Sequence record: OR192075.1
Length of the DNA: 64,000 nucleotides
Source of the DNA: Escherichia phage MIZ6
Reading direction: 5' to 3' (one strand)
Part shown: positions 1 through 64,000 of the stretch, one piece after another
Numbering within the stretch: position 1 is the stretch's first letter
How the letters are laid out: the number at the start of each line of letters is the position of its first letter
Notes under the pieces: generated by a model
What the model saw: only the letters and a program-made list of their open reading frames with translations
Database searches by the model: none
What the model was told of the DNA's origin: nothing
Position numbers and translations under genes: made by a program

Positions 1-121
1 CTTCGCTCATGAAAGAGCACTGTTTGCCTATGGTGTAGCGTACACGCTGTAATTTCAGTTTACGGAAGCCTTTAACGTTCAGGTCTTTAGCGATTTTCTT
101 TGCGGTTTCGATGTTAGCCAT
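1..121 (-). CDS. hypothetical protein, partial (C-terminus lies beyond window start)
   Basis: ATG at 121-119 behind AGGAGAATCAAACA RBS and promoter cassette; frame open to window edge. Confidence 0.5.
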   Translation of the reverse strand, partial: MANIETAKKIAKDLNVKGFRKLKLQRVRYTIGKQCSFMSE

Positions 122-161
122 TGTTTGATTCTCCTAAGTGGTATCTCGTCTTGATGGTTGT

Positions 162-191
162 ATTGTAGGGGATCTCCCGATCCCCTGTCAA
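162..191 (-). promoter_or_regulatory. sigma70-like early promoter (-35 TTGACA, -10 TACAAT) with GGGGATC-N4-GATCCCC palindrome in spacer
   Basis: hexamers read on minus strand, about 40 nt upstream of ATG at 121. Confidence 0.5.
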
Positions 192-205
192 CACTTTTTA
201 TAAAA

Positions 206-373
206 TTATTTGTTAATTTCTGGTGCGTTGCTCGGATAGTAACCTTCTTTAACACCAAGATATTTTGCAACCATTCCTACAATCTTCTGTGCTACTACAA
301 TGTCAAATTTCAGATAATCTTCGCCGTGGGTTTCAATGATATATGCTTCACATGCTGCTTTAGTCTCGAACAT
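206..373 (-). CDS. small hypothetical protein (55 aa), paralog of 4524..4691
   Basis: hand-translated ORF (MFETKAACEAYIIETHGEDYLKF...); RBS GGAGAATCAAA; below 60-aa track cutoff. Confidence 0.5.
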   Translation of the reverse strand: MFETKAACEAYIIETHGEDYLKFDIVVAQKIVGMVAKYLGVKEGYYPSNAPEINK

Positions 374-406
374 TTTGATTCTCCTATTTCGTTTCGTTAT
401 GTGTGT

Positions 407-435
407 ATTATAGGGGATCTCCCGATCCCCGTCAA
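407..435 (-). promoter_or_regulatory. sigma70-like early promoter (-35 TTGACG, 17-nt palindromic GATC spacer, -10 TATAAT)
   Basis: rc of attata at 407-412 and cgtcaa at 430-435. Confidence 0.5.
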
Positions 436-448
436 CAACTTTTTAAAA

Positions 449-922
449 TTATTTGCACCAAATTCGAATGATTTCGTCTCGTTCAAATTTTTGCCAGATT
501 ACTCGGTCGCCCGCTGCCATAATACTGACAAATCCAGTTATATTTCCGGTGTACTTGCTTTTAGTTTCTGCATCATATTCAAAGAATGGAGCTTTAAGAT
601 CGCTAAACTCATCTTTTCCCACAAACTTCATAACATGACGGTGTGCGTAATATTCGCTTCTTAGTGTTGTTGTGATAGTTCCGTCATCATTTGATTTCAG
701 ATGCAATTCGGCATCTTCATAAAGACTTGCATCTCGTTGTTTACTTTCGATACCATCATTATATGTTGATTTGGTTGCACTCCAACATTGATATGTCTTA
801 TCTACATTTTCGATCTTTTCCTGTGTCATGTCAAAAAGCGGCGCAACCTTTTTCTTAGCCGCGTGCGCAACGTTGGTCATAGACAGTGCCGCAACAACCG
901 CAATAGCAATAATTTTCTTCAT
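449..922 (-). CDS. secreted hypothetical protein with Sec signal peptide
   Basis: N-terminus MKKIIAIAVVAALSMTNVAHA|AKKK; RBS AGGAGATGA. Confidence 0.6.
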   Translation of the reverse strand: MKKIIAIAVVAALSMTNVAHAAKKKVAPLFDMTQEKIENVDKTYQCWSATKSTYNDGIESKQRDASLYEDAELHLKSNDDGTITTTLRSEYYAHRHVMKFVGKDEFSDLKAPFFEYDAETKSKYTGNITGFVSIMAAGDRVIWQKFERDEIIRIWCK

Positions 923-983
923 AATATCATCTCCTTTGGTTTATATGGCGGGAGTATCTTAGCAATACTCCCTTAATACTATA

Positions 984-1265
984 TTATTCGTGATTAGTTT
1001 CGATGTTGTGCATTTTGCACCAGTTCAGCCAATCGCCCAGATCTTGATAGTTGATGCTTTTATCTGCTGCCATCGTTTTTGTCTTGATACCCATATGTGC
1101 GTTATGAGTAAGCATTTTTACAGTGAACTCAATTTTATCGCCTTTAGCTTTAACATCAACCAGTTTGGTCCACTGGCTACCAGCGCCGCGAATGTTCATG
1201 CCAACGATGTTTCCGATGTATGCTTCTTTGTTTTTCAGGATTTCGGTTGCTTTGATGAATTTCAT
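984..1265 (-). CDS. hypothetical protein
   Basis: ORF behind promoter cassette and GGAGAATCAAA RBS. Confidence 0.55.
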   Translation of the reverse strand: MKFIKATEILKNKEAYIGNIVGMNIRGAGSQWTKLVDVKAKGDKIEFTVKMLTHNAHMGIKTKTMAADKSINYQDLGDWLNWCKMHNIETNHE

Positions 1266-1335
1266 TTTTGATTCTCCAGTTCGTTTCGGTATGGGTGTAT
1301 TATGCTATGTTCTTACTTTGGTGTCAACAACTTTT

Positions 1336-1605
1336 TTAGATATTTTCAGAAATAAATTTTAAAACTTGACGTAAATGTTTCTCATCTTTGATAGTCGCCG
1401 GAAGTTCTTCTTTTACTTCCTGTGCAAGATAGATATTTCCGTTCCAAGTGAAAGATCCGTCTTCGTTTACGCGATAGCTGAACATCCACTCGCAATCATT
1501 TTCGATTTCATATACACACAGAAGGGTGTAATCGTTAAAGCTATTGATTTCAAGGTCGAAGCCGTGACGTTTTGCAAAGTTGGTAGTGGTTTTAGTCAGT
1601 GCCAT
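1336..1605 (-). CDS. hypothetical protein
   Basis: ORF behind promoter cassette; same 5'UTR as gene ending at 121. Confidence 0.55.
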   Translation of the reverse strand: MALTKTTTNFAKRHGFDLEINSFNDYTLLCVYEIENDCEWMFSYRVNEDGSFTWNGNIYLAQEVKEELPATIKDEKHLRQVLKFISENI

Positions 1606-1695
1606 TGTTTGATTCTCCTAAGTGGTATCTCGTTTCGATGGGTGTATTATGCTATACACAGGATCTGGTGTCAACAACTTTTTTAAAAAATAGGC

Positions 1696-1722
1696 AATAA
1701 AAAAGCCGACACTATGGTCGGC
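1696..1722 (-). terminator. rho-independent terminator
   Basis: hairpin GCCGACACTATGGTCGGC followed by T-run on minus strand. Confidence 0.6.
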
Positions 1723-1727
1723 ACATT

Positions 1728-2045
1728 TTAAAAATTCTTGCTATATATGCAAGCCTCATAATCTAGAGGATGACCGCCAATCCTACCAGGCTTAATATTC
1801 CAACCGCATCGATATTTGCTGACCATGCTAACCGTTTCGGTTCTTAGAGCATTTCTTTGCAAATCATACCCCCTAAATTCTTGTCTATAAGGACAGTCCG
1901 CTTTGCAAGTTGGCGGTTCTACGTCATTTAGCGGGTCAGAAGCAGTTGGCTTTATTATCAATTCTTTGTTTGCAATAATCATAAGCACATCCCATTGAAG
2001 GCAATTTAACATCTTCGCAATAAGTGTTGAATCCGTCAAATACAA
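1728..2045 (-). CDS. hypothetical Cys-rich protein (start uncertain; TTG at 2045 or ATG at 2012/1982)
   Basis: ORF track; overlaps upstream gene. Confidence 0.35.
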   Translation of the reverse strand: MYLTDSTLIAKMLNCLQWDVLMIIANKELIIKPTASDPLNDVEPPTCKADCPYRQEFRGYDLQRNALRTETVSMVSKYRCGWNIKPGRIGGHPLDYEACIYSKNF

Positions 2046-2115
2046 TCACTTCGTATTTGACTCCATCGGCGATAGCTTTTACTTTATACCATCCATGCTT
2101 GTATAAAATCTTCAT
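1936..2115 (-). CDS. hypothetical protein (59 aa)
   Basis: ATG at 2115 with GAGGG RBS behind promoter cassette. Confidence 0.45.
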   Translation of the reverse strand: MKILYKHGWYKVKAIADGVKYEVIVFDGFNTYCEDVKLPSMGCAYDYCKQRIDNKANCF

Positions 2116-2200
2116 CTTTATTTCCCTCAATCTCGTTTCGATTGGTGTATTATGCTATAGGCGTGAACTGGTGTCAATGCCTTTTTTTAAAATTTTATGC

Positions 2201-2227
2201 AATAAAAAAGCCGACACTAAGGTCGGC
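2201..2227 (-). terminator. rho-independent terminator
   Basis: hairpin GCCGACACTAAGGTCGGC plus T-run on minus strand. Confidence 0.6.
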
Positions 2228-2235
2228 TAATAAAA

Positions 2236-2544
2236 TCATTTAGACAAATAATCATTCTGTGCAATCCGGTCGGCGTATGCTGGTGTTATGTCAATCGCCA
2301 GCACTTTAACGCGTGCTTTCTTGCGACCTGGGTTTTCTCGTAACCAGTGCTCATGACCGTGAACATTTTTATACTTTGATGCTGTTTCGAAAGTACGGAT
2401 CGGACCTGGGTAATCAGCGTAAAGGATCTCTAGATCTTCGGTGATGTAAAAATATACATCGTAATTGCTGTTCTCTAGCTTAAGCAGAGACTTTCGGAAC
2501 ATTGGGAGATTTTCGCGGGTAAATTCAAAGATATTATCTTTCAT
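2236..2544 (-). CDS. HxHW-family small protein (paralog 1 of 6)
   Basis: motifs YFYITEDLEI, HGHEHW, VLAIDI; RBS GAGGATAA. Confidence 0.6.
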   Translation of the reverse strand: MKDNIFEFTRENLPMFRKSLLKLENSNYDVYFYITEDLEILYADYPGPIRTFETASKYKNVHGHEHWLRENPGRKKARVKVLAIDITPAYADRIAQNDYLSK

Positions 2545-2565
2545 AGTATTATCCTCAATAGTTGG

Positions 2566-2589
2566 ATGAAAAGGGGCGTTAACGCCCCC
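2566..2589 (-). terminator. putative terminator hairpin
   Basis: GGGGCGTTAACGCCCC plus short T-run on minus strand. Confidence 0.45.
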
Positions 2590-2594
2590 ATATA

Positions 2595-2882
2595 TTAAAA
2601 CAGTCCTTCCTGTACACCGTAGTAGAGTTCGTCGCTGATAATTTCATTAATGCGACGGTGTGCATATTCCTGATTTGCGAAGTTGTCAGCAAGTTCTACT
2701 TTAGTTTCGCCGTCATGAGTCCATTTAGTGATAACTTTACCATCTGCAAATTTGAAGTTGAACTCTTTAGCTACTGCATCGCGTACCAGACGTGCAAACT
2801 TATTGTTGCGGATTGCATTGTCGGTTTCGTGTGCAGCGTGAGCAAATTTGTTAACTTTCAGAGTGATAGTGATGTATGCCAT
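2595..2882 (-). CDS. hypothetical protein, paralog family A (with 5887..6198)
   Basis: shared motif AIR..VR.A.AKEFN.K; promoter cassette upstream. Confidence 0.55.
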   Translation of the reverse strand: MAYITITLKVNKFAHAAHETDNAIRNNKFARLVRDAVAKEFNFKFADGKVITKWTHDGETKVELADNFANQEYAHRRINEIISDELYYGVQEGLF

Positions 2883-2963
2883 AATTTGATTCTCCTAGTT
2901 AGAAAGTGTATCTCGTTTCGATGGGTGTATTATGCTATACACCCGATCCGTTGTCAACACTTT

Positions 2964-3242
2964 TTATAAAATAATTTTTTGATATTTTTCTATGATGTTT
3001 GTGTAGGTCACATCAACCGCTAGCACCGTTGCTTCGAATCCACCGTTTAGCCAATGGCTATGGTCATGATCGTGAAAGAAACCAAGACCAGTACGAAGAC
3101 CTTCTTTATATTCGGCGCGTACATTTAGATCATCATCGATAAACAGATAAAACCATGAATTTTTACTAGGATTGATGATACAACCTTTCAGATTAGGGAG
3201 AATATCACGACTAAGAATAAACTTATCACCTACTTTTAGCAT
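2964..3242 (-). CDS. HxHW-family small protein (paralog 2)
   Basis: FYLFIDDDL, HDHDHSHW, VLAVDV; internal ATG at 3242 with RBS GTGAGGAAAA. Confidence 0.55.
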   Translation of the reverse strand: MLKVGDKFILSRDILPNLKGCIINPSKNSWFYLFIDDDLNVRAEYKEGLRTGLGFFHDHDHSHWLNGGFEATVLAVDVTYTNIIEKYQKIIL

Positions 3243-3256
3243 AATATTTTCCTCAC

Positions 3257-3565
3257 TTATAAAGTTTGACCGTTGTTTTTCGCGTAATGCTGAATGCGTG
3301 CTTGATCTGCTTCCGCTGGTGATAGATTCCATGCGATCACTACAACTTCTGACGCATCATGATCATTATCACTTACCCAATGATTATGATTCATACAATT
3401 GTTTGCTATCGCGTGAGAAAATGATCTCATTACCGGAGACGTATAATCATAGTAACGGATTTTCAGATTTTCATCAACGTACAAGTAGATCGTATACGGC
3501 TTATATTCAGTAACCAGTAACAGACAGTTACGCAATTCTGGGAAAATCTTTTTAGTTAATTTCAT
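3257..3565 (-). CDS. HxHW-family small protein (paralog 3, divergent)
   Basis: YLYVDENL, NHNHW, VVIAWN; ATG at 3565 with RBS GAGGATTATAAA. Confidence 0.5.
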   Translation of the reverse strand: MKLTKKIFPELRNCLLLVTEYKPYTIYLYVDENLKIRYYDYTSPVMRSFSHAIANNCMNHNHWVSDNDHDASEVVVIAWNLSPAEADQARIQHYAKNNGQTL

Positions 3566-3566
3566 T

Positions 3567-3797
3567 TTATAATCCTCGGTCGCGGCTATAGTACACGGTA
3601 CGCCATACAATTTCATGTTTCGTGTCGCTCCAGCACACGATCTCATTTACTCTTAAATCTTTGTTATCAACAAAAGATGAACATTGTGACGCTTCTTTCA
3701 TCATTTTATCTGCTGTTTTCTCATCAAATACAGCACAGATTTCTTTATACACTCGATAATCTTTGAATTGACTCTGGATACCCATAATTAACACCAT
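3567..3797 (-). CDS. hypothetical protein, paralog family B (with 3745..4008); start uncertain
   Basis: shared FK.YK.Y..I..V....F.EKMM..AS.C.SF motif. Confidence 0.45.
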   Translation of the reverse strand: MVLIMGIQSQFKDYRVYKEICAVFDEKTADKMMKEASQCSSFVDNKDLRVNEIVCWSDTKHEIVWRTVYYSRDRGL

Positions 3798-4008
3798 TCC
3801 AACCAATTGTTTTTGAGAAAACGTTTATCCACTGTTGAGTGTAGCATGTTTCTTTCCATGATACAATACGAGTAGAATAATGGTTTTTGTTTCCAGAAAA
3901 GGACGGGCATTTTGATGCATCTTCCATCATCTTTTCGGCGAACTCTGGTGCGTATACTCGCAGGATCTGTTGATATGCTTTGTATTCTTTAAATTTGCTC
4001 ATAATCAT
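3745..4008 (-). CDS. hypothetical protein, paralog family B
   Basis: ORF; similarity to 3567..3797 product. Confidence 0.5.
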   Translation of the reverse strand: MIMSKFKEYKAYQQILRVYAPEFAEKMMEDASKCPSFSGNKNHYSTRIVSWKETCYTQQWINVFSKTIGWNGVNYGYPESIQRLSSV

Positions 4009-4267
4009 TCACTACCTTATCAGCTTCTTTTGTTGTTTTTACATCAACTGCGATAACTCGTAAAGGTTCGTCATGGTTCCACCAGTGGTCATGAATATCA
4101 GCTTGTGATTTATCACCAAAGGAATCACGAATATCATTTTTACATTTATAGCTAATGTGACCTTCATAGTCAACATAAAGGTAATTATCGAAAATCGGCG
4201 TTTTTAAGATCATACCGAAAAATCTTTCTTTGTGTGTCTTATCCAGCGTTGCAGTAATTCGCATCAT
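3989..4267 (-). CDS. HxHW-family small protein (paralog 4)
   Basis: YLYVDYEGH, IHDHWW, VIAVDV; RBS AAGAGGAA. Confidence 0.55.
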   Translation of the reverse strand: MMRITATLDKTHKERFFGMILKTPIFDNYLYVDYEGHISYKCKNDIRDSFGDKSQADIHDHWWNHDEPLRVIAVDVKTTKEADKVVNDYEQI

Positions 4268-4279
4268 AATATATTCCTC

Positions 4280-4459
4280 TTAGAAAGGGATGGTCATTTC
4301 TTGAGCTTGTACGTTCTCGTTAGGATTAAACTTCATCCAGCCGATATTGTCTACCAGCATATGCACATTTTTATCATATCCTACGTGGGTAGTCAATACT
4401 GTATGTGCTTTACCTTCAATGATGAGTTCCATGTACTTCTGAACTTCGATAGCTTTCAT
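4280..4459 (-). CDS. small hypothetical protein (59 aa)
   Basis: hand-translated (MKAIEVQKYMELIIEGKAHTV...); promoter cassette and GGAGAATCAAA RBS; not in ORF track. Confidence 0.5.
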   Translation of the reverse strand: MKAIEVQKYMELIIEGKAHTVLTTHVGYDKNVHMLVDNIGWMKFNPNENVQAQEMTIPF

Positions 4460-4523
4460 TTTGATTCTCCGTTTGTTGTCTTGATGGGAGTATCTTACTA
4501 CTCCCTTTAATCATTGTCAACTA

Positions 4524-4691
4524 TTATTTGTTAATTTCTGGTGCGTTGCTCGGATAGTAACCTTCTTTAACACCAAGATATTTTGCAACCATTCCGGTGA
4601 TCTTCTGTGCTACTACGATATCGAATTTCAGGTAGTCTTCACCGTGGTTTGCTACAATGTATGCTTCGCATTCTGCTTTAGTCTGGAACAT
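4524..4691 (-). CDS. small hypothetical protein (55 aa), paralog of 206..373
   Basis: hand-translated (MFQTKAECEAYIVANHGEDYLKF...); about 90 percent identical to 206..373 product. Confidence 0.5.
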   Translation of the reverse strand: MFQTKAECEAYIVANHGEDYLKFDIVVAQKITGMVAKYLGVKEGYYPSNAPEINK

Positions 4692-4757
4692 TTTTGATTC
4701 TCCTATCTCGTTGGTATGTGTGCATTATAGGGGATCACCGATCCCCTGTCAACAACT

Positions 4758-5051
4758 TTATAATGCTTTATATGCGTATTTCATAAATTTGTCTGCCACT
4801 TCATTGGCATGTTCAGATTCTACGCCTGATTCGAGAACAATAGCTAGGTCGGTTTCGTCATTCCCGCCGTACCAATGATTTGATGTTCGATTTTTTTCAA
4901 TTGGAAATTGGTCACTTTTATCTGTGCGACAAAATACATCTAAATGCTCGTCGATGTAAAAGATCCAATCTTCATAAAGAATAACGGTATTAGCCAGATT
5001 TTTATTGCCTTCAACGAAAGGTTCGGCTACAAACAAATTAGTATGTTCCAT
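4758..5051 (-). CDS. HxHW-family small protein (paralog 5, degenerate: single His, NHW)
   Basis: FYIDEHLDV, NHWYGG, LAIVLE; ATG at 5051 with RBS GAGGAAAA. Confidence 0.5.
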   Translation of the reverse strand: MEHTNLFVAEPFVEGNKNLANTVILYEDWIFYIDEHLDVFCRTDKSDQFPIEKNRTSNHWYGGNDETDLAIVLESGVESEHANEVADKFMKYAYKAL

Positions 5052-5067
5052 AGTATTTTCCTCAAAA

Positions 5068-5259
5068 TTATACAGCTTCGTAAACTTCCCAATGTCCAAC
5101 ACCAGCACGCTTAACGAAAAGGTTTTCTTTTATGTTATTCATAAACGTCTGGATGGATTTAATGCGGTTTGAAGGTTTCCATTCTTCGTTGGTATTGCGT
5201 CGATACATCATAACATTACCAGTTCGCTTATATTCAGCAACCATTTTAAGACCACACAT
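5068..5259 (-). CDS. hypothetical protein
   Basis: ATG with RBS GAGGATAA. Confidence 0.5.
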   Translation of the reverse strand: MCGLKMVAEYKRTGNVMMYRRNTNEEWKPSNRIKSIQTFMNNIKENLFVKRAGVGHWEVYEAV

Positions 5260-5315
5260 AATATTATCCTCAATTTGTGGGAGAGTATTACCCTCCCGAT
5301 TATTGTTATACTACA

Positions 5316-5618
5316 TTACGCAAAATGGCGTGTCAATGCTTCTTTTGCTGTTCCGCTAAGATTCTCGATCTCTCCTGGCATAACATCAACCGCAAGAACT
5401 TCTACAACATCCTCTGATCCTAACCAGTGAGTATGACCTTTGTAGAACTTGATATCCCATTTATCGCTATCGCTAGCCCACCACACATCACCGTCGATAA
5501 AGTTGATGTAAAGCACACTACGCCACATTGAATTAATTACTTTCAATACTGCGCCTTTCATCTCTTCCACGGTGTGGTCTTCCATTTTGAAGACCTCACC
5601 TACCTGAACTTTTGCCAT
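5316..5618 (-). CDS. HxHW-family small protein (paralog 6)
   Basis: YINFIDGDV, GHTHW, VLAVDV; RBS GAGAGGTGA. Confidence 0.55.
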   Translation of the reverse strand: MAKVQVGEVFKMEDHTVEEMKGAVLKVINSMWRSVLYINFIDGDVWWASDSDKWDIKFYKGHTHWLGSEDVVEVLAVDVMPGEIENLSGTAKEALTRHFA

Positions 5619-5635
5619 TTAGTCACCTCTCTTTA

Positions 5636-5815
5636 TTACATAACAATCACGCCAGCCGTTGAAAGTTGATGTTTCAACTGAGCATTTTCTGCTACCGTCA
5701 AATCAATGATTTCTTGTGACGCTGCAATCATATAGCCATTGGTGATATTGTTTTGCATCAGTTCAATGGTTTCTTCGTTGTAGCGGATTTTAGCGATGAT
5801 TTCGTTGAAGTTCAT
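5636..5815 (-). CDS. small hypothetical protein (59 aa)
   Basis: internal ATG at 5815 directly behind GGAGAATCAATT RBS and promoter cassette. Confidence 0.5.
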   Translation of the reverse strand: MNFNEIIAKIRYNEETIELMQNNITNGYMIAASQEIIDLTVAENAQLKHQLSTAGVIVM

Positions 5816-5886
5816 AATTGATTCTCCTAGTTCGTTTCGGTATGTGTGTAGTATAGGGGATCGGTGATCCCCTGTCAACAACTTTT

Positions 5887-6198
5887 TTAAAGTTTTTCCA
5901 TGATAACGGTCATAATTACATCTTCTGCGCGAGCGGTCAGATTATCAGCGTCAGCATGTGGGCGGCTGGTTGTTACAGAGATAACACCGTTGCGCACTGG
6001 TTTGATGTTGATATCAAGATGATCCGCGAAACGTTCGCCAGTTACAGAATGAATTTTGGTGTTAAATTCTTTTGCCAGTGCCTTGCGAACTTCACGAATC
6101 AGGGTAGCGTTTTTCAGTTGGTTCTCCGCGCTCATGGTCTTCTGGGTGTTCATGGTTCCGTCGAAGTCAATCATTGGCAGCGTTACGATGTATTTCAT
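5887..6198 (-). CDS. hypothetical protein, paralog family A
   Basis: ATG at 6198 behind GGAGAATCAAAA RBS; similarity to 2595..2882. Confidence 0.55.
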   Translation of the reverse strand: MKYIVTLPMIDFDGTMNTQKTMSAENQLKNATLIREVRKALAKEFNTKIHSVTGERFADHLDINIKPVRNGVISVTTSRPHADADNLTARAEDVIMTVIMEKL

Positions 6199-6284
6199 TT
6201 TTGATTCTCCGTTTAAGAAAGTGTGTTTCGTTTTGATGTGTGTAGTATAGGGGATCACCGATCCCCTGTCAACAACTTTTTGAA

Positions 6285-6761
6285 TTATTTTTCTTGATGC
6301 TCGCGATCGTACTTTTCGAAATAAAATTCTACTGGCTGGTCGTGGATTGACAGCAAGCCAAAGCGTTTAGCCGCTCGCAATCCCATATTGCGCTGAATGT
6401 ACTTCTGGAAGTTCTCGCGTATACACTTACGCCAGTATTCTAAGCCCATACAGCTTTTATAAAGATTGCATTGCACACACGCCGGATTCATGTTATAAAG
6501 TATATCATGCTCCGGTTTATGCATTCCTACAACCTTATATTTCCATGATCCATCATCATTACGGGCAATTCGTCCATTTTCATCATAGACTACCTTTGAG
6601 CGTCGCAATACTGGTTTGATGTGGTCTGCGTGCCAGCGATCCCCTAGTTCCTCGCCACAATAGGCACAACGTCCACCATATTTCATTTTCAGGATCTGGC
6701 GTTGCTCTTTCTTTGACAATTTTTTAGGTTTAGGGGCTTTCGCCCCTTCATTATCACACAT
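6285..6761 (-). CDS. HNH endonuclease (putative homing endonuclease)
   Basis: CAYCGEEL...HADHIKP...CVQCNLYK HNH/zinc-finger motifs; start overlaps ligase stop. Confidence 0.7.
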   Translation of the reverse strand: MCDNEGAKAPKPKKLSKKEQRQILKMKYGGRCAYCGEELGDRWHADHIKPVLRRSKVVYDENGRIARNDDGSWKYKVVGMHKPEHDILYNMNPACVQCNLYKSCMGLEYWRKCIRENFQKYIQRNMGLRAAKRFGLLSIHDQPVEFYFEKYDREHQEK

Positions 6762-8250
6762 CGAATACCTCTTTTACTGTATTTGCAGTGGTCTTGTCGT
6801 AGCGAATACGTTTGATGATTGGGAGAAATAAAGAGAACTCCGGTTCATCTTCTTTACGTGATTTGCTGCGGATATACCCGTTGCATGTCATCTCAATAAC
6901 TTTTCCAATCAGGTTATGACGGTCAGCCCATAACATTTCTCGGTCGAGTTCATTTCGACGATCGAACGGAATTACACGTTCAGTACCATCATCACCTTTT
7001 TCGGTTGTAGTGTCGGTTAATCCCGATCCGGTGTTAGTCATCATTCGTCCGCACGCACTACGGACAGTAAAACCGCCTACCTTATTGGGGTCTTTACTAT
7101 GCGGATATACATCAACAATTTCCGCGTCGAAGTCAATCACTTCTTTAAATTTAACCTGATCTTTACTACGGCGATCTTCAAATACACCATGTAAATTTTT
7201 AAGGATAATACCTTCTAAGCCCATGTTGACATAACGATGATATACTTCGCGAGCTTCATCGATATTGTTAACTACAGTGTTTTCGATGATCTGAACACGA
7301 GGATCGTTAAGTTCTTCAACAATCTGTTTTAGTTCTTCGAATCGATCTTTATATTGCTTCGTTGCTTTCTCGTTTCCGTAATACACATCACGGTCGATAA
7401 CATCCCAGACAGTGTAAACAATACATTGGGCTTCTTCTTTTGGAATAGTTCCTTTAAGTGATTTGTTGAGGATACCATTTCCGGTCTGACGATCTGCAAC
7501 AACGGATTCTTTCACTGCTTCCGCTACTGGCGTTAATGGCATTTCCTCTTCTTCAAATATCCATGACAGAGTACCATCATAAACGCTTTCAACGAAGTTC
7601 TGCGCTGGTGTTTGCGAAAGGGTAGGCATATATACCAATTCGCCATCTAGAACAATTCCACGGCCTCGTAGACGCTCTAAAACCGCAAACAAATCATCAA
7701 GCCCTTGATAGGTATTACCTGAGCGGGTATAGATTGCTAATGTTTCCCCGTCAATATCAGCCATACCACGAGCGCCATCGCTTTTAAGTTGTGCATACGC
7801 CGGATACTTGATATTAGCAATAGTCTTATCAGAACATGACGATGCAAGGTGGCACGGCTGCTGGGGGATCAGTTTCTTCCATACCTTGTTTGCAGTAGTA
7901 GCGGAACAACCACATTCCAGATCACGATTCAGGACCATCATTGCAACTTTAGCATCATCTTCTGACAAGCAAGTCAGAGTATCGGTAACTAGCTGTAATG
8001 CTGCATTACCAGTTACTTGACGCGTGGCAAGTTTATTTTTAAAGACCTGTAATGCACCGGATAAAGACAATACAGACGAATAGCGAGACGGTTTATCGTA
8101 TTTCTTTACGCCAAACGTAACCTGTTTGCAATATGCCAGATAAAAGCATTCTTTCAGCGTTTCATTGCTCGCGGATTCTTTCAGAATCTTTTCTTTCAGC
8201 GATGTTTTGTCTGTTGCTGCAAGCTGATTAATGATATTAAGAATTGACAT
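6754..8250 (-). CDS. 30: ATP-dependent DNA ligase (T4 gp30-like)
   Basis: KxDG adenylation motif (QLKSDGARG); T4 gp30-like length and C-terminus; ATG at 8250 with RBS GAGGTGAAA. Confidence 0.9.
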   Translation of the reverse strand: MSILNIINQLAATDKTSLKEKILKESASNETLKECFYLAYCKQVTFGVKKYDKPSRYSSVLSLSGALQVFKNKLATRQVTGNAALQLVTDTLTCLSEDDAKVAMMVLNRDLECGCSATTANKVWKKLIPQQPCHLASSCSDKTIANIKYPAYAQLKSDGARGMADIDGETLAIYTRSGNTYQGLDDLFAVLERLRGRGIVLDGELVYMPTLSQTPAQNFVESVYDGTLSWIFEEEEMPLTPVAEAVKESVVADRQTGNGILNKSLKGTIPKEEAQCIVYTVWDVIDRDVYYGNEKATKQYKDRFEELKQIVEELNDPRVQIIENTVVNNIDEAREVYHRYVNMGLEGIILKNLHGVFEDRRSKDQVKFKEVIDFDAEIVDVYPHSKDPNKVGGFTVRSACGRMMTNTGSGLTDTTTEKGDDGTERVIPFDRRNELDREMLWADRHNLIGKVIEMTCNGYIRSKSRKEDEPEFSLFLPIIKRIRYDKTTANTVKEVFDV

Positions 8251-8716
8251 TTTCACCTCGTTTTGTTAAACGTTCACGAATATCATTGAGGATACTACAA
8301 AATTCCGATTCAGTCAATATAGTCTTTAACGGATCAGTTCCACCTATGCTATGACGTAATTTCTTATTTCCGGTAGAGAGTAATGCTTTACAAAATTCTG
8401 GGTTATTCCGTGCCATCGTAACAAATGCCAGATGTACCAGTCTGTAATAATGCTCACTCATTCGATGAATCGGGCGACCCTGAAAATATAACATGTGATT
8501 CTCAATCTTTTCAGTTCTTCCGGTTCTTTTTGCTTTGCCACCGTGCATCAAAAAGATTTCTCTTTGTCTCTGAGGGTTCTTAAATCTTAGCCCCTGTAAA
8601 AATCCTTCTGTGCTGTTAATATCGCAACCAAATAGACGGAATGGTCTTTTATTGAAATTACTCAATTCACCCGATGGATAAGGTCCACCCGCATAGATAT
8701 CAATTTCAGAAGTCAT
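8237..8716 (-). CDS. NADAR (YbiA/DUF1768-like) domain protein
   Basis: GELSNF ... FLQGLRF ... SEHYY motifs resembling E. coli YbiA. Confidence 0.6.
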   Translation of the reverse strand: MTSEIDIYAGGPYPSGELSNFNKRPFRLFGCDINSTEGFLQGLRFKNPQRQREIFLMHGGKAKRTGRTEKIENHMLYFQGRPIHRMSEHYYRLVHLAFVTMARNNPEFCKALLSTGNKKLRHSIGGTDPLKTILTESEFCSILNDIRERLTKRGENVNS

Positions 8717-8870
8717 TGAAACTAATCTCGCTAATCAGAGAGAACGGATCATAATCGTCATTAGGAATATCGATAGTAATCGAATGAGGGTTTACCCATA
8801 CACCAAACTGGTCTTCTTCGGTGAATACTTCGGTATGGATTTCGTGGATGTTTACATTCATAGTTTTCAT
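8706..8870 (-). CDS. small hypothetical protein (54 aa)
   Basis: hand-translated; RBS AAGGAAAT; stop overlaps NADAR start. Confidence 0.45.
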   Translation of the reverse strand: MKTMNVNIHEIHTEVFTEEDQFGVWVNPHSITIDIPNDDYDPFSLISEISFNDF

Positions 8871-8910
8871 AATAAAATTTCCTTAATAATCAATAACTTA
8901 CAAAATCATA

Positions 8911-8942
8911 TAGCCAAAATATAGGCGGGATTATTTCCCGCC
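8911..8942 (-). terminator. putative terminator
   Basis: hairpin GGCGGGATTATTTCCCGCC then T-rich tract on minus strand. Confidence 0.45.
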
Positions 8943-8953
8943 GTTTAAAATCA

Positions 8954-9277
8954 TTAACCGTAAACTACCACAATATTCTGTTTGTGCGTTACAGTCCATT
9001 TCAGGTCGATCTCTTCTTCCTTCTTAACGCCGTTAATAACGTCTGGATGAGGAACTTTATTCATCTTGCCATGTGGCAGTAAAACAGTTTTACCCAGCAA
9101 TTCTTTATCTACCGTTTCACCGATATCAATAATCTTACCTACCAGCGGAATCTCGCCCATAGTGCGCTTTTGCTCAATAATGATCCCCATAGAGCTTTTT
9201 ACTTCTGTCCCTGCGCTTTCTGCTTTAGCTTCAATAATCACATAGTCACCAAGTGCTTTAGGAGTTTTAACGGTCAT
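8954..9277 (-). CDS. 31: co-chaperonin GroES-like (T4 gp31-like)
   Basis: about 107 aa, GroES-like pattern; synteny between cd and 30; RBS AAGAGGTAA. Confidence 0.7.
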   Translation of the reverse strand: MTVKTPKALGDYVIIEAKAESAGTEVKSSMGIIIEQKRTMGEIPLVGKIIDIGETVDKELLGKTVLLPHGKMNKVPHPDVINGVKKEEEIDLKWTVTHKQNIVVVYG

Positions 9278-9318
9278 AATTTTATTACCTCTTCAAATCA
9301 ATACAGTTTAATGATGAA

Positions 9319-9633
9319 TTATTTATAAATTTCGACGATCTGCGCTGGAGTCAGCCCGTCTACATTAATCAGACTATCAAGCCCAAAACTACGGAAACCT
9401 TCAACTGCAATTTCATATACTGGCAAAGATGTTTCTGATTCTTTACGCGGTTTTTCAACATTAGGAACTAACCACTTTTCGTATGTTTCGAAAGGCATCA
9501 GTGCCGGATCTCGCGTGGCGATCATCTCACGGACAGTACCATCTTTCTTAGTAAACTGCAAAGAGTGAGTACCGACCGAAAACATTTTCTTTAGTGCTTC
9601 ACGAAGTGCGATATTATCAACTTGTTCAGTCAT
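9319..9633 (-). CDS. hypothetical protein
   Basis: ORF; ATG at 9633. Confidence 0.5.
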   Translation of the reverse strand: MTEQVDNIALREALKKMFSVGTHSLQFTKKDGTVREMIATRDPALMPFETYEKWLVPNVEKPRKESETSLPVYEIAVEGFRSFGLDSLINVDGLTPAQIVEIYK

Positions 9634-10132
9634 TATCAATACCCTTCAAATCAGTCAATAATGCTTTTGGAATACGCGTGATCGTAATATCTGCATTATT
9701 CAGAATATCAGCCCAATCACGCCCACCATTTCGATCATATGTGTCGCAATAGTATAGATGTTTAATTCCACTGTTTGCAATTGCTTTAGCGCAATCTGGA
9801 CACGGTGAAGCAGTACACCACATACTAGCGCCTTCAATCGATACACCGCTACGTGCAGCAAACAAAATAGCATTTAATTCAGCGTGGATTTCGTTTTTCT
9901 GTGACCATGCGCTATGTTCTGGTCGTTTTTCTGGGATCATTTTGCCGTCATCATCCAGCCAACCGTTTTTATGTGCATGACAGCTACAATTTACTTGCCC
10001 TGCTGGAGTTCCGTTAAATCCAGTAGAAATGATTCGCCCGTCTTTTTCAATTAGTGCGCCTACCTTCCACGAAACGCATTTAGAGTTCTTTGCGATTAGA
10101 TAGGCGATCTGCATGTAAGTTTGTGACAACAT
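9626..10132 (-). CDS. cd: dCMP deaminase
   Basis: HAELNAI and PCPDCA zinc-binding motifs; aligns to T4 Cd N-terminus (QIAYL...SKC.SWKVGA.IEK.GRIISTG.NG.PAG). Confidence 0.9.
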   Translation of the reverse strand: MLSQTYMQIAYLIAKNSKCVSWKVGALIEKDGRIISTGFNGTPAGQVNCSCHAHKNGWLDDDGKMIPEKRPEHSAWSQKNEIHAELNAILFAARSGVSIEGASMWCTASPCPDCAKAIANSGIKHLYYCDTYDRNGGRDWADILNNADITITRIPKALLTDLKGIDND

Positions 10133-10158
10133 AATATAATCCTCACATCACATATTAA

Positions 10159-10362
10159 TTAACCGTATACGCGAAAGTATTCTACTGATCCGTCGCTATA
10201 CTGTTTTACATTGAATGTATTCACACCATGATTATTTCTCATGATGACATATACACTGCGACGTTCATCGCTAAACGGCATAACTGGCGCTGGTTCAATA
10301 TCAACACTAAAACCACGTTTAGCAAGTGCTTCGCCTAATTGCTTGAGTTTATCGGTAAACAT
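10159..10362 (-). CDS. hypothetical protein
   Basis: ORF; ATG overlaps pseT stop. Confidence 0.5.
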   Translation of the reverse strand: MFTDKLKQLGEALAKRGFSVDIEPAPVMPFSDERRSVYVIMRNNHGVNTFNVKQYSDGSVEYFRVYG

Positions 10363-11240
10363 TAAAAGTCTCCGTAGTTAACCTGAAAACATTCTACACC
10401 AATTGAGCGGTACATGTCAACCACTTGATCACGGTCATCTACTGCCAACACAACATGATAACGCGGTGCAATTTCAGAGAAGAAAATCTCTTTCTTCACT
10501 TCATGATCAGGACGACGATCATTAGTTTCACGTTGAAAATGATCGCTAGGTTCAATACCCTGTTCACGCAGCCATTGCAGAGTATCTTCTTCGCAAACAT
10601 CCTCACGCCCTGAGCATGTAATGATACGATAACCATTATCACGATACAGTTTAAGCATTTCGATCACTTGCGGACGCGGTTTATCTTCTTTGACCTTTGT
10701 CCAGTCAAACGGATGACGACCGCCCTTATCCGCTAATGTTCCATCAATATCAAAGATCACTGCCTTCGGCAGCATGGTATTCGGTTTGTATACTTCTTGA
10801 CCCATATATTCCTGCATCAGATAAAATTGGTTGCGCAAATTAGAAAGTGGAATTGCTTTCTCGCCGCGATAGAAATTACGTTTCTTTAGTGTCTCAAATG
10901 ATTCATTGAACACTTGTTCAGTATACACCGCGTTAAATTCTTTTGCAAGTTCTTTGTAGAATACACGATGTTTTTCTTTCAGGTTGGTATCGGAGATAAT
11001 GATACTCAATCCGCGTGATAGAGTCTCACGAGCAATCATTCTCTGAATAGACTCTACCAGCTTTTCTTTTTCCTTAGTATACTTGTATTTCAAATGTGAG
11101 TCAACACCAAACAACATAAGACGAAGATCATCACGATTCACATTACGATAATTACTAAACCGTTTACACGTTTCCATAGCCCATGTAGTTTTACCGGACC
11201 CAGAACAACCAACGGTTAAAATCACTTCACATTTCGGCAT
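10362..11240 (-). CDS. pseT: polynucleotide 5'-kinase/3'-phosphatase
   Basis: P-loop GCSGSGKTTWA near N-terminus; HAD motif DIDGTL; T4 Pnk-like length; ATG at 11240 with RBS AAGGAGAAATA. Confidence 0.9.
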   Translation of the reverse strand: MPKCEVILTVGCSGSGKTTWAMETCKRFSNYRNVNRDDLRLMLFGVDSHLKYKYTKEKEKLVESIQRMIARETLSRGLSIIISDTNLKEKHRVFYKELAKEFNAVYTEQVFNESFETLKKRNFYRGEKAIPLSNLRNQFYLMQEYMGQEVYKPNTMLPKAVIFDIDGTLADKGGRHPFDWTKVKEDKPRPQVIEMLKLYRDNGYRIITCSGREDVCEEDTLQWLREQGIEPSDHFQRETNDRRPDHEVKKEIFFSEIAPRYHVVLAVDDRDQVVDMYRSIGVECFQVNYGDF

Positions 11241-11692
11241 TATTTCTCCTTCGGTTTGCACCGTTCCTCATTAAGTTCTTTTCGATAATAACACATGATC
11301 AACTTACTTTCAAGTGTATATCTCTTAATATCCGCAAGCCAGACTCTGAATTTTTGGGAGTCCTCCCACGACATAGAAACTCTAGGTTTACCGTCTATTG
11401 TATCCACTTTCAGGTCAATGTCAACTTTTTCTATTGGTGCTGGTAGTTGAGGATGTAATTTCGGTTCCTGTGAATAATGGTCCATTGTACACGAAGAAAG
11501 AGCAAATACAATAGGTACAACGAAGACATGGATTATTGCGGTCTGAAAATTCTTATGTGCTTTCTTAAACATCCAGTGTATCACGAAAATTGAAAACACC
11601 ATCAGGATAATAATGCTTGCACATATCCCCAGATAATCAACCAGATTAAAATTGCTTATCTGCTCTTGCGTAGGCAATATTTCTATGCTCAT
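11240..11692 (-). CDS. membrane protein with internal lipobox (putative o-spanin-like, T4 PseT.2 position)
   Basis: two hydrophobic segments; lipobox ALSSC; translationally coupled to upstream TM/coiled-coil gene; RBS AAGGAGG. Confidence 0.4.
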   Translation of the reverse strand: MSIEILPTQEQISNFNLVDYLGICASIIILMVFSIFVIHWMFKKAHKNFQTAIIHVFVVPIVFALSSCTMDHYSQEPKLHPQLPAPIEKVDIDLKVDTIDGKPRVSMSWEDSQKFRVWLADIKRYTLESKLIMCYYRKELNEERCKPKEK

Positions 11693-12012
11693 TTAGTAGC
11701 CTCCTTTAATTCTTCGGTAAACTCCTTAAATGAATCATTAAGCTGTTTCTCTACCAACTTGGGTTTTTGTGCTACTACATAGCCTCGTGTAGCGTCTTTC
11801 ATTGCTTTGTTTTGTTCTTCTGCAAACTTAGTTCTTATTCCGTACATATCCTTTTGTAGTGAGTCTACGACCTTCATCTTTTCATCTGTCTTTTTCTTAT
11901 ACTCTGTAAATTCCTGATTCAGTCGATCTACCTCCTTTTTATTTTCCCACCACATATTGCCACCTACCCCCAGCAACACAGATATGATAACAATGTATAT
12001 CAGCTTTGACAT
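11689..12012 (-). CDS. putative i-spanin-like protein (T4 PseT.3 position)
   Basis: N-terminal TM (LIYIVIISVLLGVGG) then charged coiled-coil; synteny with T4 spanins between rnlA and pseT. Confidence 0.45.
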   Translation of the reverse strand: MSKLIYIVIISVLLGVGGNMWWENKKEVDRLNQEFTEYKKKTDEKMKVVDSLQKDMYGIRTKFAEEQNKAMKDATRGYVVAQKPKLVEKQLNDSFKEFTEELKEATK

Positions 12013-12023
12013 ATTACCCCCAA

Positions 12024-12050
12024 CGACAAAAGGCGGGGAACTAGCCCCGC
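12024..12050 (-). terminator. rho-independent terminator after rnlA
   Basis: hairpin GCGGGGCTAGTTCCCCGC plus T-run on minus strand. Confidence 0.55.
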
Positions 12051-12056
12051 TTATTA

Positions 12057-13226
12057 TTACCAATCAATCTTATCAGCCGGAATCAGTTTCTTATAATTCC
12101 GTAGATAGTAAGTTTTCATTGAATCCAGAATACGGTCATAATCAAGACCATCAAATGCAATCATCAGACACATGAAAATATATGCTTGTGCATCACCATG
12201 TTTACGTGATTCGATAGTCGCATTGGATGCATATGTCTTTCTGTCTTCTCCCGCGTGTGCGTTATAAAATTCTGTTGCTGTCGTGAAGGCATTGCGAAGA
12301 ATAGACCTGAATGCCTCCTCGAATAGCTCGATTCGTTCCAGTGCTTCCGGTTCGCCTTCATATGCAGCACGCAAATCATCGGTTTCGCTTTCTACGACAT
12401 AGTAGATCAGATTATTAGGAAACATCGATGTGTTTTTAATGTTATGCACACCAATATACCATTCACTCTTCACTTTGAACATTTGACCGTCTTTAGTGCG
12501 TGCAACAATTCCTTCGATACCTTCTGCGGTCCGAACTTCATCAAGAATATTGCTAAAACGCGCTGAATCAACCTGTAACGCATTTACCAGATGAGGACGT
12601 AGGATTGCGTCAGCAAATAGCATTTGATGCGGTACGTACTCTCCTGTGACGTTATGGCGTACATTCAGAAGTGTTAGCGACGGTTCAGAATATTCTACAA
12701 CAATTCGGTTGCTGGGTGCTGTATATTCAAAGTTGAAAGTATAATCAGACCCAATATCAGCAATCTTAGCGCGTAGATCCGCATACTTCTCTGAATACAG
12801 AAGACCGTTTGCTCTCTCTGCCTGGCTTGAGTACAAGGCCGCTTTAGACTTCAACTGAACATAGCCGTTATCAATGTAGGTGCTTACTAGACTACCGTCC
12901 ATTTTGTCCATGACCATTTCCACATCTTCCGGCTTAAAGCGAGCGCGATCATTCTCGCCTAAATTAAAAAACTTCTCCATAGGACGAGATGCAATGCGGA
13001 CCGGACGACCTTTATCGTCAATTTCAAACATGATCCCGCGACACTCTAACGCATCTGGTTTATTCCACATTTCCGGTTTGCTCAAGTACAGATAACTAAA
13101 AATGCGCATACGGGTTTGCATCGCCGTAATTTCATCTTTGTAATAGAACGTATCAGATCCGTCACATAGTGCCATCAGATTTTTGAACAATGCTAAAACT
13201 TTTTTGTTGTTTTCTTTTGTTGACAT
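12057..13226 (-). CDS. rnlA: RNA ligase 1
   Basis: aligns to T4 Rnl1 (ALECRGIMFE...RIASRPMEKFFNL.EN; KxDG as DKMDGSL). Confidence 0.9.
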   Translation of the reverse strand: MSTKENNKKVLALFKNLMALCDGSDTFYYKDEITAMQTRMRIFSYLYLSKPEMWNKPDALECRGIMFEIDDKGRPVRIASRPMEKFFNLGENDRARFKPEDVEMVMDKMDGSLVSTYIDNGYVQLKSKAALYSSQAERANGLLYSEKYADLRAKIADIGSDYTFNFEYTAPSNRIVVEYSEPSLTLLNVRHNVTGEYVPHQMLFADAILRPHLVNALQVDSARFSNILDEVRTAEGIEGIVARTKDGQMFKVKSEWYIGVHNIKNTSMFPNNLIYYVVESETDDLRAAYEGEPEALERIELFEEAFRSILRNAFTTATEFYNAHAGEDRKTYASNATIESRKHGDAQAYIFMCLMIAFDGLDYDRILDSMKTYYLRNYKKLIPADKIDW

Positions 13227-13623
13227 AATTTGTGTTCCATTCTGGTTTAAATTTGGTGATCAAAACAGGTTCTTCGATATCGGCAGTGCTTATAATATCC
13301 TTACCCGTTGGATTCTCGATGTACAACTCAAAGCACTGTCGGTAATAGAATGTTACTGTCTTACCTTCCTCTAGCGCCTTATGAATATTCTTACTCTTGC
13401 GAGTATCCGCTGTTGGTGTTTGTCTGTTAATGCTAGTCCGGTAATAATTGATCCGCTTTCTGAGATTGACAGTCTGACCAATGTATACCAGTTCATCATC
13501 AACAACAATAGCGTAAAGAACATTTAAACGGTTCTTCTGAGGCGGCAGAATCACATCACCATCTTTACACTCTAAACATGAATATTTAACGAATCCATAG
13601 TTTTCTATTAGCTCATTAATCAT
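13162..13623 (-). CDS. denA: GIY-YIG nuclease, endonuclease II-like
   Basis: VLYAIVVDDELVYIGQT.NLRKRINYYRT GIY-YIG core; position between nrdB and rnlA as in T4. Confidence 0.6.
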   Translation of the reverse strand: MINELIENYGFVKYSCLECKDGDVILPPQKNRLNVLYAIVVDDELVYIGQTVNLRKRINYYRTSINRQTPTADTRKSKNIHKALEEGKTVTFYYRQCFELYIENPTGKDIISTADIEEPVLITKFKPEWNTNYVNKRKQQKSFSIVQKSDGTM

Positions 13624-13639
13624 TATCCTTTCCTCACGT

Positions 13640-13666
13640 CACAACAAAGGCGGGATTTCTCCCGCC
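13640..13666 (-). terminator. rho-independent terminator
   Basis: hairpin GGCGGGAGAAATCCCGCC plus TTTGTTGT on minus strand. Confidence 0.5.
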
Positions 13667-13673
13667 CACCTTA

Positions 13674-14072
13674 TTAACTTTCCAGAATATCGCGAGCTTC
13701 GTTACGCTCCTTGATGATTTTCAGGACAAATTCCAGTTTTTCTTTGTTCAGTGTTCCGTTTTCCATTGCTTCTTTGACGGTAAACACTCCGCCACCTTGC
13801 CCGTATACAGTGACAGTGATTTCACCTAACATCGTGGTATGAAAACCGCCAATTTTCGGTGATTCGAAAGAAACAATTACCTCGCGAACAGTATTACCGT
13901 CGTTGATTTCTGAGAGGGTAATGTCGTTTTTGTAGGCGGTTGCTTTAACCATACGGATCAGCATAGTCTGATCTGGGGAGATGGTCATTTTGTCCATTGC
14001 ATGTTGCAATGCAGCGTAACCGAAAACTTTAACGAAGTCCAGAACATCTTTGCGAGTTTGAAATTTAATCAT
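13674..14072 (-). CDS. hypothetical protein
   Basis: ORF with RBS AAGGAGTACC and promoter cassette. Confidence 0.55.
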   Translation of the reverse strand: MIKFQTRKDVLDFVKVFGYAALQHAMDKMTISPDQTMLIRMVKATAYKNDITLSEINDGNTVREVIVSFESPKIGGFHTTMLGEITVTVYGQGGGVFTVKEAMENGTLNKEKLEFVLKIIKERNEARDILES

Positions 14073-14142
14073 CTTGGTACTCCTTAGTTGTTTTGGTGTG
14101 GGAGTATCTTACTACTCCCGTGATATGCTGTCAACTGCTTTT

Positions 14143-14292
14143 TTATGCAACCGCAAACATCAACATTTGAACATTCTTGGCTGTCTGGCTTTCAAAGTTC
14201 TGACATTCTTTGATAATGTCCTCTACTTTCTCGCCGGAGATCTCCGCGTAAGTTTCGATTGCCATTTTCAGTACCGCGTCAAAGTTGTTCAT
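14143..14292 (-). CDS. small hypothetical protein (49 aa)
   Basis: hand-translated; GGAGAATCAAA RBS and promoter cassette; not in track. Confidence 0.45.
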   Translation of the reverse strand: MNNFDAVLKMAIETYAEISGEKVEDIIKECQNFESQTAKNVQMLMFAVA

Positions 14293-14361
14293 TTGATTCT
14301 CCTTAAAGTGTATTTCGTTTCGATGGGGGGGTATATTACTACCCCCGTTTCATGCTGTCAA

Positions 14362-14580
14362 CTACTTTTTAATGACAAGTTCGAATTTTGCTACCTTGCG
14401 TCCTCGTTTATTGAAAGCAACCCACGGACGGTTTTCAATGTAGAACAATTCTTCACCAATAATGAATACTGGCTGATTGTAAAGGCGACCCATCAGGTCA
14501 CGCTGGCGAATGGTAGTAGATTCGTATACTTCGCCTACTACAAAGTGTTTGCTGATAGAGTCGGTGCAAGTAAATTTCAT
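14362..14580 (-). CDS. hypothetical protein
   Basis: ORF; promoter cassette. Confidence 0.5.
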   Translation of the reverse strand: MKFTCTDSISKHFVVGEVYESTTIRQRDLMGRLYNQPVFIIGEELFYIENRPWVAFNKRGRKVAKFELVIKK

Positions 14581-14648
14581 TTTGATTCTCCTTTGTTTTC
14601 TTGATGGGAGTATCTTACTACCCCCCGTTATTCAGTGTCAACTACTTT

Positions 14649-14867
14649 TTACTTGTTGTATTCATTCCACCACTGGGTGAGCTTATCAATTATTTTTGTG
14701 TTTCTATCCAACTTCTCCCACCGTTTTCTATGGTTTATCAACCGGAATAGGTAAGGTGTACTTGTTAAGTGAACTCGGTCAATGTAGTGATTGATGTACT
14801 GCTTTTCGATTCTAAGTTTCATCTTTTTACGATGAAAATATGCAATGACTTGTTCTTCTGTTTCCAT
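14649..14867 (-). CDS. hypothetical protein
   Basis: ORF; RBS GGAGGAA; promoter cassette. Confidence 0.5.
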   Translation of the reverse strand: METEEQVIAYFHRKKMKLRIEKQYINHYIDRVHLTSTPYLFRLINHRKRWEKLDRNTKIIDKLTQWWNEYNK

Positions 14868-14927
14868 ATGTTCCTCCGTTTCGATGGGTGCATTATGCTA
14901 TACCCCGATCCGATTGTCAACACCCAA

Positions 14928-14956
14928 TAACAAAAAAGTCGCCACTATGGGCGACT
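14928..14956 (-). terminator. rho-independent terminator
   Basis: hairpin AGTCGCCCATAGTGGCGACT plus T-run on minus strand. Confidence 0.55.
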
Positions 14957-14967
14957 TTGAACAAACA

Positions 14968-15444
14968 TTAATCATGACCGTGATTTGCAATATCCGCTCG
15001 CGTCTTATCTTTGTGATTTCCTACGTCAAAGACACGATAACCATTTTCACGCAAAACTTTAATCACTTCTGGGTTATCCTCAAAGACTCCGACAACTTCA
15101 TCTTTATCAAAGGATTTAATTACCTCTAATTTGATGTGATAGTCTTTACGGGAATCGGTACGGCCTCTCATAAAGATTTTATCAAAACACACCCCGTTAG
15201 AAATTAACCAATCAATTGTTTCCATGTAAGCATGTGAACTTCGTCCGGTGAGGATGTAAATCAAATGCCCGTTGTCGGAAAGAGCATTAATAACACGAAT
15301 TACATCGTAAATGGGGGAATCTCCCCCACATGCCTTGTTATATTCGATCCATGACTCGACTTTATCAAGATTTTCGGTTGGCATCTTTGCTAGTCGATGC
15401 GTTGGATCTGTGATCGTAAAATCTAAATCGACAAAATATATCAT
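14968..15444 (-). CDS. HAD-superfamily phosphatase-like protein
   Basis: N-terminal DLDFT (DxD) motif; start coupled to nrdB stop. Confidence 0.45.
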   Translation of the reverse strand: MIYFVDLDFTITDPTHRLAKMPTENLDKVESWIEYNKACGGDSPIYDVIRVINALSDNGHLIYILTGRSSHAYMETIDWLISNGVCFDKIFMRGRTDSRKDYHIKLEVIKSFDKDEVVGVFEDNPEVIKVLRENGYRVFDVGNHKDKTRADIANHGHD

Positions 15445-16604
15445 AGATATTTCCCGAATCGGTTGTAGTCGTCGTCTGTTAAATCGGTATTAACCTGAGA
15501 TACCAGATACATGATCTCTACTTCCTGCGCTGCATTCTGTACTTCGTCAGAGTTCAACCATTTACGCATCCACGGTAACGGATGACGACGAACACTAAAC
15601 GGGCTTTTCAGTCCGGCAGCACGCATACGGGAATCTGCCAGGTATTCTATATAGGTTTTCAGAATTTCCGGTGACAGGTTAGGAATTGCCCCCATTGCGA
15701 ATAGGTGGTCTACCCATTCTTTTTCTTGCTCGACAACATCCAGAAAGATTTTCGTTGCTTCGCCTTCAAGTTCTTCCGCAATCTGTTTCCACTCATCACC
15801 ATCAACCCCCGTTTGCCATTGACGAATAATGTATTGTGTGCCTTTTAAGTGAAGTTGTTCATCACGCGCAATAAATTTCATGATCTTCGCGTTACCTTCC
15901 AGTAAACCACGTTCGGCAAAGCTGAAAGTACATGCAAAGGACACATAAAAACGGATTGCCTCCAGTGCATTAACGCAATGCATACACAGATAGAGTGATT
16001 CCATCAGATTGCGTTTAGTTTCTTCCACGTACGAAATGCTATCAGAATATGCATCAAGGTCAAATTCATTTTCAGAAGAACGACTAAAACTTTCTTTAGC
16101 GTCCTCGTATTCACGGATTTTCACCAGAACATCATCATAATATTTCCCGATAGATTCCGCTCGCTTCATGATAGCAGGGTTATCGATGATCTGGTCGAAC
16201 TCACTAGCCGGATCAATGAAACAGTTACGCATAATGTGTGTATAGCTTCGGCTATGAATCGTTTCGCTGAATGTCCATGTTTGCAACCATGTATCGAGAG
16301 TTGGATCAGATACAATTGGACCAAATGCTGCGGACGGTGCGCGACCTTGAATAGAATCAAGTAATGTCTGATACTTCAAGTTTTCAGTAAAGAAACGCTT
16401 TTCAACGTCACCCATATTAAGATATTGAATGCGGTCGGTTGCAAGTGAAATTTCTTCTGGACGCCAGAAAAATGACAATTGCTTTTCGATCAGTTCTTCA
16501 AATACTTGATGACGCTGAATATCATAGCGAGCTATACCCAACCCACTACCCAGAAACATCGGTTCGTTCATAATATCAACATGTTCGCGGTTAAATACGC
16601 TCAT
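15441..16604 (-). CDS. nrdB: ribonucleotide reductase beta subunit
   Basis: T4 NrdB-like length (387 aa), ferritin-like diiron-site motifs; adjacent to nrdA. Confidence 0.9.
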   Translation of the reverse strand: MSVFNREHVDIMNEPMFLGSGLGIARYDIQRHQVFEELIEKQLSFFWRPEEISLATDRIQYLNMGDVEKRFFTENLKYQTLLDSIQGRAPSAAFGPIVSDPTLDTWLQTWTFSETIHSRSYTHIMRNCFIDPASEFDQIIDNPAIMKRAESIGKYYDDVLVKIREYEDAKESFSRSSENEFDLDAYSDSISYVEETKRNLMESLYLCMHCVNALEAIRFYVSFACTFSFAERGLLEGNAKIMKFIARDEQLHLKGTQYIIRQWQTGVDGDEWKQIAEELEGEATKIFLDVVEQEKEWVDHLFAMGAIPNLSPEILKTYIEYLADSRMRAAGLKSPFSVRRHPLPWMRKWLNSDEVQNAAQEVEIMYLVSQVNTDLTDDDYNRFGKYL

Positions 16605-16619
16605 TAATTCACCTCACTA

Positions 16620-16787
16620 TCACTTTTTAACACAAAAGAACTTAGTATTTCTGTTTATTTCGCTATCCTGCTGCAATTCCTGCACAGCTTCAAAACAATT
16701 TTGATATGATGAAAACTCTACGCTGGTAACAGTTCCTTTATTATATACGCCTACGCTAACGGAAAGCAATAACCATAATGTAGTCAT
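16620..16787 (-). CDS. small hydrophobic-N-terminus peptide (55 aa), paralog of 16787..16960
   Basis: hand-translated MTTLWLLLSVSVGVYNKG...; RBS AAGGTGA. Confidence 0.45.
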   Translation of the reverse strand: MTTLWLLLSVSVGVYNKGTVTSVEFSSYQNCFEAVQELQQDSEINRNTKFFCVKK

Positions 16788-16960
16788 TAGTTCACCTTTT
16801 GTTTTTCAACGCAATATAGATTCATAAAGCGTTTATTGTCTTCGCTGATAATCTCGCGAGCTTTAACGCAATCCTGCTTTGTTGCAAACTCAATGCTTGA
16901 CATATTTCCGTAATTATACATTGAATTGCTTATTGCAATCAATAACCATACAGTAGCCAT
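16787..16960 (-). CDS. small hydrophobic-N-terminus peptide (57 aa), paralog of 16620..16787
   Basis: hand-translated MATVWLLIAISNSMYNYG...; RBS GAGG. Confidence 0.45.
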   Translation of the reverse strand: MATVWLLIAISNSMYNYGNMSSIEFATKQDCVKAREIISEDNKRFMNLYCVEKQKVN

Positions 16961-17127
16961 TATCCGACAACCTCAAAACATTTATCATCAGGAAGAATCG
17001 CCCATTCTACACCGTATTCATCCTCGACGTAGTAGCAAGTCCCATCATGTCGAGCATCATATTCATCACCAACAACAAAGCTATCAGCTAGTTCAAAATC
17101 TACAGCAACACATTTTAATTTGGTCAT
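16960..17127 (-). CDS. small acidic hypothetical protein (55 aa)
   Basis: ATG at 17127 with RBS GTGAGGATT. Confidence 0.5.
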   Translation of the reverse strand: MTKLKCVAVDFELADSFVVGDEYDARHDGTCYYVEDEYGVEWAILPDDKCFEVVG

Positions 17128-17158
17128 AATAAAATCCTCACTTGTTTTTGATGGTTGT

Positions 17159-17187
17159 ATTATAGCGGGGATTTCTCCCCGCGTCAA
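17159..17187 (-). promoter_or_regulatory. sigma70-like promoter (TTGACG, 17-nt palindromic spacer GCGGGGATTTCTCCCCG, TATAAT)
   Basis: hexamers on minus strand just downstream of nrdA stop. Confidence 0.5.
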
Positions 17188-17195
17188 CACTTATT

Positions 17196-19439
17196 TTACA
17201 GCTTGCAAGATGAGCACTCGCTAGAGTCTTCCGTACCATCTGCACCGTCGCGAACGTTCGCATAATACAGGGTTTTCAGACCGTAATATTGAGCAAACAA
17301 CATATCATCTAAAACATCAGCAATATCGACTTTACCCGTCTTATAAGTGCTTGGATCGTAGGATGTGTTGGAACTAATCGCCTGATCTACAAACTTCTGC
17401 ATGATCGCTGCCAGTGTCAGATAAGGCTTGTTACCTTTCTTGATCAGTGTCCAAAGCAGGTCAATAACATCAGCATTATTCTCTACGTTCGGAATAACCT
17501 GATTAAATTGCCCTTCTTTCGATCCTTTAACCGATACAATACCGCGAGGCGGTTCAATACCGTTTGTGCTGTTAGATACCTGAGAAGACGACTCACAAGG
17601 CATCAGAGCCGAAAGCGTACTGTTACGAATGCCATATTTTTTCAGGTCTTCGCGCAGTTCTTCCCAATCCATCTCATATACCGGATCAACCAGTTCATCT
17701 ACTGTCTTTTTGTACCAGTCGATAGGCAGTTCACCGCGACCATAACGTGTTTCGTGCATCAGTTCGCAAGCACCCTTCTCTTTAGCCAGTTGCACACTAG
17801 CCTTAATCAGAGCATATTGCAAGCGTTCAAACGTTTTATGCGTAAACTCGTTAGCGTCTTCATATGTGAAGAAATTATCCGCGAGATACGATGCAAAGTT
17901 AGTCACCCCAACACCCAGAGAGCGACGTTTTTTGGCTGTCAGAGCTTGCTCTACAGGATAATCCTGGTAATCTAACAGGTTGTCAAGTGCACGCACCATA
18001 ACCATAGCAATGCGTTCTACTTCTTCCATATTTTCGATATCAAAGTTTCCTAAAACATATGCTGCCAAAGTACATAGGCTGATCTCTGAATCATCACGAC
18101 CCATCGGTTTTGTAGGCAGAGCAATTTCACAACACAGGTTGGATTGTTTAATCGGTGCTACATTACGAATAAACGCCCCGTGATTGTTCATGTTGTCTGT
18201 GAACGTTGGGTAGATTCGACCAGTGTTAAAACGTTCAATTGCCACCGCTAAAAACAGGTCTTCGGCTTTAACACGAGTTTTACGAACACTCGGATCTTTT
18301 TCCAGTTTTTCGTAAAGCTGGCGGAAACCTTCCTCATCTCGGAAGTATAGATCCCACAACAAGCCACCTGCAACATCTGGACTAAACAGAGTAATGTAAT
18401 CCCGTTTAAGGAATCGCTCTACCATCAGGTTATTAATCTGTACGCCGTAATCAAGATGACGAATGCGGTTATCTTCCACCCCCTTATTGTTCTTTAACAC
18501 AATCAGACTTTCAAACTCTAAATGCCACATTGGGTAATAGAGAGTCGCCGCCCCGCCACGAATACCGCCTTGTGAGCATGACTTAACGGCAGTCTGAAAA
18601 TGTTTCCAGAATGGGATAACGCCAGTATGACGAACTTCACCATGCCCGATCTTAGATCCTTCCGCGCGAATCATGCCAGCGTTGATACCGATACCAGCAC
18701 GCTTGCTAATATACTTGATGATTGCATTTGCTGTTTCGTTGATGCCCTGCAATGAGTCATCACTTTCAATCACCACACACGAACTAAATTGGCGTGTTGG
18801 GGTACGCACACCTGCCATAATCGGAGTAGGCAGAGAGATTTGCTTATTCGCAACAGCATTATAAAAATCAATCACATGTTCAAGTCGATTTTCGGTCTCT
18901 TCTTGATGCAAGCACATACCGATCAGCATATACGCAAATTGCGGTGTTTCGATGATTTTCTTAGTGCTGCGATCCTGAACAAGATATTTCTCTTTTAACT
19001 GCATCGCACCAGCATAGGTCATTTTAAAATCAAGTTTATGGTCGATGAATTTCTCCAGATATTCCACTTCTTCACGGGAATACTTTTGCAGAATTTCGCG
19101 ATCATATTTTCCGATTGCAATATTACGCTCAATATGGCTATAAAAATCAATAGGTTGGAATTGACCGTATACTGATTTACGAAGCGCGAACATTGCAAGG
19201 TTACTTGCTACATATTGATAATCGGGTGTTTCTACCGTGATGTTATCTGCGGCGACCTTAATCAATACTTTCTGGATATCATTGGTAGACATACCTTCTG
19301 TCAGAAGTGGTTCAACCATATCAAACAATTCATATGGATCAACGTTATGACCTTCGGCTGCCGCTTCCAGAATTTTCATTACTTTTTCTTTTTCAAACGG
19401 AACAGTCAGACCGGAAGACTTAACAACATTTTTAATCAT
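17196..19439 (-). CDS. nrdA: ribonucleotide reductase alpha subunit
   Basis: 747 aa, class Ia NrdA-like with C-terminal Cys pair (SSECSSCKL). Confidence 0.92.
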   Translation of the reverse strand: MIKNVVKSSGLTVPFEKEKVMKILEAAAEGHNVDPYELFDMVEPLLTEGMSTNDIQKVLIKVAADNITVETPDYQYVASNLAMFALRKSVYGQFQPIDFYSHIERNIAIGKYDREILQKYSREEVEYLEKFIDHKLDFKMTYAGAMQLKEKYLVQDRSTKKIIETPQFAYMLIGMCLHQEETENRLEHVIDFYNAVANKQISLPTPIMAGVRTPTRQFSSCVVIESDDSLQGINETANAIIKYISKRAGIGINAGMIRAEGSKIGHGEVRHTGVIPFWKHFQTAVKSCSQGGIRGGAATLYYPMWHLEFESLIVLKNNKGVEDNRIRHLDYGVQINNLMVERFLKRDYITLFSPDVAGGLLWDLYFRDEEGFRQLYEKLEKDPSVRKTRVKAEDLFLAVAIERFNTGRIYPTFTDNMNNHGAFIRNVAPIKQSNLCCEIALPTKPMGRDDSEISLCTLAAYVLGNFDIENMEEVERIAMVMVRALDNLLDYQDYPVEQALTAKKRRSLGVGVTNFASYLADNFFTYEDANEFTHKTFERLQYALIKASVQLAKEKGACELMHETRYGRGELPIDWYKKTVDELVDPVYEMDWEELREDLKKYGIRNSTLSALMPCESSSQVSNSTNGIEPPRGIVSVKGSKEGQFNQVIPNVENNADVIDLLWTLIKKGNKPYLTLAAIMQKFVDQAISSNTSYDPSTYKTGKVDIADVLDDMLFAQYYGLKTLYYANVRDGADGTEDSSECSSCKL

Positions 19440-19507
19440 ATTACCTCACTTCATATTTTAGCAGGAACAAGTTTATCCTCCATATTGGGGGCTTTCGCCC
19501 CCTTTGT

Positions 19508-20740
19508 TTATACTGCCATTTGAGCGGTGATCGCTGGATGGCTTTGATAGTTGTGAATTTTAAAGTCTTTCGGAGTCTTTGTCAATACCTCATCTAAAGA
19601 TTTAAATTCCGGCAACTCAATTGTTGGTTTATCAAACGGAACACGGCTTAACTGTTCCATAACTTGATCAAAGTGGTTTTTGTAAATGTGAGTATCTCCA
19701 CCAGAGAAAATCAGTTCTCCTACCTCAAGATCACACATTTTCGCTATGATGTGAGTTAACAGCGCATAGCTGGCAACATTAAAGGGCAAGCCCAAAAAGC
19801 TGTCTACGCTTCGCTGAAACCACATACAAGACAGTTTACCTTCATTGACGTAGAATTGCACGAAAGGATGACATACACCCAATACAGCATTATGTGTTCC
19901 TTGTACGTTCCATGAGTCAATGATGATACGTCGATCCGTTGGATTGTTTTTAATTTGTTCAATCACGTTTTGTAACTGGTCTTCCCAAATCTTCGGGCGA
20001 TAGACATATTCTTCATCGTCTTTAGTGCTCGATGTGTCTACGTCCATACTAGCAAAGATCGTGGTATCTGGTGCTAAAATATCCCCACCCAGATAATCAC
20101 TATCAAGTAGATAACCGAAATAACCATCATCTACCCATTCCTGGAATCCCCACAAGCAATATGCATCATTAACAAAATTAGATTGAGTCTTCCAGTGATC
20201 TGCTACTAAGAATTGATTATATTCAGAATCAAACTCTTCATAACGCATACCACGCCAGATAGCACATAAACGGTCTTCTGTGTCGTTGGTTGGCGTAAAG
20301 TCTTCTACCCACGGGTGTTTAAATGTATGTGTATATTTGCTCTTAACGCGCTTAATTTTGATTTCACCGTGTGGATGAATCGGTTTGCGTCGCCATGCCA
20401 TACCATACATATTGCCGACATTATAACCATTGAATCGCAAAGGATTCTTTTCTTTCATATCAAGACAGTTGCCGCGCCAAATGTCGAAGGCTTCTTCGTC
20501 AAACTTTCCGCGTGTAATTTCCTGTAAGCGACGGCGGTCAAGTGATCCCTCCATAAACCATAGCAATTCGCCAATTACAGAGGCTGTAGCCATCTTTTTA
20601 GTGGTCAGTAACGGAAACCCCTTGCTTAAGTCAATTCGCATCTCTGCGCCGAATTTAGAGAGCGTACCTACCCCCGTTCGGTCTTCACGAGGCCAACCGT
20701 TATCAAGAACATCACGCAATAGTTTCAAATATTCTTTCAT
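19508..20740 (-). CDS. td: thymidylate synthase with large internal insertion
   Basis: ThyA motifs (DRTGVGT, catalytic CH in VCHPF, LGLPFNVASYALL) plus an extra ~125 residues after YGMAWRR. Confidence 0.85.
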   Translation of the reverse strand: MKEYLKLLRDVLDNGWPREDRTGVGTLSKFGAEMRIDLSKGFPLLTTKKMATASVIGELLWFMEGSLDRRRLQEITRGKFDEEAFDIWRGNCLDMKEKNPLRFNGYNVGNMYGMAWRRKPIHPHGEIKIKRVKSKYTHTFKHPWVEDFTPTNDTEDRLCAIWRGMRYEEFDSEYNQFLVADHWKTQSNFVNDAYCLWGFQEWVDDGYFGYLLDSDYLGGDILAPDTTIFASMDVDTSSTKDDEEYVYRPKIWEDQLQNVIEQIKNNPTDRRIIIDSWNVQGTHNAVLGVCHPFVQFYVNEGKLSCMWFQRSVDSFLGLPFNVASYALLTHIIAKMCDLEVGELIFSGGDTHIYKNHFDQVMEQLSRVPFDKPTIELPEFKSLDEVLTKTPKDFKIHNYQSHPAITAQMAV

Positions 20741-20981
20741 CCCACATCACCTTTTTCTTGTTGATTGCTTTCTTACGCAGTTTTGCTACTGTCTCGTCAA
20801 TATCGATAAAGACAACGCCACGGTCGAATACAGTAGCAGGTCTTGAGATATCGCTATTTTCTTGCACAGGAAGCCATGATGCGCTCGCTTCATCATAGAG
20901 ATATTGTAAACCGTAATAATCTACGGCTACTGCGTAGTTTTCACTGGTAGCCGTCCATAATTGAATAATACCGACTTTCAT
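20712..20981 (-). CDS. hypothetical protein
   Basis: ATG at 20981 overlapping upstream stop as TAATG. Confidence 0.45.
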   Translation of the reverse strand: MKVGIIQLWTATSENYAVAVDYYGLQYLYDEASASWLPVQENSDISRPATVFDRGVVFIDIDETVAKLRKKAINKKKVMWDERIFETIA

Positions 20982-21073
20982 TATTGTTCCCGTCCGCAAT
21001 GTAAGCACCGACTACCAGCAAACATTAAAGATTCACCACAATGTTTGCACTCATAATCTGTCAGAATTTTCAT
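20981..21073 (-). CDS. zinc-ribbon miniprotein (30 aa)
   Basis: hand-translated MKILTDYECKHCGESLMFAGSRCLHCGREQ; RBS GAAGG; TAATG coupling. Confidence 0.4.
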   Translation of the reverse strand: MKILTDYECKHCGESLMFAGSRCLHCGREQ

Positions 21074-21074
21074 G

Positions 21075-21644
21075 TTACGCCTTCTTACGTTCTAAAATTT
21101 GTTCGCTGATCAGGTAATTATCAAGGAAGTAATTATGTTCTTCTTTGGTTACAAAGTCAAAATATAATTCCTGAATCATTTCCTTAGAGATACCAACATC
21201 ATATTCAAATGGATCGTTGATCCCTGAACGTTGAACATACGTTAACACAATACGGTCCGCAAAGTCAACCGCTTTTTCAATCAGGGAAGGTCCGCCGATA
21301 ACACTTACCAAACCTTGCGTTTTCTCTAGGGCTTTTAACAGATCCTTCAATTCAATTCCAGTATACACATCAGGTTGGTCGCCATTTTTAGCTTTCGGTT
21401 CTGGCTTGCTGGTATCGGTGCTAATAACCACATTCAAACGTCCCCAAAGTGCTTTAGGCAGACTTTCAAAGGTATTACGTCCCATTACTACCGCAGCAAA
21501 ATCAACCTCGCCAATAGTGCGGATTTTAAAGTTTTCCATATCTTTTTTGATTGGACGCCCCCACGGTAAACCGCCTTTAAAACCAAAAGCCCAATTTTCA
21601 TCCGACATTTTAGTGTCACCAATCGCAAATACACATTGAATCAT
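21075..21644 (-). CDS. frd: dihydrofolate reductase
   Basis: aligns to T4 Frd (GLPWGR, VMGRNTF, VIGGP); RBS AGGAGA. Confidence 0.88.
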   Translation of the reverse strand: MIQCVFAIGDTKMSDENWAFGFKGGLPWGRPIKKDMENFKIRTIGEVDFAAVVMGRNTFESLPKALWGRLNVVISTDTSKPEPKAKNGDQPDVYTGIELKDLLKALEKTQGLVSVIGGPSLIEKAVDFADRIVLTYVQRSGINDPFEYDVGISKEMIQELYFDFVTKEEHNYFLDNYLISEQILERKKA

Positions 21645-21659
21645 AATATAAATCTCCTA

Positions 21660-21989
21660 TCAAATCAGTTTAAAGAAGTTTTCGTTTACATTTTCTTCTG
21701 TGATTGCTGTCTTAAATTCTTGACCGTTATCCGGTGTGATGAAATAACGGTCAGAATAATCACGAAAACGTTTTAAGTGAGATACCCCAACATTAACACC
21801 ATTTTCCCAAAAACGAAAGGTAATCATTTTTGGTTCATATCGATAGTCGCTGGTTAACACAGTACCATCACCGCGACGGGCTTCATAAACCGTAATACAT
21901 TCACGATTAGCGGCTTTAAGGCATTCTTCAATAGTGCCGCACGAGATAATACTTACTTTTTCATCTACGATTTGTTCTACAGTCCACAT
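21660..21989 (-). CDS. hypothetical protein
   Basis: ORF; RBS GAGAGGATTA; promoter cassette. Confidence 0.55.
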   Translation of the reverse strand: MWTVEQIVDEKVSIISCGTIEECLKAANRECITVYEARRGDGTVLTSDYRYEPKMITFRFWENGVNVGVSHLKRFRDYSDRYFITPDNGQEFKTAITEENVNENFFKLI

Positions 21990-22044
21990 AATATAATCCT
22001 CTCTTTGTTTTGATGTTTGTATTATACACTATTGCGTTGCGCTG

Positions 22045-22374
22045 TCAACCTTTTTGTTCCATGAAAAGCGGTGCTGTTTCTTCTTTCAGTTTAATAACTA
22101 GCGCGGAAACTTCATCAAGAAAATCTTTTTCCATATGAGCAAGCATTGATTTAGAATCTTTGATGACTTTCAAAGAATATTCACTTAGATTTCCTTGTCC
22201 TAACAATAATGCAGGATACACACTATGTGGGATCTCGATTTCATGATATTCGCTCATATTATAATATTTGTGAATTTTTAAATCTATATTTCTTCGTTGT
22301 ACGTCCACATCAGCAATGACATACAGAAGTTCGATTTTATCACTTTTCTGGGAAAGGGTAGCATTCAAAAACAT
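22045..22374 (-). CDS. hypothetical protein
   Basis: ORF; promoter cassette. Confidence 0.55.
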   Translation of the reverse strand: MFLNATLSQKSDKIELLYVIADVDVQRRNIDLKIHKYYNMSEYHEIEIPHSVYPALLLGQGNLSEYSLKVIKDSKSMLAHMEKDFLDEVSALVIKLKEETAPLFMEQKG

Positions 22375-22454
22375 TGTTAATCCTCCGTTGTTTCGATGAG
22401 TTCATTATACATTACCTCGCCAACATGTCAATACATTTTCATAAAATTTTAGGC

Positions 22455-22483
22455 AATAAAAAAGCCTCCCCGAAGGAAGGCTT
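22455..22483 (-). terminator. rho-independent terminator after gene 32
   Basis: imperfect hairpin AAGCCTTCC..GGGAGGCTT plus TTTTTATT on minus strand. Confidence 0.5.
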
Positions 22484-22492
22484 TAAAATTCA

Positions 22493-23461
22493 TTACATCC
22501 CTAACAGAGCGTCAAGATCATCCAGATCAGAAGCGGAGGAAGTACCGCCACCCAGGTCCAGAGATGCCATCAGGTCATCAGCGGAAGAATCTAACGCCGT
22601 GCTAGCTGCGTTAATACCAACTACAGTGCTAGCTGCGGTAGTACCAGCGTCGAATGCATTCATCTGTGCGTCAAAATCATCAAGCTGGCTGTTAATCGCT
22701 GCCGCAGCACTGGAAGCCGCAGCACCAGCTACCATAGAAACGCCCATAGTTTTCTTAAATTTGGTTTCCAGTTCATCGAACGGTTTAAACTGGCTAGGCG
22801 CTACAATCTCACTCAGATCAACCATGTTTTCCATCAGATATTTCTGATATGCTTCGTCTTCAATTTTCGGAAGCTGTGATTGCTGCATGAAACGAGAATC
22901 ATCATAGTTCTGGTGTTTATCAACCTTCTTAGCTTTCAGGAGGAAGTTAGCACCGGAGAACACACAAGTTACATCTACCGGAACTTCGCCCATGTCGGTA
23001 TTCACGTTCACCATTGCAACGATCTTATCATAAATTTTCTGACCGAAGCGGAATTTGAATACCTTACCTTCATTTTCTGGTGCTTGAGGATCTTTCAGTA
23101 CCAGAATGTTTGCGTAGTAAGACGCTTTACGCTTAATCAGTTGCCATTCGGTTTTATCGGTATTGTATAGGTCTTTTTCGTTAATATATTTGCACACAGG
23201 GCAAGAATCAAAATCACCGTGGGTGCTGGAGCAGTTTTCCCAATACCATTTACCATTAACTTTGAAGGAATGGTTTACCAGTTTCACAATCGGCAGACCG
23301 TCTTCTGTCTTAGACGGCAGGAAGCGAATCAGGGCTTCACCGTTACCTGCTGCATCAGTCTTAATCTTCCACTCTTTCGGATCTTCTTTGGAGAAACCGT
23401 TGCCACCTTTCAGTGCGGCCAGTTGAGCTTGCAGTTTGGAAGAATCTTGGCGTTTAAACAT
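22493..23461 (-). CDS. 32: single-stranded DNA-binding protein (T4 gp32-like)
   Basis: near-colinear match to T4 gp32 (LPSK, CSSTHGD.DSCPVC zinc site, acidic C-terminus). Confidence 0.93.
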
Positions 23462-23497
23462 ATTCACTATTCCTTCTTTTGATTAATTTACTAGACT

Positions 23498-23525
23498 ATT
23501 ATACAGATTTAAATTTACTTGTCAA
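23498..23525 (-). promoter_or_regulatory. sigma70-like promoter upstream of gene 32 (TTGACA, 16 nt, TATAAT)
   Basis: hexamers on minus strand; -35 overlaps stop of gene 59. Confidence 0.5.
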
Positions 23526-24202
23526 CTATTTGTTTCGGCTTTTAATTGAGATATTTCTTTACACTCTTTAACTACTTTAACAAATAATGCTCTTGCTTTT
23601 GCGGCGTCAATAACAAGTAGTTTCTTGTACGCCTTCATTTTAACACTATAAGTTTGCCAAATCAAGTCTTTGGCTACCTTGTCGTGTTCGTCGATTATAT
23701 TTAGAAAGCTATCTAACAACATAAAAGACTCAAACGATATAATCCGATTTTGCAGTAGTTTAAAGATACCGCTAGTTTCGGTTGCGGGATTGTATGTGAT
23801 TAGCTCTTTAAGAGTAACCCCGCGTTTCTCGGAGAAGTATACCAGACTTTTAATGTCATCGTCAAATCGTGTTGCTGCATCGGTTATCTTTCCTATGTAT
23901 TCCATATAAAAGCCGTATGCGTCAACATCAGTGATTTCACCTACCCATGCATCGGTATTGGCTACCAGATTGCTTAGGAATAGGAAGTATAGTTCTCTTA
24001 GATTGTACTTTTCCGCTAATTTTGCGAAATAATACTTATCTCTGCGTTTATTGAATGCGGCATCAGACAACCGCATCCTCCAATTGTATTTTACACAATC
24101 ATAACGCCCGTTCATATGAGCTTTCATCATGCAATATAACATATACACAGATTTAGCATTAATTCGCATATCTGGATCTGGAGGAAGACGGTTTCTGATC
24201 AT
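23522..24202 (-). CDS. 59: helicase loader (T4 gp59-like)
   Basis: aligns to T4 gp59 (KSVY.LY.M.K.HMNG.YD..KYNW.MR.SDAA..KRRDKY). Confidence 0.9.
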   Translation of the reverse strand: MIRNRLPPDPDMRINAKSVYMLYCMMKAHMNGRYDCVKYNWRMRLSDAAFNKRRDKYYFAKLAEKYNLRELYFLFLSNLVANTDAWVGEITDVDAYGFYMEYIGKITDAATRFDDDIKSLVYFSEKRGVTLKELITYNPATETSGIFKLLQNRIISFESFMLLDSFLNIIDEHDKVAKDLIWQTYSVKMKAYKKLLVIDAAKARALFVKVVKECKEISQLKAETNS

Positions 24203-24211
24203 ACATACCCC

Positions 24212-24481
24212 TTAAATATCGAGAGTGTTGGTCGGTTCGTCGATCACTCCCTTCCTGAGCGTTCTATTTACTATACATTCTTGTGTGATCTTGTCAATAA
24301 TGGACACCGGAATATACTTCTGATAGTGACCATATTCGATAGAGTTTTCCTCTACAAACTGCGTTGTCGCTTCAAGATAAGTCAACCCCTCTTCAACAAC
24401 CAGTTTTTCGATTGCAAGACCGTTTGCTGTTTTATTCGCGGCTTTTACCGCATGTTCATTAAGCATTGAACACCCGATCAT
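24212..24481 (-). CDS. hypothetical protein (gp33-like by position only)
   Basis: synteny between 59 and dsbA-like; no motif confirmation. Confidence 0.35.
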   Translation of the reverse strand: MIGCSMLNEHAVKAANKTANGLAIEKLVVEEGLTYLEATTQFVEENSIEYGHYQKYIPVSIIDKITQECIVNRTLRKGVIDEPTNTLDI

Positions 24482-24734
24482 AGAGTTCTACTGCTTCATC
24501 GCGTTCTGCTTCGAAGGTTTCGCGCTGTTGTTGGTGATACAGTTTAAACAGAATGCCCCACATTTTACCATCTACGCCTAATTCTTCTTTAGCACGCTGC
24601 TTGATCTCTTTGATCTTATCGCCGTATGCTTCTTGAATGGTTTTCTGATCGCTGGCTTCTTTAATCAGTTGTGCCAGGGTATTTCCGTGCACTGCTTCGT
24701 CAAATACTACTTTTTCTTTTTTCTGTTCAGTCAT
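24459..24734 (-). CDS. hypothetical protein (DsbA-like dsDNA-binding protein by position)
   Basis: 91 aa, RBS AGAGGGTTAA; synteny. Confidence 0.4.
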   Translation of the reverse strand: MTEQKKEKVVFDEAVHGNTLAQLIKEASDQKTIQEAYGDKIKEIKQRAKEELGVDGKMWGILFKLYHQQQRETFEAERDEAVELYDRVFNA

Positions 24735-24738
24735 AATA

Positions 24739-25335
24739 TTAACCCTCTTTCGTCATTAATTGAAAACCACGTTCAGCTTTTGAGATTTCGCTAGGACTTA
24801 AATCGTCACCAACATATTCTAGCATCATTTCTCGGATAATGTCAAGTGCTTTTTCATCACCTGATTTTAACTCGAACTCAAGTTCATAGTGAGCATCTCC
24901 AATTCCTTCGCCTAAACGTCGATAATAGAAAGTGTCTTTGCACATTTCCACTATACCACAACCCATATCTAGAGTCAATGACTTGCGATGTGTCATTATT
25001 TGCATTAGAGGAATGACATGTTCTGAGTTCACCCCTAGACTATCAACAAAATGGGCGAACTCATCCCATTTTGAAAACGTCATTTCCTCACGGTTGAACA
25101 GTCCAGATTCACCATCGACAATTTTGACCATGACTAATGTTCTATAAACGTCAAGTCGTGCATAAATTCCTTTTCGACGTAGTGCATGGTCTTCGGTATC
25201 ATAATAAAATTCGTGTTTTAATATGTTATCTCGGTCGACGAGATTGTACCCGTCATACATTGCCACCCACACATCACAGATTGTTTCCACGCCTTCATGT
25301 GAATGAGCATAGTATTTTAATTCAAGCTCTCTCAT
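24739..25335 (-). CDS. CYTH-like triphosphate tunnel metalloenzyme domain protein
   Basis: N-terminal E-x-E-x-K (ELELK) and C-terminal E-x-E-x-E (ELEFE) signature; Arg cluster LRRKG. Confidence 0.4.
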   Translation of the reverse strand: MRELELKYYAHSHEGVETICDVWVAMYDGYNLVDRDNILKHEFYYDTEDHALRRKGIYARLDVYRTLVMVKIVDGESGLFNREEMTFSKWDEFAHFVDSLGVNSEHVIPLMQIMTHRKSLTLDMGCGIVEMCKDTFYYRRLGEGIGDAHYELEFELKSGDEKALDIIREMMLEYVGDDLSPSEISKAERGFQLMTKEG

Positions 25336-25345
25336 ATGTCAACCC

Positions 25346-26293
25346 TTAGAACTCACCAATTTTCTGCAACATTTTAACTAACGCATTTGTTACAAAATAG
25401 TTATAAATTTTACCGCGTGGTGCTGGTTTAGATTTTTCCCATGCTAACAAAATTTCATATTCGATGTTATCGGGAATAAATTCAAAATCAATAAGTTCGC
25501 GGTTTTCGTCAAAGCGTCGTGCTTCTTCCTCTGTCATCAAAGACTTTGGATCTTCGGCATCGAAAATTTGCTCTAACCATTTGGTTGCAATTGGTTTAGC
25601 TCGTTCCCCTTCCAGTCGTGAGATAATGAAATCGCTACGGCACTTGATAGAAGCTACACCGTCTTTTGCGTCACCCTTAACACATTTTACCATAAGGTCT
25701 TTGTAAGGGCTACCGTATTTGCATTTCTTCCATGCTTTCTGTACTGGTGCCCACTGTTTCACGTTTTTGTATTTGTGCAACTGTGTGTAGTCACCATCGC
25801 CGGAGTTGATTAGCACCTGGCGACCTTCTACAGAAAACTTTTTAGTTAATACAGCGATTATATCATCCGCTTCAACTTTGTCAACCTTAATAACGTGATA
25901 AGGCATGTTCTCTTTAAACTCTTCGGTGATCTTATTGATCGCAGCAAAGATCATCTCCCAATCACGCGGATCTGCGTCTCGTTTTTCCTTACGGTTGCGT
26001 TTATAGTAAGGGGCGATATCACGTCGCCAGTAACCTTTACTTGAATCAAAGGCAAGTACCGTAATTGGGTATTGCTCTTTGAATTTTGTCATATTATAAC
26101 GCATGGTGTCAAGGATAAGATGACGGATCATGCCTTCATTAATAGGATCTTCCGGTTTAAAGGTATGCGAGATAGTAGCAATCATAAGCTGCGACATATC
26201 AATCAAATGCACACCTTCCGGCAGTTTATCTTCTGGATCATCGAAGAAATCATTAAGTGTAGCGGTAGTTTTTGTAAACGGGTTATACGTCAT
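25346..26293 (-). CDS. rnh: RNase H / 5'-3' flap exonuclease (T4 Rnh-like)
   Basis: near-colinear match to T4 RNase H (MIRHLILD, GYWRRD, KVDKVEADDIIAVL, DGDYTQLHKY.NVKQW, RGKIYNYF). Confidence 0.93.
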   Translation of the reverse strand: MTYNPFTKTTATLNDFFDDPEDKLPEGVHLIDMSQLMIATISHTFKPEDPINEGMIRHLILDTMRYNMTKFKEQYPITVLAFDSSKGYWRRDIAPYYKRNRKEKRDADPRDWEMIFAAINKITEEFKENMPYHVIKVDKVEADDIIAVLTKKFSVEGRQVLINSGDGDYTQLHKYKNVKQWAPVQKAWKKCKYGSPYKDLMVKCVKGDAKDGVASIKCRSDFIISRLEGERAKPIATKWLEQIFDAEDPKSLMTEEEARRFDENRELIDFEFIPDNIEYEILLAWEKSKPAPRGKIYNYFVTNALVKMLQKIGEF

Positions 26294-26295
26294 AA

Positions 26296-26481
26296 TTAAG
26301 TTCTCTCCACTCTCACAACAACATATTCACCAAACGAGTTAGATACTTCACGGTCATACCCGTACTTTTCCATAACTCGCAGAATTGCATTGTTTAATTC
26401 GGCACGGAAATAATTATAATCCTTATCAGGGATTCTGTCAACTACCCATTTTGCACCTTCTGACAAATCAACTTTAACCAT
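26296..26481 (-). CDS. hypothetical protein
   Basis: ORF with RBS AAGAGGATGA. Confidence 0.5.
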   Translation of the reverse strand: MVKVDLSEGAKWVVDRIPDKDYNYFRAELNNAILRVMEKYGYDREVSNSFGEYVVVRVERT

Positions 26482-26519
26482 AATATATCATCCTCTTTTG
26501 TTTCTATCAAGCCTTATTT

Positions 26520-26527
26520 TATAAATA
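26520..26527 (+). promoter_or_regulatory. T4-type late promoter -10 element TATAAATA upstream of gene 34
   Basis: exact TATAAATA about 28 nt upstream of ATG 26556. Confidence 0.5.
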
Positions 26528-26555
26528 TGAACATACTATAAAAGGAGACCCAATA

Positions 26556-29500
26556 ATGGCAGATTTTTCTCAACATTTCAAGGCCACATTTGGCTTTGAC
26601 GCTGGTAATGAAAAGGTCGTCAATGTAGCATACGCAGATAAAAACACATCAACGGATGCGGTCAACGTTGAATTTTTCAATTACCATAATGGTATTACTC
26701 AGTATGACACAACTCGCGGTTATGATCAATACGGAACTACAATCTATCAAAACCGTCCGTATTATGCAAAAGAAGATATCACAAAGCCAGCAGGTGATTT
26801 TGACCCGACTAAATGGCAAGCACTGCGCACCGATCCACGTTGGGATTATATTGCAGCAACTTCCGGTGATACTCCTTTAAAGTCTGGTGATTATATCGCA
26901 GCAGATGGTCAATTTGCAAACTTGACTTTCTCTATGCCAACTAAACCAGCAGAGGGAGACACTATAACAGTAAAAGATATCGGTGGCAAGTGTGGTGTTA
27001 ACGAATTATCGTTCTTGAGTTCAGGACATGAGTTTTACCATAACGGTAATGTGTATAACCGAAAATGGTATTGCACTACCCCGTATGCAATGAACTATTT
27101 CATCTTTGTTCGGAATCGTTGGCATGTTTATCAGACGGGAACAGAGCCGCGCGGTGTGTACGCACAGCCAGCGATTGATGCTATTCAAATGCAGAATGGT
27201 GACCAGGTATTTCGTCGTAGTTCGTTGGGTAATATTACCTTAGTGCTTCCTAAGTTTGCCAACAATGGCGACATGATCCAGACTACAGACCTTGACGGAT
27301 TAACCGCAACCAACCACGTTACGGTTAAAGTTCATGAGCACGCAGAAGAACAATCAATTGGCACGTCCGGTCTAAAAGAGATTATCGGTAAGCGTAGCGG
27401 TCATGGTGTATTCATCTTTGACAAGACGGAAAACTTATGGCGTTTGTGGGATGGTGATCAGTCTGTTCGTCTTAAACCGATCATCGATGACACTCGCTTG
27501 CAACCTAATAGCTATGTTGCTGTATTTGGTGATCGTGATGTTACTCTGACGCTGCCGACCAATGTCGAGCCGGGTGATCGTATTCAAGTTTCTATGCAGT
27601 ATATGCACGGAAACCAGAATTGCCGTATTATCACCCCCACAGAGGATACAAAAATCCTTATGCAGAAAAACATGGTTCAGTTTCCTAAGCGTAGCGAGTA
27701 CCCATTCAACGGGACCGACACATGGAAGGAAGTGTCTGAATTGTCGTTCAATGCGGCTAGTGATTATGTACCTTATCTGGAGTTCTCTTATTCAGAAGGT
27801 GATGATGGTAAGAAACATTGGCTGGTAGCACACTCTCATCCGATCGTCGAACGAGTAGACCCTACTCGTAAAGAGCGTGTTGGTGTAATTGCACTGGCTA
27901 CCCAGGATGAAACAAACAAAAACCATGAAGATAATCCTAGCGACGAAGTTGCGGTGACTCCAAAGGTTCTGGCTAATAAAACAGCCAACGAAACTCGACG
28001 CGGTATTGCTCGCATTGCAACTCAAGCGGAAACGCATCAAGATACTGGTTCCAACTTCCTGGATGATGTTATCGTTACGCCTAAAAAGTTAAATGACTGT
28101 GTTGCTACCGAAGCCCGTCGTGGTGTGATGGAAATTGCAACCCAGCACGAAACCAATGAAGGTTTAGACGATACCCGCGCTATTACTCCTAAGAAATTAG
28201 AAGAACGTCGCGCTTCCGAAGATCTCGCTGGTATTGCTGAAATTGTTCAGGTTGGCGGTAGTGCTGCCGCTCGACGTGGCGAAGCTGGTACAGGGATCTA
28301 TAACATCAACGACCATGCTAAAATTGTTACGCCAAAAAACATCAACGAGGTCAAGGCGACCGAAACTTCCCGTGGTGTTGGCTATCTGGCAACTGACGCG
28401 GAAGTGCAAGGGGCTACAGAATCAACCCCGCAAGATGCTTTACTAATCACGACTCGCACGCTAACGAAACGTACTGCTACCGAATCGCGCACTGGTATCG
28501 CTGAAATTGCAACTCAGGAAGAAACAAACTTAGGTCAAAGTGATAACCATATCATCACGCCTAAAAAGCTGCATACTCGCCGCGCAACGGAAACTTTACA
28601 TGGTTTAGCAGAAATTGCAACTCAGCCGGAATTTGACGCAGGTCTTGACGATGCTCGCATTTCTACTCCATTGAAGATTAAAACCTTCTTTGAGAATGCA
28701 CAGCGTTTGAAAGTAGATCCGACTCAGGGGCTTAACCTTACTGGTGATTTGTGGCAAGGTATCATGATCAGCGGTCTGGATGCAACCGAAGACACAAAAG
28801 GTGTCGCTAAAGTTGCTACTACTCAGCTTACGGATGCTGGTCAAGATGATACTACAATCATCACGCCTAAAAAGCTGCAAGGCAAAAAAGCCACCGAAGG
28901 TAAAGAAGGTATTATCCGCGTTGGTACTCAAGCCGAAACCGTGGCTGGTACACTGGCTAATGTAGCAATTTCTCCGAAGAACTTCAAATATGTTGTTCAG
29001 ACAGAGGATACATGGAAAGCAACCGAAGCTCGTCGTGGTTTCTTGAAAGTTGCTACTCAGGAAAACTGTTTTGTTGGTGACAATCTGCAAGGTTCTACTC
29101 AAGAACTAGGAAACTACCAGCATGACGGAATTGCTGTTACTCCGAAAGGATTAAACTACGCACTTGCTAATTTCTTACCTAAGATGGCAACCGCTCAGAA
29201 TAGTTTGAAATTGGGTAACGTAGAGGCCGCTAAATGGGCGCGTAGAGACATTGACCAGACCATAGAGAGCAATTACACGTTTAATAAAAACGTTAACGTG
29301 AAGGGCGATTTAGGGTGCTTAAAATCTGGTTCCTTTGAAACTCTTTCTGTGACTAAGAACTCTACTGATGTTCCGAGTAATGGTCATCTGGTGTTGGGTA
29401 AGCGTGGAGTTGACGGTCACACCGGAATTACTCTGCATGGTACAACCGCATCGGAAGGCATGAAAAACTCGTGGTCTATTATCGTTGGTGGTACTGGAAC

Positions 29501-30296
29501 AGCGCAAGTTGTTGATAGTGATGCTATCGCTTTCGGTCAAATCAATGATGGTGGAGTCGTCGAGCATTACGCCTTTGCTGTGGAACACAATGGCGACGCG
29601 ACAGCATATAGAGACTTTATTGCAGGTCGTAACCTGTATGCGAAACAAGGCGGTTTATACATTGTTGACCAGTCTAATCCGGCAATGACTCGTTCCCCAG
29701 ATGGTATGCTGAATATCGGTCACGGTGGAAGTGTTAACATCAAGGCAGGTCATCAAACGTTAACTACCGAGATCGCCGGACAGAAATATCAGATCGTACA
29801 CGCAGGAAACGCTGACGAAGTTCTTAACCGTCAGTTTGTTAAGAATGCTGGCGATACAATGGTCGGCAAGCTGACTATGGATAATGCGCCTATTGTTTCT
29901 GTTAAGCATGAAGCTAGCGCGGCAACCGCTCCGGCAATCGGCAACATCGGTTTCTGGAATATGCGAGTTACTACCCAGAACATCAAAGAAACTTATCCAG
30001 AGAAGAAAAACGGTACTCTGATGCAATGGGGTACTGACGCGGACGGGCTTACCCAGCTTTGGTCCCCTGATGGTACTCATAAACATTATATCCGTTCCGG
30101 TACTGGTGGTCAATGGACCGCATGGGGTGAAATTTACACCAAACAGAATAAGCCTACCGCTCAGGAAATCGGGGCAGTAGTTGCAGAAGGTGGTTTAATG
30201 AACTCTATGACGGTTCGTGATTGGATCAAAGTTGGTAATGTTAAAATCATCGCCAATAATCTGACTCGTACCGTAGACTTTATCTGGGAAGACTAA
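26556..30296 (+). CDS. 34: long tail fibre proximal subunit (T4 gp34-like)
   Basis: 1246 aa; N-terminus and repeated ATQ/ITPKKL motifs match T4 gp34. Confidence 0.9.
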   Translation: MADFSQHFKATFGFDAGNEKVVNVAYADKNTSTDAVNVEFFNYHNGITQYDTTRGYDQYGTTIYQNRPYYAKEDITKPAGDFDPTKWQALRTDPRWDYIAATSGDTPLKSGDYIAADGQFANLTFSMPTKPAEGDTITVKDIGGKCGVNELSFLSSGHEFYHNGNVYNRKWYCTTPYAMNYFIFVRNRWHVYQTGTEPRGVYAQPAIDAIQMQNGDQVFRRSSLGNITLVLPKFANNGDMIQTTDLDGLTATNHVTVKVHEHAEEQSIGTSGLKEIIGKRSGHGVFIFDKTENLWRLWDGDQSVRLKPIIDDTRLQPNSYVAVFGDRDVTLTLPTNVEPGDRIQVSMQYMHGNQNCRIITPTEDTKILMQKNMVQFPKRSEYPFNGTDTWKEVSELSFNAASDYVPYLEFSYSEGDDGKKHWLVAHSHPIVERVDPTRKERVGVIALATQDETNKNHEDNPSDEVAVTPKVLANKTANETRRGIARIATQAETHQDTGSNFLDDVIVTPKKLNDCVATEARRGVMEIATQHETNEGLDDTRAITPKKLEERRASEDLAGIAEIVQVGGSAAARRGEAGTGIYNINDHAKIVTPKNINEVKATETSRGVGYLATDAEVQGATESTPQDALLITTRTLTKRTATESRTGIAEIATQEETNLGQSDNHIITPKKLHTRRATETLHGLAEIATQPEFDAGLDDARISTPLKIKTFFENAQRLKVDPTQGLNLTGDLWQGIMISGLDATEDTKGVAKVATTQLTDAGQDDTTIITPKKLQGKKATEGKEGIIRVGTQAETVAGTLANVAISPKNFKYVVQTEDTWKATEARRGFLKVATQENCFVGDNLQGSTQELGNYQHDGIAVTPKGLNYALANFLPKMATAQNSLKLGNVEAAKWARRDIDQTIESNYTFNKNVNVKGDLGCLKSGSFETLSVTKNSTDVPSNGHLVLGKRGVDGHTGITLHGTTASEGMKNSWSIIVGGTGTAQVVDSDAIAFGQINDGGVVEHYAFAVEHNGDATAYRDFIAGRNLYAKQGGLYIVDQSNPAMTRSPDGMLNIGHGGSVNIKAGHQTLTTEIAGQKYQIVHAGNADEVLNRQFVKNAGDTMVGKLTMDNAPIVSVKHEASAATAPAIGNIGFWNMRVTTQNIKETYPEKKNGTLMQWGTDADGLTQLWSPDGTHKHYIRSGTGGQWTAWGEIYTKQNKPTAQEIGAVVAEGGLMNSMTVRDWIKVGNVKIIANNLTRTVDFIWED

Positions 30297-30301
30297 TTAA
30301 A

Positions 30302-30317
30302 GGGGGCGAAAGCCCCC
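30302..30317 (+). other. intergenic stem-loop between genes 34 and 35 (no T-tract)
   Basis: GGGGGCGAAAGCCCCC palindrome immediately before RBS of gene 35. Confidence 0.4.
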
Positions 30318-30329
30318 TATGGGGTTATT

Positions 30330-31469
30330 ATGACACAAGATATAGAATTACGCAACACTGGAATTAGGTTTGCGCATTTCGACGAAGACTCTGCGACATT
30401 TACCAGCATTTCAGAAAATAACTCTGTGATGTATAAGCTGGAAGTGCGCGGATCTAATGCGGATTCTACCAAACCAGCAAGAATTAGATTTAATGGAGTG
30501 GAGATCGTTGGCACTGGCTATGAAAATGGCCTAAATTTTAAAGTTCTTACTCCAACTGGACAACTACACGAAGAAAAGGTATTCTATGGTCGCGGTGCTG
30601 TTTTGGCAATGCGTGATTATCTTTCTTTGCTGAAAGGTGACTATATCATTGCGATGGCAACGCATGGAGAATTGTTTGCAGATCCGATAAGTGATGTTGT
30701 ATTTTCTAAGATGGGATCTGTATCATTCCCGAATCACATTTTGCTACAGCAAATGCCTCGCGTATCCTATGCAGCAATTTATTCTACTAAAATGGGTAAA
30801 ATTGTGTGCGAAGGGATGCAAGCGACCCACGGGGAAGGACAAGATTCATCTATACAAATTGAGAAGGTTTATGATACTATAGATGATCTTGCTATAACAG
30901 GAACACCACAACGATTTTTAGATTATCCGGTTGAGTATGTTAGCGAAGATGCCGAACATTTCGAGCTAATACAATGGCCTCGTGATGAGACCAGCGCACC
31001 ACTTGAGGATTTTAACATAAAGGCAGGTGACAAACTATCAATATCCTTTGAATTGTTCCGTGATAGTGCCGCAGCCGCAGCCAACGTAACAGCGCGTTTC
31101 TATCACAACTACTTCACCGATGGACAATATCAAACTGGTGTTCGATACAATGCCAGCAAAAAAGACCAATGGGAAAAGTTTGAAGCCGTCTATACCGTAC
31201 CGGAAGGTGTCGATAGTGTAGTAACTGGTTGTATCAGATATCCAACCAACTCCAATGAAGGTATTGTTAAAATTAGAAACATACTAATAACGCCGATCAG
31301 TGGAGTGGTCAAAACTACTGGTCCTACTTCATTTGGTGTTAATGGTGTTAGAACAACTCATATTCAGGATAACGGTGATTTTACTAACCCTGTAATGAGT
31401 CTTCTTAAGCTGCCTAGAGACAATAAACATATCACATCCAACAACTTTAAAGAGTTCGATGTTGATTAA
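30330..31469 (+). CDS. 35: long tail fibre hinge protein (T4 gp35-like)
   Basis: 379 aa (T4 gp35 is 372 aa); position between 34 and 36. Confidence 0.75.
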   Translation: MTQDIELRNTGIRFAHFDEDSATFTSISENNSVMYKLEVRGSNADSTKPARIRFNGVEIVGTGYENGLNFKVLTPTGQLHEEKVFYGRGAVLAMRDYLSLLKGDYIIAMATHGELFADPISDVVFSKMGSVSFPNHILLQQMPRVSYAAIYSTKMGKIVCEGMQATHGEGQDSSIQIEKVYDTIDDLAITGTPQRFLDYPVEYVSEDAEHFELIQWPRDETSAPLEDFNIKAGDKLSISFELFRDSAAAAANVTARFYHNYFTDGQYQTGVRYNASKKDQWEKFEAVYTVPEGVDSVVTGCIRYPTNSNEGIVKIRNILITPISGVVKTTGPTSFGVNGVRTTHIQDNGDFTNPVMSLLKLPRDNKHITSNNFKEFDVD

Positions 31470-31481
31470 CATTTTTAACAA

Positions 31482-31510
31482 GCCGATCCATGTGGTCGGC
31501 TTTATTTTTA
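31482..31510 (+). terminator. rho-independent terminator after gene 35
   Basis: hairpin GCCGATCCATGTGGTCGGC followed by TTTATTTTTA. Confidence 0.65.
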
Positions 31511-31515
31511 TACAG

Positions 31516-31534
31516 TTGGTTAAAATGTAACCAA
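31516..31534. promoter_or_regulatory. perfect palindrome TTGGTTA-N5-TAACCAA (possible operator)
   Basis: seen in 34/35 to 36 intergenic region. Confidence 0.3.
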
Positions 31535-31631
31535 AACGAAGAAAGATCTTTAGAATAATAGAAAATTTGTTTCGGTTAAAAATTAGTCAGTGCCTCCGGC
31601 ACGTCGCGAAGCGATATTTTTGTTAACATTC

Positions 31632-31639
31632 TATAAATA
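31632..31639 (+). promoter_or_regulatory. T4-type late promoter -10 element TATAAATA upstream of gene 36
   Basis: exact TATAAATA about 33 nt upstream of ATG 31673. Confidence 0.5.
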
Positions 31640-31672
31640 CTCGGAACTATAACTAATTTTTGAGGTTACTTT

Positions 31673-33163
31673 ATGGCAGATTTGAAATATGGATCTACTG
31701 TAGGTGGATCTCCCATTTGGACGCAAGGAAACTTGACGATCCAGCCAGCGGGGGATCAGCTTTTCTACAAAGGTCATAAAATCTATACCGCTTTTGATAG
31801 ACCTTCGGCTACCGATTTTGATGCTGTTAGTGCATCCGAAGGTGGCACATTTCAAAAGCAAGTTCATTTCGAGGAAGGTTTAAGCGTAGGTAGCGCATCG
31901 GCTGGAGAAACCAAAAAGAATGGTATCTTTAAAGGTCAGAGTGACGCTGCTAATTTTGACGGCGTAAGCTGGGGTTTGCATTCATGGAAGTCAATCGGCT
32001 TTGTTAATGCCCGTGATGGCGTTATTATGGCGTATATTGACACCACAACGGGCGAATTTAAGTCTAAAGGGACTATCGAAGGGACAACCATTAAAGACAC
32101 AGGTCAACGCGTCTATAGCCCTGTTAATAAACCAACGAATAATGATTTAGATTTGGTGTCTCGTCGCGGTGATACCCTCACAGGAACATATAATTTAAAC
32201 ACCGTCACTGTTAAACTATCGGTTGATTCGAAATTAATTGCAAGGGAACGTGATTTAATTAATTTTGATGCGACTAAGATCTATTATGGTAACGTTCTTG
32301 ATACGTTGGTCTTCCGAAGTAAAGATGAGCCTACCATTTTTGTTAATGGCAAAGAAGGTCGTTTTTATCACACCAACAATAAACCAACTAAAGCCGATGT
32401 TGGACTAGGCAATGTCACCAATGATGCACAGGTTAAACGTGCTGGTGATATTATGGAAGGTAACTTGCAAGCGCCTAGAATGTTGGCGACAAACGATCCT
32501 GCTGGTCCGAATGAATTGGTTCGTTTGAGCTACTTTGAGAGAAAATCAATGGTAGCAAATCCAACCATCATAGGAAACGTTGATTGGAACACTCTTATTA
32601 ATCGCGGTATCTATCGTGTGGAAAATGCTGGGTCGGGTACTAATAAACCGTCTGATAGCTATTATAACGGCGTTTTGATGGTATATCGCCCAGAAGATGC
32701 GGTCGGTACTCGTCGAATTGTTCAGGTGTATTATCCTGAATCTATTGACCATCCGATGTGCTGGCGTTCTTGTTCTAATGAATCATGGACTGCATGGAAC
32801 TATGTAGATCACCGTAAATTAGCCGATATTCGCTATGTTAACGTAACTGGCGATACCATGACAGGACCGTTAACTGTTCCGGCTGCAAACGGTGTTAGAA
32901 CGGCTAAAACTAACTATAACGGGGATAACTGTTATGCGGCGTTAAGCGGTGCTGATGGTACTGCTATGATTCACCGCATTAGTGATATTAAAGGGACCGA
33001 AAAGCTGGGGATCACCCACGACTCAAAGGTCGTGTTTTTCCGTTCTAGAAACAATACTCAAACCGTGGACCGCTATCAGCTTTATCATGAAGGTAATAAA
33101 CCTACTCCGGCTGATGTTGGAGCGGTTCCACTTAATGCGGTGATTGATTTTGGTACTTTCTAA
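31673..33163 (+). CDS. 36: long tail fibre distal connector (T4 gp36-like, enlarged)
   Basis: N-terminus MADLKYGSTVGGSPIWTQGN matches T4 gp36; 496 aa versus 221 aa in T4. Confidence 0.8.
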   Translation: MADLKYGSTVGGSPIWTQGNLTIQPAGDQLFYKGHKIYTAFDRPSATDFDAVSASEGGTFQKQVHFEEGLSVGSASAGETKKNGIFKGQSDAANFDGVSWGLHSWKSIGFVNARDGVIMAYIDTTTGEFKSKGTIEGTTIKDTGQRVYSPVNKPTNNDLDLVSRRGDTLTGTYNLNTVTVKLSVDSKLIARERDLINFDATKIYYGNVLDTLVFRSKDEPTIFVNGKEGRFYHTNNKPTKADVGLGNVTNDAQVKRAGDIMEGNLQAPRMLATNDPAGPNELVRLSYFERKSMVANPTIIGNVDWNTLINRGIYRVENAGSGTNKPSDSYYNGVLMVYRPEDAVGTRRIVQVYYPESIDHPMCWRSCSNESWTAWNYVDHRKLADIRYVNVTGDTMTGPLTVPAANGVRTAKTNYNGDNCYAALSGADGTAMIHRISDIKGTEKLGITHDSKVVFFRSRNNTQTVDRYQLYHEGNKPTPADVGAVPLNAVIDFGTF

Positions 33164-33168
33164 TTTTA

Positions 33169-33192
33169 GCGGGGATTATCTCCCCGCTTTTC
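33169..33192 (+). terminator. putative terminator after gene 36
   Basis: hairpin GCGGGGATTATCTCCCCGC plus TTTTC. Confidence 0.5.
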
Positions 33193-33233
33193 TAAATAAT
33201 ATTATTCTAATAACCGTTTAAGGATTTTATAAA

Positions 33234-35990
33234 ATGGCAGATTTAAGCAGAATCCAATTTAAACGCACTAGCACTAAAGGTCGTAAACCTGATGCTAGTG
33301 CGATGAATCCGGGGGAATTGGCAATCAACCTTGCGGATCAATATCTTCTTACTAAAAATGATTCCGGTGCTATTATCAATTTAAGTTGTCCTCCGGTGTA
33401 TGACCGACAAGTTAGATTCGCTGGTAAGGTTGACGGTGACAACTATATTTTAGGTAAAACTGCTAACTATATGGATGATTCAACCGCTCGCGACCTTAAC
33501 AAATTTGGTGCGTTTCGAACGAATAATGCTGATGGATGGTCTAACTTGATTCTGAACATTCCTCATTCTAGCGGTAAAGCACACGGTCGCGGGTTTGAAT
33601 TTCAATATGGTTCTAGTTCCTCTCAGGTTAAAACCTATGGCTTTGATCAGGATGGTAACAAGAGATTCAGTTACCGCATGTATCATGAAGGCGATAAACC
33701 TACACCATCGGAATTGAACGTTTACAGCAAACAAGAAGTAGATAGAATGTTTGTTAAAAACGTTAAAATGTCTACTCCTCCCGATGTAAGTCGAGGATAT
33801 TTCAAAATTGCTACCGCCATGATCCCCCAGCAAGGAAAAATGGCATTTATTCGTATCTATGGTGGTAATGGATATAACGTTAACTCTATGGATCAAGTTG
33901 ACTTTGTAGAAATCGTGATTCGTGGTGGGAATGGAAATCCTAAAGGTGTTAGTATTGCAGCATATCGACGAAATGCTTTAAATCAGCTTGAAGTATTTGC
34001 TATTAATACATCTGGTGATAACTATGATATCTATGTAAAATATGGTCGATACACCGATAACGTTATTGTAGAATTTGGAAAAACGGTCGATGTTAATTTA
34101 ACTGTTCATGATGTTCCGGCTTTTTCGGAAGCAAAACCTGCTGGTACTACCTTTGAAGGTCGTGTTATTACGATGTTCAACACCGAAAACAAAGCCGGAA
34201 CGTTGATGTTTGATAATAACTCACAAGCAACCTATGATATTGTGAGCCTTAGCAATGCACCTGATAATAGCCGAAATTATCTGCGTAAATTCCGTAGCAA
34301 AGCGAATGAAACAATATGGCATGAAACTGTTCAAGGTGATGTGTATCGTCTGGCTACTGGTTCCACCGACCAAAAAGAAGTATTAAAAATTGTTGGTAGT
34401 GATGGTTTATTTGTCAATAGACTTCATCTGCAAGGCAATAACGCGATTCGTATGTGGCGTCCTACTGGTTGTAGTAACTATTTTGAATATATGGATCAGC
34501 GAGACGGGGCTAATAAACGTCAAGGCTGGTTTGGTTTTGGTTCTACAGAAACCAACGATTTTCAATGGTATAGTGACGAAGGTAAAAACTTTGTTAAGCT
34601 AGAAGCAAGTGGTCAAGTATCTTTAAGCGCAGGTGCAACCAAAATTGTATACACTAATGGTCAATATGTAGCTGCCAATTCTGATGCATACCGTATGATC
34701 TTTGGTAATTATGGTGCATTCTGGCGTAATGACGGCACTAAAGTTTATCTTCTTTCTACTGCCGAAAATGATCGTTTTGGTGGATGGAATAGCTATCGTC
34801 CATTCATTTATGATTTAACTTCCGGTAACGTTCAATTAGGCGGTGATGGTAACGAAGATGCATTAACGTTAGAATGTGCTTCTCGTGCCGCTCGCTTTAG
34901 TAATGACGTTTACATTAAGAAAGGGCTTTTGACTTTCGACGCTGGGCGATTAAATTCCCGCGATTACTTCCGGTTTAACCATTGGGGCGATAGCAATAAC
35001 GGTCGCGATAACATCCTACAGATTGAAGACAGTCAGGGCGCACATTTTATCACTGAACGTGCTATGGGTACTGGTAACATAACAACACGTTTTAGAGGCT
35101 TTGTACGTGTAGAATCTGGTGAAATTGCATTTGATGCTAACCGTGGTTCTTCTTCGCAATTTAGTCTCCATACATGGGGTAATGAATCACGAAAACAAGT
35201 TTTTGAATGTAAGGATGCAACAAGTTATCATTGGTATACCGAACGTACTGCGGGTGGCACTGGTCCGGTTAAGTTCTCTGTTGCAGGTTCTTTCTATAGC
35301 GGAAGCGATGTTAACGTAGGCGGTAGTCTGAATTTTGGTAATGCTATTCAACGCGGCGCTAGCGTCATTACTATAGATTCTGGTTCTGCGGGTGCTGGTT
35401 CTTTTGCATCTCAACATGATGATAACGTCAAAGCACCTATTTTCCAACGTTTAGACCGTGGTGATGCGTCTATATATGTTCCTTTGATTAAGCAACGTTA
35501 TGTTCAAGGTGCAGTAACATTCTCGTTGGGTATGCTTCTTAACGAAGGTTCATGGCGAGTTCATGTTAAAGGTTCTGGTGTTGAATCTAATACTACCTTC
35601 TATAAAAACGGCGATTTCCAAGCTGGACGCAATGGTAACTTTAACGACGTTTACATTCGCTCTGACTCTCGCCTGAAAATCAACAAGGAAGAGTATAAAG
35701 AGAATGCTACCGATAAAGTAAATAATCTTAAGGTATATTCCTACGATAAGGTTAAATCTTTAACCGACCGTACTGTAATCGCTCATGAAGTTGGTATTAT
35801 TGCTCAGGATCTTGAAAAAGAATTGCCGGAAGCAGTAACAACTTCTAACATCGGCGACCCAGATAACCCAGAAGAGATCTTAACAATTTCTAACTCTGCT
35901 GTCAACGCTCTTTTAATTAAGGCGTTTCAGGAAATGAGCGAAGAATTGAAAGCCGTTAAAGCTGAACTAGCGGAACTTAAAAAGAATTAA
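33234..35990 (+). CDS. 37: long tail fibre distal subunit (T4 gp37-like) with C-terminal intramolecular chaperone domain
   Basis: N-terminus and AGAGSFASQ..YVP.IKQRYVQG block match T4 gp37; C-terminal SDSRLK autocleavage-type motif and coiled-coil tail. Confidence 0.88.
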   Translation: MADLSRIQFKRTSTKGRKPDASAMNPGELAINLADQYLLTKNDSGAIINLSCPPVYDRQVRFAGKVDGDNYILGKTANYMDDSTARDLNKFGAFRTNNADGWSNLILNIPHSSGKAHGRGFEFQYGSSSSQVKTYGFDQDGNKRFSYRMYHEGDKPTPSELNVYSKQEVDRMFVKNVKMSTPPDVSRGYFKIATAMIPQQGKMAFIRIYGGNGYNVNSMDQVDFVEIVIRGGNGNPKGVSIAAYRRNALNQLEVFAINTSGDNYDIYVKYGRYTDNVIVEFGKTVDVNLTVHDVPAFSEAKPAGTTFEGRVITMFNTENKAGTLMFDNNSQATYDIVSLSNAPDNSRNYLRKFRSKANETIWHETVQGDVYRLATGSTDQKEVLKIVGSDGLFVNRLHLQGNNAIRMWRPTGCSNYFEYMDQRDGANKRQGWFGFGSTETNDFQWYSDEGKNFVKLEASGQVSLSAGATKIVYTNGQYVAANSDAYRMIFGNYGAFWRNDGTKVYLLSTAENDRFGGWNSYRPFIYDLTSGNVQLGGDGNEDALTLECASRAARFSNDVYIKKGLLTFDAGRLNSRDYFRFNHWGDSNNGRDNILQIEDSQGAHFITERAMGTGNITTRFRGFVRVESGEIAFDANRGSSSQFSLHTWGNESRKQVFECKDATSYHWYTERTAGGTGPVKFSVAGSFYSGSDVNVGGSLNFGNAIQRGASVITIDSGSAGAGSFASQHDDNVKAPIFQRLDRGDASIYVPLIKQRYVQGAVTFSLGMLLNEGSWRVHVKGSGVESNTTFYKNGDFQAGRNGNFNDVYIRSDSRLKINKEEYKENATDKVNNLKVYSYDKVKSLTDRTVIAHEVGIIAQDLEKELPEAVTTSNIGDPDNPEEILTISNSAVNALLIKAFQEMSEELKAVKAELAELKKN

Positions 35991-36030
35991 GGAAACTCCC
36001 AGGGAAGGGAACTACTAAGGAGAAACGGCT

Positions 36031-36270
36031 ATGGTCTATAATATCGTCATTGGCGCTTTGTCTAATTTCGGAATGAAATTATTGTCAAAGTTAATTAGTG
36101 AAAAGATGCTCACTAAAATTTTCTTCTATTGCGCTCGTCGTCTTGCGGCTTATACCAATACGCCAATTGATGATCGTTTTGTGGAAGAACTTTATAAGGA
36201 GTTTAATAAAGATCAGTCAGAAGATAGTAACGAGCAAGATAAATCTAGTGATAGTCAACTACCTAAATAA
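36031..36270 (+). CDS. hypothetical protein with hydrophobic N-terminus
   Basis: strong RBS AAGGAGAAA; sits where T4 has gp38. Confidence 0.55.
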   Translation: MVYNIVIGALSNFGMKLLSKLISEKMLTKIFFYCARRLAAYTNTPIDDRFVEELYKEFNKDQSEDSNEQDKSSDSQLPK

Positions 36271-36303
36271 GAGTACACTGTCATAGTTATCTTAGGGCAT
36301 TAT

Positions 36304-36960
36304 ATGCAAGTTTCTGAAAAAGGGAAAGACTTTGCTATCTCAAATGTCCTGCGCGCTATTTTCACAACTAAAAGCACGGAGTTGCTCGTACTTCGTGTTT
36401 TTGCTGCCGTCGTGTTGTCCATATTGGCATTTGTCGTTTATAGTAAAAACGAGTTATTTGCGCTTTATAAAGAGACTCGTTATGAGACTTATGCTCACAT
36501 TCTCCAGGTAGAGAAAGACCGCAATTTTGATAATGCAGCACAGGAGCAGTTACAGATAGTTCATGTGTCGGCTGATGCCGATTTTTCTGCTGTTTTTAGT
36601 TTTCGTCCGAAAAACCTAAACTATTTTGTTGATTTGGTGGCATATGAAGGAAAGCTACCACACACAATCGATGAAAAAAATTTAGGCGGATTCCCTATCA
36701 ATAAAACGAGTGAAGAATATCGTAGGCATCTTTTAGGTAAATCATATTTTACCGATAAAGATTTCCAGTATATTCCATCAAGAGAAAAGAAATTAGAGAA
36801 TATCGATATAGGTTTCATGTATTCTTGTCCTATATTCAATCTCGATAATGTCTATTCTGGTAGTATCGCCATTTCATGGAAGAATAAACCGGATATTGAC
36901 ATTGAGAATTTAGATACTCTTTGCAATCAATCTGCCAGAATCCTCGGAAGGATTAGATAA
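36304..36960 (+). CDS. t: holin (T4 t-like)
   Basis: 218 aa, colinear with T4 T holin (QLQIVH.S.EADFSAV.SFRPKNLNYFVD..AYEGKLP, ARILGR). Confidence 0.9.
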   Translation: MQVSEKGKDFAISNVLRAIFTTKSTELLVLRVFAAVVLSILAFVVYSKNELFALYKETRYETYAHILQVEKDRNFDNAAQEQLQIVHVSADADFSAVFSFRPKNLNYFVDLVAYEGKLPHTIDEKNLGGFPINKTSEEYRRHLLGKSYFTDKDFQYIPSREKKLENIDIGFMYSCPIFNLDNVYSGSIAISWKNKPDIDIENLDTLCNQSARILGRIR

Positions 36961-36966
36961 CTTAAA

Positions 36967-36998
36967 GGGGAAGCCTTTCGGCCTCCCCTTCTTTTTAT
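36967..36998 (+). terminator. rho-independent terminator, probably bidirectional
   Basis: hairpin GGGGAAGCC-TTTC-GGCCTCCCC followed by TTCTTTTTATT. Confidence 0.6.
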
Positions 36999-37243
36999 TG
37001 GCGCATAGACGCGCCTGAATCGCATTTTGACGCTGTATGATGAAAACAGGTAGCGTACCAGTCATCGGCTTGTTTGTCTTCGTCAGAAAACGCGTAATTT
37101 CGTTGTACGCCGTTTTCTACTTTGACCAGTGCGATAGCTGTTTCTGGAAGATCAATCAATCGGACAAAATCACCATCTTCCCACTCTACACGAGCAATAT
37201 CATAGCCCATCTCAAAGTATACAATCGCTTGTTCTAATTTCAT
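36995..37243 (-). CDS. DUF2829-like small protein (Tad2-like candidate)
   Basis: LEQAIVYFEMGYDIARVEW ... SDEDKQADDWY pattern resembles DUF2829. Confidence 0.4.
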   Translation of the reverse strand: MKLEQAIVYFEMGYDIARVEWEDGDFVRLIDLPETAIALVKVENGVQRNYAFSDEDKQADDWYATCFHHTASKCDSGASMRQ

Positions 37244-37563
37244 TCTGGAAACTTCCCGTAAACATTCTCTGCCAGCTTACGTGCGTCTTTTACAATATCT
37301 TTCATGTAATGACTATAATTTTTAGCTAGATCAATGATGCAATCAACAAAGAAGTAATAGCGTCGCAGTGCTACCATCTCAACATCTTCAAGATGACCAT
37401 TTTCTCCAATCTCTGAAATATGTTTAAATTCCTTTCGGATCGCGTCCATCGCGACATTAACTTCTTTTATAATATCTTTCGTATTATATGCACCTCGACT
37501 AATCAAAATTTTGGTTATGTCCTCTGCTTTTTCGTGAAAGTTGTCAATTTCAAACTCGATCAT
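37240..37563 (-). CDS. hypothetical protein, tandem paralog of 37678..38010
   Basis: ATG at 37563 with RBS GAGAGGTGATT; shared C-terminal motif AR..EN.(Y/F).KF. Confidence 0.5.
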   Translation of the reverse strand: MIEFEIDNFHEKAEDITKILISRGAYNTKDIIKEVNVAMDAIRKEFKHISEIGENGHLEDVEMVALRRYYFFVDCIIDLAKNYSHYMKDIVKDARKLAENVYGKFPE

Positions 37564-37677
37564 AATCACCTCTCATAATTTCACGCTGTTGTGTCAACAT
37601 TTTTTCGTGGTTTGCTAATTCTATACCTTGTAATAGCATAACCAGTGCAATTTTCAATGATTCATCATCTTTCATAA

Positions 37678-38010
37678 TCAAAATTTATCGAAAATATTCT
37701 CTGTCATAATTCTTGCTTCGTCGATTATTTTCGTCATGTTCATGGTGTAGTTATGATCATTTAGTGCTTTAATGACAACGAGCAAGGAATCTAAAAACAC
37801 TCGATACCGGGTATATTCTACGCTATTTGTGAATACCGATGTTTTCTCTACTTTATCGATCAGATAGCCTAAAACCGATAGCGCCTCGTTTACTTCCCTT
37901 GTTACTTTATCGGCGCTAAACAACACCGGATAAAGACGCGGTGTGATTAACCGCGCTGCCTCTTTCAATTCGGTCGCTTTCCAGGATTCATATTTGTCAT
38001 AGTTAAACAT
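37678..38010 (-). CDS. hypothetical protein, tandem paralog of 37240..37563
   Basis: ORF; similar length and C-terminus. Confidence 0.5.
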   Translation of the reverse strand: MFNYDKYESWKATELKEAARLITPRLYPVLFSADKVTREVNEALSVLGYLIDKVEKTSVFTNSVEYTRYRVFLDSLLVVIKALNDHNYTMNMTKIIDEARIMTENIFDKF

Positions 38011-38022
38011 TGTATAATCTCC

Positions 38023-38355
38023 TTACAGATGAAAACCTGTTACGATCACCGCATCGATCGTACCGCTAGGAATAAACGGTTCGCCCTCTTTTATTTCAAC
38101 TTTGAATTGATGCCATTTCGCTAATACTTCTTCCGGTACACCCAGCGATTCGGCGTCTGCTTTAGTTTCATCCATAATCCAACTAGGCTGCATGAGAGCA
38201 TAGTTTACATAGTCCATTTCTGGGGTCATGTCATCAATGTTAATATATTTGCAGTTGACGCGTTTCAGAATTTCAAATTCTTTATTGTCAACCTGTACCA
38301 TGTATAATTCAGTAGTTTCTGGAATCAGTTCCCAAACAATCAGTACATTTTTCAT
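38023..38355 (-). CDS. hypothetical protein
   Basis: RBS GTGAGGTGA. Confidence 0.55.
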   Translation of the reverse strand: MKNVLIVWELIPETTELYMVQVDNKEFEILKRVNCKYINIDDMTPEMDYVNYALMQPSWIMDETKADAESLGVPEEVLAKWHQFKVEIKEGEPFIPSGTIDAVIVTGFHL

Positions 38356-38363
38356 AGTTCACC

Positions 38364-38732
38364 TCACTTAACAAAGATTTTCTTTAATGCTTTCAGGATC
38401 GTTGCTTCCGGCGCTTCTTCCGGTGGAGGAAGCAATTCTACCACTTCCTCTTCCAACTCGATATAGTCTACCAGATATTCTACATAGAATGCAAGTGCTT
38501 CCATGAAATTAGATGCTACATCCGATTCACCACACGCACCTACATGCATTGTATAAACACCACTGCGATCAAGTTTGTGGATGCTTCCCAGATAGTTCCG
38601 GTTATACCAGACTTCCCACACTTTCAGCTTTCCAGTTTTTGTTGCTGTTTTATAATCGGTTTCGTAATGATGCAATTGACGTTGCAAATCATTGATAATA
38701 ACACATTTTTCGTAATTGTTTTGAATTTCCAT
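38364..38732 (-). CDS. hypothetical protein
   Basis: RBS GTGAGGATTA. Confidence 0.55.
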   Translation of the reverse strand: MEIQNNYEKCVIINDLQRQLHHYETDYKTATKTGKLKVWEVWYNRNYLGSIHKLDRSGVYTMHVGACGESDVASNFMEALAFYVEYLVDYIELEEEVVELLPPPEEAPEATILKALKKIFVK

Positions 38733-38742
38733 GATGTAATCC

Positions 38743-38934
38743 TCACTTATCGTTAAGAAGTTCTAAAACTTTCTGTCGTACTTTGTCAATATTGGTTGAT
38801 TCAAAAACTGTACGGTATCCCCAGCTTTGACCGTATGAGCGCGAGCAATCCCCATAACCCCATTGTTCAACCTGATAATATTCAAGGAATGGGTGCTGCC
38901 GAACTATGATACCATCGCGATTAAAAATTACCAT
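38743..38934 (-). CDS. hypothetical protein
   Basis: RBS GTGAGGATTA. Confidence 0.5.
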   Translation of the reverse strand: MVIFNRDGIIVRQHPFLEYYQVEQWGYGDCSRSYGQSWGYRTVFESTNIDKVRQKVLELLNDK

Positions 38935-38957
38935 AATATAATCCTCACGTCAACAAC

Positions 38958-39236
38958 TTATTTTCGGTTGTACTTCTGCCACTTTCGGTAATACTGCTTG
39001 TAATATTGTTTAATGTTTGGTGGTTCGTCACTATACATGTTATCAACCATCATGTCAATAAGACCTTCCGGTGTTTGATAGTTACCCGCTCGAATGAGTT
39101 CCTTAATCAAAAGATCTTGTGTCGCTTTATACTTGACAATAACAACTGTCTTTTCTGCCTTTCCAATTCCGATCCGGTCGTTAGCTCTCATAGCATCCCA
39201 CCAATCTTTTTTAAACTTCATGTTGTTAAATTTCAT
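38958..39236 (-). CDS. hypothetical basic protein
   Basis: RBS AAGAAGGG. Confidence 0.5.
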   Translation of the reverse strand: MKFNNMKFKKDWWDAMRANDRIGIGKAEKTVVIVKYKATQDLLIKELIRAGNYQTPEGLIDMMVDNMYSDEPPNIKQYYKQYYRKWQKYNRK

Positions 39237-39239
39237 AAT

Positions 39240-40040
39240 TTAACCCTTCTTATATTCGCAAACATATTGAGTACCATAATCATAGCTAATGCGACCTTTC
39301 TCGATGACTTCAAAGCGGATTTCATCGTTTTCCCCTACCCACATTTTGTACTCGTTGAAGTATCCTGCTACATCCGGTTTGCTCATACCAACAACCATAT
39401 TTTTATATTGTTTGCTGCGTGTCAGATTTGATTTAAACACTTCGCGCTCATCAACATATACGAAAGAAGACAATTCACCTTCGGTCATGGTCATTTTCAG
39501 CTTGCCGCCCTTGTTGCCATAAGTAGAGTTGCCATACAATGGATCTTTGCGGCTGTCTGTTTCAATACCATCAATGATTTTCCATGTAAATTTTGCAATG
39601 CACTGATAAGTGATAGATCCAGAGATTTTCTCTTCTTTCTTCTGTTCTTCCACCACTTTTTCTTCCTGTTTCGGTTGTTCTTCTTCAACCTTCGCAGAAG
39701 TCTCTGAATCGCTTTCTGACTCGGTTTCTTCTTTAGGTAATACATTCATCAAGTTTTGGATTTGAGCGTTGTATACAGCCTCCAGTGGCTGGATCTGTCC
39801 GATATTGATCATTGTATCACGAACAGTTTTATTCCAGTTGCGTTGCTCTTGTTTCAGAGACGGATCAATCTTAACAGCCTTAACATACACCTCATGAAGT
39901 TTCGAATCCAGTGCGGAGATTGACTCATTAGCACAAATAAACTTCTCTGATTTGGTAGTGGCTTTAGCGCAATCAAAGGACGCAGCATTAGCACCGAAAG
40001 CAGTAGCGGAAAGAACGATCGCAGCGATAATGTTTTTCAT
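39240..40040 (-). CDS. secreted protein with LprI/DUF1311-like N-terminal domain
   Basis: signal peptide MKNIIAAIVLSATAFGANA; DCAKATT..EKFICANE..ALD..L...Y Cys pattern; acidic linker. Confidence 0.5.
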   Translation of the reverse strand: MKNIIAAIVLSATAFGANAASFDCAKATTKSEKFICANESISALDSKLHEVYVKAVKIDPSLKQEQRNWNKTVRDTMINIGQIQPLEAVYNAQIQNLMNVLPKEETESESDSETSAKVEEEQPKQEEKVVEEQKKEEKISGSITYQCIAKFTWKIIDGIETDSRKDPLYGNSTYGNKGGKLKMTMTEGELSSFVYVDEREVFKSNLTRSKQYKNMVVGMSKPDVAGYFNEYKMWVGENDEIRFEVIEKGRISYDYGTQYVCEYKKG

Positions 40041-40114
40041 AATATATTCCTCAATGTTTTGTCTTGATGGGAGTATCTTACTACTCCCTTAATCCGGTGT
40101 CAACTACTTTTAAA

Positions 40115-40414
40115 TTATTTTCGCCATTCACCGGAAACAATAAAGTTTGTAAAGTGATCGTGGTCCGTGATAACGTCATTAAGTACCATATGTGGATACA
40201 CTTTAGTGATAATTTTACTAAGTACCATATGCGGATATGCTTTAGTGTAATCACGTTTACGATCAGTCATCCAGCCAACGAAAGTTGGTGCAAAGTACGG
40301 TACACCGTCAGACGATGCCATATTAAACCCTTTATCAACCATAAATGCAGCCGCCCTAAGATTTTTAATTGAAGTAGTGCGACTAATTTCAAAAACTTTA
40401 TCGGTAAAATTCAT
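40115..40414 (-). CDS. hypothetical protein containing internal tandem repeat (KAYPHMVL / KVYPHMVL)
   Basis: ATG at 40414 with G-rich RBS; 39-bp DNA tandem repeat inside. Confidence 0.5.
   Translation of the reverse strand: MNFTDKVFEISRTTSIKNLRAAAFMVDKGFNMASSDGVPYFAPTFVGWMTDRKRDYTKAYPHMVLSKIITKVYPHMVLNDVITDHDHFTNFIVSGEWRK
40181..40255. repeat. about 39-bp direct tandem repeat, 2 copies
   Basis: aagtaccatatg(t/c)ggata(c/t)(a/g)ctttagtg... repeated back to back. Confidence 0.6.
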
Positions 40415-40415
40415 T

Positions 40416-40625
40416 TTAAGCCCCCGCTCGTGCATTAATACGCATTTTCTGCATAGCCATGATCTGGTTTACTGCTTCTTCTTTACGTTCTTGCGTGATA
40501 ACGTGACCAGATTCCGCAAACTCTCCCGCAACTTCTTCTACGATCTCGCGAACTTGAGAACGTCCAAAGATGCGGTTTCCTTCGTAGCTCATAAACTCGG
40601 TTACTACTTGCTCGATAGATTTCAT
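40416..40625 (-). CDS. hypothetical protein
   Basis: promoter cassette and GGAGAATCA RBS. Confidence 0.55.
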   Translation of the reverse strand: MKSIEQVVTEFMSYEGNRIFGRSQVREIVEEVAGEFAESGHVITQERKEEAVNQIMAMQKMRINARAGA

Positions 40626-40691
40626 GTGATTCTCCTTTCGTTTCGGTGTGGGAGTATGTTAATACTCCCATTTCTTTACGTCAACCAGTTT

Positions 40692-40934
40692 TTAGAAATT
40701 TTTCGCTTCTTCTTCGGTCATCATCACCGCGCATTCGTGCATAACTTTGAAAACCGGGTCAATCATATCGAATGCTTCGCTGGACAGTTTACGAGAAGCG
40801 ATTTTGATTGCTTCAACGTCTTCTACTACAGGAACAAAAACAGTTTTCAGTTCGTCGAGCACGGCAGCTTCTTTTTCATTCAGGAAGATCCCAGCGTCGT
40901 ACAGTGCAACTTCGATAACATTAACTTTAACCAT
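40692..40934 (-). CDS. hypothetical acidic protein
   Basis: RBS GGAGGAAATAAA; promoter cassette. Confidence 0.55.
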   Translation of the reverse strand: MVKVNVIEVALYDAGIFLNEKEAAVLDELKTVFVPVVEDVEAIKIASRKLSSEAFDMIDPVFKVMHECAVMMTEEEAKNF

Positions 40935-40973
40935 TTTATTTCCTCCAGTTCGTTTCGGTATGGGAGTATAATA

Positions 40974-41198
40974 CTACCGATGACCTTTGGCGTCAACTGC
41001 TTTTTTATTATTTTCGTGAAAATTTTTCGTCGCCTCATGTGCTTTTCGCTGGGCTTCTTGTTGTGCTTGCTGGCGTGCTGCCTCTTGTGAAGCCATAACG
41101 GAAGCATTTGCAGCAGTTACAGCCGCTACCATCGCTGCGGTATTAGCATTTACAGTACATGCACTAGCCAGCAAAGCAATTGCAATCATTTTCTTCAT
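40974..41198 (-). CDS. small secreted protein or lipoprotein
   Basis: signal peptide MKKMIAIALLASAC; RBS AAAGGGGAAA. Confidence 0.5.
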   Translation of the reverse strand: MKKMIAIALLASACTVNANTAAMVAAVTAANASVMASQEAARQQAQQEAQRKAHEATKNFHENNKKAVDAKGHR

Positions 41199-41365
41199 AG
41201 TTTCCCCTTTAGGTTATCTTCGACCTTCACCCATTCCGCGTATTCTTGCGCGGCTACTTTCGGATTTAGTCCGTCTTCGTACATTGCTTCAAGTAATTCT
41301 TCGTCGGTGGGCTTATACCCTAGATAAGCCTCCACCTGATTTTTCCAAATTTTATACCAGTTCAT
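41195..41365 (-). CDS. small hypothetical protein (56 aa)
   Basis: ATG at 41365 with RBS GGTGA. Confidence 0.45.
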   Translation of the reverse strand: MNWYKIWKNQVEAYLGYKPTDEELLEAMYEDGLNPKVAAQEYAEWVKVEDNLKGKL

Positions 41366-41369
41366 ATTA

Positions 41370-41642
41370 TCACCAGTCAAGAGCGCGTGTCTCTGCGTCT
41401 TCCCATGCTTGATCCATAACAGCCTTGAAAACATATTCTAAAGTATCATCTTTAGAGAATCCGAAGACCTTAGACGGAATATCTTCAATTGCTACTCCCG
41501 CGACTTCTGCATTACGCGCTTGGCAATAATGCAACTCTAAGTTATCGAGATAGCGACCGCCTAATTTCTCCATATCATCCCAGCATTTCCAGTAACCTAC
41601 TTTATTTGCAATCGCTAACACCTTGCTGTTTTCGTTGTTCAT
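41370..41642 (-). CDS. hypothetical protein
   Basis: ATG at 41642 directly behind GGAGAATCAAAG RBS and promoter cassette. Confidence 0.55.
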   Translation of the reverse strand: MNNENSKVLAIANKVGYWKCWDDMEKLGGRYLDNLELHYCQARNAEVAGVAIEDIPSKVFGFSKDDTLEYVFKAVMDQAWEDAETRALDW

Positions 41643-41711
41643 CTTTGATTCTCCTTTTGTTTGGTATGTGTGTATTATGCAATGATGGATTTGTGAAGTC
41701 AACAACTTTTT

Positions 41712-41742
41712 AAAATAAAAAAGCCGACCACACGGATCGGCT
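41712..41742 (-). terminator. rho-independent terminator
   Basis: hairpin AGCCGATCCGTGTGGTCGGCT plus TTTTTTATTTT on minus strand. Confidence 0.6.
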
Positions 41743-41752
41743 TAATAATCAG

Positions 41753-42145
41753 TTACTTACTAAATTTCTTTTTGGCTTCGTCTACCGCATGAGATGCCAG
41801 TACCGCAGCCGCATGTGCACTTTTATCTGTGTTGCAGAGAACACCCAGATAAACATCACGCCAAAGTTTAATCATCTCGTAGATCATATCAATATCATTT
41901 TCTTGTTTGTTGGCGATGCTATTCGTCGTTATCTGGTAAGGTAACGGCTTAATCTGTACTGGTTCCGCCATCGGGCTAAACGGTTTCGGATCAGTCATCG
42001 GATTAATTGATGGCGATGTTTTCCATACGTCATTATTCCACGGTTTAACGGTTGTACCGTATATTTTATAAGGATTTTTGTCTGGATCAACCATCCATGC
42101 ATGATGGATACCTAAACCATTTGAAGTGATGCGTCGTTCAGTCAT
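41753..42145 (-). CDS. hypothetical protein
   Basis: RBS GAGGGGG. Confidence 0.55.
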   Translation of the reverse strand: MTERRITSNGLGIHHAWMVDPDKNPYKIYGTTVKPWNNDVWKTSPSINPMTDPKPFSPMAEPVQIKPLPYQITTNSIANKQENDIDMIYEMIKLWRDVYLGVLCNTDKSAHAAAVLASHAVDEAKKKFSK

Positions 42146-42344
42146 GTTTTACCCCCTCTGATAATTCTTTCATCAAGCTGTCGATCTTTGCTCTGTGTTC
42201 TGGCGTGTTTGTCATCTCTGCTAATTTGCTCAGAGATTCACTGGTGATCCGGTTGGATTCTTCCAGTGTTTCAACGACAATTGGCACAATCTTTTTATTG
42301 TTGTACAGAAATGCAATATAACCGCCTTCTGGATATTCTTTCAT
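42138..42344 (-). CDS. hypothetical protein
   Basis: ATG at 42344 with RBS AAGAAGGG. Confidence 0.5.
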   Translation of the reverse strand: MKEYPEGGYIAFLYNNKKIVPIVVETLEESNRITSESLSKLAEMTNTPEHRAKIDSLMKELSEGVKHD

Positions 42345-42346
42345 AA

Positions 42347-43711
42347 TCAACCCTTCTTAAGTTCTTTAAGATCTTTCTTATATTCCTTCATTGCGGTCGT
42401 CTTTGTCCAATACTCATATTCACTATGATGTTTCTCGGCATCTTTGACCAGTCGATCATACTCTTCTTGAGTAACGCTATACAATGGCATAGAAACTAGC
42501 TTATCGGCGTATGGACGCAGTTTTTCATGTCCATTGATGGATTGCATTACATCGGCCTTTTTCTTTCCCTGTAGCTCGATTTCGCCATTAATTACGAGAT
42601 CGATAAATTCGGCTTTAGCCATTGCATAATTGTATGCTTCCAGCGTTTCCGCTTGCATCAATTCAATGCGTTTATCGACATACCCTAATCGGATTTCGAC
42701 GAATCGACGGATCAGATCGCTCGCTTTCTCGAATACTTCTACTAAACCACGTTCATTAACCACTACGATATTCTGGGCTACTAACTGTGTTAGTTTAAAA
42801 TCCTTCATGATTTGCTCATGTCGAGCGGATTCATCTTCGCTTTTGAAATAATCGCGTTTCAGTGTTACTTCAAATCTGAATCCATCCTTAGAGCAACGGT
42901 CATTATATGAGACAATCAGATCTTTTTCTTCCAGTGCATCCAGTACCGCTACATATTCTTCACGGTCGAACTTATAAGGGACTTCTGATATTGTCAGCTT
43001 AGTCTTGCCGTTTAGTTCATATGTACCCTCAAGAATCACACCATCGCGATCATCTCGCGGGATAACTTTACCCGTGAATTTCGGGAATTGAACACTAGGT
43101 TCTTTATCCAGTTTTCCGGCAAGTGCTAGCTCTGTGCATTCAATGAGGCTTTCCAGTGAATGCGGTAAAATGTCAGTTTTATACCCTGTAGCAATACCAC
43201 TAATACCATTAGCCAATACCATTGGCACAACTGGCAAGTAGAACGCTGGCGGGATGTGTTCCAGATCTTCGTGCTTAGGTGCGCAATTCATATCTTTATA
43301 GATTTTAAAGAAGTTTTCATGCACGCGAGCAAAGATATAACGTGCCGCACCTGCTTTCTGGACTAAACGCGATCCGAAGTTACCTTGACCGTCAAGCAGT
43401 GGAGTATTATTGCTCCATGTATTCGCCATAAGTGATCCGGCTTCTACGGCATTAGTTTCCCCGTGGTGATAACCCAACTCGGCAACACCAGATCCAATAT
43501 CTGCCATCTTACGGAATTTCTTACGGTCGCCTTTACTCTTTTGCAAAGCACATTCCATAACAAAGCGTTGCACTGGTTTAAGCCCATCCACTAATTGAGG
43601 AATCCCGCGTTCCTCGGCAGAATAGATCGCATATTCCTTAGCTTCATTATGTACAATGCTTTCAAGGCTGCGGTAAGTAAATGTGTTTACAATTTGACTA
43701 ATTTTATCCAT
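42347..43711 (-). CDS. 52: DNA topoisomerase II medium subunit (T4 gp52-like, GyrA-like)
   Basis: GLKPVQRFV active-site region; colinear with T4 gp52; ATG at 43711 with RBS GAGGTGAAG. Confidence 0.9.
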   Translation of the reverse strand: MDKISQIVNTFTYRSLESIVHNEAKEYAIYSAEERGIPQLVDGLKPVQRFVMECALQKSKGDRKKFRKMADIGSGVAELGYHHGETNAVEAGSLMANTWSNNTPLLDGQGNFGSRLVQKAGAARYIFARVHENFFKIYKDMNCAPKHEDLEHIPPAFYLPVVPMVLANGISGIATGYKTDILPHSLESLIECTELALAGKLDKEPSVQFPKFTGKVIPRDDRDGVILEGTYELNGKTKLTISEVPYKFDREEYVAVLDALEEKDLIVSYNDRCSKDGFRFEVTLKRDYFKSEDESARHEQIMKDFKLTQLVAQNIVVVNERGLVEVFEKASDLIRRFVEIRLGYVDKRIELMQAETLEAYNYAMAKAEFIDLVINGEIELQGKKKADVMQSINGHEKLRPYADKLVSMPLYSVTQEEYDRLVKDAEKHHSEYEYWTKTTAMKEYKKDLKELKKG

Positions 43712-43718
43712 CTTCACC

Positions 43719-44081
43719 TCATACACGCTTACAAATCACATTCTTTACTTTATCAGATTTATCAGCCCAATCCAATAGCCATTTTAACGGAAGGATTGAC
43801 ACAATAAACGGGGCAGCAATCAAAGCAAACATGATACACCTGATAATCAGGAAAACGCAAGTGACAAAACTAGCGATAGTGATCCCGACAAAACAAAATA
43901 CCATAGAAAACAGAGTAATGATATAGAAAGGCCAGAATACCCACTCCCGCATCTTAACGCCTTTGTATTCTCTGAATTGCTTAAAATCTACAAACAACTC
44001 TCGGATAGACGCGTACAGGACCGAAAAATCATCTTTCATTGCTCTGAATGAGCAATCTTCTATTTTAGAATGACCTAGCAT
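43719..44081 (-). CDS. membrane protein (2 predicted TM helices)
   Basis: hydrophobic segments WVFWPFYIITLFSMVFCFVGITIASFV and FALIAAPFIVSILPL. Confidence 0.5.
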   Translation of the reverse strand: MLGHSKIEDCSFRAMKDDFSVLYASIRELFVDFKQFREYKGVKMREWVFWPFYIITLFSMVFCFVGITIASFVTCVFLIIRCIMFALIAAPFIVSILPLKWLLDWADKSDKVKNVICKRV

Positions 44082-44083
44082 TA

Positions 44084-44377
44084 TTAACCGCCTTTCATCA
44101 TTGATACTGGAATTGTTTTCTGATTTGTGTATAACTGGCCTACTTCAATTTTTTCTTGAATCACCACGACGTTACAATATCCACTGTCTTTAAGTTTTCT
44201 GATAATAACTCGCTTTTGTTCGTCGGTGATAGGATTGACTGTTCTCACCAATTCACCGCAAATAATAGCACCATCTTTACAATTACCAGTAACTTTCATG
44301 CTACGACCGTGAACAACAACCACATCACCGTAAATCACATTTTCGTCGTCGTATTTGGTAATAACCGTGACCGTCAT
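44084..44377 (-). CDS. hypothetical protein
   Basis: RBS AGAGGGAA. Confidence 0.5.
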   Translation of the reverse strand: MTVTVITKYDDENVIYGDVVVVHGRSMKVTGNCKDGAIICGELVRTVNPITDEQKRVIIRKLKDSGYCNVVVIQEKIEVGQLYTNQKTIPVSMMKGG

Positions 44378-44389
44378 AATGTATTCCCT

Positions 44390-44415
44390 CTAAGAAAGGC
44401 CGCGCAAAGCGGCCT
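44390..44415 (-). terminator. putative terminator
   Basis: hairpin AGGCCGC-TTTGC-GCGGCCT plus TTTCTTAG on minus strand. Confidence 0.45.
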
Positions 44416-44422
44416 ATGTTGA

Positions 44423-44749
44423 TTATTGTTCTACAGTATAGCCGTTGTTTTCAAGCCATGCAATAACAATCTTTTCGCCAATTTCATCGAGCATTTCATC
44501 AGCGCCATATTCTTTAATGAAAGTCGATGGATCATTATTGCTTACTACGTGCTGGATCACAACATGTTCAGGAATTGCGTCTAGCAGTTCGCTATGATCA
44601 TACTCATTAACGATATCTTCAACACTAACATTATTAACCAAATCAACATCATCCATAGTCACAGTAACGCGACCGGACGGACGCAATGAATATTGGCTAC
44701 TTTCAACTTCAACATGTGCACTTTCGCAAGTAACTTTCATATCAACCAT
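44423..44749 (-). CDS. hypothetical acidic protein
   Basis: RBS CAGAGGAATTAATT. Confidence 0.5.
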   Translation of the reverse strand: MVDMKVTCESAHVEVESSQYSLRPSGRVTVTMDDVDLVNNVSVEDIVNEYDHSELLDAIPEHVVIQHVVSNNDPSTFIKEYGADEMLDEIGEKIVIAWLENNGYTVEQ

Positions 44750-44763
44750 AATTAATTCCTCTG

Positions 44764-45756
44764 TTAGTAATGGCTAAAACCTTCGGTTACATCTTCAACC
44801 ACATAGTAACGATGACAGCGCATTTTGGCATTCGCATAATCTTTCGGGATACTTACAACGTGACGCGGATCAACTTTACATTTAATGATTCGGCCTCGTC
44901 CACCGCCATAGTGCGGAATATAGTGTTTCGCTGCAACGTGGAGTCCATTAGAGCAAGTGCGATCATCATCTGGGTCCACGTCTTTACGCTTCATTTTAAC
45001 CGTGCGCCCTGGGCTATTATCAAACGTATGCGTAAAGAAATCTTTATAATCAACATCAACACGTTTCCATGCATAGAAACAACCATCTTCCCCGATCTCA
45101 ATGTCGTTGTGCTCTAAGAAGTCAAATAGACGATCTACCGCCTTACGGCTAGGGTTTTTCTTGCACTTCTCAAAGAAGTTCAGATAGTGCGTATATGGCT
45201 TATTCTCTTTAATCGACTCCACAACTCGACGAGTCAGATTATTATCAAGAACAATATTATGATAATACACAATACCATTTTCGATACGGAAAGCGCCGTG
45301 ATAATATACTTCAACCGCTTTCTTAATGTCAATCAGCGTAATAGCTTTGATGAAATCATTATGTTTAATCGCTTCCAGTGCTTCATTAAAGTTAACATGC
45401 GACGGATCAGCAGTATAAACAATGTCACCACATGTAATAGTAATAAACTTAGTTGAGGCTATTGCTACGATTTTTGAGGAAGTAGTCACGGGCTTTTTTG
45501 CGCGTTCACCTCCTTTTCCTTTACTGGTTTTACGGCGTGCTTTACGTTTTTCTAGTGCCTTGCGACCTTCCGCTACTGCGTCTTTCTGAATCAGTAATAC
45601 ACGGGAAGCAGTACGACGAGATACCCCAAATGCTGCCGCAAGTGCTTCGCGGGTAGTAAACTTACCTTCGCCCCACTGTTTAGCCAGTTTGATTTGTTTT
45701 TCAGAATCCAGGCATTGAACGTTACGGTCAGAGACGGTGATTTTTGCTTTAGTCAT
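44764..45756 (-). CDS. rIIB: rIIB protein with N-terminal HTH extension
   Basis: colinear with T4 rIIB (SRKAVDRLFDFL, YAWKRV, CSNGLHV, PRHVVSIP.DYANAKMRCH.YYVVEDVTE). Confidence 0.88.
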   Translation of the reverse strand: MTKAKITVSDRNVQCLDSEKQIKLAKQWGEGKFTTREALAAAFGVSRRTASRVLLIQKDAVAEGRKALEKRKARRKTSKGKGGERAKKPVTTSSKIVAIASTKFITITCGDIVYTADPSHVNFNEALEAIKHNDFIKAITLIDIKKAVEVYYHGAFRIENGIVYYHNIVLDNNLTRRVVESIKENKPYTHYLNFFEKCKKNPSRKAVDRLFDFLEHNDIEIGEDGCFYAWKRVDVDYKDFFTHTFDNSPGRTVKMKRKDVDPDDDRTCSNGLHVAAKHYIPHYGGGRGRIIKCKVDPRHVVSIPKDYANAKMRCHRYYVVEDVTEGFSHY

Positions 45757-45818
45757 AGTATTCATTCCTCTATTAGTTGGGCGACTATCGCCGCCCGATT
45801 CACATCATTATACCAGAA

Positions 45819-45950
45819 TTATTTTGCTTCTACAACCTTGCGGATTGTGCGGTCTGATACATTATAGATTCGTGCCAGTTCGCCTTTAGTCAAGCCGCGA
45901 GCGTATTGTTTACGGATGGTTTCTTTCTGGATAGCGGTCAGTTTAGTCAT
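45819..45950 (-). CDS. small helix-turn-helix protein (43 aa) resembling the rIIB N-terminal HTH
   Basis: hand-translated MTKLTAIQKETIRKQYARGLTKGELARIYNVSDRTIRKVVEAK; RBS GAGGTGA. Confidence 0.5.
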   Translation of the reverse strand: MTKLTAIQKETIRKQYARGLTKGELARIYNVSDRTIRKVVEAK

Positions 45951-45961
45951 AATATCACCTC

Positions 45962-48070
45962 TTAAAATTTAACATTCTTAACCAGTTTCATAAAGTCTTG
46001 TGCGCGTTTGTCGTTATGCAGAATACGATACCAGTTATCTACAATATCATACAGTAACGGGCTATTCTCTTTAAACTTAGCACAAACTGCTTTAATTCGT
46101 TCGTTTGCTGCCGTGAATTTTTCATCACAGATCTTTTTAGTTTCTTCGTCCATAATCCAACGAGTACGAAGGAGTAACTTGGAAACCTCTTTATTATAAT
46201 GACGACCGTACAGTCTGTCAATAAATTCTGGAACACAGCGTTCTAATTCATCGTCATGATACAACATAGTGATCACACCCAGATATTCGCCATACCCCAG
46301 ATGATTGGTCTTAACCTTCTTAGCCAGACCAGCCAGCTTACCGCGAACAAATTCTAGCGCACATTCCAATTGTTCGTCAACGAGATATTTTTGTGTCTCG
46401 TTTCGAGTAATAATATACTTTGTTACCCCGAAGTAGTCAAGCGCCGTGTGTAATGTATTTTCATTATAGATCGATTGACGGCTACGGCTTTCGAATGCAT
46501 CACCTACGCGGAACATGTGCAAGCCTGATAACTCGCGAATCTCTGCCGCTTTCATGTGATGGCTGGTTTTATGCCAACTGTCACCAATCTTTTCCATGAT
46601 ATACACGTTAGGCAGCTTGGGAGTAGCTTCACGTTGTGTACGCTCGGTCTTCTCCGGCTTAACTGCTTTAGCACGCAGATCATCGGCCTCTGATACCTTA
46701 ATCACGGTCATTTCAGATTCATCATAATACTGTTTGATGTACTCGAAAGTCTCCATATGTTTTTCGTTGCGCTGACGGAACACCAGTACCTTTTTATTAA
46801 TGCCGTATTCCTGGACCATGCCGTTAAGAGTCAGTGCACGCAGTTTCGGTTTATCGGTATCATCAATAAGACACGTAATATCTTCTTTATGCATCCATAC
46901 AAAATGCGTAATATTGTATTGACTGCTAACGAAAGCAGGTCGCAATTTGCTGATTGTGTGTCGATGATGATACAGAGTATACACCTGACCTTCTACGTCA
47001 TTAGGCGAATCTTTACCCGCATTCACAAACTTATTATAGATTGCTACCGGATCATCCCACTGTCCGATCTTACCCATCTTGCTAATAATATTGCGTTGCG
47101 TCGATGAATACTCGCTCATAAATTGCGCAAGTTTACGCTCTGTTTTAATGTTGGCGATCTTCTCTTTAACCTTTTCCAACATCATTTCATTGATTTCTGC
47201 AATGCGTTTTTCGATGTTCGCTTTAGTCTCAATTGACAAGTGAACTTCTTCACGCGATGGCATCAGGTCCAAATCACCCAACTCAAAATTAATGTAAATG
47301 GTCTGGTGCTGGCGGTTTACAGCTTCTAACCATGTTCCGCGAACATATTCATACGGGATCGGATACTGGATCTTACCCATGATTGCATATACTACATAGG
47401 AATCGTTATCACGCCCATTACAAACATAATAATTATCAAAGCTAGGGAAATAATTAATTTCGATTGCATTGATATTAGGTTTGTGTTCACCAAAATGACG
47501 CAGTACAAACTGTGCTTCTCGATGCCATGTCTGAATGTCTTTTTCTTTCACCGGAATAGTGATTTTCAGACCATTGTCTTCATAGGTCGGTTCGTCGAAA
47601 ATCTGCACCATTTTCGGCATAGAGTTTTGCACAAATGCCGTAAAGCCATAAGCGCGACCATTGTAGTAGTTTACGATTGTAAAGGTGTCGGTGTAGCTAT
47701 AAGCAGATTTCGCACCCAAACCAAAAGATCCGATATAATCATTAGTTTGGTCTTTTGTTGATTCAAAGTAAACCGTAAACAGTTGTTCTAATTCTTTCTT
47801 AGACGGAATACCAGTACCATAATCACGCACAGAAAAATACGGTTCGATTGCAGTTGGTAAATGAATATCAAACGGACGATCTAAGGTTCCGGCTTCTTTG
47901 TGAGTGTCGGTAGCATTGCACGAATACTCACGGACACAAGCACGTTCACAATATTGATAAGTGTTCTTAGAAAGCACCATAAAAGCCTTGCTACTTGCTT
48001 TCAGTGAAAAATCAACCGCACCGCTCAAGTCACTGCCAAATACTTCTTCATTATCAATATGCATTTTCAT
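45962..48070 (-). CDS. rIIA: rIIA protein
   Basis: colinear with T4 rIIA N-terminal ATPase-like region (DYGTG, NDYIGSFGLGAKSAYSYTDTFTI). Confidence 0.9.
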   Translation of the reverse strand: MKMHIDNEEVFGSDLSGAVDFSLKASSKAFMVLSKNTYQYCERACVREYSCNATDTHKEAGTLDRPFDIHLPTAIEPYFSVRDYGTGIPSKKELEQLFTVYFESTKDQTNDYIGSFGLGAKSAYSYTDTFTIVNYYNGRAYGFTAFVQNSMPKMVQIFDEPTYEDNGLKITIPVKEKDIQTWHREAQFVLRHFGEHKPNINAIEINYFPSFDNYYVCNGRDNDSYVVYAIMGKIQYPIPYEYVRGTWLEAVNRQHQTIYINFELGDLDLMPSREEVHLSIETKANIEKRIAEINEMMLEKVKEKIANIKTERKLAQFMSEYSSTQRNIISKMGKIGQWDDPVAIYNKFVNAGKDSPNDVEGQVYTLYHHRHTISKLRPAFVSSQYNITHFVWMHKEDITCLIDDTDKPKLRALTLNGMVQEYGINKKVLVFRQRNEKHMETFEYIKQYYDESEMTVIKVSEADDLRAKAVKPEKTERTQREATPKLPNVYIMEKIGDSWHKTSHHMKAAEIRELSGLHMFRVGDAFESRSRQSIYNENTLHTALDYFGVTKYIITRNETQKYLVDEQLECALEFVRGKLAGLAKKVKTNHLGYGEYLGVITMLYHDDELERCVPEFIDRLYGRHYNKEVSKLLLRTRWIMDEETKKICDEKFTAANERIKAVCAKFKENSPLLYDIVDNWYRILHNDKRAQDFMKLVKNVKF

Positions 48071-48084
48071 AATATAATCCTCAC

Positions 48085-48342
48085 TTAATTAAAATCTTCT
48101 TTGTCCATCTCTGCGTAGATTACATCCCACGCCCATAAATCAATAAACGCATTATATGTCACGGTGCAATCGTTGTCAATCACTTCTTTCGCATATTTCT
48201 TGATGTTTTCGTAGGAAACTTGCGGGTCAATTTTGTGTTTACGAAGGTGCGCATATTCATATCTCAGACATTTCATAAATAGGTCCATCGATTTCTTTTC
48301 TCGATGACACTTGGCGATCATAAAATCAAAACTTCGACTCAT
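48085..48342 (-). CDS. hypothetical protein
   Basis: RBS AAGGAGTAG. Confidence 0.5.
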   Translation of the reverse strand: MSRSFDFMIAKCHREKKSMDLFMKCLRYEYAHLRKHKIDPQVSYENIKKYAKEVIDNDCTVTYNAFIDLWAWDVIYAEMDKEDFN

Positions 48343-48353
48343 TTTTCTACTCC

Positions 48354-48548
48354 TTATACATTTTCAATTACCCATTGCAGATGGGCTTCTGCGTCAACCA
48401 GTTCAGCGCGGCTTTTCTCTAAGCACTTGCTGTATTCTTTACGTTCCCACTCGGCAATTTCGTTTTTCAGGACTTCTTCATAGTAAGCAATTACGCCTTT
48501 CAGGTCTGAAACTTTACGGCTTGCCAATTCGATGTAATGGTTACGCAT
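48354..48548 (-). CDS. hypothetical protein
   Basis: GGAGAATCAAA RBS. Confidence 0.5.
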   Translation of the reverse strand: MRNHYIELASRKVSDLKGVIAYYEEVLKNEIAEWERKEYSKCLEKSRAELVDAEAHLQWVIENV

Positions 48549-48735
48549 TTTGATTCTCCTTTGTTACTAGATAACGAATTTGGTCTTGCATTGCGATCAG
48601 TTCCCAGCGTGCTACTTTCATCATGGAAACTGACTCTTTGAACATAATATTAGCTTTTTCCTTCTCCCCTGTCAAGTAGATTTCTGCAATTTTTTCACAA
48701 AATTTTTGAGTTTCTTCATTCTTAAACGGTTTCAT
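48541..48735 (-). CDS. hypothetical protein
   Basis: ATG at 48735 with RBS AAAGGTTGA; promoter cassette. Confidence 0.5.
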   Translation of the reverse strand: MKPFKNEETQKFCEKIAEIYLTGEKEKANIMFKESVSMMKVARWELIAMQDQIRYLVTKENQNA

Positions 48736-48801
48736 ATAAGTCAACCTTTTGTTTTCGATGGGGACATTATGATATATCCCCGATCCAGTGTCAACAGATT
48801 T

Positions 48802-49101
48802 TTAATCTTTTTTCAGTGCATCCATTACTCGCTCTGCGATCAGTTCTCGTAAGCACTGATAACCATGATATTTGATGGCAATGTCACGCAGATCATTAAC
48901 CAGTTCCCGTACTTCATGGTCTTTCAGATCGTCTCTGTATTTCGATTTAACCGTGTCTTTAGGTGGATTGCGGATAACCTGAAAACCTTGTTCTGCAATC
49001 ACTGCGGCTTCGCGCTGGCGTTCATGTTGTACTGTATTTTTGATCAGGTCTGCTTCCATGAACTTTGCCATACTCATCATCATGTTATTCTTTTTGCTCA
49101 T
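48802..49101 (-). CDS. hypothetical protein
   Basis: ATG at 49101 with RBS GAGGATTTAATA; own promoter. Confidence 0.5.
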   Translation of the reverse strand: MSKKNNMMMSMAKFMEADLIKNTVQHERQREAAVIAEQGFQVIRNPPKDTVKSKYRDDLKDHEVRELVNDLRDIAIKYHGYQCLRELIAERVMDALKKD

Positions 49102-49135
49102 TATTAAATCCTCATAAAAGAAAAGGGAGACTCCC

Positions 49136-49163
49136 ATTATAGAGAATCTCCCTTGTATGTCAA
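49136..49163 (-). promoter_or_regulatory. sigma70-like promoter (TTGACA, 16 nt, TATAAT) overlapping a terminator-like hairpin
   Basis: hexamers on minus strand between topoisomerase stop and next ATG. Confidence 0.5.
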
Positions 49164-49166
49164 GTG

Positions 49167-50990
49167 TTATGATTGCATCCAAATTTTGCGCTGATCTGCA
49201 TCTTCACTATAGAGCAAATCGAATAGCTCTTTATAGTTTTCCGGTAACGTGATGATCTCCATGACAGGATCGTTGATCACGCGATGATAGTCTGATTCTG
49301 TGAGCGATGCTAAACCTTTGATATATCGAATGTTGTAACCTTTGATATTATCTCGGTCGTTCTCGAAATCTTCTAGGTCATAATACCATCGAACATCATC
49401 ACCTTTCTTTGGTTCAGCAATGATAATAGGTGTTTTGATAAACCGGATTCGTCCATCTTCGAACAATTCAGGCCAACGTGCAAAGAAAGAGATCAGACTA
49501 GGTTTAATAGACCCGATCCCGTCAGTATCAGCGTCTGTCATAATCGCAATATTTTTGTATTGCATAACTTCCAATGCATCAACACCAAATTGCAAGCCAG
49601 TGATCGCCATGATGTTAAAAATTTCGGCGTTCTTAACGATCTTTGCCTCCGGTTGTTCCCACGTTGTAAGAGTTTTGCCTCGCAACGGGAAACCTCCATG
49701 TAAATCTTGATCGCGTACAGAGATCAGATAGTTGATCGCGGAATCACCTTCCGTCAAAAACAGGGTAGTTTCTGCGTCAGTTCCAATAAGGTTAGCTTTA
49801 ACGTGTTTTGCCACCTTAGCCCGTTTCGCTGCCTTTGCTGCCTTAGTCGCTGCCGCTTTATCTGCTGCCTCTTTGCGTGCCAGGACTACAGCAATAATAG
49901 GCATGATAATGTTTTCTTTCTTAGCAATGACTTTAGCCAGCTTTTTAAAATCAAGATCAATATGACGCTTGATATCACCAGTTGGATTAGTCAATCGTTC
50001 TTTTGTCTGTGAATCAAAACGAAGGTTAGGCAATTCACGAACAATAAGAATACAGGTCAATCCAGACTTAACCGCAGCTTTAGTAACATCAACCTTATAT
50101 TCTTTCTTGATTCGTTTTACAATCTCTTCACAAAGATCATCTGTCACATAATCAACGTGTGTTCCCCCGTTTTTGGTAAACAGACCATTAGCAAAGGATA
50201 CTGATTTAAAACCTTCTCCCTCGACCGCAGGAACTAGGGCAAGTGAAAAGTTTTTATCTTCAATGACAAACGGATCATCATTGTATAGTTTAGCATAATC
50301 CTTGAACTTGCTGGTTATCTTTTTGCCATTAAACTTAAACGTGATCTTAGGAAAGATTACACTCAATGAATACATTCGATCGCAAATCACATCTGAAATT
50401 TCTTGTGACATGATCATACCTTCAAAATGATCGAAATCGGGGCAGAACGTAACCTTAGTTCCTTTCAGTTTTGACGGCTTAGATGACCAGCTAATATTTT
50501 CTGCACCATTGGTACATTGAACGGTCAGTTCATTCTCTCCGTCACACGTCACACCAGTAAACCAGGACGAGAAAAATGATGTGAGCGCGCTTCCGATCCC
50601 ATTCATACCCATAGTAACACGATTTGTATCATCAAAGTTAGACCCTGCTTTAGCTCGTGTCCATGCAGCAACTGGTTGTGGAATCTGTTTCCCTTCTGGC
50701 GTCGTAACAATATGTTGCGGAATACCGCGACCATTATCTGTTACTGACACAATGTTATCTTTTATATCCACACTAATAACATTAGCGTACTCAAAATTAG
50801 TGCGGATCGCCTCGTCTACAGAATTGTCGATAATTTCATCAATAATTTTAACTAGACCGGGAACGTATGAAACTTTGGTCCATTTTCCAAATAGGAAACG
50901 ATTGTGTGATTCATAAGTCGTTGACCCGATGTACATTGAAGGCCTCTTAAGACAGTGAGCGCGATCATCCAACAGCAAAAATTCAGACAT
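49167..50990 (-). CDS. 39: DNA topoisomerase II large subunit (GyrB-like; T4 gp39 plus gp60 equivalent in one ORF)
   Basis: colinear with T4 gp39 (PSMYIGS, DNGRGIP, LTEGDSA); 607 aa continuous. Confidence 0.9.
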   Translation of the reverse strand: MSEFLLLDDRAHCLKRPSMYIGSTTYESHNRFLFGKWTKVSYVPGLVKIIDEIIDNSVDEAIRTNFEYANVISVDIKDNIVSVTDNGRGIPQHIVTTPEGKQIPQPVAAWTRAKAGSNFDDTNRVTMGMNGIGSALTSFFSSWFTGVTCDGENELTVQCTNGAENISWSSKPSKLKGTKVTFCPDFDHFEGMIMSQEISDVICDRMYSLSVIFPKITFKFNGKKITSKFKDYAKLYNDDPFVIEDKNFSLALVPAVEGEGFKSVSFANGLFTKNGGTHVDYVTDDLCEEIVKRIKKEYKVDVTKAAVKSGLTCILIVRELPNLRFDSQTKERLTNPTGDIKRHIDLDFKKLAKVIAKKENIIMPIIAVVLARKEAADKAAATKAAKAAKRAKVAKHVKANLIGTDAETTLFLTEGDSAINYLISVRDQDLHGGFPLRGKTLTTWEQPEAKIVKNAEIFNIMAITGLQFGVDALEVMQYKNIAIMTDADTDGIGSIKPSLISFFARWPELFEDGRIRFIKTPIIIAEPKKGDDVRWYYDLEDFENDRDNIKGYNIRYIKGLASLTESDYHRVINDPVMEIITLPENYKELFDLLYSEDADQRKIWMQS

Positions 50991-50996
50991 ATTATA

Positions 50997-51740
50997 TCAT
51001 TCTCCGTCAGTTCGTTTCAGGTATTCCAATGCCGCATATAATCTTTGAGGATCGTCTTTGAACATCCCTAATCCGGCATTACATTTTCCACAAAGAACAC
51101 CTCTTATCTTACCAGTCTTATGATTATGGTCAAGATGTTTCCACTTTTGGCGTTTTCTCACGCCGCATCGTTCATTTATGAATTTTACACCGCATATCTC
51201 GCAATTGTCAACTCTTCCTAAAATTTCTAACGCTTCTCTTTTTGATATTTTTATACCATTTTCGGCATGATGATATGGCCTATCTAGTTCTCGCTCTCGC
51301 TTCTCAAACAATCGACACTCATCAGAACAATACTTTTGAGATACGTTTATTGCAACAAATGGTTTACCACATTTAGCGCATTCTCGTTCAATCTTTATGT
51401 TTTGTGCCTGGTCCAACGATGCGCAACGAGAACAGCAAAATTTATGATAGCCTTTAGAGTATGTATGATAATTTACAGGATTTGGGCATCTTGCACATTT
51501 AACTATTCCTGTTATTCCGTGGCGCAATCTATAAACAGCCTCGTTATATGGTTGTTGATTTCTGAGACCTCCATTACAGAACTTAAACTCATTCCTTATA
51601 ATCTGAAATTCCGCAGGATACAATTTTTCCATTTCAGGAATTTTATTTTCTTTAAAAAGATTTGAGTTTAGTCTATTTCCGCTTTTCGCCTCCAGAACAT
51701 CAACAATAAACTTTTTGATGTTCACTTTTTCTCTCTCCAA
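50997..51740 (-). CDS. HNH homing endonuclease-like protein (start uncertain, TTG or internal ATG)
   Basis: multiple CxxC pairs and DHNHKTGKIRGVLCGKCN HNH motif; beside topoisomerase gene as mobA is in T4. Confidence 0.6.
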   Translation of the reverse strand: MEREKVNIKKFIVDVLEAKSGNRLNSNLFKENKIPEMEKLYPAEFQIIRNEFKFCNGGLRNQQPYNEAVYRLRHGITGIVKCARCPNPVNYHTYSKGYHKFCCSRCASLDQAQNIKIERECAKCGKPFVAINVSQKYCSDECRLFEKRERELDRPYHHAENGIKISKREALEILGRVDNCEICGVKFINERCGVRKRQKWKHLDHNHKTGKIRGVLCGKCNAGLGMFKDDPQRLYAALEYLKRTDGE

Positions 51741-51832
51741 TTCATAACATAACCATAACTTACTGCAACCGCCACAAAGACGGCTGCAACAATCATATTA
51801 AAAATTGAGTGATTGTCAAGTATATGACTCAT
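51722..51832 (-). CDS. putative 36-aa transmembrane peptide
   Basis: hand-translated MSHILDNHSIFNMIVAAVFVAVAVSYGYVMNWREKK; ATGA coupling to upstream stop; no clear RBS. Confidence 0.3.
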   Translation of the reverse strand: MSHILDNHSIFNMIVAAVFVAVAVSYGYVMNWREKK

Positions 51833-52002
51833 GACACGCGCACATTTTTATCGTAATACCCGCCATTAATCCCGCGCGGGGCAGTTAATCCCTGTTTGCA
51901 TTCTTTACCACATTCAGGGCATTCTGCCTTTTCACGCTCGGAAATTTTGCGGATTTTCTGAAATTGACCGTGTTCTTCACAAGAATAATCATATAATGGC
52001 AT
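51829..52002 (-). CDS. zinc-ribbon protein (FmdB-like)
   Basis: YDYSCEEHGQF...CPECGKEC; ATG at 52002 with RBS AAAGGGGATAATA. Confidence 0.5.
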   Translation of the reverse strand: MPLYDYSCEEHGQFQKIRKISEREKAECPECGKECKQGLTAPRGINGGYYDKNVRVS

Positions 52003-52003
52003 A

Positions 52004-52672
52004 TTATCCCCTTTGTTTCTTAACTGAATTTGGATCTGGATTTTCTGGCAAGTCTTCCAGACCCATAGCATAACGTTGTGCATAGATTAGCATAAGAATA
52101 TCGCGAGCGCAATCATGAATTGCATCATGTGCGATAAAACCATCTAGCGTACCCATTGGTAACGGACACTCACACATCCCGCGATGCATCAATGTACGCT
52201 CAATGGCGGTGCGAACATCTCGGATGTTCCAGAATCGCACAGGTTCAAGATTGAACGTCTCTCGTGTATTGTGTGCACGGCGGATCATATCAACTAGTAA
52301 CGGAATATCAAACGCATTACCGCGTGACCACATTACGGATTTAACCGGATCTACTCCTACGGCTTCACAGAATGCGTTAAAACGCGCTAAACCTTCTTTA
52401 GTTGATACTTCCGTACCATTTGTGATTAATTGCTTTCTCATGCCTTCTGAGGCGGTATTCTTCCACCATTCAACCACACCATGATCAAACACCCTTACAC
52501 CTTTCTGGGAAGGAATATCAAATTTTACCAGAAAGGAATTGTCAACCAGTTCTTTAAATGTAGGTGGATTGTGCGGATCTTCTTTAAATCCGATTGCCGC
52601 CATATTGATAACCGCCCCATCAGGCGGATAACCTAAACTTTCAAAGTCAATCATTAAATCCACTGGAAGCAT
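52004..52672 (-). CDS. dexA: exonuclease A (T4 DexA-like)
   Basis: colinear with T4 DexA (IDFE, KFD..SQKG...F....EWWKN, TLDGF.AHD.IHDCA.DI.ML.YA.RYAMGLED); ATG at 52672 with RBS GGAGGA. Confidence 0.88.
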   Translation of the reverse strand: MLPVDLMIDFESLGYPPDGAVINMAAIGFKEDPHNPPTFKELVDNSFLVKFDIPSQKGVRVFDHGVVEWWKNTASEGMRKQLITNGTEVSTKEGLARFNAFCEAVGVDPVKSVMWSRGNAFDIPLLVDMIRRAHNTRETFNLEPVRFWNIRDVRTAIERTLMHRGMCECPLPMGTLDGFIAHDAIHDCARDILMLIYAQRYAMGLEDLPENPDPNSVKKQRG

Positions 52673-52673
52673 T

Positions 52674-52916
52674 TTAAATATCCTCCGCGATATGCCGGAA
52701 CAACTCCAGATCGTTTTTATCCAGAATGAAACCGCTACAATCAATAATCCCGTTACCGTAATTATCGGTTAACAGTCGTTCCGTTGCCATGTATGCGCGT
52801 ACTTTGTTGTTAAAATTCATTACATGTTGTGCATAGTCACAATGAATCTTTTGACGGTTCCACGCGACAATTGATTGTAGATGTATTACATTAGCCACAT
52901 TATTAATAACAACCAT
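52674..52916 (-). CDS. hypothetical protein
   Basis: ORF adjacent to dexA start. Confidence 0.45.
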   Translation of the reverse strand: MVVINNVANVIHLQSIVAWNRQKIHCDYAQHVMNFNNKVRAYMATERLLTDNYGNGIIDCSGFILDKNDLELFRHIAEDI

Positions 52917-52917
52917 A

Positions 52918-53085
52918 TCAAAACCCTCGCTTAGTGAAATATTCGATCATTTTATTGATACATTCAGCTTCACTGTCGCCGGATACGTTCCATCCATAAT
53001 GACCCCAACTAAAACACATGGTAACAGTTCCATTGTGACGGCGTACCGTCACATCATCAAATTCTGGGATACTTCGCATAATCAT
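52918..53085 (-). CDS. small hypothetical protein (55 aa)
   Basis: hand-translated; RBS GAGGAAATTATT. Confidence 0.45.
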   Translation of the reverse strand: MIMRSIPEFDDVTVRRHNGTVTMCFSWGHYGWNVSGDSEAECINKMIEYFTKRGF

Positions 53086-53095
53086 AATAATTTCC

Positions 53096-54487
53096 TCAAA
53101 TATAGTCTACTCGATACCGCGCACGGGTAACACCCACATATAATAACTGCATTGCCAATTCAAAGTCAACATTGTCTGTACACATGCAAGGAGTATACAG
53201 GAACACGCGGTCTACGCTGATCCCTTGTGACTTATGAATGGTGCAAGCTGGTAATGCTTTTACATTCAAGAACATACGCTTCATCGTCCAGAATGAATCC
53301 CAATCTGGTTTAAATTTTGGATTCTCTTTCTTCATTTCGCGATATTGTCCGGCGACCGTATTCAGATAGATAGAGAAAATGTTCTTCTGACGTTGTTCTG
53401 TCAGAATGTTGATTTCTACTAAATCTGGTTTATCTGTAGTGATTCCGACTGCATCTAAACCTACTTTCTGATTTAGGATTTCTTTGTCTTCGTCATCATC
53501 GACGCTTTCCACTTTCAGAGTATATCCTAAAACTGGTTGCGGATCTACCCCCGTGCAACGTAATGTAAATTCACGCGGGATGACCTCTTTAACTCGGATC
53601 ATCTCACCATTGTTAAAAATAACATTGGGAATCTTCTTCCCGCGTTCATCTCGCAGATATTCGATCAATGGTTCCTGAGTAACCAGAATTTCATCTACAA
53701 TCACTGGTTCATCGGTGTTATAAACGCGCTTACGTACAATTTCATTGAGTTTTTCGACGCTCTTGTTAGTGTAGGCCAGAATACGGTTTTCTAGAAGGTC
53801 TTCCGGCGTTTTAACGGTTTCGAAATAATGTTTCATAAACTCCGGCAGAGTTGAGCTATGGAATACACCCTCGTTACCGCACTGTTTTTCGAATACCCAT
53901 TTACCGTTACGGACAGCGGTCGCCACATCAATGATCGGTGCATTAGATCGTTTAATTTCTGTCAACTCCACGTTTTGAAAATTTTCATCCGTGAAGAAAG
54001 GAGAAATTGACGTTGCACCGCTCGGATCAACTGGTCGTAACTGGTGCGGATCGCCAACTGCAATAACAACAATTCGACCGTTGATACTCTTCATGAGAAT
54101 ATCAAATAGTTTCTTATCGACCATACTCGCTTCATCAACAATGATGATCTGAACATCATCTAGTTTAGGAGTATCTTTTTGTTCAAATACTTGAGTATCT
54201 TCATAGTTGGTCGGGTTAAGACGCAATAAAGCATGTAAAGTAAATGCTTGACGACCTACCGCCTTACTCAAAACTTTTTTAGCCTGATGGGTAGGCGTTG
54301 CCAAAACCACACCAGTTACACCACGGCGGACCATTTCCTGAACAATGAATTTCATCATTGCGGTTTTACCAGTACCCGCCGCACCACGGACAGTTGTATG
54401 CTTCTTTTGTTCAATGCGTTTCATTAGAACATCAAAAGCATGTTTTTGTCCGTCTGTTAACATATCGAAAGTTAATACTCTGCTCAT
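53096..54487 (-). CDS. dda: DNA helicase Dda (SF1)
   Basis: colinear with T4 Dda (GAAGTGKT Walker A, NAPIIDVATAVRNGKW, YVGVTRAR). Confidence 0.92.
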   Translation of the reverse strand: MSRVLTFDMLTDGQKHAFDVLMKRIEQKKHTTVRGAAGTGKTAMMKFIVQEMVRRGVTGVVLATPTHQAKKVLSKAVGRQAFTLHALLRLNPTNYEDTQVFEQKDTPKLDDVQIIIVDEASMVDKKLFDILMKSINGRIVVIAVGDPHQLRPVDPSGATSISPFFTDENFQNVELTEIKRSNAPIIDVATAVRNGKWVFEKQCGNEGVFHSSTLPEFMKHYFETVKTPEDLLENRILAYTNKSVEKLNEIVRKRVYNTDEPVIVDEILVTQEPLIEYLRDERGKKIPNVIFNNGEMIRVKEVIPREFTLRCTGVDPQPVLGYTLKVESVDDDEDKEILNQKVGLDAVGITTDKPDLVEINILTEQRQKNIFSIYLNTVAGQYREMKKENPKFKPDWDSFWTMKRMFLNVKALPACTIHKSQGISVDRVFLYTPCMCTDNVDFELAMQLLYVGVTRARYRVDYI

Positions 54488-54801
54488 TATCCTAAAATCC
54501 TCACCTTGCGAACACAGATAGTATTGAGTTCTCGCCGTACCCGTTCTTTTTCATATTCAGGAATTTTATATTCGATACCATCCCGAACAATTTCAGAAGA
54601 CCGGATTATACCAAATTTTCTTTTAGGCACAACCTTGTATTTCGGTTCACCTGCCAATAGACTCTCACAATAATCTATCTGATCACACATTGACGCTAAC
54701 GCAGCATCATGTGTTTCGCAAGTTAGGACGCGACCCTTCGCGTCCACTGAGTATTGAAAGAATCCGTCTTTATCACGATAACATACAGCAAATACATGCA
54801 T
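54487..54801 (-). CDS. hypothetical protein
   Basis: ORF coupled to dda. Confidence 0.5.
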   Translation of the reverse strand: MHVFAVCYRDKDGFFQYSVDAKGRVLTCETHDAALASMCDQIDYCESLLAGEPKYKVVPKRKFGIIRSSEIVRDGIEYKIPEYEKERVRRELNTICVRKVRILG

Positions 54802-55556
54802 TATAAACCTACCTTAGCTTTCATCAATTCAATCCACGACGCATCAATCGGAAGCCCGTATTTCACGCGTTCTTTTTGTGCTGGCGTTAAGTTCTCATAC
54901 TTAGAAAGAGATTCAATCAAAACGCTGGTATATTTTAGCACGATTTCGGCATTGTTTGCAATAGCCTTAAGTTTTTCTTCTTTCTTGTTGATTTCGCTAA
55001 GTGCTTGCTTGAGATCTGCAATTTTCTGATAACGTTCTTCCATACGGAAGAGAGTATTTTTAATCGCTCGCTCTGCTGCCTCTGCTTTCTCCGGTTCGTT
55101 GTGCTTTTTGTGGCGCTCGATTGCTAATTTCTTTTCTTCAATTGCCATTTCCTGATTTTTGATGCGATTCTCGTTAAGTTCGATCCACTCGATGTACTTC
55201 GCACGTAGGGCAATTTCATCATCAGAAAGTTTACCGTTAGTTCCTAGTTCCTGGATCTCTTTAAGAGATTCGATAGTGTGATTGCCACGGAAAGAATTAT
55301 ATTTCAGTTTAACCGGAATTACATTGCCATCAACATATCCCAGATTGCAATCAATGCGCTCTAAGGAGAGTCCGTCATCACCTTCACCGAAAGCCTCACC
55401 TGAATAGGCGCAATGAGTCTGACGGTAAATGTTACGCACTGTGACTAAGCTCATAGAGAAGTCTTTGTTGCGACGTGAAGCGCCAGCCATGATAGAGTTC
55501 AGACGGAAAACAACCAGTGCCAATTCTTCGTTAGATTTAAAAGCAAACAGTTTCAT
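54801..55556 (-). CDS. hypothetical protein: degenerate HNH_3-like N-terminal motif plus C-terminal coiled coil
   Basis: HCAYSGE...LSLERID...GYVDGNV pattern; Lys/Glu-rich heptad-like tail. Confidence 0.35.
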   Translation of the reverse strand: MKLFAFKSNEELALVVFRLNSIMAGASRRNKDFSMSLVTVRNIYRQTHCAYSGEAFGEGDDGLSLERIDCNLGYVDGNVIPVKLKYNSFRGNHTIESLKEIQELGTNGKLSDDEIALRAKYIEWIELNENRIKNQEMAIEEKKLAIERHKKHNEPEKAEAAERAIKNTLFRMEERYQKIADLKQALSEINKKEEKLKAIANNAEIVLKYTSVLIESLSKYENLTPAQKERVKYGLPIDASWIELMKAKVGL

Positions 55557-55618
55557 AATTGATTCTCCTTAGTTGGTATGTGTGTATTATTGTCTATCTT
55601 GGTTTGTGATGTCAACAC

Positions 55619-56122
55619 TTAAATTAAAGAAAATTTGTAAATCTCTATCAGATCGCCGTTACACGCGTAAACTTCCTCGATCTCATCAAGGATCATGGTC
55701 GTTCCTGTCTTGTATATGCACTCGCGCTCGTCTGCCAACATAGCATACAAAGACAGTCGAGTAGTCGGATTGTCATACTCTTTAGACACCACTCGGTCAA
55801 TAGCATGTTCGTAATAATTCATGCAAGGCTTGGTTGGTTTTATCGCAATAATCTTTCCTGTTGCATAAACATCGGTTGCAAAGTCCTCTGCTGTTGATTG
55901 CAGCGGTGTAAAGCTCATAGGACGCTCTACAACGAAAGAATCACCTACAATTAAGGTATCCAACTTACGGCCTTCTCTTTTGCTCACACCGCGATACAAG
56001 GCTTCATGATGCACTAACCGTTCAGTCTTTTCGATCAATCCATTAAGGATCGACATATCGATATTTTCTTTAGAGTTCATCACTTCATCAATGATGTTAA
56101 GTTCTTCTGGTGTAAATTGCAT
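55619..56122 (-). CDS. putative ADP-ribosyltransferase (Alt/ModA/ModB-like)
   Basis: R (LYRG) ... S-x-T (MSFTPLQST) ... E-x-E (DERE) order and spacing; position near 56 and dda as T4 modA/modB. Confidence 0.45.
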   Translation of the reverse strand: MQFTPEELNIIDEVMNSKENIDMSILNGLIEKTERLVHHEALYRGVSKREGRKLDTLIVGDSFVVERPMSFTPLQSTAEDFATDVYATGKIIAIKPTKPCMNYYEHAIDRVVSKEYDNPTTRLSLYAMLADERECIYKTGTTMILDEIEEVYACNGDLIEIYKFSLI

Positions 56123-56123
56123 A

Positions 56124-56155
56124 ATAAAAAAGCCTCCAATCTTTCGACGGGAGGC
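56124..56155 (-). terminator. rho-independent terminator after gene 56; its 3' stem contains the GGAGG RBS of the next gene
   Basis: hairpin GCCTCCCGTCGAAAGATTGGAGGC followed by TTTTTTATT then ATG at 56122. Confidence 0.55.
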
Positions 56156-56191
56156 ATAATAAAACCATTATAGAGTAGTGTCAACTAATTT

Positions 56192-56710
56192 TTAGTAGCC
56201 GCGTTCTTGACGGGCGAAGTTTTCAGCATTTTTCAGATAGTACAGCTTGAAGATATCCTTAGCGGTTAAACCTAAGCCCAGCATTTTAATCAGCACAAAA
56301 TGCCAGATATCGATCAATTCCATCGCAATTTCGGTTTTATCGTCATCTGACAGATCAGCAAATTTACGCGCTCGTGCTTCGCCGTGGTTCTTCTTCCACA
56401 CTTTAGTAATTGCGCTTGCATCTTTGCCATTTGACATGCCACCCAGGGCAACATAAAGTTCTCGTGTCTCGTCGTCGATTGCGTCATCCCACAACTTCAT
56501 CCAGTCAAGGATCTCCCCGCAAGTTTCCAGCTTATCAGGATGCGGCACCCACTCAAATTTATCAGCTAGTGCGACCTGTAAGCCTTTTTGCATATCTAAC
56601 ATTACTTGCAGCGGGTCTTTGCCGCTAGTGATTGCCTCGGAATACGCAATACCAGCTTTAGACATAGTTTCGTCGCTAACCAGACCAGCACAAGAATTAA
56701 ATTCTGACAT
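56192..56710 (-). CDS. 56: dCTPase/dUTPase (T4 gp56-like)
   Basis: colinear with T4 gp56 (KDPLQVMLDMQ, HPDKLET, ELIDIWHFVL, FKLYYLKN.ENFARQ.RGY). Confidence 0.92.
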   Translation of the reverse strand: MSEFNSCAGLVSDETMSKAGIAYSEAITSGKDPLQVMLDMQKGLQVALADKFEWVPHPDKLETCGEILDWMKLWDDAIDDETRELYVALGGMSNGKDASAITKVWKKNHGEARARKFADLSDDDKTEIAMELIDIWHFVLIKMLGLGLTAKDIFKLYYLKNAENFARQERGY

Positions 56711-56724
56711 ATTCACCTCATTAA

Positions 56725-57753
56725 TTAAAATTTACAATATTTCATAAACCGCATTTTAGCCATCAGACCTTGTACGGTGTTCTCTTTGATATATTCCATG
56801 ATCTGGTCGCGTGTAGCGCCCTCGTCCTGAATCATGGCGTTAACGTCTTTAGAATGCCACGGGCAACGGTCCCACAATACAATCTTTTCCCCTGCATTGA
56901 TAAACTTTTCCAGTCGGTGCATTGTATCGGCAGACCGTGGTTCCGCATCAAGTACAAACACTCGCTGGTCTGGGAAAGGTATTTCATCTAATCCCAAAGT
57001 ACCGCCAGTAATTGCACACCCGTTATCAATAAACAATGAATCGATCGGACCTTCTAAGAAATACACTGGTTTACTCGGATCGGCGCGTTCAAGACCATAG
57101 ACCTTACTCGCTAACTCATGAGTTTTAATCGTCATATATTTGGTCTTTCCGTAATCCTTTCTCAATGCTCGCCCCTGAATGGATTCTATCTTGTTCTCGC
57201 GGTTAAAGATAGGAATCACTAAACGCGGTTCAGGTTGTGGATTCTTGAAAGTATCAGCCTTAATGTGATTTGCTACCTTTTGCCATTCTCTCGTGAAATA
57301 CAGAAGATCCCATTTATCGTGGGGAATGCAACGATCACTGACATACTTTATTATAGGATGATTAGCCGGGAGAGTATCTAACCTCTCACAGAAAGGCAAT
57401 GTTTGCACTTTCTTAATCTCCGGCTTTTCTACCTTTTTCAGTGGCTTGAACGTGGTGTTCTTGTGGTCGCCTTGTTCCTTCCGTCGTTCAATAAGCCATT
57501 CCCTGAATAGGTCCGGCTTATATTGTTTGAGAAATTCACCTAACGGCTGATTGTAGTTACAGTTGAAACAACCGCATCGCAAACTATCCTTATAGGTATA
57601 GATACGGAATCGCGCTTGAGTATGATTTTTCTTTGAGTCACCGCAGATCGGACAACTACAGACCAGCGTAAATGAGCTAGTATGCAACCGTTTAAAATTT
57701 CGTTCGCCGTATATGGCTTTTTCCGCTATTTCATAATCTGCGTAGTAAATCAT
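56725..57753 (-). CDS. 61: DNA primase (T4 gp61-like)
   Basis: 342 aa as T4 gp61; N-terminal CxxC...CxxC zinc ribbon; TOPRIM-like acidic motifs. Confidence 0.88.
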   Translation of the reverse strand: MIYYADYEIAEKAIYGERNFKRLHTSSFTLVCSCPICGDSKKNHTQARFRIYTYKDSLRCGCFNCNYNQPLGEFLKQYKPDLFREWLIERRKEQGDHKNTTFKPLKKVEKPEIKKVQTLPFCERLDTLPANHPIIKYVSDRCIPHDKWDLLYFTREWQKVANHIKADTFKNPQPEPRLVIPIFNRENKIESIQGRALRKDYGKTKYMTIKTHELASKVYGLERADPSKPVYFLEGPIDSLFIDNGCAITGGTLGLDEIPFPDQRVFVLDAEPRSADTMHRLEKFINAGEKIVLWDRCPWHSKDVNAMIQDEGATRDQIMEYIKENTVQGLMAKMRFMKYCKF

Positions 57754-57762
57754 AATAACCTC

Positions 57763-57966
57763 TTATAGCTCAAATTTCATGAAAGTTCCTACACTTTCAT
57801 TTTCATTCTCTCCGTTCTCATCTAAGCCAAATTTGTAGACACTACCATCTGGCGCTGTGTAAGAGAATACACGAAAACGGCCTACCGGATCAAGTTCTGT
57901 AAATTCATATTCTTTTCCGGCTTCAAACAGTGCATATGTGCTCTTAAGACATTTCATCGTAATCAT
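57763..57966 (-). CDS. hypothetical protein
   Basis: ORF. Confidence 0.5.
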   Translation of the reverse strand: MITMKCLKSTYALFEAGKEYEFTELDPVGRFRVFSYTAPDGSVYKFGLDENGENENESVGTFMKFEL

Positions 57967-58106
57967 TTAAGCGCCACCGACAACAGAATTAGAACTACAC
58001 CAACATACATTGTGATCTCGGATAACTTTTCTGTTTTTGTTTTGTGTCCAGATAATCCGAAAACAACAACACCGATAATAGCGGACAGCAAGCCAACGAT
58101 AAACAT
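57963..58106 (-). CDS. small membrane protein (47 aa)
   Basis: hand-translated MFIVGLLSAIIGVVVFGLSG...; ATGA coupling to downstream gene. Confidence 0.4.
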   Translation of the reverse strand: MFIVGLLSAIIGVVVFGLSGHKTKTEKLSEITMYVGVVLILLSVALK

Positions 58107-58113
58107 GATGATA

Positions 58114-58290
58114 CTAAGCACCGTCTTTCTCCTTTTTGCGTTTTTCTTTACCCGCTACACTAGGTCCACGATTGGTAATAGATCCGCTCGTTTCACCTGC
58201 TGCGATCTTCTCAGGATTGCCGCCAGCATCACCAGCGGTCATATCTTCTTTGAGTTTATTTTCTTCAACAAACTGTTTAAATCCAATCAT
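58114..58290 (-). CDS. small hydrophilic protein (58 aa)
   Basis: hand-translated MIGFKQFVEENKLKEDM...; ATGA coupling with upstream gene. Confidence 0.4.
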   Translation of the reverse strand: MIGFKQFVEENKLKEDMTAGDAGGNPEKIAAGETSGSITNRGPSVAGKEKRKKEKDGA

Positions 58291-58664
58291 AGAATAATCT
58301 CTTTCAGTAAGTCAACAATCTGGTCTTTCGTCAGTTTATCCTGATTCTCTACAATCTTGATAACACAAGCGTTAACATCTTTTCGAGTCACGCGGGAGAT
58401 CGTTTTAATCCGGTTAAATGGTTCGTAGAAATATACTGCTTCATTATAGAGAGCGGATACTTTACGACGCATTTGATCTTTATCTGACAAGAAAACAAGT
58501 GCTGTTTTATGACCTTCTACACCCGCCACGTTATATAGTTCAGCAACACCCCAGCGACCTTCCGGTTCAATCATTCCGGCGTGTTTACCGTCGATAAAAA
58601 TCAGAATATCTCCGTTGAATGCGGTTTTGAATGCTACATCTTCCGGCGTAATCATATTTTTCAT
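58287..58664 (-). CDS. hypothetical protein
   Basis: ORF. Confidence 0.5.
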   Translation of the reverse strand: MKNMITPEDVAFKTAFNGDILIFIDGKHAGMIEPEGRWGVAELYNVAGVEGHKTALVFLSDKDQMRRKVSALYNEAVYFYEPFNRIKTISRVTRKDVNACVIKIVENQDKLTKDQIVDLLKEIIL

Positions 58665-58694
58665 GATATAGTCTCCTTAGAGTTTCATTATAAA

Positions 58695-59330
58695 TTAATC
58701 TAATGTAGAAAGCAAATGTTTTGTTTCTTTCAGTTGTCGTTCAAGATTTTTGCGTTTCTCTTTAAGTTGCATTTTAGCATTATTTCGCTCTCTTGTAACC
58801 TCTTTATCAATGCTCTTATTCCAGTTATCAATATCAGAATAAGTTGGCATACCCAATTCTAGACCTAATGCGGTTGGATGCAGGGTAACAGTCCATAAAC
58901 CGCTAATCTTCTTAAACAGGTCGGGGTGTAGTGTACTATCTACATCTTCCGGTGTCAACTCTTTTTCTTCTTTCAGTGGTGGGATCTCGTCATATGGTTC
59001 CAGTGCATTTACTTTAATATCAGATACCTCATCAAAGAATCCGCGTACATCCGCAGGAAATACACAAGCAATTTCCCAACCGTGATCACGCAGAGAAGTA
59101 ATATTTTTCACTCCCCCACCATGTGTGATGATTGATGTGACATTGCCATCAAGGTCCACCGAATTTACGAGAAATGGCTTATCGTCTGTCAGATCATTAT
59201 AAAACTGTGCTTCGGCTGTAGTCATCTCCAGAAACAGATCTCGGATCGGACGACCATCAGGTGCGTTACCTTCCTTGAGAGTATAAAAGCGACTTACGAT
59301 CCATTTTGGCGGTAAAGAATTAGCGATCAT
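58695..59330 (-). CDS. hypothetical protein
   Basis: ORF. Confidence 0.5.
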   Translation of the reverse strand: MIANSLPPKWIVSRFYTLKEGNAPDGRPIRDLFLEMTTAEAQFYNDLTDDKPFLVNSVDLDGNVTSIITHGGGVKNITSLRDHGWEIACVFPADVRGFFDEVSDIKVNALEPYDEIPPLKEEKELTPEDVDSTLHPDLFKKISGLWTVTLHPTALGLELGMPTYSDIDNWNKSIDKEVTRERNNAKMQLKEKRKNLERQLKETKHLLSTLD

Positions 59331-59380
59331 GTTATATCTCCTATCAAATCATTCACCAGCGCCCCGCAGGGCGCATTTTA

Positions 59381-60793
59381 TTAGAAAGTCATGTTATTTG
59401 CTAGCTCGTCGAGTTTTTCTCGTTTCTCGGCTTGCTGTGCGCTTTGTGGTTTAACTTGTGCATTCTCCTGATCTGCGATCTGGTTTGGTACTTCATACCA
59501 ACGCTGATTTCCTTTTTTCACACCAACGTTAAACCGTGAATAATAGTTCTTGTCACCGTAACGAGACTTGATCTGCTTCATGAGTTGAACGCCCATTTTA
59601 GCCAGGTCTTCGGTTTCGATAACACCCAACATAAAATCGGCTGTAGCCGGAAGACCTGCTGATTCAGCGGTATCACTCATGTTAAGGTCGGAAGCATCCC
59701 AACCCGCGCGGGTAGTCTGTGCCGCAGTCCAACCAACAACATCCCACTTAACAAAAAATCCTCGCAGTTCTTCCGCAATCGCCTTAACTAGTGTGTAACT
59801 ATTTTCAGAGTATACACGCAAGCGAGACGATGCGCAAATCCCCAGATAGTCAACAATCACAACATCAGGTTTAAACTGTTTCTTGAGTCGCAATTCATTC
59901 ATTAACGCCTCAAAGTGATTGGAGTTTGCGCCACCAGTCGGATACTGCTTGATCATCAATTTTCCAACCGGACGATCTCCGATCTTCTTATTCTTAACAC
60001 GCTTCATACGTGCGGAATATTCCGCAAAAGAAACATTACCATTATCCAATTCATCTAATGTAATGTCAAGCAAGTTTGCGTCGATACGTTTGGCTACGAC
60101 ATGCTCTGCCATCTCCATTGAGATATACAATACATCATAACCACATTCCATATAATCCGCAGCAAGAGAACACAAGCCAAGCGATTTACCAACGTTTACA
60201 CCAGCAAGCAACACATTTAGCGTTTTTCTTTCCGCCCCTCCTTTCGTGATTTTATTCAACATCGGCAGCTTAAACGGGATCTTATTCGCCTTAGTCTGAT
60301 ATAGCAAGAATCGTTTTTCAAAGTCATTAAACCAGTCATGACCTACATCAGAATCAAACGTAATGGATAGTGCTTCCTGCATAATTTCAGGAATAGCGCC
60401 CTCACTAGGCAATTTCTTATTCTGTTTCTCTTTTGGTAGTTGTGCGTTCGCCTGAATCTCTAGCGCCCGTGACATTGCATTATACATGGCACGGTCACGA
60501 ATAAATTTTTCGGTTTCCTTCATTAACCAATCAAGGTCTTCCGGTGTATTCTCCAGCGAATCGAGAAGAGTTTTAGCCCCTTCATATGTTGTCTGATTGC
60601 CTCTCTCCTTGTCCAAAGCAATCTGTAATGCAGTTGGCGTAGGAATATTGGAATATTCGTCTACGTGCTTTTTAATCAGCTTATAAATCAGTTTTTCTTC
60701 GTCTTCGGTGAAGTAGTCCGCTTTAAGGTGAGGCCATACATTCGTAAAGAATGCGCCATTGTAAATCAACTGTGAAAAGATAGTTTTAATCAT
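59381..60793 (-). CDS. 41: replicative DNA helicase (T4 gp41-like, DnaB family)
   Basis: 470 aa; Walker A GVNVGKS; position between uvsX and 61. Confidence 0.9.
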   Translation of the reverse strand: MIKTIFSQLIYNGAFFTNVWPHLKADYFTEDEEKLIYKLIKKHVDEYSNIPTPTALQIALDKERGNQTTYEGAKTLLDSLENTPEDLDWLMKETEKFIRDRAMYNAMSRALEIQANAQLPKEKQNKKLPSEGAIPEIMQEALSITFDSDVGHDWFNDFEKRFLLYQTKANKIPFKLPMLNKITKGGAERKTLNVLLAGVNVGKSLGLCSLAADYMECGYDVLYISMEMAEHVVAKRIDANLLDITLDELDNGNVSFAEYSARMKRVKNKKIGDRPVGKLMIKQYPTGGANSNHFEALMNELRLKKQFKPDVVIVDYLGICASSRLRVYSENSYTLVKAIAEELRGFFVKWDVVGWTAAQTTRAGWDASDLNMSDTAESAGLPATADFMLGVIETEDLAKMGVQLMKQIKSRYGDKNYYSRFNVGVKKGNQRWYEVPNQIADQENAQVKPQSAQQAEKREKLDELANNMTF

Positions 60794-61107
60794 ACATAGC
60801 CCCCAACTACACGCATAACAAAGGTCTTGAGTTTATACCAGAAAGTTTCTTTTTTCAACTTTTCTTCTGCTTCTTTGATCTGCGCGGTTAACGCCTTAAT
60901 GACGTGTGGATATACCACATCACGATCTGACGGCGTGGAGTAGTCGACCACAATACCTTTAGTGTCTGGATCGTATTCAACATTATGAATATAGACAATA
61001 TGATGTTCTCCCTCTTCATCAACAATTATCAGTTCCTGGATAACTGTCTTCATTGCTTCTTGAATCAAGCCGTGTGCTTCTTCTAAACTTGTTGGCTTCT
61101 TATCCAT
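60790..61107 (-). CDS. hypothetical protein (gp40-like by position), hydrophobic C-terminus
   Basis: synteny between 41 and uvsX; C-terminal FWYKLKTFVMRVVGGYV. Confidence 0.35.
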   Translation of the reverse strand: MDKKPTSLEEAHGLIQEAMKTVIQELIIVDEEGEHHIVYIHNVEYDPDTKGIVVDYSTPSDRDVVYPHVIKALTAQIKEAEEKLKKETFWYKLKTFVMRVVGGYV

Positions 61108-61125
61108 AATATAATCCTCTCTAGA

Positions 61126-61150
61126 TATGAAAAAGGGGCACGTAGCCCCT
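61126..61150 (-). terminator. rho-independent terminator after uvsX
   Basis: hairpin AGGGGCTACGTGCCCCT plus TTTTTCAT on minus strand. Confidence 0.6.
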
Positions 61151-61162
61151 TTACTACCATTG

Positions 61163-62233
61163 TTATGCTAACATATCTTCGATTTCTTTGTCAACTGCTT
61201 CGTCGCTGATCACTTGCCCCAGCTTATAATGATCGTTGATTGCTTCGTTAAACTTATCGTTTGTCAGAAGTGGTTTCCAGAACTCAATGCTATTGGTTTC
61301 TTTAGCACGGAACTTGCGTTCTTCGGTTTCCATCTCTCCGGTCTCGGTATTTAGGATTGAACGAGAATACCAGCCGTTTGACGGTTTCACTACCCAGCCT
61401 AACTCTACAGCCAATTCCAGCAAGCCGGAATAAGGATCGATGCCACCGCTAAATGTTACGCTAATCGGGAACTTCGATTTTTCTTTAACGGTTCGCGATT
61501 TTTCCGCATTCAGGATAAAATCATAACCAGTAATTTCGGTTCCTTCTTTCTGCTGACGACGACCAATAATGAAAACTTCATTGGCTGAATACATCGCGCC
61601 CGTACCGCCGGACATAACGGTTTTACTAAACATTTCTTGCGTTTCGTAAGTGTGGTTAATAGCGATGCACGGGATATCATTCATAGTCAGATACGGCGTA
61701 ACCATACGGAACAAGCCTTTAAGTGCTTTAGCTCGCGTCATATCCTGTGCGGATTTCTCATTAATCGCGTCTTCAACTTCTTTTTTACTTGCTAAGTTAC
61801 CGATTGAGTCAATAAAGATGATCACTTTATCTTCACGGGTAATTTGCTCAAGCTGGTTCATGATTTCAAATTTAAGTTCTTCGATGTTCTTGATCGGAAC
61901 ATGCACCACGCGATCAGGATCTACACCCATAGATTCAAGATAAGCGGATGTAATACCGAACTCAGAATCAAAGAACAAACACGCCGCATCAGGATTCTGT
62001 TTCATGTATGCACTAACGCAAGTTAATCCCATGTTTGATTTAAAGTGCTTAGACGGACCAGCAAAGAAAATCAGACCAGATTGAAAGCCTTTTTTAAGAT
62101 CACCTGAAAACGCAATATTCAGCATCGGGATCTTAGTGCGAGTATTTGTTTTTTCGTTAAAGAAGCTGGATTTAGACAGTACCGCAGTAGTTTTCAGGGT
62201 AGAGTTCTTTTTCAGTTTTTCCAGTACAGACAT
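61163..62233 (-). CDS. uvsX: recombinase UvsX (RecA-like)
   Basis: near-colinear with T4 UvsX (GPSKHFKSN Walker A, PCIAINHTYETQEMFSKTVM.GGTG). Confidence 0.94.
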   Translation of the reverse strand: MSVLEKLKKNSTLKTTAVLSKSSFFNEKTNTRTKIPMLNIAFSGDLKKGFQSGLIFFAGPSKHFKSNMGLTCVSAYMKQNPDAACLFFDSEFGITSAYLESMGVDPDRVVHVPIKNIEELKFEIMNQLEQITREDKVIIFIDSIGNLASKKEVEDAINEKSAQDMTRAKALKGLFRMVTPYLTMNDIPCIAINHTYETQEMFSKTVMSGGTGAMYSANEVFIIGRRQQKEGTEITGYDFILNAEKSRTVKEKSKFPISVTFSGGIDPYSGLLELAVELGWVVKPSNGWYSRSILNTETGEMETEERKFRAKETNSIEFWKPLLTNDKFNEAINDHYKLGQVISDEAVDKEIEDMLA

Positions 62234-62244
62234 TATTAATACCT

Positions 62245-62472
62245 CTATTCAGTTAATCCGTAATACTTTAATTGCTTCATTGTTATTCGATCTTTGTAGT
62301 GCTCTTGAATTAACTTTTTCATCGCATCAACATCGATCGTCACAAATACTTCGTTGCTGTGATTTCCGTGAACTTTCTTGAAATGCTCTATGCCTTCCTC
62401 ACGTTCACGTTTAATCTTTTCAATGTCTCTCATAATATATTTCTCACGTTGGCGGGTATCGTCACCCAACAC
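62245..62472 (-). CDS. small hypothetical protein (probably starts at ATG 62433)
   Basis: RBS GTGAGAAAT before internal ATG. Confidence 0.45.
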   Translation of the reverse strand: MLGDDTRQREKYIMRDIEKIKREREEGIEHFKKVHGNHSNEVFVTIDVDAMKKLIQEHYKDRITMKQLKYYGLTE

Positions 62473-62494
62473 CCGCCATTATACACACTTTATC

Positions 62495-64000
62495 TTAAAT
62501 GTCAAACAGGTCCGTAAGCGATGCCACCTTTTCATATTGCAGCTTTGCAGCCGTGGTAATGTTCTCCAGTGGTTTGACGAAAGTCTTATTAAACAACAAA
62601 GGCCAGTCTAACCACTTCAACACTTCTGATTCAATTTCTGGCGGAATACGAGTACCAGACAACCAACCAAAACAGATTTCTCCAAACGGATTTCGATCTT
62701 TAAGCGGTACAATCATAACCTTCTCGCCTTCACGAATCGGATCTAGTCCGAATTTTCGAGCATTACGATTATAACACAATACACTCTTAACCGCATACGG
62801 ACAACCCTTAATCGGATACCCGTTTGAATCGCTGTATTTCTGTAGGTTGTTTGCCGATGATACCGCAGCAACCTCAAGATAGTCAAGTTTTCTAAACTCT
62901 TGCTCAAAAATACCGTAGTATTCCTGCAATGACTCTTCCCCTTCCTGCAACATACGGCGAATACATTCTTTCAGTGATTTCTGACATGCTTTAGGGGTAG
63001 AGCTACGTTGCGTTTCCAATCCCATGATTTTTAGCTTAGGTTCAGCAAAGCGCGTTCCTTCCATATCCCAAACATTAAGAGCATAACGCTTTTTACCAGT
63101 CCAGAATCCACCGATACCCGCAGATTTCAACGGAGGACCAGCAATTGCCTCACGGTCCATAAACATCAAGTGCTCATAGTTATTCATGTACTCGCATAAC
63201 TCGCGATATCCCTTGTCGATAATAGGTTCCATTCGATGTTTACCGAAATTATCAAGGAAGTCAACAAGTTTTTCGGTATCGTCGAAACGGTCTTCCCCGC
63301 CAACCTTATCAATAACATTGTTAACCAGCACATAAACGGAGTCAGTATCACAATAACGAACATATGCAAAATCGGTTGTTCCGCAAAGCTCGTTTAAGTA
63401 TTCGTTAATCTTACGCTCAATCCACTGAATTGCAAGCTGACCAAACAAGGTGATCGCACTAGCGTTACGGAGATCATAAAAACGGAATTTAGGATTCCCC
63501 AACGCACCATAAAGGGAGTTGATCAAAACTTTACGAGAAAGCTGGTTTGTATTGCACAAGATCGACTCGTCTTTACATTCTTCCAGCAATTTCTCTAAGG
63601 CATCTTTACTTAATTCAGAAAGCATCGATTTAAACGCTTCATCAAAGTCGTGACGCACTTCAACGCTATAGCTAATGGTTCCCCCATAAACATGATTTTC
63701 ATCGTGTAGAATCGCTTTACATAGTTCAGCATTGCGATCACATGCCAACATCATGTTTTTGTACTGCTTGCGCTGGTCGAATACCTTTTTAATCTCAATC
63801 GGTACGATACCATGAATATCTTTTCGATACATCCACCCGTTAGGCGAGCAAGAATACTCATCACTCGGACGTGGTGCAGTTTTATTGATATACTCGTGCA
63901 TCGGTGCAGCATCAAAAGATCCAGCGATTGTTTCAGGCGAAATATTAACCTGTCGAATAATAGATGGATACAGACTTGTCAAGTCAAAGCTCATCATCCA
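62495..64000 (-). CDS. 43: DNA polymerase family B (T4 gp43-like), C-terminal part; 5' end beyond window
   Basis: motif A DLTSLYPSII; frame open to window end. Confidence 0.9.
   Translation of the reverse strand, partial: WMMSFDLTSLYPSIIRQVNISPETIAGSFDAAPMHEYINKTAPRPSDEYSCSPNGWMYRKDIHGIVPIEIKKVFDQRKQYKNMMLACDRNAELCKAILHDENHVYGGTISYSVEVRHDFDEAFKSMLSELSKDALEKLLEECKDESILCNTNQLSRKVLINSLYGALGNPKFRFYDLRNASAITLFGQLAIQWIERKINEYLNELCGTTDFAYVRYCDTDSVYVLVNNVIDKVGGEDRFDDTEKLVDFLDNFGKHRMEPIIDKGYRELCEYMNNYEHLMFMDREAIAGPPLKSAGIGGFWTGKKRYALNVWDMEGTRFAEPKLKIMGLETQRSSTPKACQKSLKECIRRMLQEGEESLQEYYGIFEQEFRKLDYLEVAAVSSANNLQKYSDSNGYPIKGCPYAVKSVLCYNRNARKFGLDPIREGEKVMIVPLKDRNPFGEICFGWLSGTRIPPEIESEVLKWLDWPLLFNKTFVKPLENITTAAKLQYEKVASLTDLFDI

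Follow-up and report, generated by a model that had tools for sequence, protein, structure and literature searches.

The locus described here is, with a probability of about three in four, the standard locus for fibre tip and lysis in an RB49-like phage (Krischvirus): the distal tail-fibre protein gp37 ends in an intramolecular-chaperone domain which would be cut off once the fibre has folded, the gp38 adhesin is encoded far away, and the 79-aa ORF standing between g37 and the holin gene t probably serves lysis and not the fibre. The finding is already known and mostly published. A self-cleaving gp37 capped by gp38 is textbook knowledge for T-even phages other than T4, and publications of 2002-2011 already describe the odd order of the genes in RB49. 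It is to be noted, however, that the locus read alone would wrongly suggest a phage without an adhesin, and that host-range engineering of RB49-like therapeutic phages must aim at the distant g38, not at g37. The analysis itself shows the domain and family assignments, the residues, the order of the genes, a gp38 gene far off and the neighbourhoods with lysis genes, and the locus is 100% identical to that of phage MIZ3 over 3.8 kb. The fibre part consists of the following features; "the window" means the whole 64-kb stretch of DNA analysed.

33234..35990, plus strand: gene 37, distal subunit of the long tail fibre (918 aa and a stop codon; from the ORF list)
35661..35987, plus strand: intramolecular chaperone/autocleavage domain of gp37 (aa 810-918, 109 residues; PF13884)
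35661..35678, plus strand: SDSRLK, aa 810-815 of gp37, with the catalytic Ser810 (35661-35663) and Lys815 (35676-35678)
123323..124108 of the MIZ3 record, minus strand: gp38 adhesin (Pfam GP38 and Gp38_N, PDB 6F45_D), outside the 64-kb window

gp37 is 100% identical to the MIZ3 protein annotated 'long tail fiber protein distal subunit', falls into PHROG 1699 (E = 4e-148), carries the Pfam domain Gp34_trimer (aa 416-526), and has at its C-terminal end an intramolecular-chaperone domain of the Peptidase_S74 type with a Ser-Lys dyad. A first-pass annotation, made from the letters of the DNA, had proposed a C-terminal chaperone domain of ~110 residues containing SDSRLK and followed by a coiled-coil tail, and had named a profile comparison with Peptidase_S74 as one way to check it. 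That comparison bears the proposal out: aa 810-869 match PF13884 over the whole profile (1-58 of 58) with E = 2.1e-11 and 44.3 bits, so far over the cut-off of 22 bits that the match is not due to chance. The length is also right, 109 residues being counted from Ser810 to the C-terminus, and the coiled-coil tail agrees with the AlphaFold monomer model, which ends in a long helix (about aa 887-917). In that AF2 model of the C-terminal region (mean pLDDT 72, with 80-87 in the core and about 72-82 in the terminal helix), strands are predicted at 52-58, 66-73, 86-93 and 96-103 and the helix at 105-135, in the numbering of the model. When the domain model was searched against the PDB with Foldseek, the best ten matches were ICA/IMC structures only, including 7DC3 (E = 1.6e-5, TM 0.66) and both 3GW6 and 3GUD (probability 0.96-1.00), and the predicted fold agrees with chaperone domains of known structure. 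Profile comparison with the PDB gave gp37 of phage S16 (6F45_A, E = 3.6e-9) and the ICA of MyRF (7DC3, E = 0.048). The domain is thus like those of endoNF, the T5 L-shaped fibre, GA-1 gp12 and MyRF (MEROPS S74) in its profile, in the Ser-x4-Lys dyad at its start, in the beta-rich core with a long C-terminal helix and in its position at the end of a trimeric fibre, while the sequence identity between the gp37 domain and solved S74-type domains is 11-19%.

Where would gp37 be cut? The bond expected is that between Arg809 and Ser810 (R809|S810). Ser810 and Lys815 are equivalent to S911 and K916 of endoNF and to S587 and K592 of MyRF, and MyRF is cut at P586|S587 (PMC8326128). The site itself, DVYIR|SDSRLKI, resembles DLNVS^SDRRIKK of S16 and DVYIR^SDGRLKI of fPS phages, which have been experimentally mapped or aligned (PMC7917993). 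Since these homologous sites are cut ahead of the equivalent Ser, the cut in gp37 is predicted ahead of Ser810 as well, and the earlier suggestion, which put the cut behind the Ser, misses this bond by one. One may ask whether the domain is instead a remnant that does not cleave, with full-length gp37 built into the fibre. Cleavage of gp37 is deduced from homology, and pLDDT drops below 55 over the 30 residues around the predicted site, where the model has moderate confidence. Nevertheless, in an alignment of gp37 homologues at 60-92% identity, the S74 domain in its entirety and, at the site, Ser, Asp, Arg and Lys are strongly conserved (Lys815 is invariant; Ser and Asp are kept in at least 90% of the rows), the pentapeptide flanking the site is the same as in T2-like fibres that do cleave, and gp38 requires an exposed gp37 tip. 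A non-cleaving remnant is therefore extremely improbable.

The fibre tip would then be assembled in the following way. gp37 would be made as a precursor of 918 residues, whose last 109 residues, the S74 domain, would trimerise and nucleate folding of the upstream triple beta-helix. After folding of the fibre, the Ser810/Lys815 dyad would cut Arg809-Ser810 and the domain would depart, baring the distal face of gp37, where a single copy of gp38, the adhesin, may dock. We regard this scheme as highly probable, the cut and the docking being predicted from homologous fibres. It differs from the endoNF type, in which the fibre's own tip binds the receptor, in that the released domain would here uncover a docking site for a separate adhesin.

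Then, where is the adhesin? No gp38-like ORF was found between g37 and t, and a glycine-motif screen of the ORFs of at least 120 aa in the window gave no obvious glycine-rich candidate. The first-pass annotation concluded that there is no gp38; this holds for the locus, where none follows g37, but not for the phage, as MIZ3 has a clear gp38 (Pfam GP38, E = 1e-70; Gp38_N, E = 4e-18) encoded about 55 kb from g37 on the opposite strand. It aligns end to end with S16 gp38 (PDB 6F45_D; E = 9e-49, residues 1-259) and has the two Pfam gp38 domains. Among the docking Trp 'prongs' of S16 gp38, W7 and W20 are kept in MIZ3 gp38, whereas the position of the third, W35, is occupied by Tyr. The gp37 C-terminus, in turn, aligns across the site and the domain with gp37 of S16, whose fibre tip, like that of T2/T6-type phages, consists of (gp37)3 with a self-cleaving domain and a monomeric gp38 cap (PDB 6F45), and the cleavage-site motif is shared with S16. 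[quoted passage not shown] That g38 does not adjoin g37 concerns how the genes are arranged and not how the protein complex is built.

Two further statements of the same annotation cannot be kept in their original form. The chaperone domain had by implication been cast as a stand-in for gp38; in fibres of the S16 type, the docking surface of gp38 is uncovered when the chaperone domain is released (PMC7917993, PMC9569957), and therefore the domain and gp38 act in sequence and are not alternatives. In RB49 too, gp37 has a self-cleaving chaperone, gp38 attaches after its removal, and host-range mutations fall in gp38 (PMC9569957). The locus had also been contrasted with T4, whose fibre tip was said to need the separate gp38. 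T4 gp38 is a folding chaperone which shares no sequence relationship with the adhesin gp38 and is absent from the virion (PMC6851490, PMC3157838), so that this contrast pits against each other two different proteins with one name; they have in common only the gene name and the position after g37.

RB49, the type Krischvirus, shows the same order, g37, RB49p252/dc5 and t, and the ends of its gp37 are conserved alike, whereas the central part differs: RB49 gp37 has 979 aa versus 918 aa here, and megablast matches the two in three pieces. The small ORFs are nearly identical, with 4 of 79 codons differing, and start with GTG in RB49 and ATG in MIZ3. Published accounts of the RB49 locus are directly applicable here. 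The lysis part of the locus is as follows.

36017..36022, plus strand: Shine-Dalgarno AAGGAG, 8 nt ahead of the ATG of the 79-aa ORF, read from the sequence
36031..36270, plus strand: 79-aa ORF (RB49p252 or 'dc5' in RB49), putative lysis accessory protein (PHROG 402, PF26925)
36304..36960, plus strand: gene t, T4-type holin of 218 aa (Phage_holin_T PF11031, E = 4.5e-61, aa 20-216)

The small ORF with its strong RBS and the holin after it had been recognised from the start, and both assignments are correct; t is annotated as holin in MIZ3 and RB49. Conservation in 391 phage records means that the 79-aa ORF is no chance reading frame, and it falls into PHROG 402 (E = 5e-20). The copies in the database records examined are all annotated hypothetical. 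AF2 gives three helices, at 2-21, 24-42 and 45-67, and then a disordered acidic tail; a fold search with this model returned uncharacterised members of its own family only. E24, A35, T42 and D47 are invariant in the family, which also shares the motif TxTPxDD, and net charge is +5 over residues 1-43 and -6 over residues 44-79. The hydrophobic N-terminus noted in the first reading is evident in other family members, which reach Kyte-Doolittle values of 1.6-2.1, but here it is merely moderate: the best 17-residue mean is 1.26, and the N-terminal helix of the Krischvirus protein is less hydrophobic than is usually required of a membrane span. One subfamily of relatives has an extra, clear N-terminal transmembrane helix. 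Neither a lipobox nor a signal peptide was found in the 79-aa protein, the sole Cys being at position 34; lacking a lipobox and a long coiled coil, and not being cationic overall, it was rejected as a spanin or a disruptin.

What kind of protein may this be? Proteins 92% identical to it carry PF26925 (Phage_PM2_Gpl), and so do all of the 15 close homologues, whose identity within the alignment is 65-98% (mostly 84-92%), and at least 120 profile matches, every one of those listed, the labels being precomputed. The assignment was made via these labelled homologues and not from a direct model score; the 79-aa ORF had no match in NCBIfam or in a Pfam set without the PF26925 model. By hhalign, a 24-sequence profile of the family aligns with PM2 gp l (P18) over 42 columns (probability 91.9%, E = 7e-7), and by tblastn the 79-aa protein and PM2 gp l both match, weakly, the same ORF of phage ECO319P1. 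PM2 gp l is likewise small and helical, with E in helix 1, Ala in helix 2, a T/S-x-T-x-x-D-D/N turn and an amphipathic last helix. It is divergent, having CL in place of FF, S in place of T42 and N in place of D48, and in its 51 aa neither the acidic tail of the 79-aa protein nor about the first 8 of its residues have a counterpart. The putative link between the two rests on one 42-column profile comparison and the Pfam name. ORF-l-like genes in other phages are reportedly mentioned in the abstract of the 2007 work by Krupovic, and a literature search for PF26925 found no paper mentioning it.

P18 is needed for outer-membrane disruption in PM2, while P17 is the holin (PMC9502842, PMC6356626), and the gp l gene lies at the end of the late operon adjoining the holin gene, as the 79-aa ORF adjoins t. 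The 79-aa ORF would thus be no fibre gene but a homologue of the PM2 lysis factor, a protein of three helices with a hydrophobic or amphipathic N-terminus, the conserved TxTPxDD turn and an acidic tail. Probably co-transcribed with t from a late promoter upstream of g36, it would be lytic, most likely at or after holin triggering, in disruption of the envelope or the outer membrane. On balance we favour this scheme, in which the co-transcription and the lysis role are proposed from position and family.

The first-pass annotation implied that the small ORF substitutes for gp38, and a fibre accessory, either a chaperone or a tip protein doing the job of gp38 at the locus, is the obvious competitor of the lysis reading. 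The 79-aa ORF directly follows g37 and occupies the place of g38 in T2, T6 and S16; its homologue follows a tail-fibre gene in Ounavirinae and the tail-needle knob gene in LAh_6; and chaperone or adhesin roles have been raised for small ORFs after g37 in Aeh1 (Trojet 2011, PMC3157838). Other observations speak against it. The idea that the ORF travels with S74-bearing fibres was rejected because no S74 domain was found in the proteins upstream of its homologues in six other lineages; those proteins are mutually unrelated and comprise a tip of the T4 gp37_C type, a protein with an Ig domain, a needle knob and a GH108 lysozyme. An endolysin or a small membrane protein neighbours the homologue, with no fibre gene adjoining, in 20 or more metagenomic loci. 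Moreover, the true gp38, to which host-range mutations map, is encoded elsewhere in MIZ3, and the namesake of the family is a lysis protein of PM2, a phage with neither tail nor fibre. A fibre accessory is thus very improbable.

The neighbourhoods point more to lysis. Relatives directly adjoin endolysins of at least three classes, unrelated to one another: M15 (3), GH108 (2) and GH24 (2) among 18 distinct neighbouring proteins. Further relatives adjoin a GH108 endolysin in a Vibrio phage and M15 in Logan/ENA contigs. Could the protein still be a small membrane protein outside lysis, for example one for superinfection exclusion or receptor masking? Exclusion genes are often placed beside receptor-binding genes in phages, the hypothetical annotations would allow such a role, and Grimontviridae and Lahexavirus carry the homologue with structural genes around it instead of lysis genes. 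Recurrent adjacency to these endolysins and to holins in unrelated phages, together with the homology to PM2 P18, makes such a role quite improbable.

A harder question is at which membrane a lysis protein of this kind would act. It may be an inner-membrane partner or regulator of the holin, a co-holin or an antiholin-like timing factor, instead of an outer-membrane factor. The 79-aa ORF is immediately upstream of t; its homologue directly precedes the annotated holin in Ounavirinae, and across Ounavirinae and metagenomic groups C and E its neighbours are that holin or proteins with a TM helix plus a coiled coil; and the extra transmembrane helix of one subfamily, like the lack of a signal peptide, a lipobox and an overall cationic charge, would suit the inner membrane. 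Besides, PM2 is a tailless corticovirus without a spanin, whereas RB49, JSE, Phi1, Felix O1, GAP52 and 7-11 have canonical spanins (PMC6139136), those of Krischviruses being of the T4 type, which already serve the outer membrane. The holin partners, P17 in PM2 and T here, are unrelated. However, P18, the sole experimentally studied member, is assigned to the outer membrane with P17 as the holin, and Krischviruses already encode rI. We therefore consider a holin partner rather unlikely and keep to the outer-membrane or envelope role, which may be redundant or conditional since Krischviruses already have spanins.

It might be possible, as a tentative generalisation, that PF26925/PHROG 402 proteins are a widespread lysis component of tailed phages, occurring beside holin, endolysin and canonical spanins, and that one of them replaced g38 next to t in Krischviruses. 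If so, the protein would add a conditional step at the outer membrane, as with an envelope stiffened by divalent cations, or would be a new kind of holin partner, and RB49-like phages would be a tractable model for this added step in the T4-type lysis pathway. In any case, an ORF that is 'of unknown function' in the T4-superfamily literature can be placed in the family of one genetically defined lysis factor, a cheap hypothesis to test in an easy coliphage system.

Searches for relatives of the 79-aa ORF need some care. In a phmmer search against 1.84 billion representatives, the best matches were giant tandem-repeat proteins of 2,491-3,836 aa, which were judged spurious because their scores sum over many weak repeats; the true relatives were small phage proteins of 62-76 aa only. 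A degenerate DNA pattern made from the invariant residues of the family found 62 loci, one of them a false positive.

As for transcription, two features flank the genes.

31632..31639, plus strand: TATAAATA, late promoter motif of the T4 type, upstream of gene 36, assigned by position only
36965..36998, plus strand: stem-loop and U-run, at which the late fibre/lysis transcript probably ends, from RNA folding

On the plus strand of the window TATAAATA occurs only at 26520, before g34, and at 31632, before g36; its count is not over chance, which is why the promoter is assigned by position. None occurs between g36 and the end of t, and the motif at 31632 is thus the last before g37, the small ORF and t. 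A separate promoter for the 79-aa ORF or t was rejected, there being no TATAAATA and no more sigma-70-like matches than background. The stem-loop after t (-17.5 kcal/mol, z = -2.1) is followed by UUCUUUUUAUU, and convergent minus-strand genes start at 36995.

Over 3.8 kb around the locus, the window is identical (100%) to Escherichia phage MIZ3 (OR167179.1), a Krischvirus, namely an RB49-like member of the Straboviridae, and kaaroe, JSE, RB49 and Phi1, among other members, share 85-94% identity with it over the same stretch. Subtracting 32000 from a position in the MIZ3 record gives the window position. The genes run in the following order.

26556..30296, plus strand: g34
30330..31469, plus strand: g35
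31673..33163, plus strand: g36
33234..35990, plus strand: g37, long tail fibre distal subunit, 918 aa
36031..36270, plus strand: small ORF, 79 aa
36304..36960, plus strand: t, holin, 218 aa

Downstream of t the genes lie on the minus strand and are convergent. The t product matches Pfam Phage_holin_T (E = 4.5e-61) and is thus a holin of the T type, so that the first-pass annotation was right to place a holin after the 79-aa ORF. As to the other fibre genes, gp36 (window 31673-33163) has 496 aa and matches the Pfam gp36 model below threshold only (E = 2.6e-4); T4 gp36 has 221 aa. A sub-threshold match to the ILEI domain (E = 5.8e-4) is seen in gp35 (window 30330-31469). The locus is an ordinary, known arrangement, and had been read correctly save for the inference that the adhesin is missing. 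Already published are the chaperone domain of RB49-type gp37, the displacement of g38 and the presence of a small ORF where g38 would be, the latter two for RB49 by Trojet et al. (PMC3157838).

The motif SDSRLK occupies gp37 residues 810-815 (nt 35661-35678), with 109 residues from Ser810 to the C-terminus. Peptidase_S74 matches residues 810-869 over its full-length profile (E = 2.1e-11; 44.3 bits against the Pfam cut-off of 22). When the last 176 residues of gp37 were compared with PDB sequences by phmmer, the S16 gp37 fragment of 6F45 was matched (E = 4e-5) in an alignment that takes in both the SD-R-K site and the helix at the C-terminus, and with a profile of 12 homologues (60-92% identity) this match reached E = 3.6e-9, while the MyRF autocleavage domain 7DC3 was matched weakly (E = 0.048). 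In the alignment of these homologues the Lys of the site is invariant, and Ser, Asp and Arg are kept in 90% of rows or more. For residues 783-918 AlphaFold gives a model (mean pLDDT 72; domain core 80-87) with a four-strand core followed by a 31-residue terminal helix, and the ten PDB entries that Foldseek matches best to it are exclusively intramolecular-chaperone structures, among them the MyRF chaperone domain (E = 1.6e-5, TM 0.66), endoNF 3GW6 and GA-1 3GUD. The proposed C-terminal S74 chaperone domain is thus confirmed, because S74-like matches were found with Pfam, with the profile against the PDB and with Foldseek.

Where is this domain cut off? In MyRF the bond between P586 and S587 is cut, S587 and K592 being equivalent to S911 and K916 of endoNF (PMC8326128). 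S16 gp37 is cut at DLNVS^SDRRIKK, and the aligned site of T2-like Yersinia phages is DVYIR^SDGRLKI (PMC7917993). Since gp37 of MIZ3 reads DVYIR-SDSRLKI, the cut is expected between Arg809 and Ser810, and the products predicted are an 809-residue mature gp37 and a free 109-residue domain. The cleavage "after the Ser" suggested before is therefore off by one bond, as homologous sites are cut before the Ser.

In T4, which is the exception among T-evens, gp38 is an unrelated folding chaperone (PMC6851490). The statement that there is no gp38 holds locally: among the window's ORFs of 120 aa or more, a screen for glycine motifs brought up no obvious candidate for a glycine-rich, gp38-like product. 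It does not hold for the phage, nor does the inference that the adhesin is missing. RB49p079 (45367..46143, minus) is annotated "g38; similar to T2 and RB69 gp38 adhesin", and a full gene syntenic with it is present in the MIZ3 record.

123323..124108 of the MIZ3 record, minus strand: g38, at window-equivalent ~91,300 and thus outside the window

Both Pfam models for gp38 are matched by its product of 261 residues (GP38, E = 1e-70; Gp38_N, E = 4e-18), and residues 1-259 align with S16 gp38 in 6F45_D (E = 9e-49); two of the three tryptophans of the S16 attachment domain are kept, and the third is Tyr. In S16, loss of the last 113 residues of gp37 "exposes the Gp38 docking surface" (PMC7917993), and in RB49, where gp37 bears a self-cleaving chaperone and gp38 is added once this has gone, the host-range mutations E230K and Y231S map to gp38 (Efimov et al., PMC9569957). 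Together with T4 gp38 being unrelated, these published data argue that the chaperone domain and gp38 are, by analogy, successive steps in one assembly pathway and not mutual substitutes. In such a pathway, to which we give a probability of about 0.9, the chaperone domains of gp37 would trimerise, the triple beta-helix would fold, the bond between R809 and S810 would be cut by a Ser810/Lys815 dyad, and the chaperone domain would depart; gp38 would then dock via its N-terminal attachment domain and recognise OmpA or O-antigen (PMC9569957). It is to be noted that the displaced g38, a late structural gene, sits in a minus-strand cluster of early/middle appearance. Just upstream of it (L004:5110-5170; MIZ3 record ~124109-124170, minus) a GC-rich hairpin with a T-run (gccccttaattggggcttttctt) ends ~10-20 nt before the start codon, and the late-promoter motif TATAAATA is absent from the 90 nt upstream.

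The small ORF is a real gene. As proposed earlier, it has a ribosome-binding site, AAGGAG, 8 nt upstream of the ATG. It is present in nearly identical form in 54 phage records (amino-acid identity >=95%), and homologues are recognisable in 391 records in total, ranging over Ounavirinae, Grimontviridae, Lahexavirus and phages of Vibrio, Erwinia and Aeromonas. It matches PHROG 402, whose function is unassigned in PHROG, with E = 5e-20. Family alignments have E24, A35, T42 and D47 invariant, F31, F32 and D48 near-invariant, and a TxTPxDD turn. The RB49 gene (L002:5983-6222) starts with GTG and that of MIZ3 (window 36031-36270) with ATG; "dc5" of RB49 is a second annotation of the same ORF from internal Met15. 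The 79-codon start is favoured over this shorter one because alignments with homologues outside Krischvirus begin at residue 1. The hydrophobic N-terminus claimed for the protein is found more clearly in other members of the family, but here the N-terminal helix is only moderately so. AlphaFold (24-sequence alignment) gives three helices (2-21, 24-42 and 45-67; pLDDT 70-81), after which comes an acidic tail predicted to be disordered.

Profile searches of NCBIfam and of a Pfam release without PF26925 gave no match, while every homologue from a large protein collection bears a precomputed label of PF26925, which is named Phage_PM2_Gpl in contig annotations. Membership of the family is thus already in Pfam, whereas every phage record examined says hypothetical. 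When PM2 gp l (51 residues, from NC_000867), the lysis factor P18, was compared with the family profile by hhalign, the probability was 91.9% (E = 7e-7, 42 columns), and the two line up at the conserved Glu, the Ala and the D-D/N turn. One ORF of phage ECO319P1 is weakly matched by both PM2 gp l and the MIZ3 small ORF. The original work on the PM2 lysis factor is that of Krupovic et al. 2007. Huge tandem-repeat proteins, probably eukaryotic (P0016, P0017, P0020, P0021, P0023), were rejected as relatives, their E-values, down to 8e-36, arising from many weak repeat matches added together; such matches to a 79-aa query are a warning for automated homology searches that start from short helical proteins.

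Which genes accompany the family? The idea that it travels with S74-bearing fibres was rejected, as the upstream proteins vary by lineage: a fibre with a T4 gp37_C-type tip in Ounavirinae, an Ig-domain protein in GAP52 and BUCT695, an Sf6-type needle knob in LAh_6 and a GH108 endolysin in a Vibrio podovirus. A degenerate DNA pattern made from the invariant residues found 62 loci in IMG/VR, one of them a false positive. In a subset of 25, from which Ounavirinae-like, Krischvirus-like and GAP52/LAh_6-type loci were left out, the gp-l-like ORF lies amid small membrane proteins and cell-wall hydrolases; its 18 distinct immediate neighbours include M15 peptidase (3/18), GH108 (2/18) and GH24 lysozyme (2/18), and one unannotated PHROG accounts for 3/18 further. 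A marine subfamily of 75-77 aa (IMG/VR loci L012, L015, L022, L023, L025, L028, L031, L035, L036, L039, L061, L063) has an extra, clearly hydrophobic N-terminal TM helix, e.g. WIAVAGSIVSIIALGWLPF, before the conserved core, and is flanked by small TM-plus-coiled-coil proteins and an endolysin. On Logan/ENA contigs the gp-l-like gene and an M15 endolysin form a two-gene plus-strand unit with minus-strand genes on either side, and in Ounavirinae the gp-l-like ORF is directly 5' of a gene annotated "holin" or "putative holin", as it is of t in MIZ3.

L074:3625-4192, plus strand: M15 and gp-l-like unit
L077:3627-4192, plus strand: M15 and gp-l-like unit
L078:3627-4192, plus strand: M15 and gp-l-like unit
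L005:4186-4560: Ounavirinae "holin"
L006:4186-4560: Ounavirinae "holin"
L009:4201-4536: Ounavirinae "holin"

Just upstream of the M15 unit (L074, L077, L078) is a divergent gene for a protein of 148-154 aa; in related IMG/VR loci 3-4 TM helices are predicted in the corresponding protein, which makes it a possible holin. The Ounavirinae "holin" has a single N-terminal TM helix and a long coiled coil, a build that resembles a classical multi-TM holin less than it does an i-spanin or P17 (gp k) of PM2.

The strongest functional evidence here for the small ORF is that, in phages unrelated to one another, members of its family lie beside lysis genes of several unrelated kinds; exceptions are the copies of Grimontviridae and Lahexavirus, which lie in the structural module. 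We lean slightly towards an accessory role in lysis, together with holin T or after it; homology would assign to the protein the step of outer-membrane disruption, for which P18 is required in PM2 (PMC9502842, PMC6356626). The main rival is a holin partner, which we consider rather unlikely. A spanin or disruptin is ruled out by the features of the small protein, which has neither a lipobox nor a long coiled coil and is not cationic overall. Canonical spanins are present in RB49, JSE, Phi1, Felix O1, GAP52 and 7-11, whereas PM2 is spanin-less (PMC6139136), and therefore the role of the small ORF in these tailed phages has to be conditional or redundant, if it is not a different one.

On its plus strand the window has the T4-type late motif TATAAATA at two positions only, 26520 (ahead of g34) and 31632 (ahead of g36), and the motif is absent between g37, the small ORF and t; as its count is not above chance, the late promoters are assigned by position. 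Immediately 3' of t comes a stem-loop (-17.5 kcal/mol) and, after it, a U-run. We infer a single late transcript for g36, g37, the small ORF and t. In the g35-g36 gap (window 31470-31672, 203 bp) a terminator-like hairpin at 31480-31502 with a T-run precedes the late motif at 31632, which suggests two late transcription units for the fibre genes.

Follow-up and report, generated by a model that had tools for sequence, protein, structure and literature searches.

A divergent, acidic Tad2-family protein encoded beside the holin gene of Krischvirus coliphages

Tad2 sponges are one of the main means by which phages disarm signalling immunity (Thoeris, CBASS, Pycsar), and their distribution among phages bears on host range and on phage selection for therapy. 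Does the small gene lying next to the holin gene of RB49-like coliphages encode such a sponge, and against which signal might it be directed? The question is raised by a stretch of 64,000 nucleotides from Escherichia phage MIZ6 (record OR192075.1; hereafter the window), a Krischvirus of the RB49-like group in the T4-like family Straboviridae. An initial annotation, based on the letters of the window and a list of its open reading frames, had described the product of this gene as a member of family DUF2829/Tad2 and as a candidate anti-defence protein.

The gene, its surroundings and its conservation

The Tad2-like ORF extends over positions 36995..37243 of the minus strand, with an ATG start and a stop codon at 36995-36997. 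Its product of 82 aa begins with MKLEQAIVYFEMGYDIARVEW and ends with SDEDKQADDWYATCFHHTASKCDSGASMRQ; the same coordinates and sequence had been given in the initial annotation and were found again in the ORF listing. Recognition of this CDS and of its PF11195/DUF2829 product is based on the ORF listing, the Pfam and PHROG matches, the annotations of phages MIZ3 and Phi1, and the dN/dS ratio. The gene had also been placed downstream of the holin gene, which is correct in terms of coordinates but not of transcription: holin gene t (36304..36960; Pfam Phage_holin_T, E 4.5e-61) is located on the plus strand and converges with the Tad2-like gene.

Between the topoisomerase II gene gp52 (42347..43726) and t, about 16 small ORFs form a leftward run of which the Tad2-like gene is the last member. 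Its ATG shares bases with the stop codon of ORF 37240..37569, located just upstream, in an ATGA motif (37240..37243, minus strand) that is apparent from the sequence and the ORF coordinates and suggests translational coupling between both ORFs. A PDB search with this upstream ORF gave no meaningful relative. Among the 19 neighbouring ORFs scanned from gp52 to t, Pfam matches were limited to the topoisomerase and an LprI domain, which designates no candidate partner gene. In phage T4, it is asiA that converges with t; models of AsiA and MotA matched none of these 19 ORFs.

The convergent genes are separated by a GC-rich hairpin (36964..36991), which was folded on both strands and is probably a bidirectional intrinsic terminator. 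Its plus-strand RNA has a predicted energy of -17.5 kcal/mol (z -2.1) and is followed by a T-run, while the minus-strand RNA forms a 12-bp stem of -23.6 kcal/mol (z -4.8) that starts 4 nt past the stop codon of the Tad2-like gene. Terminators are also annotated inside the matched 4-kb region of the GEC-3S records. A consensus scan identified the best σ70-type promoter candidate at 39030..39058 on the minus strand (TTGACA-17-TATAGT, 11 of 12 consensus positions). Such a promoter would drive a leftward run of six genes from 38934 to 36995 with the Tad2-like gene in last position, and no terminator-like site was found on the minus strand between 39030 and this gene. Further σ70-like matches on the coding strand were located at 40103, 40996 and 41702; the strongest matches of the region are on the coding strand, in a total number of promoters not above shuffled expectation. 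No T4-type late promoter (TATAAATA) was detected within 5 kb of the gene. Taken together, the σ70-like matches on the coding strand and the lack of a nearby late promoter make an early or σ70-dependent expression plausible, as far as consensus matches can indicate.

A 4-kb query around the gene matched Escherichia phages MIZ3 and MIZ2 at 100% identity, and GEC-3S, Phi1, JSE and RB49 at 93-98%. MIZ3 and Phi1 carry the same CDS as a "hypothetical protein" (ORF255 in Phi1), and tblastn retrieved the protein at 96-100% amino acid identity from 58 phage records. Outside Krischvirus, the only tblastn matches were two N4-like Klebsiella phages, with 42% identity over 52 residues. Comparison of the window with the Phi1 gene revealed 11 synonymous and one non-synonymous difference (dN/dS about 0.02), a substitution pattern showing that the ORF is a genuine gene on which purifying selection acts strongly. 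A truncated allele of 40 aa (P0006), found on a contig of about 165 kb, hints either that the gene is dispensable or that a sequencing error occurred.

Family membership, predicted fold and relatives

The protein matched the Pfam family PF11195 'Tad2-like' (formerly DUF2829) with 28.4 bits (E 2.4e-6) over residues 1-63, corresponding to positions 1-71 of the 73 positions of the model. The gathering score being 25 bits, the margin was small. However, all ten members of the subfamily defined below matched PF11195 independently, with a best E-value of 8e-7. The protein also matched PHROG 1048 (function unknown; E 3.4e-19), and its exact sequence is named 'Thoeris anti-defense 2-like domain-containing protein' in UniRef. 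Searches of PDB sequences with the protein alone or with a profile of four subfamily sequences yielded nothing, even at E ≤ 10. When the subfamily was aligned by hhalign with 46 homologues of SPO1 Tad2, the alignment was full length and sensible, with a probability of only 26% and a pairwise E-value of 7e-4. At the sequence level, the relation to characterised Tad2 proteins is therefore remote, and since no PDB sequence was matched, the link with solved Tad2 structures relies on the Pfam HMM, the hhalign alignment and fold comparison. It is worth noting that SPO1 Tad2 had been tentatively equated with gp0.9 on account of the 89-aa length, an assignment rejected on translation; a scan for an 89-aa ORF containing W25-N26 designated gp34.65, in agreement with the PDB molecule names.

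An AlphaFold2 model built on the ten subfamily sequences displayed block pLDDT values of 79-95 over residues 1-70, the core reaching about 90. The folded Tad2 core (residues 1-68; 37040..37243, minus strand) is predicted to consist of helix α1 (3-11), four β-strands (14-18, 26-32, 36-43 and 46-49), a short helix (54-58) and a terminal strand (62-67). The features of the Tad2 fold are found in the model: an antiparallel β-sheet against which the N-terminal helix packs, followed towards the C-terminus by a short helix and a strand with the D-W pair. Using the first model, the top eight PDB matches of Foldseek were all Tad2 proteins (TM 0.57-0.62, prob 1.0), and structural neighbours in BFVD were "Thoeris anti-defense 2-like" proteins. 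The predicted structure settles the family question despite the remote sequence relation. Membership in the Tad2 family, as proposed in the initial annotation, is confirmed by the two comparisons suggested there, that of the sequence with the Pfam HMM and that of the predicted structure with Tad2, and by the subfamily matches and the UniRef name. Through this membership, the gene also keeps its standing as a Tad2-like anti-defence candidate, while the step from there to a sponge for TIR-derived nucleotides is conjectural. The domain call itself is not new, since automatic annotation had already made it public, and the word 'Thoeris' in the protein name is inherited from the name of the family and does not reflect findings on the protein itself. 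Residues 69-82 form a C-terminal tail (36998..37039, minus strand) predicted to be disordered (pLDDT <50 in both models); it is found in the T4-like branch of the subfamily only and its sequence is not conserved. Klebsiella-phage homologues stop right after the DW motif in the alignment.

Relatives of the protein are few. A phmmer search against 1.8 billion representative sequences returned eight matches, among which only four clusters were true relatives, and a profile search added a handful of others. The resulting subfamily (n=10) comprises three parts: T4-like phages, Klebsiella phages and genomes, and a single metagenomic viral protein (P0130). Three long proteins (P0003, P0007 and P0008), with E-values down to 6.6e-16, were rejected because their scores summed weak matches to repeats, spread over 5-9 repeated stretches; P0007, the one inspected, is composed of tandem repeats of about 90 residues. 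Another candidate, P0002 (83 aa, 84-91% identical), looked like a homologue differing at the C-terminus, but about 25 residues at its end correspond to the antisense ORF 37037..37237, and it was rejected as an assembly chimera.

The T4-like part of the subfamily includes the Krischvirus cluster and two proteins with 51-57% identity (P0004 and P0005), encoded at the same syntenic place in other T4-like contigs and convergent with a T-type holin gene. The topoisomerase-to-holin arrangement is likewise present on the contig of P0005. The nearest relatives outside T4-like phages are found in Klebsiella, both in N4-like phages (e.g. P4a_00012 of VLCpiP4a) and in genomes (P0129, P0131-P0135). These proteins are 68-72 aa long, lack the C-terminal tail and share 29-34% identity with the MIZ6 protein in full-length alignment, with values of up to 42-44% when the local match alone is considered. 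They are acidic as well, and R18, W21, D23, G45, Y50, [ST]53, D56 and D61-W62 are common to both. The VLCpiP4a gene is inserted between two tail-protein genes and not in an early cluster.

The ligand pocket and possible functions

In SPO1 Tad2, the ligand is contacted by W25, N26, I63, T65, D67, H71, W73, S76, T78 and D79 (Yirmiya et al.). HgmTad2 uses W21, N22 and G23 to hold the diphosphate, together with W87, S90, T92 and D93 (Li et al.). Translation and alignment by hhalign and MAFFT located two counterparts of these motifs in the MIZ6 protein. The first, W21-E22-D23 (37175..37183, minus strand), corresponds to the canonical ligand-phosphate motif W25-N26-G27(-K28): the tryptophan is identical, N26 and G27 are replaced non-conservatively by E22 and D23, and K28 is lost in a gap. 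The second, Y50-A-F-S53-D-E55-D56-K-Q-A-D-D61-W62 (37058..37096, minus strand), corresponds to W73-x-x-S76-Q-T78-D79-x-L-A-x-D84-W85. Here S53, D56 and D61-W62 are identical to S76, D79 and D84-W85, and Y50 keeps the aromatic character of W73, whereas the change of T78 to E55 is non-conservative. T65 and Q77 were also changed non-conservatively (the latter to D), and L81 is changed as well. The pocket is thus partially retained, through W21, Y50, S53, D56 and D61-W62.

Among the 46 canonical homologues, W25, N26, G27, K28, T65, W73, S76, Q77, T78, D79, L81, D84 and W85 are invariant. Within the ten-member subfamily, conservation is complete for R18, W21, V27, D56, D61 and W62 and almost complete for A6, I16, D23, L39, G45 and Y50; the tryptophan is followed by E, D, V or P and then, in nine of the ten sequences, by an acidic residue. 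The β2-β3 insertion, which in SPO1 Tad2 bears helix α2 and forms a V-shaped dimer (half of the tetramer), measures about 24 residues in that protein and about 40 in HgmTad2, versus about 6 (D31-T36) in the MIZ6 protein, where no helix is predicted. Because of this reduction from about 24 to about 6 residues, a tetramer may not form as it does in SPO1 Tad2. The β2-β3 loop is also where Krischvirus alleles differ from each other, including by an indel of 1 aa. Of the W-N-G-K motif of functional sponges the tryptophan alone is kept, and as the helix α2 insertion is missing too, the protein was filed by HMM and fold as a divergent member of PF11195. Its composition is unusual as well. The net charge is -8 (pI 4.46), the 68-residue core having -9 and a pI of 4.2, and subfamily values range from -6 to -12 (pI 4.05-4.47), whereas the canonical set of SPO1 Tad2 homologues spans -5 to +1 (median -1). 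Positively charged pockets between protomers are a common trait of known sponges, although exceptions exist (Tal et al.).

The reading that we favour, with about even confidence, is that of an early-expressed, homo-oligomeric sponge directed at some form of signalling immunity. It draws on the Tad2 fold, the small size, the partly kept pocket, purifying selection, the position in a putative early cluster and the repeated retuning of ligands within the family. Known sponges are small, stand-alone proteins (Tal et al.), as is this one with its 82 aa. As a minimal and highly acidic Tad2 (PF11195/DUF2829) member of the phage sponge proteins, it would be made early, as the last product of the leftward accessory cluster extending from gp52 to holin gene t, and would assemble into homo-oligomers like the tetramers of characterised Tad2 proteins. 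It may then sequester a small signalling molecule produced by a host abortive-infection system, and with the signal captured the effector would never be switched on. Binding of classical 3'cADPR/gcADPR, i.e. type I Thoeris inhibition, is the less likely sub-case and receives a small share of this confidence, owing to the replacement of W-N-G-K by W-E-D and to the net charge of -8.

Several observations touch on sponge activity from both sides. Tad2 proteins with non-canonical motifs can be active, as exemplified by Tad2_79 and Tad2_72. The changes at N26-G27-K28, T78 and T65, the loss of the insertion, the acidity and the inactivity of Tad2_80 point in the opposite direction, as do the weak sequence relation to solved Tad2 proteins and the truncated allele P0006.

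A more specific proposal, which we regard as doubtful, is that the acidic, insertion-less W-x-D branch, shared by RB49-like coliphages and N4-like Klebsiella phages, was retuned to a ligand chemically unlike the known anionic signals derived from ADPR or cyclic nucleotides. Candidates would be a cationic, amino-acid-conjugated or metal-bridged immune signal, belonging to a defence system of enterobacteria with a still unrecognised messenger. If this holds true, the protein could be used as a bait for that messenger, in the same way as ModTad2 served in the discovery of His-ADPR.

Another possible explanation, tentative and clearly less probable than a sponge, is that this protein uses its Tad2 fold to bind a macromolecule instead of a small molecule. 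The protein would then be an acidic early inhibitor of a host protein, such as a nuclease or a defence effector, acting by DNA or charge mimicry or in the AcrIIA7-versus-Cas9 manner first proposed for a DUF2829 protein. Its acidity, well outside the canonical Tad2 range both for the whole protein and for the core, is in agreement with such a role, and so are the loss of the phosphate-binding motif, with an acidic residue at the matching position in nine of ten subfamily members, and the inactivity of the distant relative Tad2_80 against seven of seven signalling systems. The first DUF2829 protein was moreover reported as an anti-CRISPR, and the gene belongs to a hyperplastic early region. In T4, AsiA, Arn and similar small inhibitors aimed at the host are encoded in this region. 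However, AcrIIA7 (HgmTad2) proved to be a nucleotide sponge and its binding to Cas9 was never demonstrated. Type II-A CRISPR-Cas9 is not known as a system of E. coli, which counts against the Cas9 version of this explanation. Conservation of W21, Y50, S/T53 and D56 across the subfamily also fits a retained small-molecule site.

That the protein is a canonical anti-Thoeris sponge, forming a homotetramer that binds 3'cADPR (1''-3' gcADPR) and rescues phages from type I Thoeris as SPO1 Tad2 does, appears unlikely. Membership in the family and the fold, the equivalence of W21, S53 and D56 with W25, S76 and D79 of SPO1, the aromatic replacement of W73 by Y50, and the inhibition of type I Thoeris by most of the assayed Tad2 homologues that carry the canonical motif all speak for it. 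Yet acidic residues or a gap stand in place of N26, G27 and K28, T78 has become Glu, helix α2 is missing, and the strongly negative charge is unfavourable for a diphosphate ligand; in addition, Tad2_80 and Tad2_69, both devoid of W-N-G-K, gave no inhibition of type I Thoeris, as we read Table S2 of Hadary et al. 2025. Finally, binding of a non-immune host metabolite or second messenger for host takeover, or a functionless drifting gene, is very improbable: HgmTad2 and SptTad2 do bind the general bacterial messenger c-di-GMP with high affinity (Li et al.), sponge pockets can serve non-immune nucleotides (Tal et al.) and a truncated allele exists, but HgmTad2 forms its c-di-GMP site from the long insertion domain, absent here, and a dN/dS of 0.02, occurrence in 58 phage records and a synteny that stays fixed at about 50% sequence divergence weigh heavily against a gene devoid of function.

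Whatever its ligand, a Tad2-family gene can now be placed across the whole genus Krischvirus (RB49, Phi1, JSE, GEC-3S), well-studied T4-like coliphages in which GenBank calls the product hypothetical and to which UniProt automatically propagates the name 'Thoeris anti-defense'. It represents a divergent, acidic and minimal variant without a close counterpart in the published specificity screens. Should the protein be active, its ligand would either widen the range of specificities known for Tad2 proteins or reveal a signal so far unrecognised in Enterobacteria; should it be inactive, it would mark a limit of inferring function from a Pfam label.

Comparison with characterised Tad2 proteins

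Ligands reported for the Tad2 family comprise 3'cADPR, 2'cADPR, His-ADPR, N7-cADPR, cyclic dinucleotides and cUMP/cCMP, sometimes held in two separate pockets. No paper connecting Tad2 or Thoeris to RB49 or Krischvirus was retrieved in a literature search. Hadary et al. 2025 challenged 18 Tad2 homologues with seven systems. In the portions of the supplements of this study available to us, there was no match to the MIZ6 sequence, RB49 or Krischvirus, which does not imply absence from the set of 2,783 Tad2 sequences. As we read Table S2 of that report, most W-N-G-K proteins inhibit at least one Thoeris type. Among those with other motifs, Tad2_79 (W-S-K) and Tad2_72 (W-P-K) both block Thoeris I, and Tad2_79 also blocks Thoeris IV, while Tad2_69 (W-P-Q) inhibits none of the seven systems. 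Tad2_80 likewise gave no inhibition of Thoeris (types I, II and IV), CBASS (two systems) or Pycsar (two systems). This last protein (IMGVR_UViG_3300031873_000003) was found by the subfamily profile, is identical to P0130 and is the sole assayed member of the subfamily. It is 73 aa long with a net charge of -6, and shares with the MIZ6 protein its acidity, a minimal architecture without insertion and an acidic motif following the tryptophan (E-W-P-D-D versus E-W-E-D-G). It is, however, the most distant subfamily member, with about 18-20% identity, a Leu at the position of Y50 and no tail. Its inactivity should be taken as a warning for the MIZ6 protein and not as a verdict.

Among proteins of known structure, ModTad2 (or MoTad2), from a Myroides odoratus prophage (PDB 9EIB, 8V3E), is a sponge for His-ADPR of type II Thoeris and for cUMP/cCMP of Pycsar. 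It is 18% identical to the MIZ6 protein but has kept both W-N-G-K and the insertion. Its second pocket, for cUMP, lies at the A-C interface, where the pocket of HgmTad2 is made of insertion elements that are absent from the MIZ6 protein. HgmTad2/AcrIIA7 (PDB 8KBI and others) and SptTad2 (8WJD) are sponges for gcADPR and cyclic dinucleotides. The cyclic-dinucleotide pocket of HgmTad2 is formed by its insertion of about 40 residues (Li et al.), which is essentially deleted in the MIZ6 protein, and the W21-N22-G23 motif that binds the diphosphate has W-E-D as its equivalent.

SPO1 Tad2 (gp34.65; PDB 8SME/8SMF/8SMG, 8WJE) is the founding anti-Thoeris sponge for 1''-3' and 1''-2' gcADPR. It belongs to the same Pfam family as the MIZ6 protein and has the same core fold, and both are small stand-alone phage proteins. 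Identity is about 17-21%, with no match in sequence searches, and the disordered tail of 14 residues is an addition of the MIZ6 protein. Shared residues (SPO1/MIZ6) are A10/A6, R22/R18, W25/W21, S76/S53, D79/D56 and D84-W85/D61-W62.

PHROG 9457 paralogues and the intervening small ORF

Directly upstream of the Tad2-like gene (36995..37243, minus strand), two adjacent, paralogous minus-strand ORFs of 109 and 110 aa (37240..37569 and 37678..38010) both matched PHROG 9457, and their products share 35% identity over the C-terminal 43 residues (E 1e-6). The first of them overlaps the Tad2-like gene by an ATGA motif, an arrangement which suggests that both genes may be translationally coupled. In the two distant T4-like contigs L007 and L008, the Tad2-like gene is likewise directly preceded by a gene encoding 110-111 aa, the likeness being one of length and position. 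Neither PHROG 9457 ORF displayed a Pfam match, and no meaningful relative of the product of 37240..37569 was found in the PDB. The PHROG 9457 proteins may be functionally linked to the Tad2-like protein.

A further minus-strand ORF, of 43 aa (37550..37681), occupies the 108-nt gap that separates these paralogues. The corresponding position is annotated as ORF256.1 (126 nt) in the related phage Phi1 but carries no annotation in MIZ3, which represents an annotation discrepancy between both genomes.

Aberrant alleles and false homologues of the Tad2-like protein

Several database proteins retrieved by phmmer with the 82-aa Tad2-like query deserve caution. P0003, P0007 and P0008 are long repeat proteins whose E-values (6.6e-16 to 4.8e-5) are sums over 5-9 weak repeat matches, and they were rejected as false positives; P0007, the one inspected among the three, consists of tandem repeats of ~90 residues each. 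Matches of this type could misdirect automated homology pipelines.

Protein P0002, from an ENA contig of 3785 bp, follows the Tad2-like protein for ~59 residues, after which the sequence changes. Its continuation, …SDKITVFPFYTSNIITHLKINNRLF, is nearly identical to …SDKITIFPLYTSNIIAHLKVYNRLF of the antisense ORF of the same locus (37037..37237, plus strand), which indicates that this public metagenome contains an assembly chimera of the fold-back or inverted-repeat type. P0006 (40 aa) is identical to the Tad2-like protein over 30 residues and out of frame thereafter; it derives from an allele of the gene that is frameshifted or truncated. Its longest contig (164,992 bp) is near-complete and Krischvirus-sized, and the loss of frame reflects either an error in sequencing or natural variation that abolishes function.

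The gp52-t cluster compared with T4 and a Klebsiella phage

Among the 19 ORFs scanned near the Tad2-like gene (cluster 36995..43726, minus strand), LprI and the topoisomerase itself were the only Pfam families matched, with no match to AsiA or MotA. The equivalent region of T4 holds asiA, arn and motA; in the window phage, the position adjoining holin gene t is occupied by the Tad2-like gene.

The LprI (lysozyme inhibitor) domain, PF07007, was found in a 266-aa ORF of the same early cluster (39240..40040, minus strand) with an E-value of 1.4e-5, over the Pfam cut-off; the ORF also strongly matched PHROG 14799. Its hydrophobic N-terminus, MKNIIAAIVLSATAFGANA, resembles a signal peptide; this T4-like phage may carry a secreted or periplasmic LprI-like protein.

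The nearest homologue of the Tad2-like protein outside T4-like phages belongs to the N4-like Klebsiella phage VLCpiP4a (Schitoviridae; 2953..3159 of sequence L003). Unlike the window gene, it lies between two tail-protein genes, outside any early-gene cluster, an odd neighbourhood for an anti-defence sponge.

Follow-up and report, generated by a model that had tools for sequence, protein, structure and literature searches.

A near-invariant DUF1311 domain linked to an exchangeable predicted β-barrel in a putatively exported protein of Krischviruses and E. coli prophages

The open reading frame located on the minus strand at positions 39240 to 40040 of the window (the whole stretch of 64,000 nucleotides that was analysed), coordinates that were exactly as first described, begins with an ATG codon and encodes a protein of 266 amino acids. 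The protein consists of 4 parts: a Sec-type signal peptide, a DUF1311 domain, an acidic linker, and a predicted 8-stranded β-barrel. The DUF1311 part is nearly invariant and the barrel comes in deeply diverged classes, which, as judged from sequence comparisons, are exchanged among Krischviruses and with a temperate prophage that interrupts the hicB gene of E. coli. The reading that we prefer, to which we assign a probability of about 0.4, is that the protein may be an envelope-guarding binder or inhibitor with 2 modules, akin to proteins for superinfection exclusion or immunity. Databases already carry the DUF1311 annotation. We found no previous description of the LprI-like two-module architecture at the level of folds, of the polymorphism of the barrel cassette, or of the exchange between virulent and temperate coliphages.

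Genomic context and export signal

The 4 kb of the window that were tested were 100% identical in sequence to Escherichia phages MIZ2 and MIZ3, and the identities of the window to RB49, Phi1, GEC-3S, and other members of Krischvirus (Straboviridae) ranged from 93% to 98%. With identities of 93% to 100% to members of this genus, the source is therefore a virulent T4-type coliphage, which agrees with the premise of the sequence-only reading that the DNA is from a T4-like phage. The stretch from 39240 to 40040 is a genuine gene, kept in about 58 Krischvirus genomes with dN/dS values well below 1. It is located between the holin gene t and the topoisomerase gene 52, within a leftward-transcribed block of small accessory genes that extends to rIIB, and the distance to gene t is about 2.3 kb. 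The genes in the block were called "hypothetical" in all records seen, and a Tad2-like anti-defence candidate was located in the same early accessory block. A putative σ70-like early promoter (TTGACA-17 nt-TAAGAT) with an A/T-rich upstream sequence was identified at positions 40075 to 40103 on the minus strand in a consensus scan, as a pattern match only with 10 of 12 matches, and phage GEC-3S contains an annotated promoter at the homologous position. The ribosome-binding site GAGGA was read from the sequence at positions 40048 to 40052 on the minus strand, 7 nucleotides before the ATG codon.

The orthologues are currently named "LprI domain-containing" or "lysozyme inhibitor LprI family protein" in the databases, and a weak DUF1311 match to RB49ORF260c was listed already in 2006 (PMC1524935). 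The protein had no match in NCBIfam or in PADLOC, sequence searches against the PDB returned noise only, and no functional study of the 266-amino acid protein or its close relatives was found in the literature. Furthermore, no effector-like gene flanked the gene for the signal peptide-DUF1311-barrel protein in the Krischviruses or in the hicB prophage.

An open reading frame for 92 amino acids without a signal peptide, assigned to phrog_15915, was located downstream of the gene at positions 38958 to 39236 on the minus strand. This small open reading frame changed with the class of the barrel, such that the identity to the sequence in the window was 96% to 100% in phages with class A barrels, 75% in JSE, and 45% to 50% in phages with class B barrels. 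The co-variation may reflect mere physical linkage, and an obligatory partnership is unlikely since the prophage copies of the gene are found without this open reading frame.

The signal peptide was assigned by hand from sequence features and covers residues 1 to 19 or 20 (positions 39984 to 40040, minus strand). It consists of an MK n-region, a hydrophobic core of 13 residues (IIAAIVLSATAFG) with Kyte-Doolittle values of up to 2.47, and an ANA/A c-region with an AXA site of the SPase I type, at which MKNIIAAIVLSATAFGANA is followed by A. The junction (AFGANA followed by ASFDC) contains no cysteine at position +1, and hence no lipobox of the LprI type, and the A-x-A-A-SFDC pattern across it was conserved in 47 relatives. 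These Sec-type features are consistent with the cleavable signal peptide that had been proposed from the letters of the sequence, and the protein is probably exported to the periplasm.

Architecture of the predicted modules

The DUF1311/LprI-type domain covers residues 21 to 103 (positions 39732 to 39980, minus strand) and consists of a loop bounded by C24 and C36, both located in SFDCAKATTKSEKFIC, followed by a three-helix bundle. The assignment, which had been suggested from the N-terminal cysteine pattern, was borne out by a match to the Pfam family PF07007 with a score of 25.9 bits, where the gathering cut-off is 22 (E-value 1.4e-5, residues 24 to 76, profile positions 1 to 71 out of 106). 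We aligned the N-terminal module in 47 sequences, comprising the protein in the window and 46 relatives from phages and bacteria. The family motif FDCxKAxxxxExxIC … LD…Y … QxxW…R … Y..R..L was found over the whole module; residues S21, F22, D23, C24, E32, and C36 were invariant in the alignment, while K26, A27, I35, D45, W69, and Y90 were conserved in at least 90% of the sequences. The second cysteine pair of the family (RNxCxDxxC) was absent from the protein in the window, which has M77 and P85 in those columns, and likewise from the versions in the Marfaviruses and phage SSU5, which we read as a putative phage-specific variant of the DUF1311 domain. An AlphaFold model of the module built with the 47-sequence alignment had a pLDDT value of 88.6 and showed an N-terminal loop bounded by cysteines and a short helix, followed by 3 long helices. 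The predicted helical-bundle fold agrees with the DUF1311 crystal structure 3GI7.

The domain had also been described as a lysozyme-inhibitor fold, a claim that rests on the family name and finds no support, given that PF07007 is without experimental evidence as a lysozyme inhibitor and that ScwA, a periplasmic DUF1311 protein in Salmonella, gives no lysozyme protection and instead controls the levels of MltD (PMC7933661). Thus, "lysozyme inhibitor" is a name of DUF1311 and not a demonstrated property.

The acidic linker (residues 104 to 140, positions 39621 to 39731, minus strand) is 37 residues long in the window and differs in length between alleles, with indels in the alignments. The sequence-only reading had rightly pointed to its acidity: 37% of the residues are Glu, the net charge is -9, and the segment is disordered in the AlphaFold model with pLDDT values below 50.

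The polymorphic C-terminal domain (residues 141 to 266, positions 39243 to 39620, minus strand), which is of class A in the window, was predicted to form an 8-stranded up-and-down β-barrel. A separate domain had been expected at this end of the protein, and AlphaFold confidently placed 8 strands across residues 141 to 263 with a pLDDT value of about 86. The only cysteines in the domain, C147 on the predicted strand 1 and C261 on the predicted strand 8, were invariant in all alleles, and a disulphide between them would connect the first strand to the last. All of the 20 alleles contained exactly 4 cysteines in 2 pairs, which are C24 and C36 and those on the first and last barrel strands, and this is the pattern expected of a DsbA substrate. 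Apart from C147 and C261, the only invariant barrel residue was G158, and the surface of the barrel was highly charged.

Neither PF09864 (MliC/PliC) nor any other Pfam family matched the barrel at E-values of up to 10 in searches with 12 C-domain alleles, and a regular-expression scan of the 20 alleles for the MliC motifs SxSGAxY (loop 4) and YxxxTKG (strand 6) identified none. Membership of the MliC/PliC family was therefore rejected at the sequence level, and the match in fold is non-specific. A profile search against 1.84 billion representatives retrieved the family itself along with 2 repeat-protein artefacts and one fragment, and the barrel is thus an orphan domain as far as sequence similarity can tell.

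Relatives of 230 to 250 amino acids were identified in T4-type Aeromonas phages, Klebsiella Marfaviruses, and Salmonella phage SSU5. These proteins contained the same signal peptide and DUF1311 domain and a charged linker, followed by unrelated C-terminal domains with 2 cysteines each. Among 69 bacterial relatives of the N-terminal module, 56 matched PF07007 with a best E-value of 3.9e-21. The module was mostly N-terminal in longer exported proteins, where the partner domains were DUF3298 in 3 cases, PdaC in one, and DUF4431 in one; most were without a known family.

Exchange of barrel classes between virulent and temperate phages

To compare alleles, we used 20 cluster representatives and 17 genomic copies of the gene. 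Residues 1 to 106 were near-invariant in this set. The Nei-Gojobori estimates for all pairs of the N-terminal module were 0.03 to 0.30 for dS and 0 to 0.025 for dN, and the dN/dS values were mostly 0.03 to 0.1, with a maximum of 0.22, and therefore indicate very strong purifying selection. The barrels fell into at least 4 deeply diverged classes with 16% to 56% identity between them and saturated dS values. Class A was carried by the phage in the window, GEC-3S, Phi1, E26, ELT3, and PHB13, class B by RB49 and about 40 other records, and class C by JSE, while a further class was found in UPWr_E1.

The DNA identity to other Krischviruses was 95% to 98% over the first approximately 385 nucleotides of the gene, dropped to 40% to 55% for the remainder of the gene and the small open reading frame after it, and then returned to about 100%. 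Megablast matches and the identity profile place the 5' recombination boundary of the cassette, where the DNA similarity to other alleles ends, at positions 39627 to 39670 on the minus strand. The Nei-Gojobori estimates for barrels of different classes were 1 to 2.5 for dS and 0.5 to 1.4 for dN, with dN/dS values that are unreliable since dS is saturated, and those for barrels of the same class were 0.04 to 1.7 for dS and up to about 0.4 for dN, with dN/dS values of 0.1 to 0.3. Pervasive positive selection as the source of the diversity is unsupported by these values, and a diversity-generating retroelement was dismissed because the divergence spans the whole domain and includes indels. The data fit better with old barrel lineages that are under purifying selection and that were probably moved by recombination in the linker, rather than with rapid point mutation. 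A layout with one constant and one variable part would be typical of the interfaces in an arms race.

The class of the barrel followed neither the gp37 tail-fibre tip nor the gp5 tail lysozyme. The gp37 tips were only 47% to 84% identical among phages with identical class A barrels, which weakens the idea that the barrel is matched to the receptor of its own phage, as in receptor masking. The lysozyme domain of gp5 was 98% to 100% identical in all Krischviruses, whatever the barrel class, and co-evolution of the barrel with the phage's own tail lysozyme was rejected on these grounds. The barrel is uncoupled from both proteins and is therefore not tuned to self-exclusion via either of them.

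The first 371 to 414 nucleotides of the gene were also found at 93% to 95% DNA identity in 26 of 5426 complete E. coli genomes, and the megablast matches ended there, the 3' half being without a match. In every case examined, the gene was the last gene of a prophage that interrupted hicB and that encoded a GpA-type terminase and a Rha-family regulator, and no T4-type tail lysozyme. The gene was likewise terminal on prophage contigs of roughly 35 kb in IMG/VR. A pattern scan of GTDB species-representative genomes returned no copy of the gene. The copies at the hicB locus contained at least 3 barrel classes, each of which was 41% to 56% identical to a Krischvirus class. The prophage gene had its own promoter-like site and a terminator-like hairpin, and a self-transcribed gene that stands alone at the end of a prophage would represent the layout typical of accessory genes that benefit the lysogen (morons). 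Since the gene is carried by the hicB prophage, its function is independent of a T4-type lytic programme.

Candidate functions

Several known systems resemble the protein in part. M. tuberculosis LprI (Rv1541c) is an exported envelope protein with the same order of domains, an N-terminal DUF1311 domain and then a β-barrel (PMC7933661, PMC5507604), and its separate MliC domain suffices for inhibition (PMC7933661). However, LprI is a lipoprotein, whereas the signal peptide of the phage protein ends in an SPase I site and contains no lipobox. Furthermore, neither a sequence signal nor the motifs of MliC were found in the phage barrel, which is about 120 amino acids long as compared to about 90 and is polymorphic, while the phage DUF1311 domain lacks the second cysteine pair and is separated from the barrel by the long acidic linker. 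The periplasmic inhibitors MliC, PliC, and ACP, which act on lysozymes and muramidases, fold into barrels of 8 strands in which a conserved disulphide connects strands 1 and 8; ACP lacks the MliC motifs and yet inhibits lysozyme (PMC5507604). The phage barrel resembles these inhibitors and PhiA in that it is predicted to have 8 strands, with cysteines on the first and the last (PMC5507604).

DUF1311 proteins have also been connected with immunity against toxins. The EHEC protein Etsi4 neutralises Etse4, an effector that acts in the periplasm, and thereby rescues E. coli (PMC12981562), and genes for DUF1311 proteins are located next to genes for lysozyme-like type VI secretion system (T6SS) effectors (PMC9796082, PMC12135965). 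The T6SS immunity proteins, such as Etsi4 and those in Pantoea and in the neighbourhood of WHIX effectors, share the domain family and a signal peptide with the phage protein, and neutralise, or are predicted to neutralise, cell-wall toxins that act in the periplasm (PMC12981562, PMC9796082, PMC12135965). The phage and prophage gene differs in that it is phage-encoded, has no adjacent effector gene, and includes an extra, polymorphic barrel.

In the envelope-guarding reading, the protein would be made early and exported to the periplasm, where the Dsb system would oxidise it. The DUF1311 module would engage a partner that does not vary, which could be a conserved component of the host envelope or a peptidoglycan hydrolase such as the gp5 lysozyme of Krischviruses, while the disulphide-stapled barrel on its flexible acidic tether of roughly 37 residues would bind a partner that differs between alleles. 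Together, the 2 modules would shield the envelope of an infected cell or a lysogen from external attackers, and candidates for these are cell-wall-degrading or cell-wall-penetrating proteins of superinfecting phages and toxins that act in the periplasm.

We favour this reading because the sequence predicts export and early expression, because both types of modules have precedents that neutralise cell-wall-active proteins, because their order matches that in LprI, and because 3 of the 69 bacterial relatives of the N-terminal module are fused to DUF3298. Together with DUF4163, this domain forms the lysozyme-binding part of RsiV, but not every such protein binds lysozyme (PMC5014341). It is also favoured because of the moron-like carriage by prophages along with the constant-plus-variable design that is exchanged between virulent and temperate phages, because RB49 has a gp5 tail lysozyme and no detectable Spackle, and because the gene sits in the early accessory block that also contains the Tad2-like candidate. 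Against it count the dissimilarity of the barrel to MliC and PliC in sequence, the lack of any demonstration that DUF1311 inhibits lysozyme, the uncoupling of the barrel class from the gp37 tip and gp5, the dN/dS values of 0.1 to 0.3 within classes, the negative PADLOC result, and the presence of both Spackle and a DUF1311 protein in a Marfavirus.

A resemblance to the T4 superinfection-exclusion protein Spackle (gp61.3) had been evoked in the sequence-only reading. Spackle is, like the phage protein is predicted to be, an early, partly helical periplasmic protein of a T4-type phage with a signal peptide and disulphides (PMC7677548). The traits "early" and "exported" are present in the phage protein at the sequence level only, as a promoter-like site and signal peptide features. 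Spackle has 97 amino acids and one domain, as compared to 266 amino acids and 2 domains, and no homology was detectable. Searches of all RB49 open reading frames with phmmer, using the Spackle proteins of teqskov and PWKp16, identified no homologue, the orthologue in RB49 giving an E-value of 4.3, which is noise. The best tblastn match to Spackle in RB49 had an E-value of 0.049 and was located inside an unrelated open reading frame of 470 amino acids. Moreover, the Marfavirus PWKp16, a Klebsiella phage, contained both Spackle and a protein with a signal peptide, a DUF1311 domain, and another C-terminal domain. The signal peptide and the DUF1311 domain of the earlier interpretation thus stood, while lysozyme binding and the analogy to Spackle found no support and draw in part on a family name, and a role as a periplasmic exclusion or immunity protein is a reasonable hypothesis.

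A strict functional analogue of Spackle, which would bind and inhibit the gp5 lysozyme domain of a superinfecting Krischvirus and so block wall penetration, is a subset of the envelope-guarding reading and in our view unlikely. It would be coherent for a near-invariant DUF1311 module to act as an inhibitor of an equally invariant gp5 lysozyme domain, and RB49, whose gp5 protein of 599 amino acids has a T4-lysozyme-like domain at about residues 180 to 350, is without a detectable Spackle homologue. Early expression and export are predicted from the sequence, and a link exists between DUF1311 proteins and immunity to lysozyme-like effectors (PMC9796082, PMC12981562). However, there is no homology to Spackle, binding of lysozyme by DUF1311 has never been demonstrated (PMC7933661), and PWKp16 has both proteins. 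A prophage without a T4-type tail lysozyme also retains the gene, which could yet serve there as a defence against Krischviruses. Because the barrel is uncoupled from the gp5 protein of its own phage, any block of Krischvirus gp5 must fall to the invariant DUF1311 module, and the polymorphic barrel is left without a role. An extended version would give it one, with DUF1311 as the functional analogue of Spackle against gp5 or another conserved hydrolase and the barrel as the source of an additional specificity, different for each allele, against further phages or toxins. The proteins would then form a new polymorphic family with exclusion or immunity functions in the periplasm, which virulent T4-type phages and prophages of E. 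coli exchange. We consider this version improbable; if it were true, lysogens with a prophage copy would be protected from Krischviruses by a phage-derived gene.

The invariant N-terminal module would also fit conserved autolysins of the host as targets. The protein could modulate host cell-wall enzymes by a control of lytic transglycosylases or autolysins similar to that by ScwA, and thereby make the sacculus more stable or adjust when lysis occurs, a role to which we give a small chance. ScwA is a precedent, being a free periplasmic DUF1311 protein with structural disulphides that raises MltD and that causes lysis when over-produced (PMC7933661); the phage protein, whose location and disulphides are predicted, would share these 2 properties with it. 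The distance of about 2.3 kb to the holin gene, in a block that runs to rIIB, also points in this direction. However, the polymorphism of the barrel and the exchange of cassettes would be unexplained, and a role in lysis timing has no obvious use to a quiescent prophage. The architecture of ScwA is also different, with a C-terminal DUF1311 domain and an otherwise helical remainder (PMC7933661), and ScwA is chromosomal and not described as polymorphic.

Strain-variable glycans in the envelope would account for the several barrel classes if the barrel bound a ligand or a surface. It could be a carrier like the lipocalins or YceI, with a cargo from the envelope that varies between strains, such as a lipid or a glycan linked to a polyisoprenoid, or it could mask an outer-membrane receptor from the periplasmic side, as the long tether could bring it to the outer membrane. 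This is quite unlikely, since the class does not follow the tail-fibre tip and so is unmatched to the receptor of its own phage, the sequence searches revealed no family, and the surface is highly charged. Polymorphic binders are common among anti-defence proteins, and the location in an early accessory block with a Tad2-like anti-defence candidate would suit a periplasmic factor for counter-defence or host takeover, which could for example neutralise a variable defence protein of the host or a prophage in the envelope. We regard such a factor as very unlikely because the stand-alone carriage by a resident prophage fits defence better, there is no known periplasmic defence target to propose, and PADLOC was negative.

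If the envelope-guarding reading is true, T4-type phages would have a second way to exclude superinfecting phages that is structurally unrelated to the first, with a modular design of constant and swappable parts, and a function would be known for the first time for a DUF1311 protein of phages. The result would also help to settle whether the annotation "lysozyme inhibitor LprI family protein" says anything about DUF1311 as a domain, and, because the gene is shared with prophages, the protein would affect the range of E. coli lysogens that are open to infection by a given therapeutic Krischvirus. Whatever the function, the gene represents a clean and testable case of cassette exchange within a gene, where an identity of about 95% over the first 380 nucleotides between virulent and temperate phages is located next to saturated divergence.

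The downstream ORF and the prophage copies

The gene for the 266-aa exported protein is directly followed at its 3' side by a 92-aa ORF (38958-39236, minus strand), which matched phrog_15915. In the Krischvirus comparison, the allele of this ORF switched along with the barrel class of the exported protein, that is, with the version of its C-terminal domain, and the identity to the window was 96% to 100% in class A, 75% in JSE (class C) and 45% to 50% in class B. The co-variation may reflect either linkage or a functional pairing of the 2 genes. The prophage copies of the target gene in E. coli were found without the 92-aa phrog_15915 ORF. The prophage bearing these copies is inserted at the 3' end of hicB, the antitoxin gene of the hicAB toxin-antitoxin locus (about 8013-8342 in the chromosomal loci L009, L010, and L011), where hicB is annotated as truncated by the insertion and hicA is intact.

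Other small ORFs near the target gene

The N-terminus of a 74-aa ORF (40974-41198, minus strand), MKKMIAIALLASAC…, reads as a signal peptide in which LASA|C may be a lipobox; after it comes a helical segment rich in Ala and Gln. Searches against PHROG, Pfam, and PADLOC gave no match for this ORF, which lies in the same early block, 1 kb upstream of the target gene, and would encode another putative envelope protein. Paralogues of 109 and 110 aa are encoded in tandem at 37240-37569 and 37678-38010 (minus strand); both ORFs matched phrog_9457, and the pair is a local gene duplication. A direct repeat (…KAYPHMVLSKIITKVYPHMVLNDVIT…) was identified inside a 106-aa ORF (40115-40435, minus strand), which matched phrog_19692 twice, in 2 stretches.

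The holin gene is adjoined by an 82-aa ORF (36995-37243, minus strand), the transcription of which is convergent on the holin gene. This ORF scored 28.4 bits against Pfam PF11195 (Tad2-like, Thoeris anti-defence 2-like), for which the cut-off is 25, also matched phrog_1048 in the PHROG search, and is a candidate for an anti-Thoeris sponge in a Krischvirus.

Lysozymes and tail fibers

The only T4-lysozyme-like sequence identified by tblastn in the RB49 genome (L021 to L024) was the domain in the gp5 tail-spike gene (142783-144582). The tblastn search of this genome gave no hit to a separate endolysin of the T4 e type, which implies that the endolysin of Krischviruses must come from a different family.

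The distal tail-fiber gene gp37 (33234-35990, plus strand) was strongly variable among Krischviruses that are otherwise near-identical (the window, L001, and L013 to L020), with protein lengths of 918 to 981 aa and identities of 38% to 84% over the C-terminal 350 aa. Additional adhesin-like or small ORFs were located between gp37 and the 79-aa ORF in MIZ4 and UPWr_E1.
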